Shown: positions 1 to 64,000, numbered from the stretch's first letter. The stretch is DNA of 64,000 nt from Candidatus Hydrogenedentota bacterium (GCA_034669905.1 JAXMOL010000007.1:96001-160000), one strand, 5' to 3'. Notes: generated by a model from the letters alone, not told the origin. Numbers and translations are program-made.

Positions 1-567
1 AACCGGGAGTCGGAACACATCAAGAATCTCTACGGCCTCGACGAAAAAGAGACCGAAGTCTTCGGCCGCAACTGCCTCATGGCCCGCCGCCTCGTGGAGC
101 GGGGCGTGCGCTTTGTGCAGCTCTACAGCGGAACGGGCAGCAAGTGGGATTCCCACGACAGTATTGAGAAGAAACACAGCGCCCTGTGCCGCAGTATGGA
201 CAAACCCGTCGCGGGGCTGTTGAAAGACTTGAAACAGCGGGGCCTCCTGGACGAGACCCTCGTGGTCTGGGGCGGCGAATTCGGCCGCACGCCCATGAGC
301 GAAAAAGGCGATGGCCGCGACCACAACCCCACGGGCTTTTCCATGTGGATGGCCGGTGGCGGGGTGAAGGGTGGCCAGGTCATCGGTGCCACCGACGAGT
401 TGGGGCTCTATGCGGTGGAAGACAAAATGCACGTCCACGATATCCACGCGTCCATTCTGGGACTCCTGGGGCTCGACAACATGGAGCTCACCTACAATCA
501 TGGCGGTCGGCTGGAACGTCCCACGATTAACGAAGGTGTCTTCAATAAGAAATTGATCGGGGCTTAG
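1..567 (+). CDS. DUF1501 domain-containing protein (sulfatase-like fold), 5'-truncated by the window edge
   Basis: Frame is open from base 1; [43 protein letters not shown] and GRDH are characteristic DUF1501 C-terminal motifs. Confidence 0.9.
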
Positions 568-593
568 GGCGCAAAGGGTGGCGGTGGGTAGGC

Positions 594-756
594 CTTCGTG
601 GGACCGATGGGGCGTATAGGGCGTATGACCGCGAGGGTTCCCAAGGATTTCTTGGGCCAACGCAGTGCGTCTTTCTCATCTATCGCCCCAACTATTCCTT
701 GGCCTTTGAGACGTCTTCATCGGTCCCATAGGCCCCATACGTCCCATCGGGCGAAG
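594..756. repeat. Intergenic inverted arrays of 9-bp units (ATGGGACNN-like) forming a long hairpin
   Basis: Left arm gtgggaccg-atggggcgt-atagggcgt-atg (598-627); right arm cat-cggtcccat-aggccccat-acgtcccat (718-747) is its approximate reverse complement; inner ccaagga/tccttgg also pair. Confidence 0.75.
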
Positions 757-801
757 ACCGCATCGCTCAATACCGTAGCGCCTCACCACAAAGGAAGAAA
801 C

Positions 802-3093
802 ATGAGTCGGGTCCGTAGTTTCGCGACGTCGTACGTCGTTGCCTTTTTGATCTTGCCATCGCTTACCCCTGCCCAACCCGCCATCGTGGTGGGCGCGGAA
901 GCCTCACCGGCCACGCGGCATGCCGCCGAAGAACTTCAGCACTTCCTGCAGCAAATGTCGGGCAAAGAATACGCCCTCACCCTCGATACGGAACCCCTGC
1001 CCGCGGAGGCCTTCGTGGTTGGGGTCAATGCCCACACGCAGGCCCTGATGCAGGAAGAACCCGCCGGCGTGGCACTGTCCTATGCGCTCAAAGGACTGGG
1101 CGATGAGGGTTACGTGCTGCAGAACATCGGACCCCACCTGGTCATCGCGGGCAGCGAAGTGCGCGGCACCCTTTATGGCGTCTATGATCTGCTCGAAGAA
1201 CACTACGGCTGTCGCTGGTTCACCGCCACGGTGTCCCATATCCCCACCATTGCCGACCTGGCCATCCCCGCCATCAGCAAACGGGTCGTTCCCGTGCTCG
1301 AATCCCGCGAACCTTTCACTACCGAAGCGCGCGATGTCGATTGGTGCGCCCGCAACCGCATGAACAGCAGCGCCGCCGCCCTGGAAGAAAAACACGGGGG
1401 CAAGGTCCGCTTTGGTAACGGACTCTTCGTCCACACCTTCAATGTGCTCCTGCCGCCCAGCGAGTTCTTCGCCGAGCATCCCGAATACTACTCGCTGGTA
1501 AACGGCGAGCGTCTGGGCGAGCGCACCCAACTCTGTTGCACCAACGAAGACGTCATCCGCCTGTGCACCGAACGGGTCCTGGCGCGCATCGCCGCCGACC
1601 CGGATGCCTTCGTCTATTCCGTCTCTCAAAATGACTGGCTCAACTGGTGTGAATGTGATAACTGCACCGCCATCGCGGAGCGGGAAGGCACCCAGATGGG
1701 CCCCGTGCTCCACCTGGTCAACCAGGTGGCCGAGGCGGTGGCCAAAGTCTACCCCGACAAGGCCATTGAGACCCTGGCCTATCAGTACACTCGTAAGCCG
1801 CCCGCCCATATGCGCCCCCGGGACAACGTCATCATCCGTCTTTGCAGTATTGAGTGCGACTTCATGCAGCCCCTGGAAACCAGCGACTTTCCCGACAACG
1901 GCGCCTTTGTGGCCGATCTGGAAGGCTGGTCTACCGTTTCTGACCGGCTCTGGATTTGGGACTATGTCACCAGCTTCCGTAGCTACCTTTGCCCCTACCC
2001 CAACCTCCGGGTGCGGAACGACAACATTCAACTTTTCATAGAAAATAATGTGACGGGGATTTTCGAACAGGATGTGTACAACACCCTGGGCGGCGAGTTC
2101 TCTGAGCTGAGTGCCTACCTTAATGCCAAGCTGTTGTGGAATCCCCACTACGGTGAAGATCGCGCTATCAACGAGTTTCTGGCGGGGGTTTATGGGGACG
2201 CTGCGCAACCCATTCGTGCCTACATTGACCTGCTCCATGACCACGTGATGGAAAAGAACCACCATGCCGATATCTGGGTGGGACCCCGCACCGCGCCCTT
2301 CCTGAATGGTGCCTTGCTCACCCGGGCCAGTGCCCTGTGGGACGAAGCCGAGGCCCGCGTCGCCCATAAGCCTGACGTGCTGACCCGAGTCCGTGCGGCC
2401 CGCTTGCCGGTGGAGTATGCCATCCTCGACCGGGCCAACAGCACGGGACTCGCGGGCGTGAAGATTGACCACAGCGCCTTTACCGCCACCGTGGACCCCG
2501 CCTTCGCCGACCGCGTGCGTCGCTTCTTTGCGGTGGCCGAAGCGGCAGGTGTGACCCGAATGGACGAAAACCAGACCACCCTGGCGGAGTACAAGGAGAC
2601 CTTCTCCAGCACGTTGCAGGGTGACACTGTGCAATTCGAGGCCCAGCCTGCCGTCACGCCGGAGGGCCTGGCACCGGGTATTGCCTACCGCTATATCGTG
2701 GGTTCTTTTGAAGCGGTTGCGGACTTCCAGGATAGCCCGACCACGGCGGCGGGTATTTCGCCGGTCATCACGATGGATGTCAAAGGCCCGGAAGATGAAT
2801 TTGCCCTGGTCTTTGAGGGCTTTATCGATGTGCCGGAAGACGGCATGTACACCTTCTACACCGAATCCAATGACGGAAGCCGGCTCTACATCGACGGCAA
2901 TGAAGTGGTGGAAAACGACGGCCTTCACCGCGCCGAAACCCGTGCGGGCATCGTGGCCCTGAGAAAGGGCCTGCATGCCCTTGAGGTGAAGTATTTTCAG
3001 GCGGGCATGCGCTCGGCCTTTGAGGTGTATTGGTCCGGGCCAAACTTTGGCCAGGAACGCATCCCCGGGGTGCGCCTCTTTCACGTAGAGTGA
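802..3093 (+). CDS. Secreted DUF4838 domain protein with GH67/GH20-like N-terminal domain and C-terminal PA14 domain
   Basis: ATG at 802 with aaggaag RBS and signal-peptide-like N-terminus; RGTLYGVYDLLE..GCRWF, HTF..L.P...F.EHPEYY, QLC, WCECDNC; PA14-type YTFYTESNDGSRLYIDG...NDGLH. Confidence 0.85.
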   Translation: MSRVRSFATSYVVAFLILPSLTPAQPAIVVGAEASPATRHAAEELQHFLQQMSGKEYALTLDTEPLPAEAFVVGVNAHTQALMQEEPAGVALSYALKGLGDEGYVLQNIGPHLVIAGSEVRGTLYGVYDLLEEHYGCRWFTATVSHIPTIADLAIPAISKRVVPVLESREPFTTEARDVDWCARNRMNSSAAALEEKHGGKVRFGNGLFVHTFNVLLPPSEFFAEHPEYYSLVNGERLGERTQLCCTNEDVIRLCTERVLARIAADPDAFVYSVSQNDWLNWCECDNCTAIAEREGTQMGPVLHLVNQVAEAVAKVYPDKAIETLAYQYTRKPPAHMRPRDNVIIRLCSIECDFMQPLETSDFPDNGAFVADLEGWSTVSDRLWIWDYVTSFRSYLCPYPNLRVRNDNIQLFIENNVTGIFEQDVYNTLGGEFSELSAYLNAKLLWNPHYGEDRAINEFLAGVYGDAAQPIRAYIDLLHDHVMEKNHHADIWVGPRTAPFLNGALLTRASALWDEAEARVAHKPDVLTRVRAARLPVEYAILDRANSTGLAGVKIDHSAFTATVDPAFADRVRRFFAVAEAAGVTRMDENQTTLAEYKETFSSTLQGDTVQFEAQPAVTPEGLAPGIAYRYIVGSFEAVADFQDSPTTAAGISPVITMDVKGPEDEFALVFEGFIDVPEDGMYTFYTESNDGSRLYIDGNEVVENDGLHRAETRAGIVALRKGLHALEVKYFQAGMRSAFEVYWSGPNFGQERIPGVRLFHVE

Positions 3094-3097
3094 AGAG

Positions 3098-3328
3098 AAA
3101 GTACCTAAAGGACGGAGAGGACAGGTAGCCATGGGGCCGTGCTTGTTATCCCCGTGTCCCATTGACCGTCATTCCCGCGAAGGCGGGAATCCAGGAAGGA
3201 AACAAAGGCCAGGCTCAGCGTCTCGCTAGCGCGAATAGACGCCTGAGCGAGGCCTCATCGCCACCACATCCATCAACGCCCTTTGTCCTTTAAGTCGTTT
3301 TCGTCCTTTAGGTCCTTCGTCTTTTCTC
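3098..3328. repeat. Intergenic inverted arrays of 9-bp units (AAAGGACNN) between convergent genes
   Basis: Left aaagtacct-aaaggacgg-agaggacag (3098-3124); right ttgtccttt-aagtcgttt-tcgtccttt-aggtccttc (3283-3318), whose reverse complement reads gaaggacct-aaaggacga-aaacgactt-aaaggacaa. Confidence 0.75.
3168..3194 (+). repeat. REP-like palindrome GTCATTCCCGCGAAGGCGGGAATCCAG (ATTCCC-N8-GGGAAT core)
   Basis: attccc-gcgaaggc-gggaat at 3171-3190; a second imperfect hairpin (gctcagcgtct...agacgcctgagc) follows at about 3206-3255. Confidence 0.75.
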
Positions 3329-3330
3329 GC

Positions 3331-6300
3331 TCACCCCTCCAGCCGGAAAAAGTGCAGCGCCGTCTTGCCCGAGGCGCCTTCCCGAACCTTCACGGTCCAC
3401 ATGCCCAGTGTGTCATTGGGGGCGTGGTCCAGGCTCAGATTCAAGGCGCCGCCCGCCGCGCCATAGAAACCACTGCGCTCGGCACGCCGTCCATCGGGAT
3501 CCAGAATCGTCACTTCCATGGGTACCACCCCGTCTATCGGAGCCCCTGTTTCGTCCACCACCGTCACGTGCAGGGCGGAGGCATTCCCCCGTTTCCCCGT
3601 CTCCGGCCCGGCGATTACCACATCATCGATAGCCTTTTCCGTGACCATGAGCAACCGTCCGCCGCCCGGCTCCAGGGTTACGTCCACCGCCAACCCGTTG
3701 TCTGTCGTGGTGGGCATTACGGGGCGTCCTTCCAGCAGGTCATAGACGTGGCCACTTCGTGCAAGGGTGAGGGTGCTGCTCGCGGGCAAGCCCTTTTCCA
3801 TGACCAGGCCATGCTGCCCCACATAGTCGCCGTACTCGCGGCGGTCGTTGATCGCAAAGAGGTAGTCCGTCGTACCAAAGCGCCGGCGATAGGGAATGAC
3901 CTCGGCCTCGGTAGAATCGGCGGCAGGGCGATACTTCCCGGCAAGGGCGCTGCGCAGGGCTGCCGCACGTTCCAGGAGGGCCGCCTTGTCGGCGGCGCCA
4001 TCTTTCGTACGCAGGTAAACGGGGAGTTTAATATCGGCGACGATGGCAGGGCACACCCGCTCATCCGCCACCACGATTCCGCCTTGGGCCTGGAAGGCGT
4101 GAACCGCCGTGACGATGCTTTCCGGCAAGACATCACAATCGGTCAAAACCAGGACCTTGTATCCATCCAGCCCCCGTTGTTGGAGGGTTTCTTCGTAGAC
4201 GATCTCCGATTGGAGGTGGGCGTACTGCAGCACGTGATAGGCATCGCCCGCCCAGGAGCCGCCCCAGCCATAGGTGCCCCGTCCGGCGAAAATCTGGGCG
4301 GTAAAACTCTCCAGAAAGGCCACGTCGGCCCGGGCCGCCGGCACCTGGAGCAGGGTGGGGCCGAGGGGCTCGACCACCTGGTGTACCAGGTCTTTTAATA
4401 CGCCCTGGGTTTCCGGGTGGGTGTAGCGATAGGCCGACGTCCCTTCCGTGGGCACGAGGGACTGCCACCCGTGATACATGATGCCCTTGATGGGCCGGGC
4501 GATCTTGGTCCAGAAGGCTTCCCTTAGGTGCATGGGCGCGATGGTGATATAGGCCGCGTCGGGGTCGTAGTCCTCCCATGCCGACTGCTCGGTCGTCGGT
4601 GCCGCACCATCCTTCGCCGGTGCCGTCTGGGAGCGGTACCAGATGATCTGGGTCATCTTCATCACGTCTTGCGCATCATTGCCGCCCGCCATGGCAAAGA
4701 GCTCGTCGGTGCACAGGCCAATACGGAGCGGGTCGGGATAGCTGTAGGTCCAGTGGGAGATATAATCCACACTCCCGCCACTACCCCACAGCGAAGGTAC
4801 CCGGACCGCCGGGTCGAAGAACGTCCAGAGGTCGTCGCGGCCGGTGGATTTCAGGCCCTCATTGACCGCCGAGTGCACCCCATTCCAGCCGTCCCCTTCC
4901 CGCCAGAACCAGCGGTAGAATTCGAGCAGCTCGTGGTCATCGGGCACCACGCGGTTGGCGGGGAAGTCCGGCAGCTTCGTGTAGGAGACGCCGTTCTTGA
5001 TGACCACAGAATCCGGATACGCCTTGCCCGTGGCGGCACGATAGGCGTCCCGATCTTCCGTGTGGAAACAGACCTGGGAGCTGTCCCGCACTTCACTGTT
5101 GATGAGGGCGGCGTCGAAGGCGGGAAAATCGCCGTAGCTCTCGATAATGGAGCGGCCCACGTTGCGCGAAAAGTCCACCACACCCGGCAGATTGCAACAG
5201 GGATTCACCCGTTCATAGGGCGTGCCTTCTGCGTTAATGCGTAAGAGCTCCGGTTTCCTATCCATCCAGTGCCCATTGCCCACGCTGATGACTACACCGA
5301 GGTCGTCGGCCAGGGCCTGGTCCAGCATGCGGTAGCTGTCTGCCAGGGCGGCCTCCGAGGTTGCCGGGACGGCTTCACCCGCCTCCCAGATGTCGGCGTA
5401 GCTCGTCCGAAGTCCGAGGCAGTGGGTGAACCCCAGCTCCTTCAGCTTGGGCGTGTTCTCCGTCACCTGCTCCACGCCACCTACGCCCCACATAACCACC
5501 GGCATGCGGTGGGGAAGCTCCCGATCCACGATGGTCACGGGAAACTGTTCTGTATTGCGGTAGGTCTTATCGCCGAGGAGGTAGGTGACTTCCACCCCGT
5601 ACTTTCCCGGGCGAAGTCGGGTGTCCAATTCGAAGGGCACCGTGTGGGAATCGCCGGACGCCAGACTCGGAAGTGTGGTGTGCTTTGGGGCCATGCCCGG
5701 CACCCGCACCGTTACCTCCACGTTGGATTGGGTGATAGCGCTGACATTGGTGACCTCAAAGGCCAGGGCTGCACTTTCCTCCATGCGTCGGTAGACCGCG
5801 CGGCGGTGGGTCGCAGCCAGGGTCAGGGGACGGAATTCCCGCACGCCCCGGGCAATGCGCACATTGTCAATGTCACCGGGAAAGCCCGAGTAGGTACTGC
5901 CCACCCGGTCGCCAATGGAAAGCGCGTGGGTGCCCGGATGGATGGTGCCCCGCCCCGGCTTGGTGTTGCCGCCAAGACTACGGCCATCCTGAAGGAACTG
6001 GACGGTACCTGCGCCATCATACGTTACGGCGAGGTGGTACCAGGTGCCCGCTTCAAAGGGCGCTTTTTCGGTAGACCACCAGATTTCCGAATCGTCGCCA
6101 AAGCCCAGGGTGAGGCGTATCTGCCGTAGTCCCTGGCTATCTGGCGGGTCGAGTTTCCACTGGTAATCACTGTGGGCCACATATTTCTTGTCGAGCAGAT
6201 GGGCACCGCCATAGTCGGCGAGCTCCGCGCTGGGGCGCACCCACATTTCGAGGGTAAAGGCTCCCTGGGGCGATAAGGCGGGGGAGGAGGGCACATGAAC

Positions 6301-6579
6301 GGCATGGCGGACATCTTCCACGGGCGCCCCACGAAAAGAGGTCACGGCCCCGCCAAATTTTCCATCGGGGTTTCGCTCGGTCCCCGCCAGTTTTCCATCG
6401 TGTCCCTTACCGGAGGTGTCGACAAGCACCTCGCCCTCTCCGTCGAAGGTCCAGAAGGCCACCACATGATCGCCCTGGGCGTCATTACCGGTGTAGGGCG
6501 ATTGCCACGCTTCGGCCAGCGGGGCAGCAGCGAGGGGGAGGGAAGAACACAGGGTCAACAGCAGGGCAAGATAGCGCAC
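3331..6579 (-). CDS. Secreted LamG-like jellyroll protein with putative glycoside hydrolase TIM barrel, beta-galactosidase-trimerisation-like domain and C-terminal Ig/MG2-like domain
   Basis: Signal peptide MRYLALLLTLCSSLPLAA; LamG motifs FTLEMWVRP, WYHLAVTYDG, FPGDIDNVRI; INSE in the central domain; LDGYKVLVL..C..LP; NDTLGMWTVKVRE at the C-terminus. Confidence 0.75.
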   Translation of the reverse strand: MRYLALLLTLCSSLPLAAAPLAEAWQSPYTGNDAQGDHVVAFWTFDGEGEVLVDTSGKGHDGKLAGTERNPDGKFGGAVTSFRGAPVEDVRHAVHVPSSPALSPQGAFTLEMWVRPSAELADYGGAHLLDKKYVAHSDYQWKLDPPDSQGLRQIRLTLGFGDDSEIWWSTEKAPFEAGTWYHLAVTYDGAGTVQFLQDGRSLGGNTKPGRGTIHPGTHALSIGDRVGSTYSGFPGDIDNVRIARGVREFRPLTLAATHRRAVYRRMEESAALAFEVTNVSAITQSNVEVTVRVPGMAPKHTTLPSLASGDSHTVPFELDTRLRPGKYGVEVTYLLGDKTYRNTEQFPVTIVDRELPHRMPVVMWGVGGVEQVTENTPKLKELGFTHCLGLRTSYADIWEAGEAVPATSEAALADSYRMLDQALADDLGVVISVGNGHWMDRKPELLRINAEGTPYERVNPCCNLPGVVDFSRNVGRSIIESYGDFPAFDAALINSEVRDSSQVCFHTEDRDAYRAATGKAYPDSVVIKNGVSYTKLPDFPANRVVPDDHELLEFYRWFWREGDGWNGVHSAVNEGLKSTGRDDLWTFFDPAVRVPSLWGSGGSVDYISHWTYSYPDPLRIGLCTDELFAMAGGNDAQDVMKMTQIIWYRSQTAPAKDGAAPTTEQSAWEDYDPDAAYITIAPMHLREAFWTKIARPIKGIMYHGWQSLVPTEGTSAYRYTHPETQGVLKDLVHQVVEPLGPTLLQVPAARADVAFLESFTAQIFAGRGTYGWGGSWAGDAYHVLQYAHLQSEIVYEETLQQRGLDGYKVLVLTDCDVLPESIVTAVHAFQAQGGIVVADERVCPAIVADIKLPVYLRTKDGAADKAALLERAAALRSALAGKYRPAADSTEAEVIPYRRRFGTTDYLFAINDRREYGDYVGQHGLVMEKGLPASSTLTLARSGHVYDLLEGRPVMPTTTDNGLAVDVTLEPGGGRLLMVTEKAIDDVVIAGPETGKRGNASALHVTVVDETGAPIDGVVPMEVTILDPDGRRAERSGFYGAAGGALNLSLDHAPNDTLGMWTVKVREGASGKTALHFFRLEG

Positions 6580-6685
6580 GGGAAATACCTCATCAGGGGG
6601 TTAACAAGTGGACCGCCCATTAAAGCAAAGGACGCTGACCGAGGCAAGTTTCCGGTGATGCGCGTGGGGTGCTGAAAAACTCTCC

Positions 6686-7885
6686 TTAGAGTGCCTCGGC
6701 GGCAGCAGCGGCAGATGCCCAGGCCCACTGGAAGTTATAGCCGCCCAGCCAGCCCGTCACGTCTACCACTTCCCCGATGAAGAAAAGTCCCGGGACCTTC
6801 TTGGCCTCCATGGTCTTGGGGGAAAGGGCCTTCGTGTCCACGCCGCCCCGGGTGACTTCCGCTTTCGCGTAGCCTTCCGTACCGGCGATGGGGATGTCCC
6901 AACGCTGGAGTTGTTCGGCCATCTGGCGCAGCTGTTTGTCGGCCGTCTCGCCCAGGTTACGGTCCCAGCCGTGGTGTTCACACAATACCTTGGCAAAGCG
7001 TGCCGACAGGCGGGTGCGCAGAAAGGAGCTGGCGGAAACCGACGGCGTATTGGCTTTCAGCTGGAGCAGGTCATCATCGAGTCGGGTTTCCGGGAAGAGA
7101 TTCAGCCGAATCGCCTGACCCGGCTCCCAATACGAGGAAATCTGCAGGATGGCAGGGCCGCTTAATCCCCGGTGGGTGAGCAACACGGCCTCTTCGAAGC
7201 GCCGCTTCCCGATGGAGACCACGGCGTCAAACGATACGCCCGAAAGGGGCATCAGGTTGTTATGCACTTCCCCTTCCAGGGTAAACGGTACGAGCGCGGG
7301 TGTGCAGGGGATGAGGGGCAGTTCGAATTGCTCGGCCAGGCGATAGCCAAAATCGGTCGCGCCCAGTTTGGGGATGGAAAGCCCCCCGGTGGCCACCACC
7401 ACGGCGGGTGCCTGGAATTCACCCAGGGAGGTGTCCACCTGATAGTGGTCAGACTTCTCCACCGAGGTCACCGCGCATCCCAGATGGATATCTACCCCCG
7501 CCTCGCGGCAATCGTTTACCAGGGCGTCGATAATATCCTGGGCCGAGCGGTCGCAAAAGAGTTGTCCCAGTTTTTTCTCGTGATACGCAATGTTGTGGTG
7601 CTCTACCCACGCGATGAAATCCTGGGCGGTGTAACGGGCCAGGGCCGAGTAGCAAAAGCGCGGGTTGTTGGAAAGGTAGCGGCCCGGTTCTGTATGGATA
7701 TTGGTGAAGTTGCAGCGCCCGCCCCCGGAGATACTGATTTTCTTGCCGACCTTGTCATTGTGTTCGAGGAGCGCCACGCGGCGGCCCCGTTCGGCGGCCT
7801 TCAAGGCACACATCAGTCCGGCGGCGCCGGCTCCAATCACAATCGCATCATAATTCAGGGAAGAGGGATTCATCGTATCTTTCAC
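6686..7885 (-). CDS. HI0933/YhiN family NAD(P)/FAD-dependent oxidoreductase
   Basis: IGAGAAGL, GKKISISGGGRCNFTN, ATGGLSIP, AEVTRGGV, GEVVDVTGWLGGYNFQWAW. Confidence 0.95.
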   Translation of the reverse strand: MKDTMNPSSLNYDAIVIGAGAAGLMCALKAAERGRRVALLEHNDKVGKKISISGGGRCNFTNIHTEPGRYLSNNPRFCYSALARYTAQDFIAWVEHHNIAYHEKKLGQLFCDRSAQDIIDALVNDCREAGVDIHLGCAVTSVEKSDHYQVDTSLGEFQAPAVVVATGGLSIPKLGATDFGYRLAEQFELPLIPCTPALVPFTLEGEVHNNLMPLSGVSFDAVVSIGKRRFEEAVLLTHRGLSGPAILQISSYWEPGQAIRLNLFPETRLDDDLLQLKANTPSVSASSFLRTRLSARFAKVLCEHHGWDRNLGETADKQLRQMAEQLQRWDIPIAGTEGYAKAEVTRGGVDTKALSPKTMEAKKVPGLFFIGEVVDVTGWLGGYNFQWAWASAAAAAEAL

Positions 7886-10830
7886 GGCTGGACGGCATCG
7901 TGCGCGGCGGCACGGGGATAGGGGGATCGAATTTTTAAGATCTGGACGTCGCTGAGCTCCGCGACACTGAGTCGGTGCACTTCAAGCTGGAGACGCAAAT
8001 GCGCCACGGACCCATCGGTTGGAACATAACGCACCCTTGTGGCGGGTTGCGGCGTGTCGCTTTCGAGTAGTAGGCCTTCCCACAGGACTTCAGAGGTCTC
8101 ATCAATCACCTGCCATTCGAGGCGGGCGTGCCCTGCGGGTGCGGCCAGCCCACCCAGTACCAGTGCGCCGTCAAAACCTTCCAGTGAAGTGGGCACGCTA
8201 TAGATCCAGTTGAGACCGGGGACGCGCCACACGGTGTGGCCCTTTGTCTCGCTTCGGGTTGCCGAATAGGCCGGACGGAGCTCAAACCACTCGTGCCCGC
8301 CATCAATCCAGCCCGGTGTTGGGCCGGCGACGTCACTTTCGGGAAGGGCCGTGGGCGAAATGCTGCCGGGCACGGCCCATTGAAATTGGAGTATGCCGTC
8401 GGTGCCGTCCAGTCGGTATTGGGCCGATTCCGGGGAAGCGGACAAGACGGTTAGGCCCGTGATCTGCCCGAGGGCGGAACGGTCCACACCCCATAAGAGG
8501 CAGAGGGGGATAAGGGCACCCGGATCCGTGGATTCAACGGGTTGCCAGGCGGTGGGGCGGCGTTCCTCCCCTTCGACGGCGGGGAGCCAGGCCATCTGTT
8601 CCAGCGCCGTGAGAAAGGCCGACCGGCGTTCGGGTCTGGCATCGAGATATAACGCGTGGGCCCGGGCCAGGGGGGCGTAGGAGCTCCCCGCCGGGACACC
8701 GTCCAGGAGACCGAGGGCCACTCCATTATCGCTGGCGGCTTCCGGGGACAGGGCCTGTAGATAGGCGCTGTCTGATTGCGGCTGGCCGTCCTGGCCGGTG
8801 AGCCCATCGGCAAAGTCCGCCGCACGGGCCGTCCAACCAGTTTCCGTATAGATCGCACGGAGCAGTTCATGGTACGGCGCGAAGGCCTCGTCGCGCAGGT
8901 CGGCATAGGCGCGCGCCAATTCAAACTGGGCGAGTGCCCCGCGGGTATCCCCCTGCTCTGCGAGATATTGGCCCCGGACCAGACGCGCCTCGGCAAAATA
9001 GTAGGGCGCCTCCGTATTGACCCGTCGGCTGGTGGTTTCATTGGCGATGCGGAATACCATGGCGCGCTCGAGGTGATGCAGGGCACGGGCGTCATCCCCT
9101 GCGAGCAAGAGCGTCTTCGCATAGACCACGTGGGTATTATAGTCGCCCACTTGCGTCTGAATGGCGCGTCGGGCGATTCGCAGGGCCTTCTCCAGGTCAC
9201 CTTCTTCGATGGCCTTGGCGACGTTCTTTACGTAGAGGTCGGTGTGGAGCGATTCAAAGCGCATACACACCGCCATGAAGACCAGGAAGGCCACGACGGC
9301 AGTCGCAACGAAGGCCAGGGGTGCTTTGGGATAGGCCCGTTGGCCACCCAGCCACGCCGCCGTGATAAAAGACAGCCCCAGGAGCAACCAGAAAGACTGG
9401 GCCATGACGGGCCATTGGAAGAAATTCTCAAAGGTACTGTGAAAGAGGTATCCCGTCAGACCGGCCGCGATACCCGCAAAGAGGGCGATATCGTGTTTGT
9501 GCTCGGGCCGCGCCTGGTATACCCGCCAGAGCCGCTCAAGCCAGACCACTACAATCGCCAGGAAGGCCACGAGACCGATGGCACCCGTCTTCACAAAGAT
9601 CTGCAGGTAGGCACTGTGTACCGTGGCCTCCTCCGGATCTTCCGGCCGGGCAATGGGCACGTAGGCGTCTTCTTCCAGAATGGCATCGATCTCGTAGTAG
9701 CAGCCCCAGCCGAGACCGAGGATCGGGTGGGCCTCGGCGATCATGACGGCTGCCGCGTAGTATTTGGCACGCTCCATGAGCGAGCGATCTTCTTCCGGAT
9801 TACTGAAGGTGGAGAGACGGGACAGGACCATGGGGCCTGCGACGACGGCGAAGAGCAGGACGGCGACGCCAATGGCGATGGTCCCTTTCTTTCCGGGGCG
9901 CACCCAATAGAACAGGAAGCCGAGGGCGAGTAACATGCCCACCCAGGAGCCCCGGGTTTTTGTATAGACCAGGGCCAGCAGACAGAGGGCGATACAGACC
10001 AGAAGCATTCCCTTGAGGCCGCGCTTCTCGGTGGCCAGAATAATGCCGATGGCGGGGCCCACGGCGAGCACCATGAGGCCCCCCAGGGGCGTGGCGCCGT
10101 AGAAGGAACCACTCCGTACGCCCCGGTGGAGCACCAGGTCGCTGGCAATCTGAATCTCGGAAATGCCGATGGGGATAAAGTGTTGGATAATGCCATGAAT
10201 GGCGACCACCGTGGCACCTGACACAAAAGCTACGCCAATCTGTATGACCTGTTCCCGTGTGGTGACCCGGTGGAGGACATAAAGAAAGAGCACCACAAAC
10301 TCGACAAACTGACGGAAGTCCTGGAGTACTTCGCGGGGGTCGTTCTGGCGGTAGAACCCCGTTCCAATGGCGAGCACCATGACCGCCCCAAAGGCGAAGA
10401 GGCTTTTCCAGGGGGCCAGGGCCGAGGGGGACTCACGATGGCGCAAGAAGCGCAGGCCCTCTTTTGCAAAGAGCCCCAATATGAGCACTTCGGGCAGGTT
10501 AACGGTGACGCCCAAGATCTCGCGCTGTACCACCCCGAAAGGCATAATTGCGAAGGCCGCGAAACACAGGGCCCAATGACTGTTCTGAAAAAGAAGTGCG
10601 AGTCCCACCGAAGCGAGGGGGATGCCAACGGCCTGTCCCGCCGGAAGTTGCTCCAGGCCCACGAGGGCCGCGGCGATGGCACCCGTCACCAGGAAGAGGG
10701 TGAGCAGCCGTATGCCGTCTTTTCGGGATACGGTGGCGGGGCTATCCGCGTGTGCAGGTTCCGATAACCAACGCATCAATGGGGGTGCTTTCGGAGTCGT
10801 TTGGAACGTGAATGGAACGAGGCGGATCAA
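7882..10830 (-). CDS. O-antigen ligase (Wzy_C) family membrane protein with TPR-like and beta-rich C-terminal extension
   Basis: About 12 hydrophobic segments; TKTRGSWVG, HPILGLGWG and VHSAYLQIFVKTGAIGL motifs, then helical A/L-rich repeats; start codon uncertain. Confidence 0.85.
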   Translation of the reverse strand: MIRLVPFTFQTTPKAPPLMRWLSEPAHADSPATVSRKDGIRLLTLFLVTGAIAAALVGLEQLPAGQAVGIPLASVGLALLFQNSHWALCFAAFAIMPFGVVQREILGVTVNLPEVLILGLFAKEGLRFLRHRESPSALAPWKSLFAFGAVMVLAIGTGFYRQNDPREVLQDFRQFVEFVVLFLYVLHRVTTREQVIQIGVAFVSGATVVAIHGIIQHFIPIGISEIQIASDLVLHRGVRSGSFYGATPLGGLMVLAVGPAIGIILATEKRGLKGMLLVCIALCLLALVYTKTRGSWVGMLLALGFLFYWVRPGKKGTIAIGVAVLLFAVVAGPMVLSRLSTFSNPEEDRSLMERAKYYAAAVMIAEAHPILGLGWGCYYEIDAILEEDAYVPIARPEDPEEATVHSAYLQIFVKTGAIGLVAFLAIVVVWLERLWRVYQARPEHKHDIALFAGIAAGLTGYLFHSTFENFFQWPVMAQSFWLLLGLSFITAAWLGGQRAYPKAPLAFVATAVVAFLVFMAVCMRFESLHTDLYVKNVAKAIEEGDLEKALRIARRAIQTQVGDYNTHVVYAKTLLLAGDDARALHHLERAMVFRIANETTSRRVNTEAPYYFAEARLVRGQYLAEQGDTRGALAQFELARAYADLRDEAFAPYHELLRAIYTETGWTARAADFADGLTGQDGQPQSDSAYLQALSPEAASDNGVALGLLDGVPAGSSYAPLARAHALYLDARPERRSAFLTALEQMAWLPAVEGEERRPTAWQPVESTDPGALIPLCLLWGVDRSALGQITGLTVLSASPESAQYRLDGTDGILQFQWAVPGSISPTALPESDVAGPTPGWIDGGHEWFELRPAYSATRSETKGHTVWRVPGLNWIYSVPTSLEGFDGALVLGGLAAPAGHARLEWQVIDETSEVLWEGLLLESDTPQPATRVRYVPTDGSVAHLRLQLEVHRLSVAELSDVQILKIRSPYPRAAAHDAVQP

Positions 10831-10870
10831 ATTCCCGCATGGAACGACCGCCTTTACCCATCAGAGCTTA

Positions 10871-10913
10871 TAAAAAGAGTCCGGGGTGGGGCGTTGCGCT
10901 ACCCACCCCGGAC
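10871..10913 (-). terminator. Rho-independent terminator after wecC
   Basis: Perfect 12-bp stem gtccggggtggg (10879-10890)/cccaccccggac (10902-10913) followed on the minus strand by TCTTTTTA. Confidence 0.8.
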
Positions 10914-10986
10914 GTTACGGAATTTTAGATTGCATTGACCCGCGTCCACCACCTTGATTCCGGGCGGAGACCGGTCGATGGCGGGC

Positions 10987-12246
10987 CTATACGGCCCCGG
11001 AACCCAGTACCTTGACCTGGAAGCCCGCCTTCCGCCACTCATTGTGGTCCAGCAGGTTGCGCGTGTCAAAGAGCACGGGCTTGCGCACCAGCTTCTCCAG
11101 CTGGTTGGGATTCAGGTACTTGTAGTCGCTGTGGTCCGTCAGCAATACCACGCAGTCGGCGTCCTTGAAGCAATCTTCAATACTTGCCAGTTCCATGGTG
11201 CTCTTCTTGACGTAGGGGTCATGGGCGGCGACTTCCATGCCTTTTTCCTGGAGCAGCTCCACGACGGTGACCGAAGGGCTCTCGCGCATGTCGTCCACGT
11301 TGCCCTTGAAGGCCAGCCCGAGGGCCGCCACCTTGGGTTTGTCCACCCCGGCGACCAGTTCGGCCACGCCATTGGCGACATGGGCGGGCATGCCATCGTT
11401 CCGAAGGCGCGCCCGGTGAATGAGGTCCGTGTCTTCCGGGAATTGCTCGATGAGGAACCAGGGGTCCACCGAGATGCAGTGCCCACCCACACCGGGGCCG
11501 GCCGTGTGAATGTTGACCCGGGGGTGGCGGTTGGCCAGCTTGGCCACGGCGCTGAAATTGATGCCGAGTTTCTCGCAGAGAATGGCGGCTTCATTGGCCA
11601 GCGCGATGTTGACGTCGCGGAAGGTGTTTTCGATAACCTTCACCATTTCGGCGGTGGTCACGTCGGTCAGGAATATCTCCCCTTCCACAAAGCTGCCGTA
11701 GATGGCTTCGGCGCGGGCGGCACAATGTTCGCCATAGCCGCCAATTACGCGATCGTTCTCGATCAGTTCCTTGAGAATGCGGCCGGGCAATACCCGTTCC
11801 GGGCAGTGGGCCAGATACACATCCGAGCCAACCTTAAGGCCCGCTTCTTCCAGAATGGGGCAAATAAGATCCCGACAGGTCCCGGGAGGGGACGTGGATT
11901 CCAGGATGATCAGGTTACCGTTCTGGAGATGGGGGACGATGGCTTCCGTCGCACTGCGGACGTAGCTCATGTCGGCCTGCTTTGCTTCATTCATCGGCGT
12001 GGGCACCGAGAGGAAGAAGACATCGGAAGGCTCGGGCGTCAGCGAAGCGCGGAGATTGCCCGAGCCAATAGCCGCCTGAACCACGGTGTGGAGACCAGGC
12101 TCTTCAATGTGGATATTACCGGCGTTCACCGTATCCACCACATTGGCGCTTACGTCCACGCCGAGCACCTGGAATCCATTGGAGGCCAATACACTGGCCG
12201 TGGGCAGGCCGATGTAGCCCAGTCCCATCACACAAACTTTTTTCAT
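10987..12246 (-). CDS. wecC: UDP-N-acetyl-D-mannosamine dehydrogenase
   Basis: GLGYIGLPTA, IHIEEPGL, HCPERVLPG, ENTFRDVNIA, GPGVGGHCISVDPWF, GLAFKGNVDDMRESP; adjacent to wecB. Confidence 0.92.
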   Translation of the reverse strand: MKKVCVMGLGYIGLPTASVLASNGFQVLGVDVSANVVDTVNAGNIHIEEPGLHTVVQAAIGSGNLRASLTPEPSDVFFLSVPTPMNEAKQADMSYVRSATEAIVPHLQNGNLIILESTSPPGTCRDLICPILEEAGLKVGSDVYLAHCPERVLPGRILKELIENDRVIGGYGEHCAARAEAIYGSFVEGEIFLTDVTTAEMVKVIENTFRDVNIALANEAAILCEKLGINFSAVAKLANRHPRVNIHTAGPGVGGHCISVDPWFLIEQFPEDTDLIHRARLRNDGMPAHVANGVAELVAGVDKPKVAALGLAFKGNVDDMRESPSVTVVELLQEKGMEVAAHDPYVKKSTMELASIEDCFKDADCVVLLTDHSDYKYLNPNQLEKLVRKPVLFDTRNLLDHNEWRKAGFQVKVLGSGAV

Positions 12247-13361
12247 GATTCTTCCTTTTTCAATGACATGAGGTGATCGGCGATACGTTTACTGGCGAGC
12301 CCGTCGCCGTAGGGATTCACGGCATTCGCCATGGCATCATAGGCATCGGTGTCGTCCAGCAAGCGCTGCACATTCGATACGATTCCATCGTAGGAGTTGC
12401 CCACCAGCATGGCGGTGCCCGCATCCATGGCCTCAGGGCGTTCGGTCATTTCGCGCATGACCAACACGGGCTTGCCCAGCGAGGGCGCTTCTTCCTGGAT
12501 GCCGCCCGAATCGGTGAGCACAATGGTGGCCTTTTTCAACAGGTGGACAAAGGGCACATAATCCAACGGGGCAATCAAGTGGACCCGGTCCTGGTCTTTG
12601 AGAATCTTGTTGACCGATTTGAGCACGTTCGGGTTCGGGTGCACCGGGTAGACCACTTCTACATCCGGGTTGTTGGCGGCGAGATCGCGAATGGCGGTGC
12701 ACATCTGGTCGAAGCGATCGCCGAAGCTTTCGCGGCGGTGGGCCGTCACCAGGATAAGACGCCGTTCGCTGCCAATATTCTGAAGCAAGGGATCGTCAAA
12801 CTCGAAGGGCCGATTCGAAACTTCCAGGAGCGCATCGATCACCGTGTTGCCCGTGATCTGAATGCCTTTTTCGGAGATGTTCTCTTTCAGCAGATTGTCC
12901 CGCGAGCCTTCGGTAGGGGGGTAGTGGTAATCGCACAGGGCATCGCCCAGCACCCGGTTCATCTCTTCCGGGAAGGGACGGTACTTGTCGTAGGTGCGCA
13001 ATCCCGCTTCCACGTGGCCCACCCGAATGTTTTTGTAATAGCAGGCCAGGGCCGCCGCGAAAGTGGTGGTTGTATCCCCATGGACCAGGGCCACATCGGG
13101 CGCGAAATCGTCCAAAACACCGGCCATACCGTTCAGCACATTTGTCGTGATATCAAAGATGGTCTGATTGGGCTTCATCAGGTCCAGATCATATTCCACG
13201 GAAATACCGAAGACGTCGATGACCTGGTCCAGCAGTTCCCGGTGTTGGGCCGTCAGACAGACCCGCACGTCGAAAACGCCTTCTCGGCTTCGCAGTTCAT
13301 TTACGATAGGGCACATCTTGATCGCCTCAGGGCGCGTCCCCATGACCACTAATACTTTCAT
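12243..13361 (-). CDS. wecB: UDP-N-acetylglucosamine 2-epimerase (non-hydrolysing)
   Basis: GTRPEAIKM, VHGDTTT, HVEAGLR, PFPEEMNR, TDSGGIQEEAPSLGKP, NPYGDG. Confidence 0.97.
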   Translation of the reverse strand: MKVLVVMGTRPEAIKMCPIVNELRSREGVFDVRVCLTAQHRELLDQVIDVFGISVEYDLDLMKPNQTIFDITTNVLNGMAGVLDDFAPDVALVHGDTTTTFAAALACYYKNIRVGHVEAGLRTYDKYRPFPEEMNRVLGDALCDYHYPPTEGSRDNLLKENISEKGIQITGNTVIDALLEVSNRPFEFDDPLLQNIGSERRLILVTAHRRESFGDRFDQMCTAIRDLAANNPDVEVVYPVHPNPNVLKSVNKILKDQDRVHLIAPLDYVPFVHLLKKATIVLTDSGGIQEEAPSLGKPVLVMREMTERPEAMDAGTAMLVGNSYDGIVSNVQRLLDDTDAYDAMANAVNPYGDGLASKRIADHLMSLKKEES

Positions 13362-13432
13362 TGTGTAAAACCTTTATACCCCGGTTGCTTCTAATCCATT
13401 GCCTAACCCCGCCGCCCCGTTCTGCGATGCCG

Positions 13433-14107
13433 TCACGACACGGGTTTTTTTCCGGTCAGCGCTTCGGGGCGCTCGGGAAGGCCCTTCAGATGGCGGTGTA
13501 AATCCATATTGGGCCTTACGATCGCCAGCAGTGTCAATGCGATCAACTTGAAATCCAGCCAAAGTGACCGATGCTGGTGGTACCACGCTTCCAGGGCACC
13601 CTTGTAGGGGCTTACATGCGCCGCGTAGAAATCGTGGTGCGGCATGTCCTGGGCGCTGATTAGCGATTCTTCGTCACGAAATAGAATGGAGCCCACGCCG
13701 CTCAGGCCAGGGCGTAATTCCCCGATGATTTTGCGGTGCTCCTCACTATAGTAATTAAACATTTTCTCCGTGAGGGGGCGGGGCCCGATGATGCTCATAT
13801 CCCCCTTCAGTACGTTCAGAATCTGGGGCAGCTCGTTAATCTTGGTCTTGCGGAGGAAGCGGCCGAACGGCAACACCCGCGGGTCATTGCGGACGGTGAT
13901 GTCGGTCGTGCCCATGTTCGGGCTATCCTTCAACATGGTGGCAAATTTGAGCAAGGGGAAGATCTGTCCGCCTTTTCCCACGCGATCCTGCGCGTAGAAG
14001 ACATAGTGTTCACCCGTCAGCTTCAGGATGAGCATCACCGGAAGCAACAGGGGCGACAGGACCACAAGGGCCAGCGATGACAATAAAATATCTACCAGGC
14101 GTTTCAT
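13433..14107 (-). CDS. Small monotopic phosphoglycosyl transferase (Bac_transf, PglC-like)
   Basis: MKRLVDI, QDRVGKGG, KFATM, DPRV, KINELPQ, GDMSIIGPRP, RPGLSG. Confidence 0.9.
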   Translation of the reverse strand: MKRLVDILLSSLALVVLSPLLLPVMLILKLTGEHYVFYAQDRVGKGGQIFPLLKFATMLKDSPNMGTTDITVRNDPRVLPFGRFLRKTKINELPQILNVLKGDMSIIGPRPLTEKMFNYYSEEHRKIIGELRPGLSGVGSILFRDEESLISAQDMPHHDFYAAHVSPYKGALEAWYHQHRSLWLDFKLIALTLLAIVRPNMDLHRHLKGLPERPEALTGKKPVS

Positions 14108-14119
14108 GGGTGCACCCTC

Positions 14120-15319
14120 TTACATTTTTTGATCAAGGTTTTTCCCCGTTTCCACGTGTTGCAATGTGGGGACGACCTGGCGCATGGCGCGCACGTAGTC
14201 ATCCTTAGTGACATTCGCATCGGTTTTGGCGTCGCGGCAGAAGGCGAGAAAGGCTTCCAGCGGGGCCCGTTCACTAAGGGGTGCACTCTTTATGACGCCT
14301 ACCTGCGCGAAGCGGTCGAGATCGATTTCTTCGCCGGTGGTAAAAAACTCTTCAAAGCCCTTTTCGCCACTGGTGTCTGTCTTGAAGAAATAGCAGGGCC
14401 ACTGGCCGTGGGGCACCAGTTCAGGGATACGGCGCCGGGCCTCGTCCTCGGAAGCACACGTGACGGTCTCATAACCAAGTGACTGAAGCAGATCGATGGC
14501 AATCTGGGCAAAGGTCTTTTCGTGATGGCCCGTGCTGAGTTTCGGAAAGAAGATATCGCGGTTCTCGCCCAACATGCAGGAAAGGACACACAACTCCCCG
14601 GCTTCCTCATGGGAAATAAAATAGCGCCGCACATCTTCGGGCGCGGAAAGCGGCTGATGCTTTCGGATGCGATGGAGAAACCCGAAGGGGAGACTACCAT
14701 CGGAAAAGGCCACGTTTGCAAAGCGGGCTGTCGAATAGGGCTGCCGATCAGACGCCGCCGACAGCACCTTCTCCATGACCATCTTGCTTGCCCCCATGAG
14801 ATTGGCCGGATTGGCGGCCTTGTCAGAGGAAACCGAAAACACTTTCCGGAAGGTATAGGGGTTTTCCTGCAAAAAGTCGTGAAAGTGGACCGCGTTTGTA
14901 TCGAGCATGCGCATCAGGCAGTGGATATTCTTTTCGGAGCGCACGTGTTTGATCGCGGAGAGGTTAAAGAAATAATCGAAGGGTTCCGTGTCCTTGAAAT
15001 AGCGATCGAATTCGACGGTCCCCAGGGCGATGGGCAGGGTCTCGAAGGCATCGGGCATGGAAACATGGTCGGAAGATCGGAGATCGCGAACCAGTTCCAC
15101 CAGGTTGTTTTCGCTGATATCAATAAGCGATAAGGCCGCAGGTTGGAAGCGAAGCAAGGTCTTGACGACCGCACTGCCTACCGAACCCGCCGCGCCGACA
15201 ACGGCAATCCGCGCGCCGGATATCGCTTCGCGCAGGGTGGCCTCGTGGGTATCGATGTCGGACGCGAAGAGGGATGTCTCCCGCCCGGTAACCGTGGCTT
15301 CGTGCTGGCTCTGATTCAT
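14120..15319 (-). CDS. UDP-GlcNAc 4,6-dehydratase (Polysacc_synt_2, CapD/WbpM-like catalytic domain only)
   Basis: GAAGSVGS, DISENNL, AIKHVRSE, SSDKAANPANLMGASK, RFANVAFSDGS. Confidence 0.88.
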   Translation of the reverse strand: MNQSQHEATVTGRETSLFASDIDTHEATLREAISGARIAVVGAAGSVGSAVVKTLLRFQPAALSLIDISENNLVELVRDLRSSDHVSMPDAFETLPIALGTVEFDRYFKDTEPFDYFFNLSAIKHVRSEKNIHCLMRMLDTNAVHFHDFLQENPYTFRKVFSVSSDKAANPANLMGASKMVMEKVLSAASDRQPYSTARFANVAFSDGSLPFGFLHRIRKHQPLSAPEDVRRYFISHEEAGELCVLSCMLGENRDIFFPKLSTGHHEKTFAQIAIDLLQSLGYETVTCASEDEARRRIPELVPHGQWPCYFFKTDTSGEKGFEEFFTTGEEIDLDRFAQVGVIKSAPLSERAPLEAFLAFCRDAKTDANVTKDDYVRAMRQVVPTLQHVETGKNLDQKM

Positions 15320-16281
15320 ACGACCTTTCCTATATTATCTATGATGCAGGTGGGTTCCCACGCCAGATCGTTCATGGCGCTATCGCTCGAAAACGTCAAG
15401 TCCGTTGTCATTTTCTTCAGTGCGATACGGTCAAAGGGCATTCTTTTTCCGGCGAGGCGCCCCAACACATCACCGACCACGGCCAGTGGTACGGCCAGGG
15501 GCGTCGGAAGGGAGGGGTTGGGGCGTTTCCCAAGGGCCTGACAAAGGGCCTGATAGAGTTCGTTAAAGCTCGTGTCTCGCCCGTCCGTCAGATTGTAGGT
15601 GCCACCGCCCCCCGCGACCAGTCGGCAGATGAACGGTGCGATATCGTCAATCCACACGAAACTTCGACGTGCCGTCCCGCCACCGACATTGAAATAGTAG
15701 CCTTTTTGGATAGAGCGGATCATGTTGCCCAGGTTGCCAGGCGCATTGGGGCCGGCAATCAGAGGGAGTCTTACGATGGCTTTGATCGTGCCCTCGCTGC
15801 CCCACTCCCGCACCGCGGTTTCCGCATTGATTTTGCTCAAACCGTAGGGGTCCGTGGCTTCGAGGGGATGGCTTTCGTCCAGGTGTTGGCCTGTCTCCTG
15901 GCCATAGACCGCGACGGTGCTGATCAGGGCCAGCGCCGAGGGTAAGCTGGCCTGGCGCGAAAGGGCTTCCAGAAGGTGCCGGGTCCCATTTTCGTTGACC
16001 TGAAAGAAGGCGGCTTTCTCGGCCTCCGTCACCGGGACACTGTGGGCCTTACCTGCCGCGTGGATTACCAAATCAAAATGGACGTCTGGTAGGTCCGGTG
16101 CGGTCTGGCTGAGGTCAACGGCGATATGATTGGCCGTGGTGCTTTCACCAAGTCCCAGGGTGTAGAGCTCGAAGTCCCCTGACAGCTGCTCATACAGATG
16201 GGAGCCGAGGAAGCCCGGATAGCCCGTCAGCAGGCATTTGCCAAGGGGTGGCGATGGGGCGGTGACGGCGTTATCGGTCAT
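15316..16281 (-). CDS. NAD-dependent epimerase/dehydratase, probable UDP-4-keto-6-deoxy-HexNAc 4-reductase (WbpV/WbpK-like)
   Basis: TGYPGFLG, IHAAGKAH, ISTVAVYG, YGLSK (YxxxK), PGNL, RSFV. Confidence 0.8.
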   Translation of the reverse strand: MTDNAVTAPSPPLGKCLLTGYPGFLGSHLYEQLSGDFELYTLGLGESTTANHIAVDLSQTAPDLPDVHFDLVIHAAGKAHSVPVTEAEKAAFFQVNENGTRHLLEALSRQASLPSALALISTVAVYGQETGQHLDESHPLEATDPYGLSKINAETAVREWGSEGTIKAIVRLPLIAGPNAPGNLGNMIRSIQKGYYFNVGGGTARRSFVWIDDIAPFICRLVAGGGGTYNLTDGRDTSFNELYQALCQALGKRPNPSLPTPLAVPLAVVGDVLGRLAGKRMPFDRIALKKMTTDLTFSSDSAMNDLAWEPTCIIDNIGKVV

Positions 16282-17467
16282 GGCACAACGCCTCAAGCAT
16301 CTGTGCGCTCAGCGCGTCCCGGTCAAAGCGTGTTCGGGCAATTTCTTTGGCATTCTGCCCCATTCGCTGGCGTTTTTCCGGATCGTCCGCCAGGCCTTCC
16401 AGCACCGATACGAGTTCTGCGGGATCGTCGGCAGAAATGGTGTAACCACAATCGCTCTCGGCCACGAAATCTTTGATCCAGCCCTGGGTCGTCTGTACCA
16501 CGGGAATGCCTGCGGCCAGCGAGTCAAACAATTTGTTGGGCGAAGAGGTGTCCAGGATGGGGTTCGCCTGCAGCGGAACGACCGAGCAGAGACTCCGTTG
16601 TACCCAGTGCCGCAACTCGGTCTTGGGCATAAGATCAAGTATGCGAAAGGTGGACAGCCCCATTTCCTGTTGGCGGTCCCGTAGGGCGGTGCGCTCTTGC
16701 CCATCCCCTATCAGCACCACGAGAATGTCTTCGCGGCCCCGTTCCATCAACTGCACCGCCGATTCAAAGAGTAGGGTGGAGTTGTTGATGGCACCAATAT
16801 TGCCCGTATACAGGGCAATTTGTTTCCCTGCGGCCCACTCGGGGGGCTGCCAGGTCGAATCCGTCACGTCCCAGAAATCGTTGTCTGCGGCGTTGGGAAT
16901 AGAGATGACATGGTCGAGGCCATGGGCGGCGCGGATGTGTTCCGCCATGCCGGGTGAGAGGGTGACAATCGTGGAAGCCGCGCGATAGCACCATTTCTCC
17001 AGCAGGCGCGACAGTCCGATTAACACCGGATTCTTCAGGGCACCAATTTCGACGGAGATATCGGGCCACAAGTCGCGGACTTCAAAGACGAGTTTCCGGC
17101 CGCGCAGGTATCGGGCCACAAGGCCGGGAAGTCCCACGGTGAGCGGACCCGAGGAGGCTACGACTACGTCGGCTTTCAAGGTCAGGGCATACCAGGAGGA
17201 GAGGGCGGCAAACGTGAGGAAGGTTCCCACGCGTTTCAGAAAGGGTTCCTTGTTAGAGACCCCGATATTGAGAACTTTTACCTTGATGCCGTCAAATTCC
17301 TGGTCTTCCACCAGCTTTTCTGCGGTCAGATCCGACTTGTAGTACAGGCTGGTCACAATGGTGACATCGTGCCCTTGAGCGACCCAGCGCTTGGCGAATT
17401 CATACACCCGTGTCCCCCAGGAACCCTTGGGGGTGGAGAAATACTGATAGAAATAGACGATTTTCAT
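16271..17467 (-). CDS. Glycosyltransferase family 4 (WbuB-like)
   Basis: Start re-placed at MKIVYFYQYF; GTRVYEFA, VFEVRDLWP, YTGNIG, SPNKLFDSLAAGIPV. Confidence 0.9.
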   Translation of the reverse strand: MKIVYFYQYFSTPKGSWGTRVYEFAKRWVAQGHDVTIVTSLYYKSDLTAEKLVEDQEFDGIKVKVLNIGVSNKEPFLKRVGTFLTFAALSSWYALTLKADVVVASSGPLTVGLPGLVARYLRGRKLVFEVRDLWPDISVEIGALKNPVLIGLSRLLEKWCYRAASTIVTLSPGMAEHIRAAHGLDHVISIPNAADNDFWDVTDSTWQPPEWAAGKQIALYTGNIGAINNSTLLFESAVQLMERGREDILVVLIGDGQERTALRDRQQEMGLSTFRILDLMPKTELRHWVQRSLCSVVPLQANPILDTSSPNKLFDSLAAGIPVVQTTQGWIKDFVAESDCGYTISADDPAELVSVLEGLADDPEKRQRMGQNAKEIARTRFDRDALSAQMLEALCHDR

Positions 17468-17504
17468 GAAATCACTTCGTAAACTATAGTCAGCGTAGGG
17501 AGCA

Positions 17505-19175
17505 TCAGGAAGAAGGTGACGACTCGAAATGTAGGTGGGCCACCGTCTCCAGTAGCTCACTGTCATGGGTGTAGACCAAGACGTTATTGGGTTCCAAGCG
17601 TCCAAACTCGGGGCAGTATTGGGCGTCTTCGCACGAAAGCAGCCCCGCTCCCGAAAATGTAATCGAAAAGCGTCCCGCCGGGTATGCTACCTCAGCGTGA
17701 TCGCGACCAAGCCGTATTATACGGCATCCGGGGTGCAAGTGAAACCTCGTCGCCGTTTTCACGGGCCGACCCGCTTTTACCCTGTCCCGGATGGTGAGGC
17801 CCTGGCTTTTATCCCAGGTGAACGTCCGGTGGTGAACCGGTCGACCGGGAATGCGCCGGTAGCCATCGTGCCACGCGCTCAGGGTGAATCCGTTCGTATG
17901 GGCTTCCCAGGATACATCCCGTGGCTGGCCTCGGCGTGCGACCCGGAATTGTCCCCAGAATTCGCACTGGTCAAGATTTTCAACTTCCACCGTGTTGTGG
18001 GCCCGGGTGCTGCGGCAATATGCGCGCATCGGCCCCGCCTCGTAACCGTGCGTACCGCTATCTACCAGAACCCGGTGGCCCCGTAGGGAGAGTTCGAAGG
18101 ATAGCATGTCGCCGTGGGCGTGGCCGGGCAGGTAGTCGGGCCCTATCGGCGCCGCATCACAAATCAGATAGGTCCCATCCTCGCCCCGCCAGCCATAATA
18201 CCCCGCATCGGCGAGTGCCCACGGGCCGTAGTGCGCCTCTTGCTGGTCAGGTCCCCGGAGGGATTCCAGCTCATTGTAAATGCCAAAGGCGCTATCGTTG
18301 AAGAGTGCTATCTGGCCATCCGGATGACACAAGTGGGTCAGGGCCTGTTCCATCGGCTCCCGGTGGGGGCCCAATAACGCCTTCAGGGTAGGGTCGTCCG
18401 TGTCGCAGAGCAGTTTTACCAGGTAGGTCAATCGGGCGTGATACATGGGAGAGCGCTCGAAGTGCATCCCATCCCCGAGGATCTGCTCCGGAAGCTCGCG
18501 TCGCAGGACGCCGAGCCCTGTGTTCAGCCAGCGTTGGGCGGCGGTTCCCGTAAAGCAACTGCCTGCGAATGCCAACGCGGCTCCATTCTCAAAGAGGTGG
18601 TTTCCCTTGAGGTGTGTCTCCAGGTGTCCTGCGAGCCAATCTGCCTGCAGGGTAGTACTACGCCAGAGTGCGTCCCGGAACTCCTGGTCGTCCAACGTCT
18701 CTTGACGATACTTTCCGAAGCATACACCCGCCCAATTCATCAGGCGCAGCGATGTGGGGTAGGGTTCCCAACCTATCTGGCCCCGGGAAAGGGGGTGTCG
18801 TGCGATCCAATCCAAGATGGCTTGCCGGGCGGCAGGGTAGTCCAATGCCCAGAGCCATTCAAAGTAATGGAGGTTGTATTGCCAGAGCCGGGTTTCCGAG
18901 GGCGCGTTCCAGTCCGAAGGTGGCCAGCCAAGGGTCCCGGTCTGGTTTAGAAAGGTGTAATCACCCCGCAGAATAGCGTCGCCGTCATTGAGCTGGGCCC
19001 CCGGTGGCAGGAACTCGATAGATTCCGGCCATCGGCAGCCACCAAAATCGGGCGTCCCGCGCTGAAAAAATGCGTCGGGACGCTCCCAGTAGGGGCGCAA
19101 TCGGTTTCGCAATTGCGCCGCAATCTGGGTGTATTTCAAGTGGCGGACGGTGTAAAAGGTGCGGGACAGGGACAT
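17505..19175 (-). CDS. Heparinase II/III family protein
   Basis: LWQYNLHYF, WEPYPTSLR, ETHLKGNHL, DGMHFERSPMYH, PGHAHGD.LSFEL, RSTRAHNTV. Confidence 0.9.
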   Translation of the reverse strand: MSLSRTFYTVRHLKYTQIAAQLRNRLRPYWERPDAFFQRGTPDFGGCRWPESIEFLPPGAQLNDGDAILRGDYTFLNQTGTLGWPPSDWNAPSETRLWQYNLHYFEWLWALDYPAARQAILDWIARHPLSRGQIGWEPYPTSLRLMNWAGVCFGKYRQETLDDQEFRDALWRSTTLQADWLAGHLETHLKGNHLFENGAALAFAGSCFTGTAAQRWLNTGLGVLRRELPEQILGDGMHFERSPMYHARLTYLVKLLCDTDDPTLKALLGPHREPMEQALTHLCHPDGQIALFNDSAFGIYNELESLRGPDQQEAHYGPWALADAGYYGWRGEDGTYLICDAAPIGPDYLPGHAHGDMLSFELSLRGHRVLVDSGTHGYEAGPMRAYCRSTRAHNTVEVENLDQCEFWGQFRVARRGQPRDVSWEAHTNGFTLSAWHDGYRRIPGRPVHHRTFTWDKSQGLTIRDRVKAGRPVKTATRFHLHPGCRIIRLGRDHAEVAYPAGRFSITFSGAGLLSCEDAQYCPEFGRLEPNNVLVYTHDSELLETVAHLHFESSPSS

Positions 19176-19184
19176 GGATAGCGG

Positions 19185-21326
19185 CTATAGCGTGATGGTC
19201 GTGCCTTGCCGGGCGGAATCCACCGCAGCAAAGCTGGCTCGGGTGCTATTGCACAACTCGGGGAAGGAGATAAGGGCATCGCCTCCCTTGGCAACCCGTT
19301 CGACAAAGGCGGCCACTTCGGCCTCATGCCCCTTGTCCTGTCGGGAGGTCTTGAATTTCTTAAAGTCCGAAAATCCGAAGCCTCGGGTCAGACGGAAGTT
19401 CTCCATGCGGAGCACGCGCCCGTCGCTGAACACTTCCAGGGTCTCCTTTGGGTAGCTCTTGGACCCGTTGGAGAAATAGTTCACCGTGCCGATGGAACCA
19501 TCTGCAAAGCGCAGGATGATGGTCATCTTGTCCTCCCGCACGGCCGCGCCTTCGCCGATCATCATGGCGGAGACCGTCGTGACCGGGCTGTCCGCAATGG
19601 AGGCGAGCAGGTCGATGAAGTGACATGCCTCTCCGATAATACGACCACCGCCCAATTCGGGATCCTGGGTCCAATGGTCCGGAGGGATGGCCCCACCGTT
19701 TATCGTCATGTTCATACAGAGCGGTTCGCTTCGGCCGGCAAGCAGCGCCTTAATCTTCCTGGTGTGGGGGCTGAAACGACGGTTAAAGCCCACCATGAGC
19801 TGACGCGGTGCTTTGGCGTTGGCCGCCTGGAAGGCCGCCTCGACCGTTGCGAGCTCCTCGGCATTCAGGGCGAGGGGTTTCTCTACGAAGACATGCTTGC
19901 CAGCCTCTAAGGCTTCCACCACGAGGCGCGCGTGAAGGTGGTGTCCCAGCAGGATAAATACGGTGTTTACCGCCGGGTCAGACAGGATGTTCTTGTAATC
20001 AGAGGTGGCTTCCACAATGCCGAATTTCTTGCCCGCGTGACTTGCACTGGCTCCACCTTTACTCGCGATAGAAAGTATGGGGGCCCCGGTCTTCGCGATG
20101 GCGGGCAGCAAGACGCCCTTGGCAAAGCCTCCCGCGCCGATGACACCAATCGCTGCCTGGTCGGCCGCTATGCTGGCCGGTGCGGGCGCAAGGCGGATCG
20201 ACGTGGACGGGTCGGCCGACTCGCCATATTCCAGGATTACGCCAAGGGCTGCGCTGTCGTTCGTTACCTTTTCATAGGCTTCCACGGCGTCCCCAAACGC
20301 GATACGGTCGGTGATGATAGGCTCGATTTGAAGTGCGCCTGAGGCGATTGCGCCGAGAACTGCCTCAAAATTGCGCTGCTCGGTCCAGCGGACAAAGCCA
20401 ATGGGGTAGTCCTGGCCACCCTGCTCATATTTTTCATCATAGCGACCCGGGCCGTAGGAGCAAGATACCTGGAAGCTAAGCTCCTTCCGGTAGAAATCAT
20501 CCCGTCGCAGGTTGAGACCAACCACGCCCACGAGGATGATACGGCCCCGCTTCCGGCAGGCCTCCGCCGCCTGGTGGACAATGGCATCGGTTTTTGCGGA
20601 AGCCGTTATAATGGCACCGTCCACCCCGGTGCCTCCGGTCCAGGCCTCTGCGGCGGCAATCGGGTCGCCACCCGCCCCAATGTTCACCGTCTCCGCCCCG
20701 AAACTTTCGGCCAGTTCCAGCCGTGCCGCACTGAGATCTACCGCGAGCACCTGGCAGCCGCTCGCCCGGAGCAACTGGGTGGTCAACAACCCCAGCAGTC
20801 CCAGGCCAAAAACGATGAACCGTTCACCCAGCGTGGGTTGGGCAAGGCGGACGCCCTGGAGTGCGATACTTCCCATGACCGTAAAGGCGGCGTGCTCGTC
20901 TGAGACGTCATCGGGAATCTTGGCACAGAGGTTACGCGGGACGCAGGCGATTTCCGCGTGGGGTCCATTGCTGGCAACCCGGTCGCCCACCTGAATATCG
21001 TGAACGCCCGCGCCCACGGCCAATACGACGCCCGAGTTGCAATAGCCCAGGGGAAGGGGTTCATCGAGCTTGCGAAACACGGCCTCCAGCGTGGGGGCCA
21101 GGCCATCGGTCTTCATCTTGTCCAGTACCTGTTTGACCTTGTCGGGCTGCTTGCGCGCTTTCTGCAGGAGGTTGGCCTGACTGAATTCGACCAGCATACG
21201 CTCCGTGCCCGCCGAGATGAGCGAGGTCCGTGTCTGAATCAAGACCTGACCCCGACCCACCTGGGGGCAGGGGATTTCGGCCAATTCCATTTCACCAGTA
21301 CGAAGATGCTGCAAAATCTGTTTCAT
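19185..21326 (-). CDS. Bi-domain oxidoreductase (MDR/zinc-binding alcohol dehydrogenase plus Gfo/Idh/MocA domain)
   Basis: SLISAGTE, PLGYCNSG, GLGLLG, SCSYGPGRYD, RWTEQRNF; second domain IGAGGF, HVFVEKPL, VGFNRRF, GEACHFID. Confidence 0.92.
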   Translation of the reverse strand: MKQILQHLRTGEMELAEIPCPQVGRGQVLIQTRTSLISAGTERMLVEFSQANLLQKARKQPDKVKQVLDKMKTDGLAPTLEAVFRKLDEPLPLGYCNSGVVLAVGAGVHDIQVGDRVASNGPHAEIACVPRNLCAKIPDDVSDEHAAFTVMGSIALQGVRLAQPTLGERFIVFGLGLLGLLTTQLLRASGCQVLAVDLSAARLELAESFGAETVNIGAGGDPIAAAEAWTGGTGVDGAIITASAKTDAIVHQAAEACRKRGRIILVGVVGLNLRRDDFYRKELSFQVSCSYGPGRYDEKYEQGGQDYPIGFVRWTEQRNFEAVLGAIASGALQIEPIITDRIAFGDAVEAYEKVTNDSAALGVILEYGESADPSTSIRLAPAPASIAADQAAIGVIGAGGFAKGVLLPAIAKTGAPILSIASKGGASASHAGKKFGIVEATSDYKNILSDPAVNTVFILLGHHLHARLVVEALEAGKHVFVEKPLALNAEELATVEAAFQAANAKAPRQLMVGFNRRFSPHTRKIKALLAGRSEPLCMNMTINGGAIPPDHWTQDPELGGGRIIGEACHFIDLLASIADSPVTTVSAMMIGEGAAVREDKMTIILRFADGSIGTVNYFSNGSKSYPKETLEVFSDGRVLRMENFRLTRGFGFSDFKKFKTSRQDKGHEAEVAAFVERVAKGGDALISFPELCNSTRASFAAVDSARQGTTITL

Positions 21327-21398
21327 GAATCGATGCTTCCCAAAAGTGTGTGTTCTATCTGATGCCGGCCAACGATAGGTATCGCGGGGCTGTCGTAA

Positions 21399-22889
21399 TT
21401 ATTCTGCGGGCAGTGCGTTCTCAAGGAGTACGCTACCCATGCGTTGCGCCACCAGGCGATTGCCTTCCTCAGCGATGTGGCAGAAATCGATATAGACCGA
21501 TTCCTGGCGTGCAGCGAGTGCATCTGAGATATCGTGAAAATGGGCGATGTCCCGTGTGCGAATTTCGAAATACACACGGTCATAGAGATAGCCCAGGGAC
21601 TTATCTCTGAATCGGACCGCCGTGGCCTCTTCTTCACTCAAATGAGATTCGGTAAAGAGCACCGGCTGCCAAAAGAGCTGGTAGTCAAAGCCATATACCT
21701 GAGACAAGCCCTCCAGCAAGGCCGCGGAAGCAACGTAGTAGTCTACGATACCGAGTGCCAAGGTATCGAGTCGCTCCCGGTCGATGGTGGCCCCCGCCTC
21801 GGTGAACCGGGCCGCGGGCAGGTCTCCCGTATGTTCCTGCTGCAGCGCGGAGCCTTCGGTATCCCCGAAGAATGACTGGAAAACGGGAGGGATTTCTGAA
21901 ACCAGTTGATAGAGGTGACAATGTGCTTCGAGAAGGCCCGTGACGGCCAGATAGAGATCTTCCCGCAGCGAATGGGTTGGCGGGTTCAGATCGGTCAGGA
22001 GCTTACGAAATACCCGGTAGCGGATATCCGTGCCTGGAATGCCGGTCTTGTAAGCCGCATACACTTCGTTCACTCCATCATAGAAGACAACGGTATCCGG
22101 CCGATGGCCTTCCCGTAGCAGCATCAAAAGACGGACAAATTCCTGGGTCATCGTATACCCCGTCTCGCCATAATTGGAGACCAACACGGGGTGGCCTGCC
22201 TCCGAAAGGGTCCGGGAGAGATAGGAAGGGATGGTGTGTTCATCCCGCGCCCCCGTACCCCAGGCAGTAGAGCCCCCCAGGAAGTACAGGGAGGAAGGCG
22301 TCGGGGGCTCGGCCAGTCCTGTGGGGTTCCAGGATTTCCGGACGCCGTCGGCGCTGATGTTGATGTGTTTGCCCTCAAAGGCACCACGCCGCCACAAGTA
22401 ATAGGACTCGTAATACTGACGACGGCAGGCCGCTTCCTCTTCGAAAAGAGGGATGGCCCAGGGCTTGTCATCGTAGGGTGAACGTAGCAATCGCGGGTCC
22501 AGGGTTTCTTTGCGTTCCGCTTCCGCGGTCAGGCGCTCCGCGACGGTCCCCAGCAGCGCCACGGAAAGCTCGCAGAGTGACACCATGATGAGGAGGAGGA
22601 TGGCACTGAACAGGATGTGTTTGCGCCCTGATGCGGTGCCCCCTTTCCGGAAGAAGGTCACCGCGAAAAAGAGCAGCCCCGCCTGGAAGCACCAGATGAA
22701 GCACCGCGCCGCGAATTCATCCACGTTGCCTGTGGGGGAAAAGAGGGCGCCGATAAGCCAGTGGTTACACAGGAGTGCCATCGCGACCAGGAAAGCAGCA
22801 ACGGGCACATTGGCCCGCGACTCCAGCGGCGATTCAGTCTGTGTAGAAGAAGCTGACATGGAATCCCTAAGCGACGTGACTGTACTCAA
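21399..22889 (-). CDS. Membrane-anchored SGNH/GDSL hydrolase-like protein
   Basis: Three N-terminal hydrophobic segments; block I FLGGSTAWG, YDGVNE, WQP, block V YIDFCH...GN. Confidence 0.8.
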   Translation of the reverse strand: MSTVTSLRDSMSASSTQTESPLESRANVPVAAFLVAMALLCNHWLIGALFSPTGNVDEFAARCFIWCFQAGLLFFAVTFFRKGGTASGRKHILFSAILLLIMVSLCELSVALLGTVAERLTAEAERKETLDPRLLRSPYDDKPWAIPLFEEEAACRRQYYESYYLWRRGAFEGKHINISADGVRKSWNPTGLAEPPTPSSLYFLGGSTAWGTGARDEHTIPSYLSRTLSEAGHPVLVSNYGETGYTMTQEFVRLLMLLREGHRPDTVVFYDGVNEVYAAYKTGIPGTDIRYRVFRKLLTDLNPPTHSLREDLYLAVTGLLEAHCHLYQLVSEIPPVFQSFFGDTEGSALQQEHTGDLPAARFTEAGATIDRERLDTLALGIVDYYVASAALLEGLSQVYGFDYQLFWQPVLFTESHLSEEEATAVRFRDKSLGYLYDRVYFEIRTRDIAHFHDISDALAARQESVYIDFCHIAEEGNRLVAQRMGSVLLENALPAE

Positions 22890-24064
22890 TCACGCGGTGT
22901 GGCAACGGTGTCAAGGTCGGACAGGACGACCGCCGCGATGTCTTCCCACGAACGCACGTTGTGTTCTATGCGCTTTTTGCCAGCCGAGACGAGGTCCTGG
23001 CGGAGCGCGTCATTCGATTTCAAGCGCAATATGGTGTCCCGCATCGAATCGAGATTCCACGGGTCGCAATAGAGTGCAGCATCGCCACACACGGCATGCG
23101 CAAAGTCCAGGTCACTGGTGATTACGGGCAAATCGGATGCCATGGCTTCCAGATAGGGGATGCCAAAGGTTTCGAGCAGAGTTGGCATCAACAAGGCGTC
23201 GCTGTGATGATAATAGTTCTTGACGTCTGCATGGGGGACAGGCCCGAGATTCACGATGTGATTTTCTAAGCCGAGTGCCGAGATTCGCTCAAGAAGGCGG
23301 GCGGCGTTCGGGTGCTGATCGGCCGCGATGGTCAAGAACACCACGACGCCATCCAGCGCTTCCCGATATCGCTCAAATAACGCGACGATGCCTTCTAGAT
23401 TCTTATGGGGATAGTAGCGCGTGAGGTAGAGCAGCTTGAAAGAATCGCGGTACGTGGCAAAGGTGTCGGGTTCCGGGGGGGCTACCGGCGATTGGAAAAT
23501 AGAAGGGGATATGGATGTGCCGCACACGGAGATACGACCGTTGTATCCAAGTACATCACGTAAGCGCCGGGCGACTACCTCGGTCTGGCAGAGCAAGAGC
23601 TGGGTCGATGCCAATTGGCGCTTGAAACGATACTTGACGTAGAACGCCCGCAGCCTGTTCTTGAGCCGTAAGGGGCCGAAATGTTTCGGGGGATAGACCA
23701 GCTGAGGCTGATGCACAAAAACCGCCTGGGGGCAGGGCGGATGGGTAAGGCCCAGGTTGCCCAGCGCAAGCAGAATGTCCGGCGCGAAACGGGCAATCAA
23801 CTTGGGAAGGTGATGGCGGTCAAACCAGATGCGTTGGACGTTACCCGTTGTCTGATAGGAATGCACTTCCGCATTGGGTGCTTGCGCACAAACCGCTTCG
23901 TAGCCCACGCCAACTGGGATCAAAAAGGCAAAGTGATGCTGAGGAGCCTGGTGAATCAGAGACTGGATCAGGTTCAGGCCCACGTTCAGGCCCCCAGCGG
24001 TCCGCAGACCATGGGCGAGAACGAATATCCGCATGGGAGACTGGGTCGAATCTGCCTTCGTCAT
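22886..24064 (-). CDS. Glycosyltransferase family 4
   Basis: YPHKNL, PTLLETFGIPYLEAMAS..PV..SD (ExxGxxxxE). Confidence 0.9.
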   Translation of the reverse strand: MTKADSTQSPMRIFVLAHGLRTAGGLNVGLNLIQSLIHQAPQHHFAFLIPVGVGYEAVCAQAPNAEVHSYQTTGNVQRIWFDRHHLPKLIARFAPDILLALGNLGLTHPPCPQAVFVHQPQLVYPPKHFGPLRLKNRLRAFYVKYRFKRQLASTQLLLCQTEVVARRLRDVLGYNGRISVCGTSISPSIFQSPVAPPEPDTFATYRDSFKLLYLTRYYPHKNLEGIVALFERYREALDGVVVFLTIAADQHPNAARLLERISALGLENHIVNLGPVPHADVKNYYHHSDALLMPTLLETFGIPYLEAMASDLPVITSDLDFAHAVCGDAALYCDPWNLDSMRDTILRLKSNDALRQDLVSAGKKRIEHNVRSWEDIAAVVLSDLDTVATPRD

Positions 24065-25257
24065 GGCGTGGGGCTTTCATTGCTCGAGACCACGTTTAGA
24101 ACACAATGCTCGATTTGCGAAACCATGTGTTCCATCAGAAACCGTTCGTTGAGCCGCGCAAAGCCGGCTTCGCCAAGAGATTTTCCCCGGTCCGCCATGT
24201 TGCGCAACCTGTCCAGCCCCGCACGAATCGCCGACACGGAACCATCCTGAAGGCGAATTCCCGTTTCTCCATCCACCACCAGATCAAACTCGGTCCCGTC
24301 GGCCTGATGCACAACCACGGGAAGGCTCCAGGCCATGGCCTCGGAGATAACCATTCCGCCGCGCCCGGGCATCAGCATGGCATCGGAAGCTCGGAAATAA
24401 AGTGGCAGCGCTTCACTCACCCGACCCGGAAGATAGACATTTTCGAGATTTTCCGCGGCGACCCGCTCACGAAGGGAGTCCAGCATCCCGCCTGCTCCCA
24501 GCAGGACCATGTTGTAGTCGTCGGGTCCACTTTCCCGTGCCACATCGAGCAGGGCGTCCGGGCGTTTGTTGGCGTCCATGGCACCGGCATACAGCACCGT
24601 GAAGCGGTTGGGGAGGCCGAGTTGCTCTCGGGCCTCGGCAGGACTCAGGCTAAGCGATGCCGCCGACGCCATGTGGGCGTGGGTATCGGCCACATTGGTC
24701 GCGATGGAAATCTTCGATGCGTCATGACCCAAGGCCACGAGGCACTCTTTTCCATAGCTGGAATAGACGAGGAAGCCATCAAAGGGCCTTTGGAGTAAGC
24801 GCTTGATACGGCCGGTAGTGCCTGATGGGCGGACCGGCACGCCAGGCAGGCCACCCAGTGACCAATGGATCAGTTTCGTCGAGCGGTGGGAACGCCGGTA
24901 CCAGATTGCCTGAAGATAATTGAGTAGATTGCTCTCGCCCTCGCAGAGGATGACATCTGGATCGAAGTGATCCAGTTCTTTGCGTAATCCCCGATGCCAG
25001 GGCATGGCATGACCCCGTACAGGTATGAATCGGGTTGGGCACTTGACATGATCGATGCCACGGAGGTCAGCCGTGCTACGTACTTTGGTCGCCGGCACGT
25101 CATCCCCCAGGAAAAGGCGAACCTGAAAGCCGGGGAGGGCGGCCAGTTTCATGAACAGGCCGAGCCGATAGCCGGTGCAGACGCGCTGCAAAATGGCCAG
25201 CCGAATGGGAGGAGGAGCGTTGTTCGTTACTTCTTGACCTGTATTCTGAAGCGTCAT
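24061..25257 (-). CDS. Glycosyltransferase family 4
   Basis: YAGAMDANKRPD, LLGAG, PGRGGMVISEAMAWSLPVV, LVVDGETG. Confidence 0.88.
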   Translation of the reverse strand: MTLQNTGQEVTNNAPPPIRLAILQRVCTGYRLGLFMKLAALPGFQVRLFLGDDVPATKVRSTADLRGIDHVKCPTRFIPVRGHAMPWHRGLRKELDHFDPDVILCEGESNLLNYLQAIWYRRSHRSTKLIHWSLGGLPGVPVRPSGTTGRIKRLLQRPFDGFLVYSSYGKECLVALGHDASKISIATNVADTHAHMASAASLSLSPAEAREQLGLPNRFTVLYAGAMDANKRPDALLDVARESGPDDYNMVLLGAGGMLDSLRERVAAENLENVYLPGRVSEALPLYFRASDAMLMPGRGGMVISEAMAWSLPVVVHQADGTEFDLVVDGETGIRLQDGSVSAIRAGLDRLRNMADRGKSLGEAGFARLNERFLMEHMVSQIEHCVLNVVSSNESPTP

Positions 25258-25346
25258 CGCCGCCTCCTGTTCTTCGCATCAAGGCGTCGTATCATTCATC
25301 CGCACACCCTACCTTGATATATGCACCTCACCAACCCTTGTTCGGG

Positions 25347-26087
25347 CTATTTCTTCTTCCCGACGACCAACGCCGCACCGCTTGTCAGAGACGGCCACAG
25401 GTTGTGCAGACGCCCGAATTTACCAAAGCCCTCGGTGTGGGTAGGCTCGATTCCGTGCATGCGATACAGCCGTTCAATGGTGCCAAAGGTGAGGTAGTGG
25501 AGGTGGCCGGCATCATACATCTCCCCGGGGCGCACGGCGAATCCTTCGTCACCCGCCGCCGTGCCGGGAAACTTTCCACACAGCAGGGCGATCCGATAGC
25601 GGATATAGGCAAGGTTGGGGGTGGAGGTAATAAGGGTGCCATCTTTTGCCAACAGACGGGAAATTTCGCGCATGGTGGCGAACAAGTCCACCACATGTTC
25701 GATGACGTCCGCCCAGAGAATAACGTCGTAGGTCCCGTCGGGGATATCTACGCCTTCCTCCAGATTGCCATGGAAAATCGAAACGGGCTTCCCGATATCC
25801 GCAAGGTTTTTACGCGCGGTCTCACAGCGGTTGGGAGAAATTTCCATGCCATTCAGGGCATCGCAGCGGTCGGCAATGTGATGGAGCACAACGCCATTTC
25901 CGCACCCGATTTCTAACACGTTCTTGGCGTGTTCGGGCATGCAGTGCACGAGCGCTTCCCAACGATTGCGAGGCCACCCATCCAGATTGAGCTTCTGAAT
26001 ACCCGTCGCTTCCTCTGCGTACAACGCGTCGTAGGAATCCTGCAGTCGGCTGCTTTGGGTCGTTGCGTTACTTTCCGAATCGGTCAT
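25347..26087 (-). CDS. Class I SAM-dependent methyltransferase
   Basis: VLEIGCGNG, YDVILWADVIEHV, LITSTPN, HLHYLT. Confidence 0.9.
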   Translation of the reverse strand: MTDSESNATTQSSRLQDSYDALYAEEATGIQKLNLDGWPRNRWEALVHCMPEHAKNVLEIGCGNGVVLHHIADRCDALNGMEISPNRCETARKNLADIGKPVSIFHGNLEEGVDIPDGTYDVILWADVIEHVVDLFATMREISRLLAKDGTLITSTPNLAYIRYRIALLCGKFPGTAAGDEGFAVRPGEMYDAGHLHYLTFGTIERLYRMHGIEPTHTEGFGKFGRLHNLWPSLTSGAALVVGKKK

Positions 26088-26165
26088 CCGTAGTATCCTG
26101 TCTGCTCAACATGCATTCGTGAAAAGCCATTCACCGCCATGTTTTTGATGGTTTATAGGGGCCGC

Positions 26166-27668
26166 TCAGCCCTGCGTTGTGTCCCCAGACAGATCGCGGC
26201 TACGTTCAATGTCTGGAAACTCAGGATGCGGGGCTGAAGCGTGTGCTGTCTTTTGAGGGGGAGTACGTGCAGTCTTCCCACGTAAATAGCCTGCAGCAAT
26301 CCTGATTATCACATAGTACACAATCAAATTCAATACGGGATTGGTAAATGCGCCCCGCGCAAGATGAAACATCATCGCAAATGCGATGGCCATGAGCAGC
26401 ATGGATTCCACGGTGTTTCGGCGATCCAGGCGCCCCAGAAAATGGCCAAAAACAAACATGCCCAAGACGCCCCACATGCCAAAATTGACATACAGGTCGC
26501 CGATGATTCCTACCGGGGTCGTCTGGACCGATTTGGCATCCGGATCTATCCATTGGGCGATTATCCGTTGGGAATTCAAGGGTTTGTCTGGCCAGATCGA
26601 ACGCGGGATCGGGGTGAGGAGCAGGCGGTAATAGGATTGGCCATAGAGGTAGTCATAATGTTCCGGCACCACCTCCAGCACACGAAAAACCCATTTGGAA
26701 TAGCCCAGTTCCCCGCCGCCCTCAAAGGCAAAGAGAATGCTGCCAACCACATCAATCTGAATGTCGGCAAGAGATTCTGCATCCTGGAACTGGCCACGAA
26801 AGGTGCGCAGGACCATCATACCGAGAAGAAGACTCGCCGCGAGCCCCAGAAGTAGGCCTTTTTGTATGAGGCTCAGGCGCTTGCGACGGGTGGTCTGCCG
26901 GGCGTTGATCTCGATTCGGGGGGCAATGAGAAACCACCCCACCAGGAGCGCAATGCCGTGAATCACCGGAAAGGTTCGCACGCGGAACGCCAGGAACAGA
27001 AAGAGTTCCAGGAAGATTATCACCGGTACCCAGAACATGGCCCGATAGCGTTGCTGCCGCATATGGACCGCGGCCAGTGGATACAACAGGGTGCCAAAGC
27101 CGAACAGCAGCACTGCCACGGTCGTCAGCGTGCCGACGCTCTCCTTCATGTCGACGCGGCTCTGGGAGCGAATCACCGACAGGGTTCCAGCGTCGACGAT
27201 GACCAGCAAGACCGCGCCGATGTTCAGGAAGAGGAGGAGAGTGAGGAGCGTAAACAGACGATTTGAGGACGTCTTGAAACGGACATTCCACTGGCGCCGC
27301 GCGATGGGGGGGGCCGCAGACTCATAGCCGAGTATGAGCAGATGAATGCCCCCGATGGCCAGGAAGCAATACCGGGCAATATCTTCGTCGGAAGCGTTCA
27401 ACTCCAGTCCCAGTAACGGGGCAACGAGGGGATATAATAAGAACAGGCCGATGTAGGGCAGCCCAACCCACGTGAAGAGGCTCGGAAACTTGGCGACTCG
27501 AAATATATGCCACGTGGTGACCACTATCGAAAGAAAGTACAGGTAGGGTGCAAGCGCCAGGGCATCGGGCTGAAACTGCCAGACTACCAGGCTTGCGAAG
27601 ACCAGAAAGAGACTCGGTGCGCTGCGAAACGGCATGGGGCGACGTTTTGTGGGCACAGTCTTATTCAA
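26166..27668 (-). CDS. wzy: O-antigen/polysaccharide polymerase (Wzy-type oligosaccharide repeat unit polymerase)
   Basis: More than 10 TM segments; YLYGQSY...IPRSIWPDKP and IIGDLYVNFG..G motifs; start is TTG 27668 (TTGA overlap with wzx stop) or ATG 27635. Confidence 0.8.
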   Translation of the reverse strand: MNKTVPTKRRPMPFRSAPSLFLVFASLVVWQFQPDALALAPYLYFLSIVVTTWHIFRVAKFPSLFTWVGLPYIGLFLLYPLVAPLLGLELNASDEDIARYCFLAIGGIHLLILGYESAAPPIARRQWNVRFKTSSNRLFTLLTLLLFLNIGAVLLVIVDAGTLSVIRSQSRVDMKESVGTLTTVAVLLFGFGTLLYPLAAVHMRQQRYRAMFWVPVIIFLELFLFLAFRVRTFPVIHGIALLVGWFLIAPRIEINARQTTRRKRLSLIQKGLLLGLAASLLLGMMVLRTFRGQFQDAESLADIQIDVVGSILFAFEGGGELGYSKWVFRVLEVVPEHYDYLYGQSYYRLLLTPIPRSIWPDKPLNSQRIIAQWIDPDAKSVQTTPVGIIGDLYVNFGMWGVLGMFVFGHFLGRLDRRNTVESMLLMAIAFAMMFHLARGAFTNPVLNLIVYYVIIRIAAGYLRGKTARTPPQKTAHASAPHPEFPDIERSRDLSGDTTQG

Positions 27669-29089
27669 GGTTGGCGTTCTCTCTCTGCCCGGACCGATCG
27701 AATCAGGATGCCAGACGTCGCAAGGCACACGAGCAGTAACGTTAATACGGCGAATCCAAAGTGGTGCGCCCACATGATTGTCGAAAAGGCCCCTCCCACG
27801 CAAATCAGATAGGTCGGCAGGGAGCGGTCTTCTCGCCAGGAAAGCTTGGCCACCCGAAGTGAAATGAACAGGGTGTATCCGCAGAAAAAGAAGTTGGAAA
27901 TGAACAGGGCCACCGCGGCACCCCAAATGCCGTAAAGCGGGATGAGCCAGAAATTAAAGGCAATGCTGACAATCGCACCGACAAATGAGGCATTGGCGAT
28001 ATAGTGCGTACGTTCGTTGGCAACCAATCGAAAGTTGCTCTGAATATAGATGGGACGGAGCAGAATGGTGCCCATGACCATAGACAATATGGGCAAGGCC
28101 CGGTGGTAGTCCTCTGGCAGATATCCGGTTATGAAGGGGAAGACGAGCAGGAGCAGGGCCCCGCCGGCTGCCGCAATAGATACGCACAGGTTGGTGTACA
28201 AGGCCAGCCAAAACTCACACTTCTGCTTGTCATCCGAATGACTGTAGATCCGAGGCTCGAAATACGTCGCCAGAGACGCGTAGACAAGATAGATTCCACC
28301 GCCGATTGTGAAGGCAAAGGTAAAGACGCCCACATCCTCGGTCGTGCTATAGGCTTCCAGAAAGAAACGGCTGAAGTAGGTAAGGACGTTTCCACTGGCC
28401 ACGTGGAACACGAAAGGCCAGCCAAAGAGTAAGAGCTTACGAACCACCGCGGACTCGGACGGGGTGGAGGCCGTGCGACGCAGGAGTGGAATGTTAAAGA
28501 GCATCATACCCACTGCGGCAATACCAAATCCGGCCACATAGGCAAGACTGTTTCCGATGTACACCGCGAGAAGTAGCACAAAGACGAACTTCAGGCCCAC
28601 ATACCAAAGGCGGAACTTCAGGAAGTTGCCCAGGTCATTTTCTGAGCGACTCACGCAGACGCAGAGCATGTTGAGATTAAAGAGCGCAATGATAACGCTC
28701 ATCAGGAACAGGTGGGGTGCCACGGGAATGCCAAAGAAGGTTTCCCAGCCCGCCAGGTAAAGGATGAGAACGATGAGCGAGGGAATCCAGGCAACAATCG
28801 CCCATAGAACGAGTACCGACCGTAAGAACGGGCTGGGGCTCTCCTCATTGGCGTAAAAGCGGAGTATGGCACGATCGAGCCCCACCATAGACACACTCGA
28901 TACGAGTACCTCAATGGAGACGAGGAGGCCGACGCGACCGTATTCCTCCGTCGACTGGAGAAAGAGGGGCAGCACCACCAACAAGCCCCAGTTAATTCCC
29001 CGGGACAATCCTTCCGCGGCGCCAAAGGATAAAATCTGATGGGCGGTACCCCGGCCTCGGCCTGGCCAAAGCTTTTTAAGCGCGTTCAC
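27665..29089 (-). CDS. wzx: Oligosaccharide flippase (Wzx/MOP superfamily)
   Basis: About 12-14 TM segments; EEYG, GLDRAILRF, LLFGWPF, DVGVF, NFWLIPLYGIWGAAVA. Confidence 0.88.
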   Translation of the reverse strand: MNALKKLWPGRGRGTAHQILSFGAAEGLSRGINWGLLVVLPLFLQSTEEYGRVGLLVSIEVLVSSVSMVGLDRAILRFYANEESPSPFLRSVLVLWAIVAWIPSLIVLILYLAGWETFFGIPVAPHLFLMSVIIALFNLNMLCVCVSRSENDLGNFLKFRLWYVGLKFVFVLLLAVYIGNSLAYVAGFGIAAVGMMLFNIPLLRRTASTPSESAVVRKLLLFGWPFVFHVASGNVLTYFSRFFLEAYSTTEDVGVFTFAFTIGGGIYLVYASLATYFEPRIYSHSDDKQKCEFWLALYTNLCVSIAAAGGALLLLVFPFITGYLPEDYHRALPILSMVMGTILLRPIYIQSNFRLVANERTHYIANASFVGAIVSIAFNFWLIPLYGIWGAAVALFISNFFFCGYTLFISLRVAKLSWREDRSLPTYLICVGGAFSTIMWAHHFGFAVLTLLLVCLATSGILIRSVRAERERQP

Positions 29090-29179
29090 GAGAAACCAAC
29101 ACCTTCACAGCCGACAACCATTCAAGCCTGAACAGCACCGCATTCATATGCGGCGTGATTCGGCGGAAGGCTGTTTCCC

Positions 29180-30607
29180 TTAGAGAGACGCTTGCCAACC
29201 CAGTCGCAAAAAGTCAGGGCTCAGTTCCATCCAGCCGGAATCGGGGTCGTTGTACATCAGGTTGATGGACATTTCGTAGGGTACGTCCGCGGCCTGCGCC
29301 TGGAAACGGACTACGATGATTTCGCCAGGGGTCCAACTGGAGGTGGGAGGGGTGGGTTTGAATCCCCACTTCTGGAGTTGGCTGGGTTTTCCATTGCGTT
29401 CTGGAATCTTACTGACGTGGGACTTATCCACAACGCCGTGAACGTAAATATGAAAATCTTTTTCCAGCGGCGCGCTGGTTCGGAAGGCCATGGTCCATTC
29501 GTACTGGTTTCCACCAAACAAAGCGTACTTGAAGCCCAGCAATTCAACCTCATCGCTCAGCGCCATTGGATACCCTTCCTGGGCGTCCATTTTCGCTTTC
29601 AGGGCCGCTTCCACGCGGGCGATTTCCGTGCTGTCTGATGCCGCATCCGCCTTGAGCGCACCGAGCTTTTCCGCCAACGAAAACAAGTCGTCCAGGCCGG
29701 GCGTGGTCTGGGCGAGTTCGCCGATAGCGGAAGCCGGAAGCGCACTCGGGAGAATATTCAATTCGTCCATGCTTCCCTTGCTGCCGCGGCCTGCTGGCGA
29801 GATCTTGACGGCCTGACCAGCGCCCAGCGCCTCGTTGGCGGTCGGGTCGGTATATTCGGCCTGAAGTGCACCATCGAAATAAACCCGCAGGGTCGCATCT
29901 TCACGTTGGAAGGCGTAGTGATGCCAATCCACGACGTTCTCGGCGAGACGTATGGGGTGGGACAAGATCGGCGCCGGGTTGCCGGGGACATAAAAATTCA
30001 GGTAGACCCGACGGTCTGTGCCATCGGAATTGCCGCGTTGATAGAGCCCAAACCCACCGTCTTTACCCGTGAAGTTGCTTACGATGGTCTGATATCCGTC
30101 GGGAAAGGGAAGATGCTCGCTGCGCCACCAAAAGGAAACCGTAAAATCCTGCCCAGCGGCAAAGGCGGCACCCACATCGGTTGCAGGTATCGTGATAGCG
30201 TCATCGACGCCGTCAAATGACAAGGCGTTCTCAACCACCCCCGGTACGCTGTGGGCGGTTGTGTGGGCGGTTCCGGTTTCGTCCAGGAATACCTGGTGAT
30301 GTGCGTAGTCCGACCGGTCCACTACCGCCGTATCCGCATTCTTGTCGTCCATGGCAAGATGCAGTATCGGGAGAGTCGGATCGCCAATGGCGGTAGCCGG
30401 TTCCTGCGCCACGGGCTTTTCAGCGACAGGCGCGGCTTTTTCTGCGGCAGGTTCCGCAGTCGCAGGGGCTATCGGGGTCACCGCAGCGGAGGGACGGGGC
30501 GTCTCCTCGGACTTTTTTTCACAACTGCTGAGCAATGCGCCTGCACAAAGAGCCAAGGCGGAACAAGTTACAATTCCCAAGGGCTTCCAATTTGAAGACG
30601 TAGTCAT
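29180..30607 (-). CDS. Lipoprotein with LamG-like domain and C-terminal beta-sandwich (PTSxWxPGE module)
   Basis: Start re-placed at MTTSSNWK; lipobox LLSSC, Ala/Pro/Glu linker; ALSFDGVDD, FTVSFWW, WHHYAF; C-terminal DFHIYVHG...PPTSSWTPGEII. Confidence 0.8.
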   Translation of the reverse strand: MTTSSNWKPLGIVTCSALALCAGALLSSCEKKSEETPRPSAAVTPIAPATAEPAAEKAAPVAEKPVAQEPATAIGDPTLPILHLAMDDKNADTAVVDRSDYAHHQVFLDETGTAHTTAHSVPGVVENALSFDGVDDAITIPATDVGAAFAAGQDFTVSFWWRSEHLPFPDGYQTIVSNFTGKDGGFGLYQRGNSDGTDRRVYLNFYVPGNPAPILSHPIRLAENVVDWHHYAFQREDATLRVYFDGALQAEYTDPTANEALGAGQAVKISPAGRGSKGSMDELNILPSALPASAIGELAQTTPGLDDLFSLAEKLGALKADAASDSTEIARVEAALKAKMDAQEGYPMALSDEVELLGFKYALFGGNQYEWTMAFRTSAPLEKDFHIYVHGVVDKSHVSKIPERNGKPSQLQKWGFKPTPPTSSWTPGEIIVVRFQAQAADVPYEMSINLMYNDPDSGWMELSPDFLRLGWQASL

Positions 30608-30713
30608 ACTTTTCTGCAGTCCTTCTAGACGATGATAGGGTAAGGGGCGTGAATGGGGAACGGGTATCCAAGACGATACTCCCCGCCCAATTTGCCCGCG
30701 ATCATACCCCAAC

Positions 30714-32612
30714 TCAAGGGCGTGATGCCAATAATACGATTTCTGATTCAGACAAGGCCCGCGCGTAGAGGCGGAAGTCATCGAAGGCGCCCGGCGCGCC
30801 CGGCGTGGTCGATCCCAGTAGTAGATGCTCCCCGGCTCCGAGGCGTTGGGTCGCTGACCCATCGGTGTACGTCTTCAGGATCTTGCCATCACGCCATGCC
30901 CGCAGCGTGGTGCCCTCCCGCTGAAACACGTAGTGGTGCCATGTCCCCATGTTTTCTGGCCCATCCGTGGCCGCGGCGAGTACCGGGGGACCCTCTCCCG
31001 GAAGGTAAAAGTTCAAATAAATGCGCTGAGACGTCCCTGCGCTGTTGCCCCGTTGGAAGAGGATGAGACCACCACGTACCTCGCTACGGTTTCGGAGGAT
31101 GGCCCGATAGCCGTCGGGAAAGGGGTCACTATCACTTCGCCACCAGAATGCCATTGTGAAATCGGCATTCTCGGCAAAGAAGTGCGCGACCTGCTCTTTC
31201 GGGATTTGGATGGCGTCGTCCATGCCGTCGAAGGCCAATGCCCCACCAATTACGCCGGGGATTGCGTGCCTGGACGTGTGGGGATTTCCACTGGCATCCA
31301 GAAAAGTCTGGCCCAGCTCTTCGCGCTTTGCCTCCGCCACGAGCGCCGACGGGGTGTTGTCATCGAGCGGCAGGTGCAGCATCGCGGCCGGAGAAGTTGC
31401 GGCCAGGCCCTTTTCCGACGCGTCCAGGCCCAAGGCCCCCCGCACCGCCGGAGCTAGCGTATCGGCAATGATGCCATAACCCGCGGGGAACGGGTGCCCA
31501 TCGGGAGAATCAAAACGGTAAATCCGCTCCGGCGTCAGGGCCGCCTGTTGAAGCGGCGTCAGGATATCGACGTATCGGCTTTCGGGCAGGGAGTCCAGCA
31601 ATGCGGCCAGGCTATCGATTCGTTGCTGTTCCAGGCGGACGAGATCGCGATAGGCCTGGGGGGCATCGAGGCCATCCCGTGCCACTTTCTTTTGGTACAC
31701 CAGTTCGTGGGTGGGGATGATGGTGTAGACAATAGCGACGTTGTGCTGGGCGGCGAGGGCGCTGATTCGGCGGGATATTTCGCCCATAATGGCGTAGCCG
31801 GCATCGACGACAGGATTCTCGGCATTGACCAGGAGGCGTCGCTCGGCGGTGAATACATGGGTGGTCTCATCCGCAAACGTGGTTTCCCAGTGTGCCAGGT
31901 TATCAAGTGGGGGAAGGTCATCCTGCGAAAGGCTATCGTCGGGAATCAGGTCGTGGAAGTAGGGGTTGGCATAGACGAGCCGGAAGGCTTCCAGGGCGTC
32001 GTTACCCATATAGTGGGCCACCACAACGACCTTGGGTTCGAAGGCCAGCAGTTTCTCAAAGAGGTAGTAGTAATGAACCCCACACCAGCCGCCGATAGAC
32101 ACGTTGTAGAGCTCGGGGGTGACGCCGCGGTGACTCAAGAGAGGGCGCAATTGGGAAGGCCAGATTTCGGGGAAACGGGCATTGGCGCCGTAGGTCTGGC
32201 TGTCGCCCAGGGTAATCACGTCGGCGCGATTGGGCACGCCAAGATTGCGGAATCCAATGGCGTCATGGGGGCCCTTGTAGCCCATGTCTTCCAGCATGGG
32301 AATGGGCCGATGGATCAAATGGGGATCGGGCAGATAAATCCGATGATCCCGATAGAAGACTTCGAGCCCACTCAATTCTGTGGCCTGCGTCGGGTCCTCC
32401 CGGTTAAAGAGTAGTTCAAAGAAAGGAGGCACCGCTTCATCCACCTGGACCAGCCGTATATCCGCCGGTGCGTGGGCGCTACCCGGAAGGAGTTGGGGGG
32501 CCAGCAGCCGGAGGCCGATCAGGCCCAGCCCGAGCGTTACAACGGTCACGAGCACGGACAAGAGGAGTTTCTTTGCGATGTCTGGCATGGGAGGCTTTCG
32601 TGTCGGTGTCAA
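30714..32612 (-). CDS. Membrane-anchored SGNH/GDSL hydrolase fused to a LamG-like domain
   Basis: N-terminal TM; DAIGFRN, TLGDSQTYG, YMGND, DGHP; LamG ALAFDGMDD, WHHYVF, DDFRLYARALSESEI; alternative start ATG 32588. Confidence 0.85.
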   Translation of the reverse strand: MTPTRKPPMPDIAKKLLLSVLVTVVTLGLGLIGLRLLAPQLLPGSAHAPADIRLVQVDEAVPPFFELLFNREDPTQATELSGLEVFYRDHRIYLPDPHLIHRPIPMLEDMGYKGPHDAIGFRNLGVPNRADVITLGDSQTYGANARFPEIWPSQLRPLLSHRGVTPELYNVSIGGWCGVHYYYLFEKLLAFEPKVVVVAHYMGNDALEAFRLVYANPYFHDLIPDDSLSQDDLPPLDNLAHWETTFADETTHVFTAERRLLVNAENPVVDAGYAIMGEISRRISALAAQHNVAIVYTIIPTHELVYQKKVARDGLDAPQAYRDLVRLEQQRIDSLAALLDSLPESRYVDILTPLQQAALTPERIYRFDSPDGHPFPAGYGIIADTLAPAVRGALGLDASEKGLAATSPAAMLHLPLDDNTPSALVAEAKREELGQTFLDASGNPHTSRHAIPGVIGGALAFDGMDDAIQIPKEQVAHFFAENADFTMAFWWRSDSDPFPDGYRAILRNRSEVRGGLILFQRGNSAGTSQRIYLNFYLPGEGPPVLAAATDGPENMGTWHHYVFQREGTTLRAWRDGKILKTYTDGSATQRLGAGEHLLLGSTTPGAPGAFDDFRLYARALSESEIVLLASRP

Positions 32613-32634
32613 TGGTTCCGTTGGTGTGGGCGTG

Positions 32635-33066
32635 CTAAAACTGGCGCTCGTAGCGGCTGATGTCGTCTGTCGACGTATGGTCTACCCAGCTGCTTGGGCC
32701 GTTCGGCCGCTTCAGCTGGAGCCGGTCACGGCCGGTCAAGCGCATGATCAATCCCATGGGCGTAATCATGAGGTAGAAAAAAGCCGCTACCAGAACCCGA
32801 CTCATAATGGAGCCCATGACGAAAGCTACCGCCATCCAGGGCCAATAGACTGCCAGCGCAAGGCGACTGCCACTCAATCCAAGCACGCCAGAGACCACGG
32901 CAAAGCCCCAGCAGCCCCAGGCAAGTGGTGCGCTCTGCGTGATCGGCCAGTTCCAGGGCCAGGCATAAAAGACCAGCCCAATGACCCCGAAGCCGACCAA
33001 CATAGTCAGGCCAAACTTTCGGCGGGCGGTCGTGTCGGGTTTCCAATCGATTGTAACGAGAGACAT
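32635..33066 (-). CDS. SxtJ family membrane protein
   Basis: RKFG, W..VAFVMGSIMSRVL..FFYLMITPMGLIMRLTGRD.L and the C-terminal YERQF; aggag RBS upstream. Confidence 0.85.
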   Translation of the reverse strand: MSLVTIDWKPDTTARRKFGLTMLVGFGVIGLVFYAWPWNWPITQSAPLAWGCWGFAVVSGVLGLSGSRLALAVYWPWMAVAFVMGSIMSRVLVAAFFYLMITPMGLIMRLTGRDRLQLKRPNGPSSWVDHTSTDDISRYERQF

Positions 33067-33094
33067 GGTGGCGTGCTCCTGAAGGGCTGTCGGC

Positions 33095-33256
33095 CTAAAA
33101 CAGCGTATAAATAAAGGGTGCCGCTGCGGTGCCCCCAAAGAGGACCAACAGGGTCAGGGCAAGCACCACGATAAGGATAGGCACCATCCAATACACCTTG
33201 TTGGTTCTTATATAGAGAATAAACTCACTCAGGATTCCCGGTCGCTTCGTGGCCAT
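33095..33256 (-). CDS. DUF5989/SxtK-like small membrane protein (53 aa)
   Basis: MATKRPGILSEFILYIRTNKVYWMVPILIVVLALTLLVLFGGTAAAPFIYTLF, with the K.YW..P and APFIYTLF signature; ggag RBS. Confidence 0.88.
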   Translation of the reverse strand: MATKRPGILSEFILYIRTNKVYWMVPILIVVLALTLLVLFGGTAAAPFIYTLF

Positions 33257-33340
33257 GGGGTCCGCTCTCCTAACGCGTTTTGTCGTGTCTTGTGTTCCGG
33301 TGCTGACGCTCGGCGGTGTACCGCAGTGCACCGTCCCGCA

Positions 33341-35161
33341 TTAATCCAGCTTAAACTGTTTCTTGTAGGCTTCCGCACCCTCCATTGGCGCTTGTTCCGA
33401 CTTGATGCAAAGGCAATTTTCCAATATCAACACATCCATATCGGAAAACATGAAGCACCGATAGGCTTCTTCCGGTGTGCCGACAATGGGTTCCCCCCGG
33501 ATATTGAAGGAGGTGTTGATCACCATCGGACAACCCGTGCGCGATTCAAAGGCCTTGATAAGACGATAATACCGTGGGGACTGGTCTTCGTTCACGGTCT
33601 GAATGCGGGCGGAATAGTCGACGTGCGTGACCGCAGGGATGTCTGAGCGGGCCTCGTTGACCAGGTCAATACCAAACAAGCCACCCTTTCCCGGTGGCAG
33701 GCGGCGGGCCTCGGCCACGGGTGCGACGATCAGCATATAGGGGCTTTCGCCCTCGAGCTCGAAATAATCGGCGGCCCGTTCTTCCAGACAGCTCGGCGCA
33801 AACGGCCGAAAGGACTCACGAAATTTGATCTTTCGATTCATCGTGGATTGAAGGGTCGGGTTCCGCGGGTCTCCGAGTATACTGCGTCCACCCAACGCCC
33901 GGGGACCGAACTCCATTCGTCCTGCGAAATGTCCCACGATCTGACCCGCTTCCAGGTGGGTGGCCACGGTATCCAGCAATTCCGCTTCGGATTCGAAATG
34001 GATGTAGCGCGCACCCATGCGATCGAGCTGCGCTCGGATTTCTTCATCAGAATACGAAGGGCCCAGATAGCTGCCCTGTTGTTGGTCCGTAGTCGTAACG
34101 TACCGTTCGTGGCCCATAATCTGGTGCCATGCGAAGCATGCCGCACCCAACGCACCCCCGGCATCGCCTGCGGCCGGTTGAATCCAGATCTTCTTGAAGG
34201 GCCCGTCGCGCAGCAGCGCTCCATTGGCGACGCAGTTGAGGGCGACCCCGCCGGCGAGGCACAGATGGTCCAGCCCGGTTTTCTGGTGGACGTGGGTTGC
34301 GATTCGGAGCACCACTTCTTCCAATACCACCTGAATGCTTCGGGCCAGATCCATTTCCCGCTGGGTGATGGGGGACTCAGGCTTCCGCGGTTCCCCCCCG
34401 AAGAGCCGGTGAAAATGTTTGCTCGTCATGGTGAGGCCACTGCAGTAGTTGAAATAGCGTTGGTCTAACCAGAAGGAACCGTCATCGTGCACCGAAATAA
34501 GATGTTCCCGGATGAGATCGGCATAGCGGGGTTCACCATAGGGCGCGAGTCCCATGAGTTTGTATTCGCCCGAATTCACCCGGAATCCCGTGTAGTAGGT
34601 AAAGGCGCTGTAAAGGAGGCCCAACGAGTGGGGGAAGTGTATTTCCTTTTCAAGGCGGAGGTGATTGCCCCGTCCCACGCCCCAGCTGGTTGTGGTCCAT
34701 TCCCCGACGCCATCCAGCGTGATGACGGCCGCCTCTTCAAAGGGCGAAGGGAAAAAAGCGCTGGCGCCGTGGGACTCGTGGTGCTCGGTAAAGTAGATCG
34801 GTCCCGAATACTGGTTCCTGAGGCCCCCGTCGATTTCGCGCGGCAGAAATAGTTTTTCACGGACCCACAGGGGCAAGGCCATCATGAAAGAGCGGAGCCC
34901 GAAGGGAGCGGTGGCCAAATAGGTCTCAAGAATGCGTTCAAATTTCAGTAGGGGCTTGTCGTAAAAAACGACGGCATCCAGGGATTCGGGGCCGATGCCT
35001 GCGGATTCCAGGCAGTAGGCTACGGCATGGGTGGGGAAGGCCGCATCGTGCTTGATGCGGGTAAAACGTTCTTCCTGTGCCGCGGCGAGGATTACACCAT
35101 CGCCCAACAGGGCCGCGGCGCTGTCGTGGTAAAAGGCCGATATGCCAAGTACGTAGATAAT
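33341..35161 (-). CDS. Carbamoyltransferase (NodU/CmcH family, SxtI-like)
   Basis: LGISAFYHDSAAAL, AAQEERFTR.KH, EHHESH, DGVGEW, FPHSLG, NSGEYKLMGLAPYG, AGGVALNC, MEFGPRALG.RS, KFRESFRPFAP, INTSFN.RGEP; start uncertain (ATT 35161 or ATG 35290). Confidence 0.95.
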   Translation of the reverse strand: MIYVLGISAFYHDSAAALLGDGVILAAAQEERFTRIKHDAAFPTHAVAYCLESAGIGPESLDAVVFYDKPLLKFERILETYLATAPFGLRSFMMALPLWVREKLFLPREIDGGLRNQYSGPIYFTEHHESHGASAFFPSPFEEAAVITLDGVGEWTTTSWGVGRGNHLRLEKEIHFPHSLGLLYSAFTYYTGFRVNSGEYKLMGLAPYGEPRYADLIREHLISVHDDGSFWLDQRYFNYCSGLTMTSKHFHRLFGGEPRKPESPITQREMDLARSIQVVLEEVVLRIATHVHQKTGLDHLCLAGGVALNCVANGALLRDGPFKKIWIQPAAGDAGGALGAACFAWHQIMGHERYVTTTDQQQGSYLGPSYSDEEIRAQLDRMGARYIHFESEAELLDTVATHLEAGQIVGHFAGRMEFGPRALGGRSILGDPRNPTLQSTMNRKIKFRESFRPFAPSCLEERAADYFELEGESPYMLIVAPVAEARRLPPGKGGLFGIDLVNEARSDIPAVTHVDYSARIQTVNEDQSPRYYRLIKAFESRTGCPMVINTSFNIRGEPIVGTPEEAYRCFMFSDMDVLILENCLCIKSEQAPMEGAEAYKKQFKLD

Positions 35162-35240
35162 GACTCTATATCTCCAACAGGAATCAGGGGGAAACAGGGA
35201 TGGGGCAGCGTGAAGTGTGGTCCCTGTGCGGAGGCGCGAC

Positions 35241-36563
35241 TCAGGCCTTTCGCACCTTGCCGTCCGGGTCGGGCAAACCGCCCAGGGCATTGCGGGTGTC
35301 CATAATCAGCGCCGCGTGCTTCAGGATAAAGGGGTAATCGTAGTCGCTGTGATCCGTGACCACCAGGATGCAGTCCTGCGAGGCGAGAAAGCGTTCGGTC
35401 AAGGGCTGACTCTCCATCGCGGGAATATCGGGCCAACGCCGCATCTTCGGGAGGACGGCGATATGGGGGTCGTTGTAGGTGACGTTTACCCCCTTTTTTA
35501 ACAGACGCCGGATAAGCTCAAAGGTGGGGCTTTCCCGCGGGTCATCCACGTCCTTTTTGTAGGCCGCTCCCAGAATACAAATGCGACTTCCCCGCAAGGC
35601 CTGGCCCTGGTCATTCAGGGCGTCTGCAAGGCGGGAAACGACGTAGTTTGGCATGCTGGTGTTGATTTCGCCCGCCAGTTCAATGAAGCGGGTAGTCAGG
35701 CCGGCCTGTCGTGCAATCCAACTCAGATAGAAGGGGTCAATGGGGATGCAATGGCCCCCCAGGCCCGGCCCCGGGTAGAACGCCTGGAAACCAAAGGGCT
35801 TGGTCTTTGCCGCATCAATGACTTCCCACACATCGATGTCGAGCCGGTCGAAGATGACTTTGAGTTCATTTGCCATCGCGATATTCACCGCGCGGTAGGT
35901 GTTCTCCACAATTTTCGCGGCCTCCGCCACGTCGCAGGACGAAACCTGTACGATCTTGACGATGGCCTCCTGATACAGGGCGACGGTCAGTTCCGTAGAG
36001 GCATCATCGTAGCCACCGACCAGCTTGGGAATGCCGTCGGCCGAGTAATCCGAGTTGCCGGGATCTTCCCGTTCGGGGCTGTAGGCCAGGAAGAAATCCT
36101 TTCCGACCGTCAGTCCGCTGCGTTCGAGGATGGGCAACATGACGTTGCGGGTGGTGCCGGGGTAGGTCGTGCTCTCCAGCACCACCAACTGGCCCGGGCG
36201 AAGTCGCTTCGCAATGGCCGCGCAGGTGGACTCCACATAGCTCAGGTCCGGCTCCCGGCCCTGACCCAGGGGGGTAGGCACACAAATGAGCAAGACGTCA
36301 GCCTCATCGAGCCGCCCCATGTCATCCGTCGCCGTGAACTTACCACTGGCAATCCAGTCCTGGAGCCACGCCGAGGGCACATGCTTGATGTAACTGTTTC
36401 CCGCCCGAAGCGACTCCACTTTGTGGTTGTCGGTGTCGTAACCAATGACGGAATAGCCCGCATTGATAAAGGCGCGAATCAGGGGAAGGCCCACATAGCC
36501 GAGTCCGATAATACCGACGGAGACCGATTTTCGCTGAATTCGATCAAGCAATTGCTCGTGCAT
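35241..36563 (-). CDS. UDP-N-acetylglucosamine 6-dehydrogenase (WbpA-like nucleotide sugar dehydrogenase)
   Basis: GLGYVGLP, CVPTP, ESTTYPGTT, YSPEREDPGN, TKPFGF..FYPGPGLGGHCIPIDP, YKKDVDD.RESP. Confidence 0.9.
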   Translation of the reverse strand: MHEQLLDRIQRKSVSVGIIGLGYVGLPLIRAFINAGYSVIGYDTDNHKVESLRAGNSYIKHVPSAWLQDWIASGKFTATDDMGRLDEADVLLICVPTPLGQGREPDLSYVESTCAAIAKRLRPGQLVVLESTTYPGTTRNVMLPILERSGLTVGKDFFLAYSPEREDPGNSDYSADGIPKLVGGYDDASTELTVALYQEAIVKIVQVSSCDVAEAAKIVENTYRAVNIAMANELKVIFDRLDIDVWEVIDAAKTKPFGFQAFYPGPGLGGHCIPIDPFYLSWIARQAGLTTRFIELAGEINTSMPNYVVSRLADALNDQGQALRGSRICILGAAYKKDVDDPRESPTFELIRRLLKKGVNVTYNDPHIAVLPKMRRWPDIPAMESQPLTERFLASQDCILVVTDHSDYDYPFILKHAALIMDTRNALGGLPDPDGKVRKA

Positions 36564-36649
36564 AACTATCGATTTCCGTAGGCCACCCTTCGGAAAGGGC
36601 GGCTGCCTGTGTCAAAACGGGGATTTCGGTTGCTCGGGAGTTGCCCGCC

Positions 36650-38506
36650 CTAATCCGCTTCACGAACAAATTTTGCGCCGCAAACGAGTACACTACATAC
36701 CAGGAAGGCCCCTACCATGGCCATCAATACCAGTTTGCTTCGCGACGGGGCCACTTTGTTGGGATTGGCCTGCGCCTGATAAAGGATAGCCGTGCCTGTT
36801 TGCGTGGCATTCTCCGTCGAAAACTCGAGCAGGGCTACTTCTTCCGCCTTGGAGGCGAGGGCCGTCCGCACGTTCTTGGTCTTGTCCGATTCCCGGGTCA
36901 GCGCGTCAATCTGGAGTTCGAAATCCGAGATACTCCTATCCAGTGCGTTGGCTTCTTCCGTCAATCGATCACGCAATTCGCTGCGGGTTTTCCGGTCCGC
37001 CTGACTGCGAAGGTTTTTGAGGGTTAACTCTTCGACGACCTTGGCCTCTTCAAGATAGTCATCTCGAAGCAGGGCAAGTGAAGTCTTCGTAGCCTCCAGT
37101 GCGGTGGTTCGGCGGTCCAGCTCCTCGGTTATCATGTCGATCTCGCTCTCCAGTTCTTCGGTGAGCTGCATGACCGCCTCTTCGCTGCGTTCCAACTGGA
37201 CCGTACTCCCACGCAGTGTCTCGGCTTTGGAGGTCAATTCGACGATGGTTTCCCGCGTCGATTGATAGAGGGGATTCAATGTTTCAGACTTGAGAGGGAC
37301 CAACATGTCGGGGTTGGGTCCGTCTTCCTTGTCCCGGTTGAGATAGAGATCCCACAAGGCGTCATCGGTTATGGCCTTATTGAGCGTGATGGTCTCCGTA
37401 ATGTCTTTGAGCTGCTCGGTGAGGGCCGAGAGGGCGGTTTCCACCGCAGGAAGCTCATCGTCCACCTTGGCTTTTTCCGCCAGAATACGCTCCATGTCGA
37501 TTTGGCTGTGCTCAAATCGTTTCTCTTTTCCCAGAAGATTCTGTTCCCGCCGGAATTTTCGCAGGGCTTCCGTCTGGCGCACCTTCTGCTCCGATAGATC
37601 CAGTACTTTCTTCGCCTGATCGGAAAGATTTTCCAGGGGGAAGGGGTAGGGTTCGTTCTTCAGCAGCGCGTCTTCCGCCACGGTGCCAATCCACTCGTTG
37701 TCTACCCGCTGCTCTTTAATACGGGCCTCTCCCTCTTCGATGGCGACTTCATTGACCGCGAGTTCAATGTCGATGTCGAGGATTTCGTCTTCCAGCATAC
37801 TGATCTTTTTCGTCAGCGTGGCCAGGCGGGCTTTCTTTAAGGTCAGGCTCGCTTCCAGTTCCTTCTCCGCCAGGGTGCTCTCCAACTCCTCCAGGGACTC
37901 GTTCGACTTCTTATACATGTCGCCGATGAAGGCTCCCAGCGCTTCGACGCCCTTGGTGTAAATTTCGCTGCTTCGGGTCTCCACCAGCGATGCCCACTCA
38001 TTGGCGATACGTTCGGCATCGGTAGCCGATTCGGCACGGGCCTTGAGAATGAGGATGGGCAGAATGTCGGAGCCACCCGCCGCACGGGATTGCTGCTTCT
38101 TAATTTCCGTTCGCAGGGTGCCCTGAAACTCCCGAAAACGGCCATCTTTACTCTGATTCTTTTCGGCATCGAGCACCAGGATGCCCTTTTCCAGCAGGGT
38201 TTCAAAGAGGGTCCAGGTAATCTCCGTGGACTCCGTCAGGGCCTGCAGCGTCTCCACCGTGAGGGTTGGGACGTCCCGAGGGGCCGGATTTTCTTCGGCG
38301 CGGTCAATGGGACGGGGGGGCTCGCGTACGATGAGGGCCGCAGAAGACTCGTACAGATTCGGCTTGGTCAGGCTATAGGCCGCCGCCAGTATGCCCACCA
38401 GCAGCGTGGTACCGATTAACGTCCATTTCCATCGGAAGAGCTCGCGGAGGATTTCGCCCAAATCCAATTCATCATACTGTTCGTGCTCTTCGACTGCCTT
38501 GGCCAT
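36650..38506 (-). CDS. Polysaccharide copolymerase / chain-length determinant (Wzz/GumC-like) with very long coiled coil and no kinase domain
   Basis: DELDLGEIL..LFRWKW + TM + P.LYES; about 400 aa of E/L/K-rich heptads; KVAPSR + C-terminal TM; ggag RBS at 38513-38516. Confidence 0.85.
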   Translation of the reverse strand: MAKAVEEHEQYDELDLGEILRELFRWKWTLIGTTLLVGILAAAYSLTKPNLYESSAALIVREPPRPIDRAEENPAPRDVPTLTVETLQALTESTEITWTLFETLLEKGILVLDAEKNQSKDGRFREFQGTLRTEIKKQQSRAAGGSDILPILILKARAESATDAERIANEWASLVETRSSEIYTKGVEALGAFIGDMYKKSNESLEELESTLAEKELEASLTLKKARLATLTKKISMLEDEILDIDIELAVNEVAIEEGEARIKEQRVDNEWIGTVAEDALLKNEPYPFPLENLSDQAKKVLDLSEQKVRQTEALRKFRREQNLLGKEKRFEHSQIDMERILAEKAKVDDELPAVETALSALTEQLKDITETITLNKAITDDALWDLYLNRDKEDGPNPDMLVPLKSETLNPLYQSTRETIVELTSKAETLRGSTVQLERSEEAVMQLTEELESEIDMITEELDRRTTALEATKTSLALLRDDYLEEAKVVEELTLKNLRSQADRKTRSELRDRLTEEANALDRSISDFELQIDALTRESDKTKNVRTALASKAEEVALLEFSTENATQTGTAILYQAQANPNKVAPSRSKLVLMAMVGAFLVCSVLVCGAKFVREAD

Positions 38507-38720
38507 GCATTGCTCCAATAATCTGCGCGGGTGTCGGGGCGGTGACGTGTCACAAGGGCCGCATCCGATACCGAGTTAAATTTTCTCACGGGGCACGAGA
38601 CGGAAATCACCCGTTCCCATGGGTTTGGACGTTTTCACCGGGCCGCAATTTACGGCCCCGTTCGTATGGACCCGATTCTATCACGCCCGTTCCAAACACT
38701 TCCAAACCGGGGATTTGCCG

Positions 38721-38750
38721 TTGATCGATTGGTAAGCTGCCGACTATAAT
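38721..38750 (+). promoter_or_regulatory. Putative sigma70 promoter for the wecA-like gene
   Basis: TTGATC-N18-TATAAT, 70 bp upstream of GTG 38821. Confidence 0.6.
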
Positions 38751-38820
38751 GGCGCGGCAAGGGAGTCCCTTTGATCCCGATCCCTATTTTTTTCTGAAAA
38801 AACGTCGGAAAGGCCCCCAG

Positions 38821-40416
38821 GTGACCGAAATCTTGCTGCTGAAAATAGTTGCTGGACTCTTTTTTGGCTGCCTGGTCGCCACGGTGATCTTGATTCCACT
38901 GGTCATGCGCCTGGCCCGAAAGGTCGGTGCGGTGGATCAGGGCGGGTACCGGAAGGTATTCGAGGGGGCCATGCCCCTGCTGGGTGGGCTCGGTATCGCG
39001 TTGCCACTGTTGGTGGCCGGCACGTTGGCGAGCGCTGCTGGATACCTGCTGCTTTGGGGCAACAACTGGAAGTGGCTCCTTCAGCATTACCCCGACCACT
39101 TCGACTTTCTCTACAGCCTCGCCTCCTACAACCGGAACGACCTGCTGCTCCTCGTGCTGGGCGGTATTGCCATTCTGGTTCTGGGGCTCGTCGACGATAC
39201 CCGCGGTATGCGGGCCCGGTGGAAGCTTCTGGGGCAAGTAGGCGTGGCCGCTTTCGTTTGTCTCGCCGGTTATGGGCTGAATACGGTAGCCCTTCCTTTT
39301 GTCGGGACCATCGAATTGGGCTTTCTGTTGGGAAGCCTGCTGACCATGTTCTGGATTGTGGGCATGATCAACGCCTTTAATCTCATTGACGGTGTGGATG
39401 GGCTTGCGTCCGGAATCGCACTCGTGGGCGTAATCGCCCTGGTAACCCTGGGCTTTCTCCAGGAAAACACCTACGTGACCTTCGTCGGTGCGGCGATGGC
39501 GGGGTGTTTGCTCGGTTTCCTGATCTACAATTTCCCGCCCGCCCGCATCTTTATGGGCGATACAGGCAGCATGTTTATCGGATTCACCCTGGCTGCCATG
39601 TCGCTCATGGGCTCCCAGAAGTCGGAAACGGCGGTCATTCTGCTCACGCCGACCCTGGCCCTCAGCTTTCCTATTTTCGAAACCCTGATCTCTATCGTGC
39701 GGCGCTATTTGCGAGGGGTCCCCATCTTTGCGGGGGACAACCACCATACCCACCATCGACTGCTGGGCAAAGGATACTCCCAGCCCCGCGTGGTCTTGAC
39801 CCTCTATGGGGTCGCTGCGTGCCTGGCCACAGCCGCCGTGCTGTCGGCCCTGATTCCCATCAACTCCCCCTGGAGCGGCGTGCCCTACGCCCTCTACGCC
39901 GGGGCCCTGGTATATATCGCCTGGTTGGCCGGGTATCTTCGGCCCACCGCCTTCCGCACCATTTTTGAGCGGCGTCAGAAAAACCGTTTGTACCATGCGC
40001 TTGCGGCCTACGCCAAGCTCTGCCTCGACAATCATGGCGGGTGTGTGGAACGGCGCCTCTTGTTGGAGCTCTGCCGGCACGAGCTGGGACTCCGCTACCT
40101 GGAGGTGCAGTTGGAGGGCGGCGCACGCCTGATGGCGTCGGAGGGCGTGCCGGCACACGTGGCCACCCTGGCGTCGGCGGAGAAGCTTCGTGTGAAGTCA
40201 TCCGATGATAAGGATGTCTTCCTCTACTATGCCTTCGTGGAAGTGCCTTCCGACAATCATCGCCAGGACGTGATAGCCTGTCTTGCGGGCATATTCGACC
40301 AGTGTATCACTGATCATGCGGGGAATCAGGGGGAAATCGAGTTGGCAGGGATTGAGGACGATGCCCCAGACCGGTCAACCGAAATATTGCCCGTCTCCGA
40401 GCCCGGGTCTTCCTGA
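38821..40416 (+). CDS. wecA: Undecaprenyl-phosphate alpha-N-acetylglucosaminyl 1-phosphate transferase (MraY/WecA family) with C-terminal extension
   Basis: P.LGGL, GLVDD, NAFNLIDGVDGLA, YNFPPARIFMGDTGS, DNHHTHHRL; GTG start inferred. Confidence 0.9.
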   Translation: MTEILLLKIVAGLFFGCLVATVILIPLVMRLARKVGAVDQGGYRKVFEGAMPLLGGLGIALPLLVAGTLASAAGYLLLWGNNWKWLLQHYPDHFDFLYSLASYNRNDLLLLVLGGIAILVLGLVDDTRGMRARWKLLGQVGVAAFVCLAGYGLNTVALPFVGTIELGFLLGSLLTMFWIVGMINAFNLIDGVDGLASGIALVGVIALVTLGFLQENTYVTFVGAAMAGCLLGFLIYNFPPARIFMGDTGSMFIGFTLAAMSLMGSQKSETAVILLTPTLALSFPIFETLISIVRRYLRGVPIFAGDNHHTHHRLLGKGYSQPRVVLTLYGVAACLATAAVLSALIPINSPWSGVPYALYAGALVYIAWLAGYLRPTAFRTIFERRQKNRLYHALAAYAKLCLDNHGGCVERRLLLELCRHELGLRYLEVQLEGGARLMASEGVPAHVATLASAEKLRVKSSDDKDVFLYYAFVEVPSDNHRQDVIACLAGIFDQCITDHAGNQGEIELAGIEDDAPDRSTEILPVSEPGSS

Positions 40417-40443
40417 GCTTTCGGGGAGGGCGCGGTCATCTGC

Positions 40444-40650
40444 CTAGTGAAGGCAGGGGATTTGGCCATCACCGGTGCTGCGGCGGTACTCTTCCGCCAC
40501 CGTCATCAACGACCCCAGCACCACGTGCTCCAGTGAAACACCGAGTTCGTCCGCGTAACGTTTCAGCGTGGATTCCAAGGTCGGCTGGGCTTCCAGGATT
40601 TTTTGGGCGGCGCTCTTTACCTCTTCGCTGATCATAAGGGGTGCGGACAT
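40444..40650 (-). CDS. Small hypothetical protein (68 aa, helical)
   Basis: MSAPLMISEEVKSAAQKILEAQPTLESTLKRYADELGVSLEHVVLGSLMTVAEEYRRSTGDGQIPCLH; gaaagg upstream; fills the gap between eda and wecA. Confidence 0.6.
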   Translation of the reverse strand: MSAPLMISEEVKSAAQKILEAQPTLESTLKRYADELGVSLEHVVLGSLMTVAEEYRRSTGDGQIPCLH

Positions 40651-40714
40651 CGTTACGGGCCTTTCCAAGGTTGTTTGCGTTACTACTCCCTTATCGACCT
40701 GAGCGAGAATTTCT

Positions 40715-41371
40715 TTAATGGCCCGACCGGGCACGTGCCACGGCCTCGGAGAAGCGCACGGCCCGCGTTCGTATTTCGTCGAACTTGCCAGCTCCAATAA
40801 GGGCATTCGACACCAGGGCCGACCCGACCCCTACGGCAGCAACGCCGGCCTGAATGAAGGTGTGGACATTGTCGGCGTCGATGCCACCTGTTGGCACCAT
40901 CGGGATTTGGGGCATGGGCGCGCTCACCGCCTTGATATAGTCCAGCCCACCCAGTGTTGCTGGAAACACCTTGATCAAATCGCCGCCCAATTCCCACGCC
41001 CGCAGGATTTCCGTCGGAGTAAAGGCACCCGGTAAGACCGGGGTTCCATAACGCCTCCCGGTTCGAATGGTTTCCTCATCCGTAATCGGACAGACCAGGT
41101 ATTCTGCCCCGGCACCGATCGCCAGGCGGGCCGTTTCTCGATCCAACACACTTCCAGCGCCGAGAAGAACATCCGCCCCGGCCAGTTCCTTGCGGGCCGC
41201 AGCGATAGCGTCCAGCGCTCCCGGCGTGGTCATGGTAACTTCCACACAGTGTATGCCCCCTTCGACCAGCGCCATGACCGTGCGCACCAGCGCGTCTCCG
41301 CCTTGGTCGGCCCGAATGATGGCGATTACACCCTTTTGTTTCAGATACATTACACGGTCGTGGTGGTCCAA
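40715..41371 (-). CDS. eda: KDPG/KHG aldolase
   Basis: IAIIR, EVTMTTPGA, GAGSVLD, PGAFTPTEI, IKVFPA, PTGGI. Confidence 0.93.
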   Translation of the reverse strand: MDHHDRVMYLKQKGVIAIIRADQGGDALVRTVMALVEGGIHCVEVTMTTPGALDAIAAARKELAGADVLLGAGSVLDRETARLAIGAGAEYLVCPITDEETIRTGRRYGTPVLPGAFTPTEILRAWELGGDLIKVFPATLGGLDYIKAVSAPMPQIPMVPTGGIDADNVHTFIQAGVAAVGVGSALVSNALIGAGKFDEIRTRAVRFSEAVARARSGH

Positions 41372-41487
41372 TGGAGGGCTCCTTTGCCTGGGAAAGTGCG
41401 TTGCCGGATGAAACGCGGGATATGCTATGCTCGCTTCTCAATGTGCATTAGCAAGGATTATGACAAACTCCGAGAAAGGACTGCACC

Positions 41488-42678
41488 ATGTGCTTCCCGA
41501 CCGCCTTCCCGACCTCCCATAAAGCCAACCCGTTGCCTGTCCTGGGAGCGGTTCTTTTTCTCCTCGTCGGCACCCTGGCCACGGCCCAGGCCGACCCCGC
41601 GCCGGGTTACACCATTCCCATTGTAGACATATCCGCGCAGACGGAGCGTCAGGTCGTGGTGGATCGGGAAGAAGGGCAATATCTTGGACATCCGACCACC
41701 GTCTTGCTGGAAGACAACACCACCATGATCGCGGTTTACCCCAAAGGCCATGGGCGTGGCCCCATCGTGATGAAGCGCAGCACGGACGCCGGTTTGACGT
41801 GGAGCGATCGATTGCCGGTCCCTGAAAACTGGGCAAGCTCCAAGGAAGTTCCGACCATCCACCGCGTCATTGACCCCCAGGGCGTCAAGCGATTGATCAT
41901 GTTCTCCGGTCTGTATCCCATTCGTATGGCCGTTTCCGAAGACGACGGCGCCACCTGGTCGCCCCTGAAATCTATTGGAGACTTCGGTGGCATCGTGGCC
42001 ATGGGCTGTGTGGAGCGTCTGAAAAATGGCAACTATATCGCACTCTTTCACGACGATGGTCGTTTCATCAGTGGCAGTGGATCGAAGGCCGCCCCGCCCG
42101 AAGGGGGCCCTGTATTTAAGGTCTATCAGATCGAGTCCAAAGATGGTGGGCTGACCTGGGGCGGGCTTCGCGTTATCGCGACCCATCCCGAAGCCCATCT
42201 GTGCGAACCGGGTATTTTTCGTTCCCCCGATGGCAATCAATTGGCCGTTCTCCTGCGCGAGAACAGCCGGAAGTTCAATTCGTTTCTGATCACCTCCGAA
42301 GATGAAGGGGCTACCTGGTCGGAGCCCCGTCAGGTCCCGGCCTCCCTCACCGGCGATCGACACACGGGCAAATATGCCCCCGACGGCCGTCTCTTCATCT
42401 CGTTCCGGGATACCACGCGTCAGAGTCCGACCAAAGGGGATTGGGTCGGCTGGGTTGGCACCTATGACGATATCGTCAACGGACGGGACGGCCAATACCG
42501 TGTCCGGATTATGGACAATCACAAAGGGGCGGACTGCGCCTATCCTGGCGTAGAGGTGCTCCCCGATGGAACCTTCGTGACGACGACCTATGGGCACTTT
42601 GCACCCGATGCGAAGCCCTATGTGGTCAGCGTGCGTTTCACCCTCGAAGAGTTGGATACCTTGCTGGCTACACAGTAG
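41488..42678 (+). CDS. Secreted sialidase-like (BNR/Asp-box beta-propeller) protein
   Basis: Signal peptide; four Asp boxes STDAGLTW, SEDDGATW, SKDGGLTW, SEDEGATW; LCEP, DCAYP. Confidence 0.85.
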   Translation: MCFPTAFPTSHKANPLPVLGAVLFLLVGTLATAQADPAPGYTIPIVDISAQTERQVVVDREEGQYLGHPTTVLLEDNTTMIAVYPKGHGRGPIVMKRSTDAGLTWSDRLPVPENWASSKEVPTIHRVIDPQGVKRLIMFSGLYPIRMAVSEDDGATWSPLKSIGDFGGIVAMGCVERLKNGNYIALFHDDGRFISGSGSKAAPPEGGPVFKVYQIESKDGGLTWGGLRVIATHPEAHLCEPGIFRSPDGNQLAVLLRENSRKFNSFLITSEDEGATWSEPRQVPASLTGDRHTGKYAPDGRLFISFRDTTRQSPTKGDWVGWVGTYDDIVNGRDGQYRVRIMDNHKGADCAYPGVEVLPDGTFVTTTYGHFAPDAKPYVVSVRFTLEELDTLLATQ

Positions 42679-42768
42679 CGGCGCGCTGCCGAATGTATCG
42701 GGCAGCCAGGAGGCCGTGTCCGCAGCCGGACACCCAACGTACACACCAAGATTACAGGCGTTAATTCC

Positions 42769-45099
42769 ATGAAATTCAGATTGATTGTATGCACGTTTTT
42801 GCTCGCCCTGGGGTCAGGAGGCGTTTCCGCAACCGAGTTGGGGGACGTCGCATTCCGACAGGCGCTCCTCGATGTCGAAACAGACCTGCGCCTCATGTGT
42901 GTTGCAGCCCATCCGGATGACGAAGACGGAGCGACCCTGTCCTATTACCGAATGCTTCACGGCATCGAAACCCACGCGGTAATTGCGACGCGGGGGGAAG
43001 GTGGTCAAAACGAAAAGGGGCCCGAGCTCTACAATGCGCTTGGCGTGATTCGTACCCGCGAGATGCGCGCCGCTGCCGCCATCGAGGGGGCCCAGCTCCA
43101 TTTCTTGAATCTGCCGGAATTCGGGTATTCCAAGACGGCCGAAGAGACCCTCGAAATCTGGGGGGAACAGGTCGCCCTGGAGCGTATGGTGCGGGTCATC
43201 CGTGAAACGCGGCCCCACGTCATAATCACCAACCACGGCCGTCTTAAAGACCACGGTCACCACCAGGCCATTGGGGCCATTCTTCAGCGCGCCTTCGATG
43301 TCGCGGGTGACCCGAGTCAGTTTCCGATCCACCGCAGTCAGGGGCTGGAGCCCTGGCAGCCCTTGCGCCTCTACATCCGGGATTTCAAGGGCAGCGAAGG
43401 GGCGGTGGCCAACGATATCGCCACCCTGGAGCCCATTCGGGGAAAAACGATCGCAGAAATTGCGGCCAGTGCCCTGGAAGTCCATGAATCCCAGGGGATG
43501 CGCTTCTTCATTGACCTCCTCCTGTCGACCCAGCCGCGCTCCTTCTATCAGCTCGTGTTGAACAAGCGCGTCGGGGACGTGACCGCGAAGCTCACCGGAA
43601 GAGGGCCCCTGTTTGAAGGGTTGCCGTGGGTGGAAGATGAGAATCGCCCCCAGTTGGATTCCCGTACCGTCAGCCGGGAAGCGGCGAAACCGGTCCTCCT
43701 GTCCTGGCTCGCCGCGAACGAAGATATGCGCACCGGTTCCTTCGATGAACGGGCCCGTTGGGCGGCGGTCAATCGGGCCGCCATCCAGGCGGTGGAACTG
43801 CGGCTCACGACCTCGTTGAGTGATTCGGTGGCGACACCGGGACAAGATGTAAGCATTTCGGCTTCCTTGATTGACTTCGGCGAGCAGGATAGCATCGTCG
43901 CGGATATGGAGTTGACCCACCACCATGGTTTGAACGCCCTCGGCCGCCAGAAGGTGGAGGCTCCCCTTCATCGCACCGGCACCGCCCAGGGCGAGTTCAA
44001 GGTGGCAATCACAGCGGATGCGGACCTGACCTTGCCGCACGCGCCCCGTCTGTTCGACGCCCATTTTCTGGAGCCACAATTGTCCATTGATGCGGAAGTC
44101 ATCTGTGGCAATGCCCTGCTCCATCTTACGGCGCCCGTTTATCTCGACGTGGCGGCACCCCTCACCATCGCATGTCCAGACGCGCCCCTTCTGGTGCGTC
44201 CGGCGAATGCCGGGGCCTTCCCGGTTCGACTGCTCGTCACCAACAATACGCCCGACGCATTGGCGGAATTCCTGAGTCTCGTCGTACCAGACGGTTGGCA
44301 GGTGACGCCGAAGCGGCAATCCCTTTCTCTGGCGCGAGAAGGGGAACAACGCTTTGCCACCTTTTCCGTCACCCCGCCCGAAGGCGTAGCACCCGGGGAT
44401 TACCCGTTGGCGGCCCAGGTTGTGGGAGCAACCACATCTACCGAAATTGCGCTGCGTGTAGTCGATGTGGCGGTGCCGGAGGCGATTCGCGTCGGCGTAA
44501 TCCAGAGTTACGACGATACCTTCGTGACGACCCTGGAGAAGCTGGGTGTGCCCCACGAGACGCTCCAGATCGAGGATTATGTGGAAGAGCGGCTGGATGC
44601 CTTCACGGCCATCATTGTGGACATTCGCGCCTACCAGTACCGACCTGATCTGGTGGCCAACAATGCGTCGTTGCTCGACTATGTGGCCCGCGGGGGCACC
44701 CTGCTTGTCATGTACCAGAAGACCTTCGACTGGAATGATTCCTACGCGCCCTATCCCATTACCTTGTCGCGTAACCGTGTGACCCGTGAGGATGCGCCGA
44801 TCACGATGCTCGAACCCGCGCATCGGCTCTTTACGACGCCCAACCAAATCGGAGCGGGCGATTGGTCAGGCTGGCTACAGGAACGGGGACTCTATTTTCC
44901 GGTGACCTGGTCCGCAGAGTATACACCGCTGATCGCCACGGCCGATCCGGGAGAAGAGTTGCCTCCCGGCTCCTATCTCGTGGCCACCCATGGTAAAGGG
45001 CAGTATGTGTATACCGCGCTCGGCTGGTATCGTCAACTGCGGATGCTTCATCCCGGTGCCCTGCGCTGTTTTGCCAATATGCTCACGCCTGCCCCCTGA
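42769..45099 (+). CDS. Secreted PIG-L family de-N-acetylase with NEW3-like Ig domain and C-terminal glutamine-amidotransferase-like domain
   Basis: AAHPDDE, TRGEGGQN, RT.EM..A, FGYSK, HGHHQ; VPDGW.V.P; YV..GGTLLV.YQ, W..W.QERGLYF, RQL...PGA.R.FAN. Confidence 0.88.
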   Translation: MKFRLIVCTFLLALGSGGVSATELGDVAFRQALLDVETDLRLMCVAAHPDDEDGATLSYYRMLHGIETHAVIATRGEGGQNEKGPELYNALGVIRTREMRAAAAIEGAQLHFLNLPEFGYSKTAEETLEIWGEQVALERMVRVIRETRPHVIITNHGRLKDHGHHQAIGAILQRAFDVAGDPSQFPIHRSQGLEPWQPLRLYIRDFKGSEGAVANDIATLEPIRGKTIAEIAASALEVHESQGMRFFIDLLLSTQPRSFYQLVLNKRVGDVTAKLTGRGPLFEGLPWVEDENRPQLDSRTVSREAAKPVLLSWLAANEDMRTGSFDERARWAAVNRAAIQAVELRLTTSLSDSVATPGQDVSISASLIDFGEQDSIVADMELTHHHGLNALGRQKVEAPLHRTGTAQGEFKVAITADADLTLPHAPRLFDAHFLEPQLSIDAEVICGNALLHLTAPVYLDVAAPLTIACPDAPLLVRPANAGAFPVRLLVTNNTPDALAEFLSLVVPDGWQVTPKRQSLSLAREGEQRFATFSVTPPEGVAPGDYPLAAQVVGATTSTEIALRVVDVAVPEAIRVGVIQSYDDTFVTTLEKLGVPHETLQIEDYVEERLDAFTAIIVDIRAYQYRPDLVANNASLLDYVARGGTLLVMYQKTFDWNDSYAPYPITLSRNRVTREDAPITMLEPAHRLFTTPNQIGAGDWSGWLQERGLYFPVTWSAEYTPLIATADPGEELPPGSYLVATHGKGQYVYTALGWYRQLRMLHPGALRCFANMLTPAP

Positions 45100-45250
45100 G
45101 TCTTGGTTGATACGGGGTATTCGACCGAGAGAATCCAGAATTACTTGTCCGTCGGCGCGGAAATCCTGTGCTATAGTGTAAGTGGCCGGGCAGGTTCGCA
45201 GTGAGACGGAAGCCACTGTCCAGGGAATTTCAGGTGGAAGGGTCGTATCA

Positions 45251-46642
45251 TTGAGGCATAACATTCTCATCGTAGACGATGCGGAAATGAACGTAAAGAT
45301 ACTCGATCGCATGCTATCCGAGCTGGGCCATTGCATTGTGCCCGCCTACTCGGGCGAAGAGGCGCTTGCGCTTGCTGACAAGCATGACTTTTCGGTCGTG
45401 CTGCTCGACGTCAAGATGCCCGGGATGGACGGATACGAAGTGGCCCGGCGTCTCCGTGAAAAAACGGCACCGAATTATCTTCCCATCCTCTTCGTAACCG
45501 CCTCGGCCGACCAGGAGGTCGAAGTAACCGATGGGTATACGTCCGGCGGTGTGGATTATCTGATCAAGCCGGTTAAGCCCGCGATCGTGCGCCGAAAGGT
45601 AGAGATTTTCTGCCAACTCCAGGAGAAGGAAAAGCAGATTGGTGCCCAGTTAACCCGTATCGAAGCGCAGAAAGCCCAGCTGGAAACCCAGTTGGATGAA
45701 ATGCGCCTGCTGGAATCGGCCCGCGTAGAGAGTGAAATTCGTTATCGCTCGCTGGTGAGCCTCTCTCCCCAGCCCATCATCGTACAAGTCGGTGGAGAGT
45801 TGGTTTTTTACAATACGTCGGCCATGCACCTGTTCGGGGTCTTCGAAGATTCTGCGATGACGGGGCGACCATTTCATAGCTTCGTTGTTGAGGAAGACCG
45901 ACACGGCGTACAGCAGTGGATCGAGGAGATAGAGCGACGAGGAGGGCGCAGCGAGCCTATCGAGTGCACCTTAGAGTCCCATGATCCCACCCGGGAAAAG
46001 CGGCAGGTGGAACTGCACGCCTGTTGCATCCTCTATGATGATAAAGAGGGGGTGCAGATGGCCATTCAAGATGTTACCGAGCACAAAATCATGGCCGAGA
46101 AGTTGCGCACGTTATCACAGGTGGACGGGCTGACCGGCGTCTGGAATCGGCGCAGTTTTGATGAGCAGATTGAAAAAGAGATCCGGCGCCACATTCGCAG
46201 CGAAAAGTCGTTGGGGCTCATCATGATCGATCTTGATCAGTTTAAGAAATTCAACGACAATTATGGCCATCATGAAGGGGATGGTTGTCTCAAAGGGACT
46301 GCGGATGCCATGCAGAAGGTGTGCGCCCGACCCGCCGACATGGTATCCCGTTACGGCGGGGAAGAGTTCGTTGTGCTACTTCCAGAAACCGGTGCGGAAG
46401 GGGCCAAACACCTGGCCTCCAGGCTGGTGGCCGAGGTCCATGCATTGGGGATCCGCCACGAACACAACCGTGGTCACGGGGTGGTGACCATCAGTTGTGG
46501 CGTGACGTCTCAGGTTCCCGGTCGCGATGCGACGCCCGCGCAATTCATCGAAGCGGCGGACGGCGCCCTTTATTTTACGAAGCAGAATGGCGGCAATGGC
46601 GCGTATCTGGACACCGAGGCCAATACTTCGGTGGATTCGTAA
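45251..46642 (+). CDS. Diguanylate cyclase (REC-PAS-GGDEF)
   Basis: ILIVDD, LLDVKMPGMDGYE, DYLIKP; PAS ending QDVTE; DGLTGVWNRR, RPAD I-site and RYGGEEF; TTG 45251 preferred over GTG 45182. Confidence 0.93.
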   Translation: MRHNILIVDDAEMNVKILDRMLSELGHCIVPAYSGEEALALADKHDFSVVLLDVKMPGMDGYEVARRLREKTAPNYLPILFVTASADQEVEVTDGYTSGGVDYLIKPVKPAIVRRKVEIFCQLQEKEKQIGAQLTRIEAQKAQLETQLDEMRLLESARVESEIRYRSLVSLSPQPIIVQVGGELVFYNTSAMHLFGVFEDSAMTGRPFHSFVVEEDRHGVQQWIEEIERRGGRSEPIECTLESHDPTREKRQVELHACCILYDDKEGVQMAIQDVTEHKIMAEKLRTLSQVDGLTGVWNRRSFDEQIEKEIRRHIRSEKSLGLIMIDLDQFKKFNDNYGHHEGDGCLKGTADAMQKVCARPADMVSRYGGEEFVVLLPETGAEGAKHLASRLVAEVHALGIRHEHNRGHGVVTISCGVTSQVPGRDATPAQFIEAADGALYFTKQNGGNGAYLDTEANTSVDS

Positions 46643-46654
46643 GAGGTGTTTCCC

Positions 46655-48292
46655 CTAGGCGGGGGCAACGACCCGGATTATCCGGTGCGCCCGAAATACC
46701 TGCCCAAACATGTCGGTCGTTTCGACCTCGATGAGGTGATAGCCGACCTTCATGTTTGCCGGTAGATTGGCCTTCCAGAGGTGGGCGGTTTCGCGGGGCC
46801 CGGGGGTGCTGCGACCCACCAGGTGGGCCCGCTTGTTAAAGCTCTTCTTCAGTGCCTTCGTGTCGGGCGTTTCCACGCCATCCAGTTGGGCGAATTCGGC
46901 CGCGATGGCCATTTCCCGTTCATGATTTGCCACCACATAGGGGTCTTTTCCGTCAAAGCGCGTCATGGGGCGCCACGCTTCCTCACCCTGAAGGCGCATA
47001 CGGGCTGTAGAGCGCTCGGACCCAGCGAATATGTTGGCAATGACCTCCGTATTGCCCGATTCTGCCGGCGTCACCGATTCGGGGGCCGCGATGTGCATTT
47101 GGTAATCTGCCGGGCGGCGGGCCGCTTTGTAGCGAATGCTGTAATCGGCCCCATCAAAGGTAATAATGGCGTAGCCATTGGGCGTGCCATCCGACATGGT
47201 TGTATGAGGGATGCCCAATTCATCGAAGCTGCCGGTCCACCAGGCGCCGCAGGCGGTGCCCTGTACCAGATGATGGTGTTTGTCTTCACGGGGCCAGTCT
47301 TCCGCGGCTCCGAGGAAGAAGTGGCCCTGGCGATGCCAATGGGCCGCGATCGTAAAGTTCTTGGGGAAGGGCTTGAGTAACTCAAACAACTGCGCCCGGT
47401 CCACCACATCCTGCAGCGGGATGTGCATGACTGCCACGACCAGATGATCCTTGGGCACCAACGCCAGGTCCGCTTCAATGAATGCGAGTTGGTCGGCACC
47501 CAGTTCCCCATGATAGCGGCGGTTTTCGACTTCCCAGTAGATGTCGTTTAAGACCAGGAAATGGACCTTGCCATGATTAAAACTGTAGTAGGGCGGGCCG
47601 AATACGCGGGTGTACGTTTCCGCCTCATGGGCGTAGTCCGGGGTGTCGTAATTGATGTCGTGGTTGCCGATAACATGGTGCCAGGGCATGCCCAGGAGGC
47701 CCACGCTCTGTGCAATCTCCGGTTGCATGGCCAGGTTATCAAATACCAGATCGCCCAGGGTGAGACCAAAGGCCGCGTCGACCCCGATCAGTTCTTCCAG
47801 GACGTCATGGGATATGAAATCCACTTCCTGTTGATTACGCGGCTGCGTATCGCCAAAACACACCACGTCGAAACTCCCCGACTCGGACTGGGGGGTCAGG
47901 GGGAAGTCAATGGCCTCTGGCAGATCGCCGGTTGGGGCGATCCCGGGAAACTTGTAGTCCGGCGACCCGGTTGGCCGGTGCACGTAGAAGTGGCGGGGCA
48001 GCGAGGTGACCGGATCGAGCGCCACCTGCCACTGGGAGGGTTTGATGACGAACACGATGCCTTCATCGCCGATCTCCAGCGTGTAGCGGCCCGCCGCGTC
48101 TGTCGCGACGACCGCCGTGCCATTGGATACGCCCACATTGGCGATACCAGGTTCCGAGGCATCACGGGTGCCATTGTGGTTCTGGTCGTGGAAAACCTGC
48201 CCGGAGATGGTAGCGGCCGTTGCGCTGCTCGCACAGAGCAGGGCGGCCAAATAGCGGGAAGGGGCTACCAATGAACGAAAGGGTATCAGCAT
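46655..48292 (-). CDS. Secreted calcineurin-like metallophosphoesterase with N- and C-terminal accessory domains
   Basis: Signal peptide, VFHDQNHNG..D..EPG, FGDTQP, LGDLV, IGNHD, HIP, AHWH, DGTPNGY; start ATG 48292 or TTG 48307. Confidence 0.88.
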   Translation of the reverse strand: MLIPFRSLVAPSRYLAALLCASSATAATISGQVFHDQNHNGTRDASEPGIANVGVSNGTAVVATDAAGRYTLEIGDEGIVFVIKPSQWQVALDPVTSLPRHFYVHRPTGSPDYKFPGIAPTGDLPEAIDFPLTPQSESGSFDVVCFGDTQPRNQQEVDFISHDVLEELIGVDAAFGLTLGDLVFDNLAMQPEIAQSVGLLGMPWHHVIGNHDINYDTPDYAHEAETYTRVFGPPYYSFNHGKVHFLVLNDIYWEVENRRYHGELGADQLAFIEADLALVPKDHLVVAVMHIPLQDVVDRAQLFELLKPFPKNFTIAAHWHRQGHFFLGAAEDWPREDKHHHLVQGTACGAWWTGSFDELGIPHTTMSDGTPNGYAIITFDGADYSIRYKAARRPADYQMHIAAPESVTPAESGNTEVIANIFAGSERSTARMRLQGEEAWRPMTRFDGKDPYVVANHEREMAIAAEFAQLDGVETPDTKALKKSFNKRAHLVGRSTPGPRETAHLWKANLPANMKVGYHLIEVETTDMFGQVFRAHRIIRVVAPA

Positions 48293-48342
48293 GTTGAGGA
48301 ACTCCAAGTTGGAATAGAATAGAACGTCAGGGTGTTAGCCCG

Positions 48343-48375
48343 TTGAACCTACCCCAGCAGGTGTAGTAGGTTCAA
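48343..48375. promoter_or_regulatory. Perfect inverted repeat / symmetric promoter-like element in a divergent intergenic region
   Basis: TTGAACCTAC-N13-GTAGGTTCAA between the phosphoesterase gene and tpx. Confidence 0.55.
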
Positions 48376-48447
48376 GACGGAAAAACTAACCACTACAGCA
48401 AAGTCCGCCCGGAAGGGGGGCTGATGCTAACCCAGGAGAAACCTACC

Positions 48448-48963
48448 ATGAGCGAACGTACCGGTGAATTGACCTTCAAAGGTGGCCCTTTGACCCTCCT
48501 TGGAAGTCGTGTGTCTGTGGGGGCTCCCGCGCCGGAGTTCACCTTGCTGGCCAACGATCTCTCCCCTGTGACGTTGGCAGACTCTGCCGGAAAGGTGCGA
48601 CTGCTCAGTGTGGTGCCCTCCCTCGACACCGGTGTTTGTGATGCCCAGACCCGTCGTTTCAACGAAGCGGCCGCCGAATTGGGCGACAACGTGGTGGTCT
48701 TGACCATCAGTGCTGACCTGCCCTTTGCCCAGGCCCGTTGGTGTGGTGCCGCCGGAGTGGATCAGGTGCAGACCCTCTCTGACCATTTCGACCTTAATTT
48801 CGGAGACAGCTATGGCGTCCACATCAAAGAACTGCGCCTGGATACGCGGGCAATTTTCGTGGTGGATTCCAGTGGCACCATCGTCCATGCGGAATACGTA
48901 CCTGAAATGACCGATCATCCCGACTACGACGCTGCGCTGGCCGCTGCCAAGGCCGCGAGCTAG
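48448..48963 (+). CDS. tpx: Thiol peroxidase (atypical 2-Cys peroxiredoxin)
   Basis: [40 protein letters not shown]; aggag RBS. Confidence 0.96.
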
Positions 48964-48987
48964 TCGATATTTCAACCGAAATTGGTT

Positions 48988-49036
48988 TCGGGGGCCCCTG
49001 CAACGCCTGGCGTTCGGGGGCCCCCGATCTGTATTT
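48988..49036 (+). terminator. GC-rich hairpin, probable terminator after tpx
   Basis: tcgggggcccc...ggggcccccga stem followed by tctgtattt. Confidence 0.6.
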
Positions 49037-49224
49037 AATGATATTTTCCCTTCCCAGACACGCTAACCCCGTGTATAATAAGGTCTTTCATTGTATGTCG
49101 TGTCGGATTAAGTGACATCGGCCCCCTGATCGGGCGGCAAAACAGGGGCAGAAGGGGCGTGTTTGACGCGTGTGACCGTGAATAGGCATTATATAGGCCC
49201 CAACTGTTGGAGTGAAAAGGCTGC

Positions 49225-49965
49225 ATGAATATGGATTATCAGGCGGGCGATGCCCATCAAGAAAAGCTCGACGCAGATGCCGTCTGTATTCAATGTGGCA
49301 CCGTAAACTCCGAGGGCACCCTGCTTTGCAAGGTTTGTGGTAACAACCTTCGTGATCAGCGTGTTCGTCGTCTCGCCTCGGATCAGGCCCTCGAATCGGC
49401 TACCGCCGGGCCCCGCCGCAAGGTTTGGGCTTCCGCGCTACTCTTCGTGCTGGCGGTGGCGTTAATTATTTCGACCCTCTTCAATCAGGACATGATTGTA
49501 AGCTGGCTTATGGATGTTCAGGCAGGTACCCACCTGGGACCTGCCGATCTCTGGAATGGTGCGCCGAGTACGGCACTGGACGAGCTTGCCGATGGGCTTG
49601 GCGCCGAACTGCCCCCCGAAGAGTTGGCGCTTCAGACACGCGAAGCACCCAGTCCGGGGGACTCTATGAGTGGTAAGTATGTATTGTTTTCAAACGAGCG
49701 CTATGTGGGGGTGGCCAACGTTCGCGAAACAGGAAATTCCCTTCAATTAGTTGCGGTACTGGGTACCGGGGAGGAGCTGCGGGGGCTGGCTACCCTGCAG
49801 GGGGACTATTACGTGATGGTGCCAGAGTCGGGGGGCATCGAATTGGGACGTCGAATTATTGCCGTTCAAGGCGTTGCGTCCCCCGTGGCCAGTGGTGTCG
49901 TAGAATGTGTGGGAGACGACAGCCGAAGCCGCTATACGTGTATGGCCTATCGGCTCCCCGCCTGA
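49225..49965 (+). CDS. Zinc-ribbon single-pass membrane protein of unknown function
   Basis: CIQCG..N......CKVCG, then one TM segment and a beta-rich C-terminal domain. Confidence 0.75.
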   Translation: MNMDYQAGDAHQEKLDADAVCIQCGTVNSEGTLLCKVCGNNLRDQRVRRLASDQALESATAGPRRKVWASALLFVLAVALIISTLFNQDMIVSWLMDVQAGTHLGPADLWNGAPSTALDELADGLGAELPPEELALQTREAPSPGDSMSGKYVLFSNERYVGVANVRETGNSLQLVAVLGTGEELRGLATLQGDYYVMVPESGGIELGRRIIAVQGVASPVASGVVECVGDDSRSRYTCMAYRLPA

Positions 49966-50083
49966 CCCCTCCTTAATTAGCAAAGCCCCAGTCCGGGGAC
50001 CATGGTGCAACACCGACGGCTCGTTGCACCGTATCCCGTTACCCTCGAAAAACCCTGGTGGTTTTTCCGGAGTCTGAAAACCC

Positions 50084-51004
50084 ATGTCAAAACCCGGATT
50101 CATGAATCGGCTCAAGAGCAAGCTGGAGAAGACGCGCACCAATCTGGTGGGCAACGTCAAGCGCGCGATGGGTCGGCCCCACATCGACGAAGAGGCCTTT
50201 ACCGCCCTGGAAGAAACCCTGATCGCAGCCGACGTTGGCGTGAGTACGACCCTCCAGATTGTGGAGGACATGCGCGCCGCCGTCACGGAAAAAAATCTGC
50301 AGGATGGGGAGGCCCTTATTGCCCAGCTGAAGGAAGAGCTCAAGACCCTGCTGGCACCGGGCGATCACGAACTCCATTGGTCGACATCCGAAGGGCCCCA
50401 TGTGACCCTGGTGATGGGCGTAAATGGCTCCGGCAAGACAACGACCACCGGTAAACTGGCGGCAAAGCTCACTTCGGAGGGCAAGAATGTACTGCTGGGT
50501 GCGGCGGACACCTTTCGGGCCGCTGCCGCGGAACAGTTGCAGATTTGGGGCGAGCGGAGTGGTGCGACCGTCATCAGCCACCAGGAGGGTGCCGACCCGG
50601 CTTCCGTCGCCTTTGACGCCGCCGATGCCGCCGTGGCCCGCTCCGTCGACAACCTGCTTATTGATACGGCCGGCCGCCTGCACAACAAAGTAAACCTCAT
50701 GGAAGAACTCAAGAAGATTCAGCGGGTCATCCAGCGTCGGATTCCGGCGGCTCCCCACGAAGTCTTGCTGGTGCTCGATGCCACTACGGGCCAGAACGGT
50801 CTCGAACAGGCCCGTCAGTTTACCGAGGCCATCGCGGTGACAGGTATCATCCTGACCAAGCTGGATGGCACCGCCAAAGGTGGCATGTTGATTGCCATTC
50901 AGCGAGAGCTTGGTATTCCCATCAAGATGATCGGTATCGGCGAGGGGGTGGATGATCTGGATGTCTTCGACGCCGAAGAATTTGTTGAGGCATTGTTCTC
51001 CTGA
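50084..51004 (+). CDS. ftsY: Signal recognition particle receptor FtsY (short form, no acidic domain)
   Basis: GVNGSGKTTT, DTFRAAA, DTAGRL, DATTGQN, TKLDGTAKGG, IGIGE..DDL. Confidence 0.97.
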   Translation: MSKPGFMNRLKSKLEKTRTNLVGNVKRAMGRPHIDEEAFTALEETLIAADVGVSTTLQIVEDMRAAVTEKNLQDGEALIAQLKEELKTLLAPGDHELHWSTSEGPHVTLVMGVNGSGKTTTTGKLAAKLTSEGKNVLLGAADTFRAAAAEQLQIWGERSGATVISHQEGADPASVAFDAADAAVARSVDNLLIDTAGRLHNKVNLMEELKKIQRVIQRRIPAAPHEVLLVLDATTGQNGLEQARQFTEAIAVTGIILTKLDGTAKGGMLIAIQRELGIPIKMIGIGEGVDDLDVFDAEEFVEALFS

Positions 51005-51041
51005 CCCGGTGACCTGCCGTACCCCAATGCGCCCCGGCGGT

Positions 51042-51070
51042 TTGCATCGTTTCGTAACCGGCGGTAGAAT
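51042..51070 (+). promoter_or_regulatory. Putative sigma70 promoter for cysS
   Basis: TTGCAT-N17-TAGAAT. Confidence 0.65.
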
Positions 51071-51127
51071 ACCCCACGCTGTCCCCCCCAAGCATACCCG
51101 TTTCCGCGCCAGGAAGGAGTAGAATCT

Positions 51128-52528
51128 ATGGCCCTGTGTTTTTACGACACACTTTCCCGAAAAAAAGAAGTCTTTGAACCCCTCGAATCCGGGAAGGTGG
51201 GTCTCTACACCTGTGGGCCCACGATCTACAACTATGCCCACATTGGCAATTTCCGGGCCTACATGTTTGAAGATCTGCTGAGCCGCTACCTCCAGTTTCG
51301 GGGGTATCAGGTGCGACACATCATGAACCTGACCGACGTGGAAGACAAGCTCATCCGCACCTGTCGCGAGACGGGGGAGTCGCTTCAAACCCTCACCACG
51401 CGCTATGCCAATGCCTTCTTCGAAGACCTGGATACCTTGGGCATCCAGCGTGCCGAAGCCTATCCCGCGGCCACTGATCACATCGATGAGATGGTGGCTA
51501 TGATCAAAACCCTGCGGGAAAAGGGCCATACCTATGAGGTCGACGGGAGCATCTATTTTCGCCTGAGCTCCTACGAAGACTATGGCAAGCTCAGTCACAT
51601 GGATTTGGAAGAACTGCGTGACGGTGCCAGTGGCCGGGTGGACAATGACGAATATGAGGCCGATTCGGCCCGCGATTTCGTCTTGTGGAAGGCCTATGTC
51701 GAAGAAGACGGCGACGTGTTCTGGGAAACGGAACTGGGGAAAGGCCGTCCCGGGTGGCACATTGAGTGTTCTGCCATGAGCGTCAAATACCTGGGCGAGC
51801 ACTTCGATATCCACTGTGGTGGCGTGGACAATATCTTCCCGCACCACGAAAATGAAATTGCCCAGTCCTGCTGTGCGACGGGGGCGCAGTTCGTCAATTA
51901 CTGGCTTCACTGTGCGCACCTCGTCGTCGACGGGAAAAAAATGTCCAAGTCGCTGGGGAATTTCTATACCCTGCGCGATCTGGTGGAGAAGGGGATCGAC
52001 CCCGTGGCGATACGCTGGGTATTGATTTCCACCCACTATCGTCAACCCAATAACTTCGCCTTTGATGCCGTGGACGCCGCGAAGCAGGCCCTGCAGCGCA
52101 TCCGTGACTTTCGCCGTCGCCTGACCGAGTGTCAGGGGGCCGGGGAAGCGCTCCAGCCTGAGTGCACGGCGTGCGAAGAAGAATTCATCAAGGCGATGGA
52201 TGACGATCTGAATATTTCTGGTGCCCTCGGGGCCGTATTCGAATTTGTACGGGCCGTGAATAAGGCGCTGGACGAGGGACGTGCCGGTGCGGAGGGGGCA
52301 AAGAATGCCCTGGCCCTCCTGGATCGGCTTAATGAGGTCACGGGGCTCTTTGGCGACGCCGATGGCGCAGAGGAGGCCCCCGAAGCGATTATCGCGCTGG
52401 TCAATCAGCGGCAGCAGGCGCGTCGGGACAAGGATTTCGCCCTGGCGGATGAGATTCGTGATCGACTCGCGGCAGAAGGCTGGGTTATCGAAGATACGCC
52501 TGATGGCGCCCGCGTAAAGCGGATATAG
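51128..52528 (+). CDS. cysS: Cysteine--tRNA ligase
   Basis: YTCGPT.Y...[42 protein letters not shown]. Confidence 0.98.
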
Positions 52529-52561
52529 GCGACCGGCGCGGGAACAGGTGAATCCCGGCGG

Positions 52562-52588
52562 GGAACCTTTGCTGTCGCTTCGGGTTTA
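52562..52588 (+). promoter_or_regulatory. Putative ECF sigma-dependent (autoregulatory) promoter
   Basis: GGAAC-N17-GTTTA just upstream of the ECF sigma gene. Confidence 0.5.
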
Positions 52589-52616
52589 AGCAGTGGACGA
52601 TGAGGTTCGCCCCGGT

Positions 52617-53183
52617 ATGAGCGAAATCGAAGATTGGGCGTTGGTAGCCCGCGCGCAGGGGGGCGATATGGACGCCTTCCACGTGCTGATTGTGCGCTAT
52701 CAACGGCCAGTTGTTCATTTCTGTTTTCGCATGCTCCAATCGGAGCAGGACGCGGAAGACGTGGCCCAGGAAGTCTTTGTCCGGGTCTATCGTTATCTGG
52801 GTCGCCTCACGCCACAGGCAAAGTTCTCGACGGTACTCTTCGGTATTGCCCGAAATCTCTGCCTGAATTTTATCCGGGATATGAAACGTCGTGGACGCGG
52901 TATGGGCCAGCCCCTGGATTCCCAGCCTGAGCTGGAGTCCAGCGTGCGCTCGCCGTCTCAGGAAGTCCACCTGAGAGAAGTAGAGGCCTGTATCGCAGCG
53001 GCGATGTCCGAGTTGTCCGATGACCATCGTATGGTGCTGTACCTTCGCGACGTGGAGGGCCTGGATTATGATGGCATCGCCCAGGTTATGAAGTGTCGTA
53101 AGGGCACGGTTCGAAGTCGCTTGGCCCGGGCCCGTGAGCAATTGCGCCAACACCTGATTCACTATGGAGACGACCTGCTATGA
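52617..53183 (+). CDS. ECF RNA polymerase sigma factor
   Basis: LVARAQGGD.DAF..L..RY, DAEDVAQEVF, FST.LF.IARN, GLDY..IA......GTVRSRL.RAR. Confidence 0.93.
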   Translation: MSEIEDWALVARAQGGDMDAFHVLIVRYQRPVVHFCFRMLQSEQDAEDVAQEVFVRVYRYLGRLTPQAKFSTVLFGIARNLCLNFIRDMKRRGRGMGQPLDSQPELESSVRSPSQEVHLREVEACIAAAMSELSDDHRMVLYLRDVEGLDYDGIAQVMKCRKGTVRSRLARAREQLRQHLIHYGDDLL

Positions 53184-53824
53184 GCACGCCCCATGTGCTG
53201 GACGAGTTGTCCGCCTATATCGACGGTGAGAGCCGGAATGCACCGGCGATCGCCCGCCATCTTCAGTCTTGTCCGGAGTGCGCCCGGCGGCATGTGGAAT
53301 TGTCCAAACTCACCCGACACGTCCATGCCCTGCCCGCACCGGAAGTGCTCCCCTCGTTTGCGGCCCGCGTCGTGGCACGTCTTGACCAGGCCGACGCCCC
53401 ACCCCGATGGCATGATCGTTTCCTCGTTCAGCATGCCCTCCCCACGGCCTGGGCCCTGGCCGCCGTGTTGCTCATCGTGGGCACGGCCTATGTCGTCATT
53501 CAGGAGGTGGAATCCCGTTCCGACCTGCCCTCAGTCGCGGAATCATCCCCGGCGCCCGTCGAACCCGACCCGGAAGTCCTCGCCCGTATCCTGGATATGG
53601 GAATTTGGGAAGGGCCCTTCGGTGAAGACGAAGCGGAGGTCGCCGAGGAATCGGTGGATCTCAGCGTGGAACTGCTGATTGATTCCCTGGCCGCCATCGC
53701 GGGGGACGCCGAGACGGGCGAGTGGTACGAAGAGGAAGACCTGATGGCCGTTATGGAGGCCCTGGCCCAGGAAGATGTCCAGGTGTTGAGTGAACTGGCC
53801 CGGAACCACTGGGACGAAGGATAA
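53180..53824 (+). CDS. Zinc-binding (zf-HC2) transmembrane anti-sigma factor
   Basis: H..DELSAYIDGE...HLQSCPEC (HxxxCxxC), one TM, acidic C-terminus; ATGA overlap with the sigma gene. Confidence 0.88.
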   Translation: MSTPHVLDELSAYIDGESRNAPAIARHLQSCPECARRHVELSKLTRHVHALPAPEVLPSFAARVVARLDQADAPPRWHDRFLVQHALPTAWALAAVLLIVGTAYVVIQEVESRSDLPSVAESSPAPVEPDPEVLARILDMGIWEGPFGEDEAEVAEESVDLSVELLIDSLAAIAGDAETGEWYEEEDLMAVMEALAQEDVQVLSELARNHWDEG

Positions 53825-53827
53825 GTG

Positions 53828-54454
53828 ATGAAACGATTGGTAATCACCCTGTTGGTACTGAGCGGCTGGGCAGGTGGTGTGTGGGCGGCGCCCGAATCGC
53901 CTTCCCCGGGCACCCCTTCTGGCAGCAAAGGAAATGCGGAAAGCCGTCAATTGCTCGAGGAAATCCTCATGGCGCGATTGACCCGCGAATTGGCCCTGGA
54001 AGATGAGCAGGCTGTGCTTCTGGTTCGCCATATGACCGAGTTCCGGGATCGTATGGCGGCGCTGCGTCGGGAGCGGGGCGAAAAAATGCGGGCCCTTCGA
54101 CAGGTCGTGCGGGAAAGTAATGACGAATCCCGTATACAGCAGCTGATGGACGAAGTGCGGGCAGTCAATGAAAAGAGCATGGCGGCCCGTAATGACGTGC
54201 TCGACTTTGACGGCTTCGAAATGACTACCTGGCAAAAGGCCCGACTCCTTGTATTTCTCAACGACTTTGAGGCCGACATGCGGCGTCTGTTGCGTCGGGC
54301 ACAGGAACATCGTGCCAAAGAAACGGGCCGCCCCGCGCGGGGAGGCGGCGAAGGGCTTGCCGGGGGGCATCGCGAAGACAAAAGGGGCCCCGCTGCAGGT
54401 TCGAAAGAACCCAACGAAAAGGAAGGCTCGAACGCCCCCGCACCATCCGGTTGA
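53828..54454 (+). CDS. Periplasmic helical protein (Spy/CpxP or heavy-metal-sensor-like)
   Basis: Signal peptide; EL.LEDEQ and MTTWQKA (LTxxQ-like) motifs; Met/Arg-rich helices. Confidence 0.7.
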   Translation: MKRLVITLLVLSGWAGGVWAAPESPSPGTPSGSKGNAESRQLLEEILMARLTRELALEDEQAVLLVRHMTEFRDRMAALRRERGEKMRALRQVVRESNDESRIQQLMDEVRAVNEKSMAARNDVLDFDGFEMTTWQKARLLVFLNDFEADMRRLLRRAQEHRAKETGRPARGGGEGLAGGHREDKRGPAAGSKEPNEKEGSNAPAPSG

Positions 54455-54520
54455 TGTCGCCATCCAATGCTGTGATACCATGCCCATCGACGCGCCCACG
54501 GAAGTTTTAAGGAGTAATCG

Positions 54521-55321
54521 GTGGAATATCTAAACGCAATCCTGTTGGCGGTGGTGGAGGGGATCACAGAATTCTTGCCGGTCAGTAGTACAGGCCATCT
54601 GATTCTCGCCGAATCACTCCTTCAACTCGGCGAAGACAAAGCCTTCACGAACGCCTTTATCGTAATCATTCAGTTGCCCGCGATTCTGTCGGTGTGCATT
54701 TATTTCTGGGCAAAACTGTGGCCCATGAAAGGCGGCACCCTCGATTCAAAAACGGTGGTCCTGTGGGTGAAGGTCATCGTGGCCTTTCTGCCAGCCGTTG
54801 TCTTGGGACTGCTGTTTGACGACGTCATCGAGGCGCTCTTCAACGACACCGCAGTGGCTATCGCGCTGATTGTGGGTGGGATCATCATTCTCCTCGTGGA
54901 ACGACGTACTTATGAGGGAGCAACCGACTCCATTCATGACTTGACGTACAAACAGGCTATCTCCATCGGGTTCTGTCAGTGCCTGGCTATGATTCCGGGC
55001 ACTTCCCGTTCTGGTGCCACCATTGTTGGGGGGCTTCTTCTGGGGGCGAGCCGGTCCGTGGCGGCAGAGTTTTCGTTTTTCCTCGCCATTCCCACCATGG
55101 TGGGTGCGACGACCTACACGATGTACAAGATCACGAAGAACGGATTGGAGTTTACGACCCATCAGTGGACGCTCATTGCCATTGGTTCGATCGTGGCCTT
55201 CCTCGTGGCCTATGCCGTGGTCGCCTTCCTGATGGCATTTATCCAGAAACACTCCTTTAATGTTTTTGGCGTGTATCGAATCGTCATTGGCGTGATCGTG
55301 TTGTTGTTGGTGGCCACCTGA
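54521..55321 (+). CDS. uppP: Undecaprenyl-diphosphate phosphatase (BacA)
   Basis: VEGITEFLPVSSTGHL, IQL.AIL, PGTSRSGATI, AEFSFFLAIP, F..YRI. Confidence 0.97.
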   Translation: MEYLNAILLAVVEGITEFLPVSSTGHLILAESLLQLGEDKAFTNAFIVIIQLPAILSVCIYFWAKLWPMKGGTLDSKTVVLWVKVIVAFLPAVVLGLLFDDVIEALFNDTAVAIALIVGGIIILLVERRTYEGATDSIHDLTYKQAISIGFCQCLAMIPGTSRSGATIVGGLLLGASRSVAAEFSFFLAIPTMVGATTYTMYKITKNGLEFTTHQWTLIAIGSIVAFLVAYAVVAFLMAFIQKHSFNVFGVYRIVIGVIVLLLVAT

Positions 55322-55350
55322 CGGGTCCCTGATTGATAAGGAAATGTGCT

Positions 55351-55800
55351 ATGACCGCCCCGGAAACAGAAGAAGCCTCAGCGGCGTCACAACAGTTGGT
55401 GCTGGCCGGCATTCTCGTGATGCCCCTGGCCTACGTCGTCGCGGCCTACATCCTCCATGCCATTGACGTGCTGCCAACAGAGGGCTTCGCAGCATTGGAC
55501 TCCCAGACCACCCTGCTGCTGGCAGGTGTGTTCCTGCTCTCCTGCATCCTGAGCGCCGTGGTCTCGCCCGTGCTCAAGAAAAAAATCCTGCAGGCCGGCG
55601 AAGTGGAGGGGAGCTTGGATCGTCAGACCCGCTTCAAAGCCTCTATGCTTGCCATGGCGACCTCCGAATCGGGCGCCGCTCTCGGGCTTGTGCTGATCTT
55701 GCTGACCGGCAACTTACTTTATGGCACCCTCTTGTGCGCCCTGTCTTTTGCGGTAACCTGCTTCCACTTTCCACGCCGTCGTTGGTTGGAAGAAGGATAG
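55351..55800 (+). CDS. Hypothetical membrane protein (about 4 TM)
   Basis: Four hydrophobic segments, A.SES motif and C-terminal HFP; aagga RBS. Confidence 0.7.
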   Translation: MTAPETEEASAASQQLVLAGILVMPLAYVVAAYILHAIDVLPTEGFAALDSQTTLLLAGVFLLSCILSAVVSPVLKKKILQAGEVEGSLDRQTRFKASMLAMATSESGAALGLVLILLTGNLLYGTLLCALSFAVTCFHFPRRRWLEEG

Positions 55801-55860
55801 GTGCTTCGTTGGTGCTTCCTGCGTGGACCGCGCTGAGGTGGGGAGTGCATAGGTATTTTG

Positions 55861-55890
55861 TTGACAGTGAGCGTCCGAAAACGCTACAGT
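55861..55890 (+). promoter_or_regulatory. Putative sigma70 promoter upstream of the sugar transferase pair
   Basis: TTGACA-N18-TACAGT; a further TATAAT at about 55916. Confidence 0.55.
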
Positions 55891-56024
55891 TAGGCTGATT
55901 GTGTGTCAGTATTCGTATAATCATGCGCATGGACCTCGGGGGTTGTTTGGCGCCCTTTGGGTCCGCTGTCGAATCACCGTAGGACGTTATCTCTGTATGC
56001 CGTCGCACCACCAGGAAAACTGAC

Positions 56025-57209
56025 GTGGCCGTCTTGTCTAAACGACACGAAATTCTCAACGCTGCCTTGCGCGTCTTTCTCGATCTCAGTTGTATCGTGG
56101 GCGTGTACTGCGCCACCGTGTGGCTTGTGATTGGCGAAGAGACCGGTTACGTGCACCAGCTTCAAAACGGTTTGCCCTATGTGGAAGCCATGGTCGTGGT
56201 CTGGTTTCTCGTCGCCGCCGATCAGCGCTTGTTCTTGTCCCGCCGGAGTGAAGCCCTGGTGGCCTTGCTCTTCTCGGTTGCCAAGGCCTTTTTTACCGCG
56301 TTCTTGTTTACCGTATTCATTGTGGCCCTGTTTCTTCAGGAAGATCTTAACCGTACCTTCCTCTTCCTCTTCGGTTTCTTTGTGCTCTTTGGACTGTTAG
56401 CATTTCGCTTGATCCTCGGTCTGAGCCTGTGGAATCTGCGCCGACGTGGCTTTAACTCCCGTCGCATCCTGATTATCGGGAGCAACGAACGGACCCAAAA
56501 ACTCGTGGGTATCCTCCATGCCAACGAGCACTACGGCTACCACGTGGAGGGCTTCCTGGAACATGACCAAGACCGGCGTCACCATCTGGAGTCCCTCGAT
56601 GTACCCTACCTGGGCGACATTGAAGAATTGGACAAAGTGCTGATCAACCGGGTGATCGACGCGGTCTACATCGCGCTGCCCGTCCGCTCCCACTATGAAA
56701 TGATCCAAAGCGCGGCCCACCTCTGCGAAGGGGTTGGCGTTTCGGTCCGATTCATGGCCGATCTCTTTCCCCTGCGAATGGCAACGAGTGATTTGTCCCG
56801 CGTCGGCGATGTGCCACTCCTGACCCTCTCCACCGAGTCCGAAGTGCAGCCGCCTTTCGCCCTTCACCGGGCCATCGACATGGGGGTGTCCCTGCTGTTG
56901 CTGGTTTTTCTTTCACCGATTTGTCTCCTGGTGGCACTCGCCATTAAAATTGATTCACGGGGACCGGTGTTAGTGCGTCGTCCCCGTCTGGGTCCGGGAG
57001 GTCATGCCTTCCAGGATATTGTATTTCGCACGACCGTCGGGGCATCATGGGGGGATAGCGATGCCACGCTGACGCGGGTGGGGAGAATCCTGCGCCGCTA
57101 CGGCATCGACGAATTGCCCCAATTGCTAAATGTATTATCCGGTGACATCAGCCTTGCAGGCCCCACGCACTCCGGTGCCCAGGGTGGCAAGGTGGATAGC
57201 CCGGTCTGA
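56025..57209 (+). CDS. WcaJ/CpsE-like sugar transferase paralog with degenerate, C-terminally truncated catalytic domain
   Basis: Four TM plus CoA-binding-like domain (RILIIG), then IKIDSRGP and IDELPQLLNVL.GD.SL.GP, followed by an early stop. Confidence 0.8.
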   Translation: MAVLSKRHEILNAALRVFLDLSCIVGVYCATVWLVIGEETGYVHQLQNGLPYVEAMVVVWFLVAADQRLFLSRRSEALVALLFSVAKAFFTAFLFTVFIVALFLQEDLNRTFLFLFGFFVLFGLLAFRLILGLSLWNLRRRGFNSRRILIIGSNERTQKLVGILHANEHYGYHVEGFLEHDQDRRHHLESLDVPYLGDIEELDKVLINRVIDAVYIALPVRSHYEMIQSAAHLCEGVGVSVRFMADLFPLRMATSDLSRVGDVPLLTLSTESEVQPPFALHRAIDMGVSLLLLVFLSPICLLVALAIKIDSRGPVLVRRPRLGPGGHAFQDIVFRTTVGASWGDSDATLTRVGRILRRYGIDELPQLLNVLSGDISLAGPTHSGAQGGKVDSPV

Positions 57210-57302
57210 TACGGCGTGGGGCGCGCAGATGCGTTCCAGAAAGGGCATTGGGGCGGGGCCCACAACGTGTAGTACAGGGATTTGAGGAGACCATACGGGC
57301 CT

Positions 57303-58757
57303 GTGTCTGAGAGTAAACCAAGAAAAAGGGTCGTGCCGCCATTCGTACTGGCGCTACTGGACACCTGCTGCATTGTAGGCGCTTTCGCTACGGCCATACA
57401 CTGGTCCACGGAGCTCTACGAGCCGCTCCTGCCCGCCGTCAAATCGAACCTGCTCTACCTCCTCGTCGTTATTCTCGTCTGGTTTGCCGCCGCCCTGGAG
57501 CGCCATTTGTGGAGCCCCACCCGGCGACAGGATGTGGTGCACTACCTGGCCACGGTGACCAAGGCCGTCGGCGACGCCTGTGTCTTTTGTGTATTCGTCA
57601 TGGTCCTTTTCACCCGTAGTGGCGTGAACGAAGAGGGTCAAAGCTACGGCGGCCTGGACCATACCTTTCTCGTCGTTTTTTGCGCAACCACCCTCATCTA
57701 TTTGCTGGTGTTCCGTCTCAGCCTACGGCTGATTGTACGAGAGCTTCGCAACCTCGGTATTAATACCCATCGGGTCCTTATCGTGGGGGCCAACGAGCGC
57801 ACCGTCCACTTGATTCAGGTGTTGAAGATGCAAACGGGTCTCGGGTATACCCTCGAAGGTGTACTGGACGATGAAGCCGGTCGCTGTGAGGAAACCGATG
57901 CAACCGGCGTACCCTATCAGGGAAAGATCGCTACACTGAAGGATCGGCTTGTACAGGGTGAAATCGACGAGGTCTACATCAGCCTTCCGGTTCGCTCGCG
58001 CTATGAAGAGATCCAGGAAATCGCCCACCTCTGTGAAGGTGCGGGCGTGCCCGTCCATCTGGTCGCCGATCTGTTTCCCATGCGAGTCGCCACGAGCCGC
58101 CTGATGCACCTGGAAGATATTCCCCTGCTGAACCTCTCGACCATTCCCGAGGCGCACGGGAAGGTCTTTATGAAGCGGGCAATGGATTTCGTGGGGTCGA
58201 CACTCCTGTTGATTGCACTCGCTGTTCCCCTGACCGTCCTTGCCATCCTCGTGAAGCTGGATTCCAAAGGGCCCGTCTTCTTCCTCCAGGAACGGGTCGG
58301 ACAGAACCAACGCCGCTTCAAGATGATCAAGTTTCGTTCCATGATTGTGAATGCCGAAGAGGTTCAGGCGGCGCTCCTCGATCAAAATGAAATGGACGGT
58401 CCGGTCTTCAAAATAAAGAACGATCCCCGCATTACCCGGCTGGGTCGCTTTATCCGGAAGTACAGTCTGGATGAGTTTCCCCAACTCTTCAATGTCTGGC
58501 GCGGTGAAATGAGTCTGGTGGGCCCACGGCCCCCCATTCCTTCGGAGGTGGAGCAATACACCTGGAGCCAGCGACGTCGCCTGAGCATTAAGCCCGGCAT
58601 GACCGGCTCCTGGCAGGTCAGTGGCCGCAATGAGGTGGGCTTTGAGGAGTGGGTCGAGATGGATCTGGACTATATCGATTCCTGGTCCATTGGTCTTGAT
58701 ATTCTGATCCTGCTCAAGACCTTTCGGGCGGTCGTAGCGGGCCGCGGCGCCTCGTAG
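57303..58757 (+). CDS. Exopolysaccharide biosynthesis polyprenyl glycosylphosphotransferase (WcaJ/CpsE-like)
   Basis: [68 protein letters not shown] 57303 downstream of gaggag. Confidence 0.93.
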
Positions 58758-59124
58758 CTACCGACTGGGCTTTCGGGTCGGCGCGCACGTGCGGCAGCTC
58801 TTCGACGTGTTATTCCCCCTTCGGGCCGCGTCTGTCATGACGTGGGAAACCGGCACTTGTGCACGGGGCATTTCGTCTGGCAGGATTAGGTAGCTAAGAG
58901 CGCTATACCCGCCAAAATGGGCAAGAACACGTTGGGGTAGCAGGTGCTAATTTCGGGGCGTACGAAGGCAGACCCGTTGGGGTGCGGAAGCGCACTGACG
59001 CGGGCGTGGCGGCAGCGAGATGAAATCGGCGAAAGGCACCGGCGACAGCGGGTTGCCCTCTCCGGGGTTGTATACTCCGACGGGTAGTGTGCTATGGTTT
59101 TATCGCATCACGAGGAGTGTATAC

Positions 59125-60969
59125 GTGTATCAAATTACCGCGAAATCGGGCAATTCCAAGGGGACTTCCTGGGTTGTGGAGCACGCACCTCTTGTCTTCG
59201 GGCGGGATATGAATTGCGATATCAAGGTGAGTGATCCGCTCGTTTCCAGGCGCCATTGTGAAGTGGCGCTGGCGGATGGAAAAGTAACCCTTCGGGATCT
59301 GGGTAGCAGCAATGCCACATTCGTCAATGGCGAGCCCATCTCAGAGGCGGATCTGGCCGCTGGCGATGAAGTGGCCGTCGGAAGTGCTGTTTTTCTGGTC
59401 ACGCGGGTCCGTGAAGTTGGTACCCAGACACCGCCGCCCTCCCAGGGGAATTCGCCCACTTCTTCCCTGATCATCGGCGAGCCGGTCTATATGAAACGGG
59501 ATAGCGAGACCTTGTTCTCTCAGGCCCGCCCCCGCACGGGGGAGGATCTGGCCGATCTGTTCACACTCAGTCGCGCCCTGAGTGAGGCAAGTACGACCTC
59601 GGGATTGATCACGGCATTAATCCAGCGGGTCGCGGAACGCTTTGAGCCCGAAGCGGTATGCGTCGCCCTCCATCATGCGACGGACGGTACGATGACCTGC
59701 TTCCCCCCCGGCAGCGAAAACAACTTTTTGTCCAAGACGTCTCCAGCGGAGATGGTAAACACCGTATCCACCCGGCAGCGTGGGATGCTGATACCAGAGA
59801 GTTGTCGGAGCCAGGGCGAGGCCGGTATGCGGACCACCGCTGCCGCGCCCATAATTCTGGGAAATGATGTTATCGGGGCATTGCTCGTGCAGGCGACTTC
59901 CCCGGCAAAGATCTATGATGAGACCGACCTCGAATTCCTCATGGCCCAGGCCCTGACTACGGCACCGTATTTCCGCGCAATCGAACGGATGGAACTACTG
60001 GAGCGAGAAAACCGACGCCTGGTGACCAGCGCGGCCGAAGGGCTGGCCATTATTGGCAAGAGTGACGTTATTAACAGGGTCCGTACCCTGGCAAAAGACT
60101 GCGCCCGCTCCGATATGAATGCGCTGATTCTCGGCGAGACGGGAACCGGAAAAGAGCTGGTGGTCAGCATGATTCACCGCCTGTCTGATCGCTCCGACCA
60201 TCCCCTGACCATCATTAACTGTGCCGCCATTCCGGCGGAATTGTTGGAAAGTGAATTGTTCGGGTATGAACGTGGTGCCTTCACCGGTGCCCATGGGCAA
60301 AAGAAGGGCACCTTCGAAGAGAGCGATGGCGGTACCCTGTTCCTCGACGAACTTTGCGATCTGAGCCTGCCCAATCAGGCACGCCTTCTGCGCGTGATTG
60401 AGACCGGCGTGTTTCGACGTCTCGGCGGTCAGGCAGACATTACCGTGAACGTGCGGGTGATTGCCGCAACCAATAAGTCCATTTCCGACGAAGTAGATGC
60501 AGGGCGTTTCCGACGGGACCTGTATCACCGGCTCAATACCTTCGAGATCGTGATACCGCCCCTCCGAGAGCGGCGTTCCGACATTGCTGTTCTGGCGGAG
60601 CACTTTCATCGCGTGGCGCAAGAGCGCCTGGGCTATCGCACCATGGGTTTTTCTGCGGAAGCCATCGAATACCTCAACAATCAGCCGTGGCCGGGCAACG
60701 TCCGGGAGCTGCGCAACGTGGTCGAGCGTGCCATGGTGGTCGCGCCTTATGATGCGATTCGACCAGAAGACCTGCAGCGAGATGTGGTGTACCGGGCCGA
60801 ACGCAAGACCGACACCGAGCCCATACTCACGTTGGCGGAAATGGAAAAGCGCCAGATCATCAAGGCGCTGAACCGCCATGACGGTAATGTGAAGGCGGCT
60901 GCAGAGACCTTGGATATCGGACGAAGCACCCTCTATCGCAAAATTGGCGAGTACGATCTGCCCAGTTAA
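59125..60969 (+). CDS. Sigma54-dependent enhancer-binding protein, FHA-GAF-AAA+-Fis HTH
   Basis: FHA FGRD...VSRRH...DLGSSN.TFVNG; GAF APIILG..VIGAL; GETGTGKE, ESELFGYERGAFTGA, LFLDE, FRRDLYHRL, WPGNVREL.N; AAE.LDIGRSTLYRK; GTG 59125 has gaggag RBS. Confidence 0.95.
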   Translation: MYQITAKSGNSKGTSWVVEHAPLVFGRDMNCDIKVSDPLVSRRHCEVALADGKVTLRDLGSSNATFVNGEPISEADLAAGDEVAVGSAVFLVTRVREVGTQTPPPSQGNSPTSSLIIGEPVYMKRDSETLFSQARPRTGEDLADLFTLSRALSEASTTSGLITALIQRVAERFEPEAVCVALHHATDGTMTCFPPGSENNFLSKTSPAEMVNTVSTRQRGMLIPESCRSQGEAGMRTTAAAPIILGNDVIGALLVQATSPAKIYDETDLEFLMAQALTTAPYFRAIERMELLERENRRLVTSAAEGLAIIGKSDVINRVRTLAKDCARSDMNALILGETGTGKELVVSMIHRLSDRSDHPLTIINCAAIPAELLESELFGYERGAFTGAHGQKKGTFEESDGGTLFLDELCDLSLPNQARLLRVIETGVFRRLGGQADITVNVRVIAATNKSISDEVDAGRFRRDLYHRLNTFEIVIPPLRERRSDIAVLAEHFHRVAQERLGYRTMGFSAEAIEYLNNQPWPGNVRELRNVVERAMVVAPYDAIRPEDLQRDVVYRAERKTDTEPILTLAEMEKRQIIKALNRHDGNVKAAAETLDIGRSTLYRKIGEYDLPS

Positions 60970-61237
60970 TGGTCACTTTCCATGGGCGGAGGGGGCTTCC
61001 CCTGCAAGCATTTTCCCTGGCTGGGCGTTTTCGGACGTGGCGGCAAAAAAAGATGTGGTGTCGAAAAAATTCGTAAGTCATTTTATATCAGTGGTTTGTC
61101 GGGTGTTTTCGCTTACGTGCCGGTTTTCAGCATCTTTCCAAGAAGTAGGGGCCTTCGACAAGGTAGGTGCCCAATTCTTGACGATGGGGCCCCCCTTCCC
61201 CTGCGCGCCCCGTGCCTTTCGGCTTTTCTGCGGGACT

Positions 61238-61276
61238 TTTCTCAAAATGAGAACGCATCTGTCTCGAATCGGATTT
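61238..61276. promoter_or_regulatory. Putative upstream activator sequences for a sigma54 activator
   Basis: Palindrome TTCTCA-AAA-TGAGAA (61239-61253) and a degenerate copy TGTCTCG-AAT-CGGATTT 22 bp downstream. Confidence 0.55.
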
Positions 61277-61348
61277 CGCCCCCTCCCCCGTTACCGATAA
61301 CCTGAGGGACTTTCGGCCTTCCTTCTCAAAAAGTACGCGATAGCGTAC

Positions 61349-61365
61349 TTGGCATCCTAATTGCA
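61349..61365 (+). promoter_or_regulatory. Sigma54 (-24/-12) promoter
   Basis: TTGGCATCCTAATTGCA matches YTGGCAC-N5-TTGCW with the exact GG-N10-GC spacing. Confidence 0.85.
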
Positions 61366-61466
61366 TAGGCTCTATCAGGTCCACAGTAGGCTGGTGTGTC
61401 AGCAGAAGTCTGTGGATCTGAGAGACTTTCCCATCCCGGGAGGGGCGTAGTCAGGAGTTCCCCAGT

Positions 61467-61643
61467 ATGTTTACCATCGAGTCAGAAAAACCCAGTGATG
61501 AGTACACGACCTCGCGTATGAAAAAATGGTACATGGTCCAGTTCAAAGGCTATGAGGTCGTGGATGAGCGCGAGGTGCCCAAAGTGACCTCCCAGGGACG
61601 GTTGACCTATGAGTGTCGTTGGTATCTCCGCCAGGTATCGTGA
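61467..61643 (+). CDS. Small hypothetical protein (58 aa), absent from the ORF track
   Basis: MFTIESEKPSDEYTTSRMKKWYMVQFKGYEVVDEREVPKVTSQGRLTYECRWYLRQVS; AGGAG at 61453-61457; G/C-rich third codon positions; lies downstream of the sigma54 promoter. Confidence 0.75.
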   Translation: MFTIESEKPSDEYTTSRMKKWYMVQFKGYEVVDEREVPKVTSQGRLTYECRWYLRQVS

Positions 61644-61693
61644 GGCGCACCGCCGATTAACCCGTCTTCACTGCGCAGGGTCAGGCGCACCCC

Positions 61694-64000
61694 TCAGTCG
61701 GCGGGGGGGAGTGCGGCCATCTCCGCGCGCAGCCGCGCCCGTCCTTCGTCGCTCAGGCCTTCGGATTGCAGCAGTGTGTCATACTTGGCACGGGCCTCTG
61801 CGTTGCGCCCGGATTGGGCCAGTGCTTTCGCCAGGGCCCACTGGGTGTCTACGTGCTGGGGGAAACTGATTTCACTCGCTTCGAGCAGCGTCACCGCCTC
61901 CTTTACCCGCCCCGTTCGAATCATGGTGTCGGCCCAGTGAACCGCGGTGATGGCCTTGCGCTCGTCCGCGAGGCACACGTGGGCAACCTGAAAAAGTCGG
62001 TCGGCCACGCCATATTCCTGGATACCCGCCGAAACGATGCCCAGATTCAGCGCACTTTCACAGGGCGCATTACCGGCATCGGCAGCCCCCTGATAGGTTT
62101 CATGCAGCATCCGCGCGGCCCAGCCGTAGACTTCCTGGGGTTTCAGCGGGTTATCCACAGGGTGGGTACGTACGCCTGCAAGCAAAACCCGGCTGGCCTG
62201 ATCGAGCTGCTCCACACCACCGGTCAATACGGCGTGTACGGCCGCGACCTGGGGGAGGGGCTCGATGTCCAAGCCAGCCAGCGTGTCACAGACCGCCAGA
62301 ATGGTTTCTTTTAACCGGGGTACCTGGTTCTGCTCGTAGGCGAAGCCGGCAAAACGACTCCAGGTCGCCGGACGCATGGGGCCTGCATTCAAGGAGGCGA
62401 CGTAGGCATCCCCTGCACTGGTGACGTCCTGATAGCCTTCAAGGTGTACGGTGGCAAGCCAATCGAATGCGATGGCCAACCCTTCATCGGCACCCGTGTC
62501 GTCGCCACTCCGCTGGGCGAGCTGGAGTTCGTCAATCATACGATAGAGGGCGTCCCGCATGGGGCCGAAGTCGCCGCTTTCCCGGGCGAAGGTCAGGAAG
62601 AGTTCCCAGGAGCGGTTGTCCCGTCCCTGATCGGCCTGCACCGCACCGAGGAGCGCCCGCTCAGTGGCCGCCGGGTCGCCGAGACTGGATTCAATACGGG
62701 CAATCATACGGTAGAGATCGCCGGCATTCTCAGCACCATGATCGATGGCCTGTTTCAGGTAGTTCCGCGCTTCCAACCAATGGGCATTCGCGACCGCCGG
62801 ATCGGCGTTGGGGGTAAAGCTCCGCTCAATGATAGCGGCAATGGATTCGACCCGCCCAAGCGTTTCTTCGGCAATAGGGAAGCGGGGCGCGGCTTCCAGG
62901 ACGTGTTGGGCATGCATCCGCGCTTCGTCCAGATAGCCCTTGGCTTCCGTAGCCCCGGCCGCCCCTTGCTGCATGGCCTGCTGGGCGAGGAGAAGGCTGG
63001 CCCGGGCCATGGGAAGGCGGGTCAGCAGGTAGTAGGGGTTCTGCTCCAGGGAACGGTTGAAATGGGGACGGCTTTCGCCGAGTTTGCCCTCATCTACGAG
63101 GGTCATGCCAATACGCCGTGAGGCGTGCCAGTTCCAGGGGGCAGCTGCTTCCGCGCGGGCGTAGGCTTCCCGTGCCGTGGCCAGCTCCCCGTCGGCGTGG
63201 GCCCGCATGCCCGTGTAGAAATGATATTCGCCCGCGAAGTCTTTGGTTATCTGTCGGGTGCTTAGTACCAGCAGCAGGATGAAGGCCACGCGGGCACCAT
63301 GGCGCTGCCACGCCGGAGCCTGCTTTTCTGCGGCCGCTTCCGATGCCCAGAGCCCGTCCAGTATTCCCAGTAACAAGAAGAAGACGGCCGCCGTTACGGG
63401 AACCCGCAGGTTAAACCCGAAGAGTCCGTCGATAGCAAAGGCGGTAAAGAGGGCCGCCAGGGTGAAGCCCATGCGGCGTTGCCCGGGGGTGCTGTTTCGT
63501 GCGACGTAGAGGAGGCTGTAGCTGATACCCAGCAACAGGGTGGCCAGGTAGAGGCCGGCGGCCGCAAGCCCGCCGTCGATACCCATCTCGATGAGGTCAT
63601 TGTGGACGTGGCCATTCATCCGTATTTCCTGGGCGAACCAATCCTGTTCGAAGGGCGTCCAATAGGGGGCATAGGCCAGTCCGTAGACCGCCGGCCCATG
63701 GCCCAGCAGGGGCGCGTCCAGCAGCATGTTGGTGGCACTGACGTAAGATTGATAGCGGAGGAGGAGGGAGAGGTCCAGGGGAAAGGCGTAGCCGGTTCGG
63801 GTGTAGGTCCAATACATGGCGCCTGCCAGGGCGGTTATTCCCAGCACGGCCACGAGGGATACGGTCGTCACCACGGCGCCCGTGGGGCGTTTCGGGTGGC
63901 GAAGCAGGGCATAGCCCACGGCGACCAGCACCGCGGCGCCGGCCAGGGCAATCCAACCGGCCCGTTGATCGGTGCGGTAAAGATGAAACAAGAGGAAGGG
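61694..64000 (-). CDS. O-antigen ligase (Wzy_C) family protein with extended TPR region, 5' end outside the window
   Basis: TDQRAGW, PLLGHGP, HVHNDLIE.G.DGG, DGLFGFNLRVP, then many TPR-like helices; frame is open to the window edge. Confidence 0.88.
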   Translation of the reverse strand, partial: PFLLFHLYRTDQRAGWIALAGAAVLVAVGYALLRHPKRPTGAVVTTVSLVAVLGITALAGAMYWTYTRTGYAFPLDLSLLLRYQSYVSATNMLLDAPLLGHGPAVYGLAYAPYWTPFEQDWFAQEIRMNGHVHNDLIEMGIDGGLAAAGLYLATLLLGISYSLLYVARNSTPGQRRMGFTLAALFTAFAIDGLFGFNLRVPVTAAVFFLLLGILDGLWASEAAAEKQAPAWQRHGARVAFILLLVLSTRQITKDFAGEYHFYTGMRAHADGELATAREAYARAEAAAPWNWHASRRIGMTLVDEGKLGESRPHFNRSLEQNPYYLLTRLPMARASLLLAQQAMQQGAAGATEAKGYLDEARMHAQHVLEAAPRFPIAEETLGRVESIAAIIERSFTPNADPAVANAHWLEARNYLKQAIDHGAENAGDLYRMIARIESSLGDPAATERALLGAVQADQGRDNRSWELFLTFARESGDFGPMRDALYRMIDELQLAQRSGDDTGADEGLAIAFDWLATVHLEGYQDVTSAGDAYVASLNAGPMRPATWSRFAGFAYEQNQVPRLKETILAVCDTLAGLDIEPLPQVAAVHAVLTGGVEQLDQASRVLLAGVRTHPVDNPLKPQEVYGWAARMLHETYQGAADAGNAPCESALNLGIVSAGIQEYGVADRLFQVAHVCLADERKAITAVHWADTMIRTGRVKEAVTLLEASEISFPQHVDTQWALAKALAQSGRNAEARAKYDTLLQSEGLSDEGRARLRAEMAALPPAD

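Follow-up and report, generated by a model that had tools for sequence, protein, structure and literature searches.

We conclude that the FHA-GAF sigma54 activator described here, from uncultured Hydrogenedentota bacteria, probably switches a small sigma54 regulon, made up of a microprotein gene next to the activator and a structured RNA on another contig (C21) that would serve as a sponge or target of a conserved small RNA (sRNA). Comparison of sequences establishes the activator's domains, a conserved spacing of enhancer and promoter at each of the two targets, selection for coding in the small ORF, the predicted hairpins of the C21 RNA and the complementarity between the two RNAs. At this level of evidence, the features point to a circuit of RNA control not described before, and away from a one-gene switch.

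The activator and its genome

The window, which is the whole 64,000-nt stretch of DNA that was analysed, corresponds to G000:C7:96001-160000, where G000 denotes the window's own genome (7.44 Mb). All organism-named homologs of its proteins come from Candidatus Hydrogenedentes/Hydrogenedentota. A domain scan of G000 counted 24 sigma54-activator, 14 FHA and 30 Ser/Thr kinase ORFs. The genome encodes CsrA and also rpoN (Sigma54_DBD, 215 bits), whose absence, according to an earlier note on this DNA, would have spoken against a sigma54 circuit. Neither Hfq nor ProQ was found in any of the five genomes tested (G000 and four others, two of these single-contig).

By the criteria of its sequence, the activator is a sigma54 enhancer-binding protein, combining an AAA domain, a GAFTGA loop that is intact as the earlier note described, and a Fis-type HTH with an rpoN gene in the same genome (Table 1). 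Pfam places FHA at aa 24-86, GAF at 162-274, Sigma54_activat at 309-475 (217 bits; cut-off 20.2) and HTH_8 at 569-610 (56.7 bits). The start codon is GTG and aligns with the start Met in 7/7 orthologs. The G-R, S-x-x-H and N-G motifs of FHA domains serve phosphothreonine binding, and they are invariant in all eight aligned rows. The FHA part of the earlier reading thus stands, with the phosphothreonine-binding residues kept and the 30 kinase ORFs present in the genome, and the activator is likely phosphorylation-sensing. A Thr in a linker motif similar to that of Thr112 was seen by eye in most of 30 activator homologs. Among the 24 sigma54 activators of G000, the recognition helix IGRSTLYRKI occurs in this one only.

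Table 1. Features of the activator unit and its neighbour, in positions of the window
Feature	Position	Strand	Basis
FHA-linker-GAF-AAA(sigma54)-Fis-HTH enhancer-binding protein, 614 aa	59125..60969	+	Pfam; start by alignment
FHA domain, G-R / S-x-x-H / N-G motifs intact	59194..59382	+	Pfam, alignment
Linker Thr112 in T-x-x-L, candidate internal phosphothreonine ligand of the FHA domain	59458..59469	+	inferred; 8/8 rows invariant
GAFTGA loop, intact	60274..60291	+	sequence
Enhancer site 1, TTCTCA-AAA-TGAGAA, ~110 bp upstream of promoter box	61239..61253	.	sequence scan
Enhancer site 2, degenerate, 22 bp after site 1	61261..61275	.	matrix/mismatch scan
Sigma54 -24/-12 promoter TTGGCA-TCCTAA-TTGCA (GG 61351, GC 61363)	61349..61365	+	sequence; predicted start ~61375-61377
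5' leader, predicted hairpins, one over AGGAG RBS (61453-61457)	61376..61466	+	folding, z -2.08
58-aa protein, unnamed Hydrogenedentota small-protein family	61467..61643	+	profile, alignment, AlphaFold2
O-antigen-ligase/TPR gene, convergent neighbour outside the unit	61694..64000	-	Pfam

The paired enhancer, promoter and small ORF beside the activator

The earlier note had described a palindrome with a degenerate copy, a near-consensus -24/-12 promoter, an AGGAG ribosome binding site and a 58-codon ORF downstream of the activator, and we found each of these where it had been placed. The palindrome TTCTCA-N3-TGAGAA occurs nowhere else in the genome. The second site is very degenerate in G000 and fails a 4-mismatch cut-off; in the genus orthologs, all seven have two sites within that cut-off, spaced 21-23 bp, with the first site 97-132 bp upstream of the -24/-12 box. 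When the intergenic region was shuffled 5000 times, the paired-enhancer score was never reached and the promoter score was reached twice, the latter figure being flattered because the promoter matrix contained the identical box from G007. No IHF consensus was found between enhancer and promoter. The predicted leader fold was equalled in stability by 5 of 200 shuffles. On the plus strand, no terminator-like site was found after the ORF, and an Rfam scan of this region gave no match.

Promoter, paired enhancer and ORF are kept together in eight of nine genus genomes, where the small ORF also follows the activator, so the synteny that the earlier note had proposed to test is present. The exception is G003, where the convergent ligase gene comes directly after the activator without a small ORF. 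Codon comparison shows purifying selection on the ORF (dN 0.01 and dS 0.85 between G000 and G007 over 43 core codons; pN < pS in 28/28 pairs). These comparisons support the reading that a sigma54 promoter with a paired enhancer drives a real protein-coding gene.

The next gene, for an O-antigen ligase plus TPR, is convergent, as had been stated. The envelope-glycan setting that the earlier note mentioned is an arrangement of the genus; more distant activator loci with a visible output have other neighbours. Elsewhere in the window, genes for an ECF sigma factor, a zinc-finger anti-sigma factor and a CpxP/Spy-like periplasmic protein lie in series (52593-54454), a tandem pair of WcaJ-like sugar transferase genes occupies 56025-58757, the first with a shortened Bac_transf domain (profile 2-107/179), and TGGCA-N6-TTGC has two more matches, at 16789 and 50881.

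A predicted second target on contig C21

We built an enhancer matrix from 14 sites of seven other genomes and used it to rank the 499 sigma54-like promoters of G000. A site at C21:64732 scored 38.4, the window's site 27.4 and the next best 12.2. The C21 target spans G000:C21:64732-65100 (L189:2233-2600), with a paired enhancer at C21:64732-64769 and a -24/-12 box at 64876 (+); no activator was found near it. An arginyl-tRNA-protein-transferase (ate) gene precedes the enhancer and promoter. Downstream of these comes a structured stretch (z -2.64), and after it an MscS-like gene, a short membrane ORF and two Ser/Thr kinase genes.

The arrangement recurs after the same ate gene in all nine genus genomes: two enhancer sites near -144 and -121, the first of them weak in three genomes, a -24/-12 box and, 38-43 nt past the start of that box, CUCCGGUGAG. 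Hairpins and a GGG(C/G)UGYGG stretch are likewise present in the RNA of all nine. A covariance model trained on the five genus genomes in which the mscS-like gene was found detected the RNA in 9/9 genus genomes and 0/126 others; base-pair counts for the sigma54 RNA lean toward the model, because the alignment was fitted to it and included partial matches. The sigma54 RNAs had no match in Rfam at the gathering score. Because the C21 RNA runs into coding genes in the genus, with no terminator seen, it may be a 5' leader.

The earlier note had called the circuit self-contained and dedicated to one small protein. Neither description is supported: a higher-scoring paired enhancer with a -24/-12 box lies on C21 with no activator nearby, and it is kept in 9/9 genus genomes, among them G003, where the activator has no small ORF behind it.

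The paired enhancer across the phylum

The strict paired site was found in 25 of 135 genomes, and a reversed control gave none. Outside the genus, every one of the 20 enhancer loci has a -24/-12 box at a distance of 120-144 bp, and at 16 of the 20 an activator ortholog stands back-to-back with a predicted non-coding transcript, with no small ORF. The neighbouring target of the activator is usually such a transcript, contrary to a switch dedicated to one small protein. The predicted transcripts are structured and ~230-370 nt long, and most end in hairpins and a U-tract. At L256-L264 (family f13), a sigma54 transcript of ~300 nt, predicted to run divergently from the activator, has a long C/U-rich middle and a terminator, and the genomes concerned lack the small protein. 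Six f11 enhancer loci are without the CUCCGGUGAG motif and family f13 carries a changed form of it, and no partner RNAs were found for those f11 and f13 loci.

From the unique recognition helix, the back-to-back loci and the different repeat, GTCCAGAWTCTGGAC, carried by the loci of another FHA-GAF clade, we infer that this activator, rather than another, reads both targets. On the same comparative footing, the RNA would be the older of the two. Three genus loci (L201, L203 and L266, in G001, G006 and G002) have paired sites between divergent genes and no -24/-12 box; these are possible repression sites.

A conserved sRNA complementary to the C21 RNA

A search with the complement of CUCCGGUGAG in five genus genomes yielded one 20-mer common to all five. 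It lies in an unannotated, near-invariant sRNA within a non-coding stretch of contig C1 (G000 C1 ~43990-44120; L286:1445-1580). In the sRNA, a variable hairpin is followed by CCUCACC, unpaired between two hairpins, then by a 12-bp stem that does not vary and carries a C-rich loop, and by a terminator-like hairpin that shows compensatory changes; across 5/5 aligned genomes, a core of 41 nt is invariant. It was found in 16 genomes, 11/135 by a 3-mismatch pattern and 5/5 distant genomes by a looser one. Its hairpin unit occurs in tandem copies at L303 (G025), L297 (G037) and L293 (G085). Upstream of the C1 copy we saw by eye a sigma70-like TAGACA-N17-TACACT with an enhancer-like half-site between the boxes.

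In 15/15 genome pairs, the longest perfect complement between the sigma54 RNA, or a motif-bearing leader, and the sRNA is 10-15 nt. Shuffled targets gave a mean of ~6.7 nt with maxima of 9-16, so a single RNA pair proves little. Complementarity at the first pairing site follows from the search itself, which looked for the motif's complement; where that site sits, within one conserved RNA, and the existence of a second site are independent of how the search was done. In G037 and G025 the longest complement (12 and 10 nt) is this second, unsearched site, whose flanks change together on both molecules, a covariation seen in these two genomes. GGAGAUG, part of the sRNA's complementary stretch, sits within a stable stem.

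The motif CUCCGGUGAG also stands in the leaders of four small-protein genes of other families (L129, L137, L156 and L168) and just downstream of one more (L304). Within one mismatch it was found in 5/135 leaders of the small-protein family; the window's own leader is without it, the best match having four mismatches. A DUF1559/prepilin-like gene (G000:C60:8913) was set aside as a motif target, its 12-nt complement over the ribosome binding site recurring in G007 alone among five genomes. The best Rfam hit of the sRNA, MmgR/suhB (RF00519), was rejected because its 23.7 bits (E 0.0086) fall short of the gathering score, 41. An identity of the C21 or C1 RNA with Pxr (RF01812) was rejected as well, the sole G000 hit lying on C47 with 23.5 bits against a threshold of 80.

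The small protein and its family

As a single query, the 58-aa protein matched in 47 of 101 genomes, and a profile extended the family to 89/135 Hydrogenedentota genomes, with four paralogs in G000. At 50% identity, the matches of a 150-row profile (E up to 0.001) fell into 447 clusters, including at least one chance repeat; P0092 was rejected as a member on that account. All organism-named matches come from Hydrogenedentes/Hydrogenedentota. Among the G000 paralogs, at C1:265524-265712, C46:45234-45426 and C3 ~119530-119720 (-), one follows a tRNA-like gene, one follows gidA/mnmG and one has a variant -24/-12 box, TTGGCAC-AGGAC-TGGCA.

Members are 50-75 aa long (median 63), with a median net charge of +6 and 96% positive. 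They share T-x-S, WWL, GY, P, G, Y and W-x-L and a predicted strand, helix and long beta-hairpin. Over 150 rows, Thr14, Ser16, Gly28, Pro38 and Gly44 each reach a conservation of 93% or more, and Trp/Tyr occupy five other positions. AlphaFold2 models the 58-aa protein (mean pLDDT 74.8) as a short strand, a helix at 17-26 and a hairpin at 29-40/46-56.

Fold searches with the predicted structure returned no significant match. Alba-like, dodecin-like and GvpA-like small folds were considered as candidates; dodecin and GvpA were not among the fold matches listed, and neither family was found in five genomes (the GvpA control had no match anywhere). Pfam gave nothing at cut-off for the 150 rows, the best being THSD1_N (E 0.003, seven rows; 15.9 bits for the window protein against a cut-off of 27). 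NCBIfam and PHROGs gave isolated weak matches for 31 rows, a PDB sequence search found nothing beyond a match of 18 residues to PsaL (E no better than 0.08), and the ESM Atlas had no usable match for the window protein or member P0029. No longer or fused form occurred among 7248 candidates; long profile matches proved to be N-terminal extensions.

We sampled 139 distinct members for promoters and adjacency, drawn from the matches listed and 100 further regions; 29 profile matches and a few others fall outside this sample. A -24/-12 consensus lies upstream of 33 of the 134 members with enough upstream DNA (antisense 0; control ORFs 15/1491) and is absent from the other 101, while a sigma54 activator lies within 700 nt of 21/139 (13 members after the activator, 8 before). 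The family is thus often, and mostly not, tied to sigma54. At L044, L052, L129, L147 and L106, from several families, the sigma54 promoter is separated from the small-protein gene by a stand-alone Fis-like HTH ORF, as seen by eye. The gene neighbours of the family are diverse (189 clusters among 266 neighbours; 45 scanned), the only hints being activators and some kinases. A family tree built by a quick method left 70 of its 136 branches open; on it, five changes in activator adjacency are needed, of which well-supported branches force only one.

A helix-hairpin that is basic and rich in aromatic residues, encoded by hosts in which neither Hfq nor ProQ was detected, suggests that the protein binds nucleic acid. 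Tentatively, it may act within this circuit by such binding or by feedback, which is the weakest step of our reading and one that we regard as less likely than not. It would not be required for the RNA arm, because family f13 has the activator and the RNA and in 0/10 genomes the small protein.

Proposed circuit and alternative explanations

In the circuit that we propose, the input would be phosphothreonine binding by the FHA domain, gated by Ser/Thr kinases and possibly involving linker Thr112; a ligand at the GAF domain would be an alternative input. The activator would bind the paired TTCYCA-W3-TGRGAA sites and elicit sigma54 transcripts from both targets, as the conserved geometry suggests. 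The C21 RNA would then pair with the C1 sRNA in the cell; a free-standing RNA of this kind would be a sponge, and one at the head of an mRNA a target. A bolder version appears improbable to us: a lineage-wide network without Hfq or ProQ, in which an activator gated by Ser/Thr phosphorylation makes an RNA sponge that inactivates a near-invariant anti-Shine-Dalgarno sRNA and the basic, multi-copy protein of ~60 aa, also under this switch, represents a new RNA-binding or RNA-matchmaking class.

The C21 element could instead be a mere 5' leader of the mRNA for the MscS-like or small membrane protein, with the C1 sRNA regulating that mRNA directly and the regulon in this genus comprising two ordinary coding units that might serve in envelope or osmotic stress. 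An mscS-like gene or a membrane ORF of 74-82 aa does lie ~210-420 nt after the RNA in 9/9 genus genomes, and the same motif stands in leaders of the four small-protein genes. However, the activator-adjacent transcripts of f10, f13 and part of f11 end in hairpins, mostly with a U-tract, and are followed by a convergent or far gene, while the mscS-like gene was found in just five of the nine genus genomes. We consider a mere leader unlikely. The earlier note's version, in which the activator serves the 58-aa protein alone and a different regulator reads the C21 site, would account for the adjacency and geometry kept in 8/9 genus genomes; with 24 sigma54 activators in the genome, the attribution of a site to one of them is sequence-based. 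It is very unlikely in view of the 16 loci where the paired motif adjoins an activator ortholog without a small ORF, the retention of activator and C21 site in G003 with no ORF after the activator, and a recognition helix shared with no other G000 activator.

Two further explanations concern the partners of the RNA and the protein. The sigma54 RNA might be a CsrB/RsmZ-like sponge for CsrA, which is present, with the small protein unrelated to RNA control. GGA is enriched in three f11 transcripts (L250, L251 and L252) and one f10 transcript, and one f11 transcript has a weak RsmY hit (E 0.13; 22.5 bits vs 57), but the 32 transcripts together hold 188 GGA vs 152 expected, the genus RNAs are enriched in 0/9 cases at p<0.05 and the conserved motifs are not GGA loops, which makes this explanation highly improbable. 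Alternatively, the near-invariant Thr of the small protein could bind the FHA domain of FHA-GAF activators, which would make the protein a phosphothreonine decoy or a modulator by feedback. The conservation of Thr14 (94%) and Ser16 (95%) over the 150 rows is consistent with this, as is the occurrence, in several families, of family genes on one side or the other of FHA-GAF activators. FHA ligands have Asp or an aliphatic residue three after the Thr, unlike the mostly Arg (57%) found there in the family; the T-x-S precedes a helix and may be its cap; and 118/139 analysed members have no activator within 700 nt. When the FHA-GAF part was modelled together with the small protein, the predicted complex scored 0.51 and a control 0.67, and we weigh this neither for nor against a decoy. 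A decoy role seems rather improbable to us, and the regulon of microprotein gene and sponge or target RNA is the reading that we prefer.

Comparison with known systems

FHA-bearing enhancer-binding proteins were reportedly described in Myxococcus xanthus by Jelsbak, Givskov and Kaiser in 2005. The activator resembles these in its fusion of an FHA domain to a sigma54 activator in a kinase-rich genome, and differs in its phylum, its GAF domain and its conserved linker Thr. The likeness is one of domain make-up; for the Hydrogenedentota activator, the enhancer motif and targets are predicted by comparative genomics. Sigma54 activators that drive sRNAs are known, as are FHA-bearing activators. Here both themes are joined at one locus, together with three unnamed parts: a phylum-wide microprotein family without a fold match, a predicted sigma54-dependent structured RNA and a conserved complementary sRNA. 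The circuit is specified to sequence level (enhancer, promoters, candidate phosphosite and a predicted RNA-RNA pair with a natural compensatory change), and it bears on the targets of FHA activators and on sRNA pairing in bacteria without Hfq or ProQ.

Literature searches, with subscription journals and supplements outside their scope, found no paper on these elements and none on Hydrogenedentota with a small RNA; in the accessible part of a paper on Hydrogenedentota physiology (PMC10866078), sigma54 appears only in a reference title. The C1 RNA is like MmgR/suhB (RF00519) in having C-rich single strands before a terminator-like hairpin, and unlike it in that its 5' hairpin and seed lie outside the match.

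According to the accessible text of two papers, the myxobacterial PxrR (Nla19)-Pxr system has a sigma54 activator beside the sigma54 promoter of a multi-hairpin sRNA (PMC5568312, PMC5684412), and M. xanthus has no Hfq (PMC5684412). As far as those parts go, the Hydrogenedentota circuit shares the activator next to the sigma54 promoter of a structured RNA and a host without detected Hfq. It differs in that PxrR belongs to the NtrC-like response regulators, the C21 RNA gives no match to the Pxr model RF01812, the RNA here is complementary to another sRNA and the predicted regulon includes a microprotein. In Pseudomonas, CbrB is described, in the portion available, as a sigma54 activator that acts from multiple spaced sites and drives the sRNAs CrcZ and CrcY as well as coding targets (PMC6296734). 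Several spaced sites and predicted RNA and coding targets are found here too, whereas the CbrB sites in that account are non-palindromic subsites and CbrB belongs to a two-component system. CrcZ titrates a protein, whereas here RNA-RNA pairing is predicted. The Hydrogenedentota circuit thus resembles PxrR-Pxr and CbrB-CrcZ in its working and is a member of neither.
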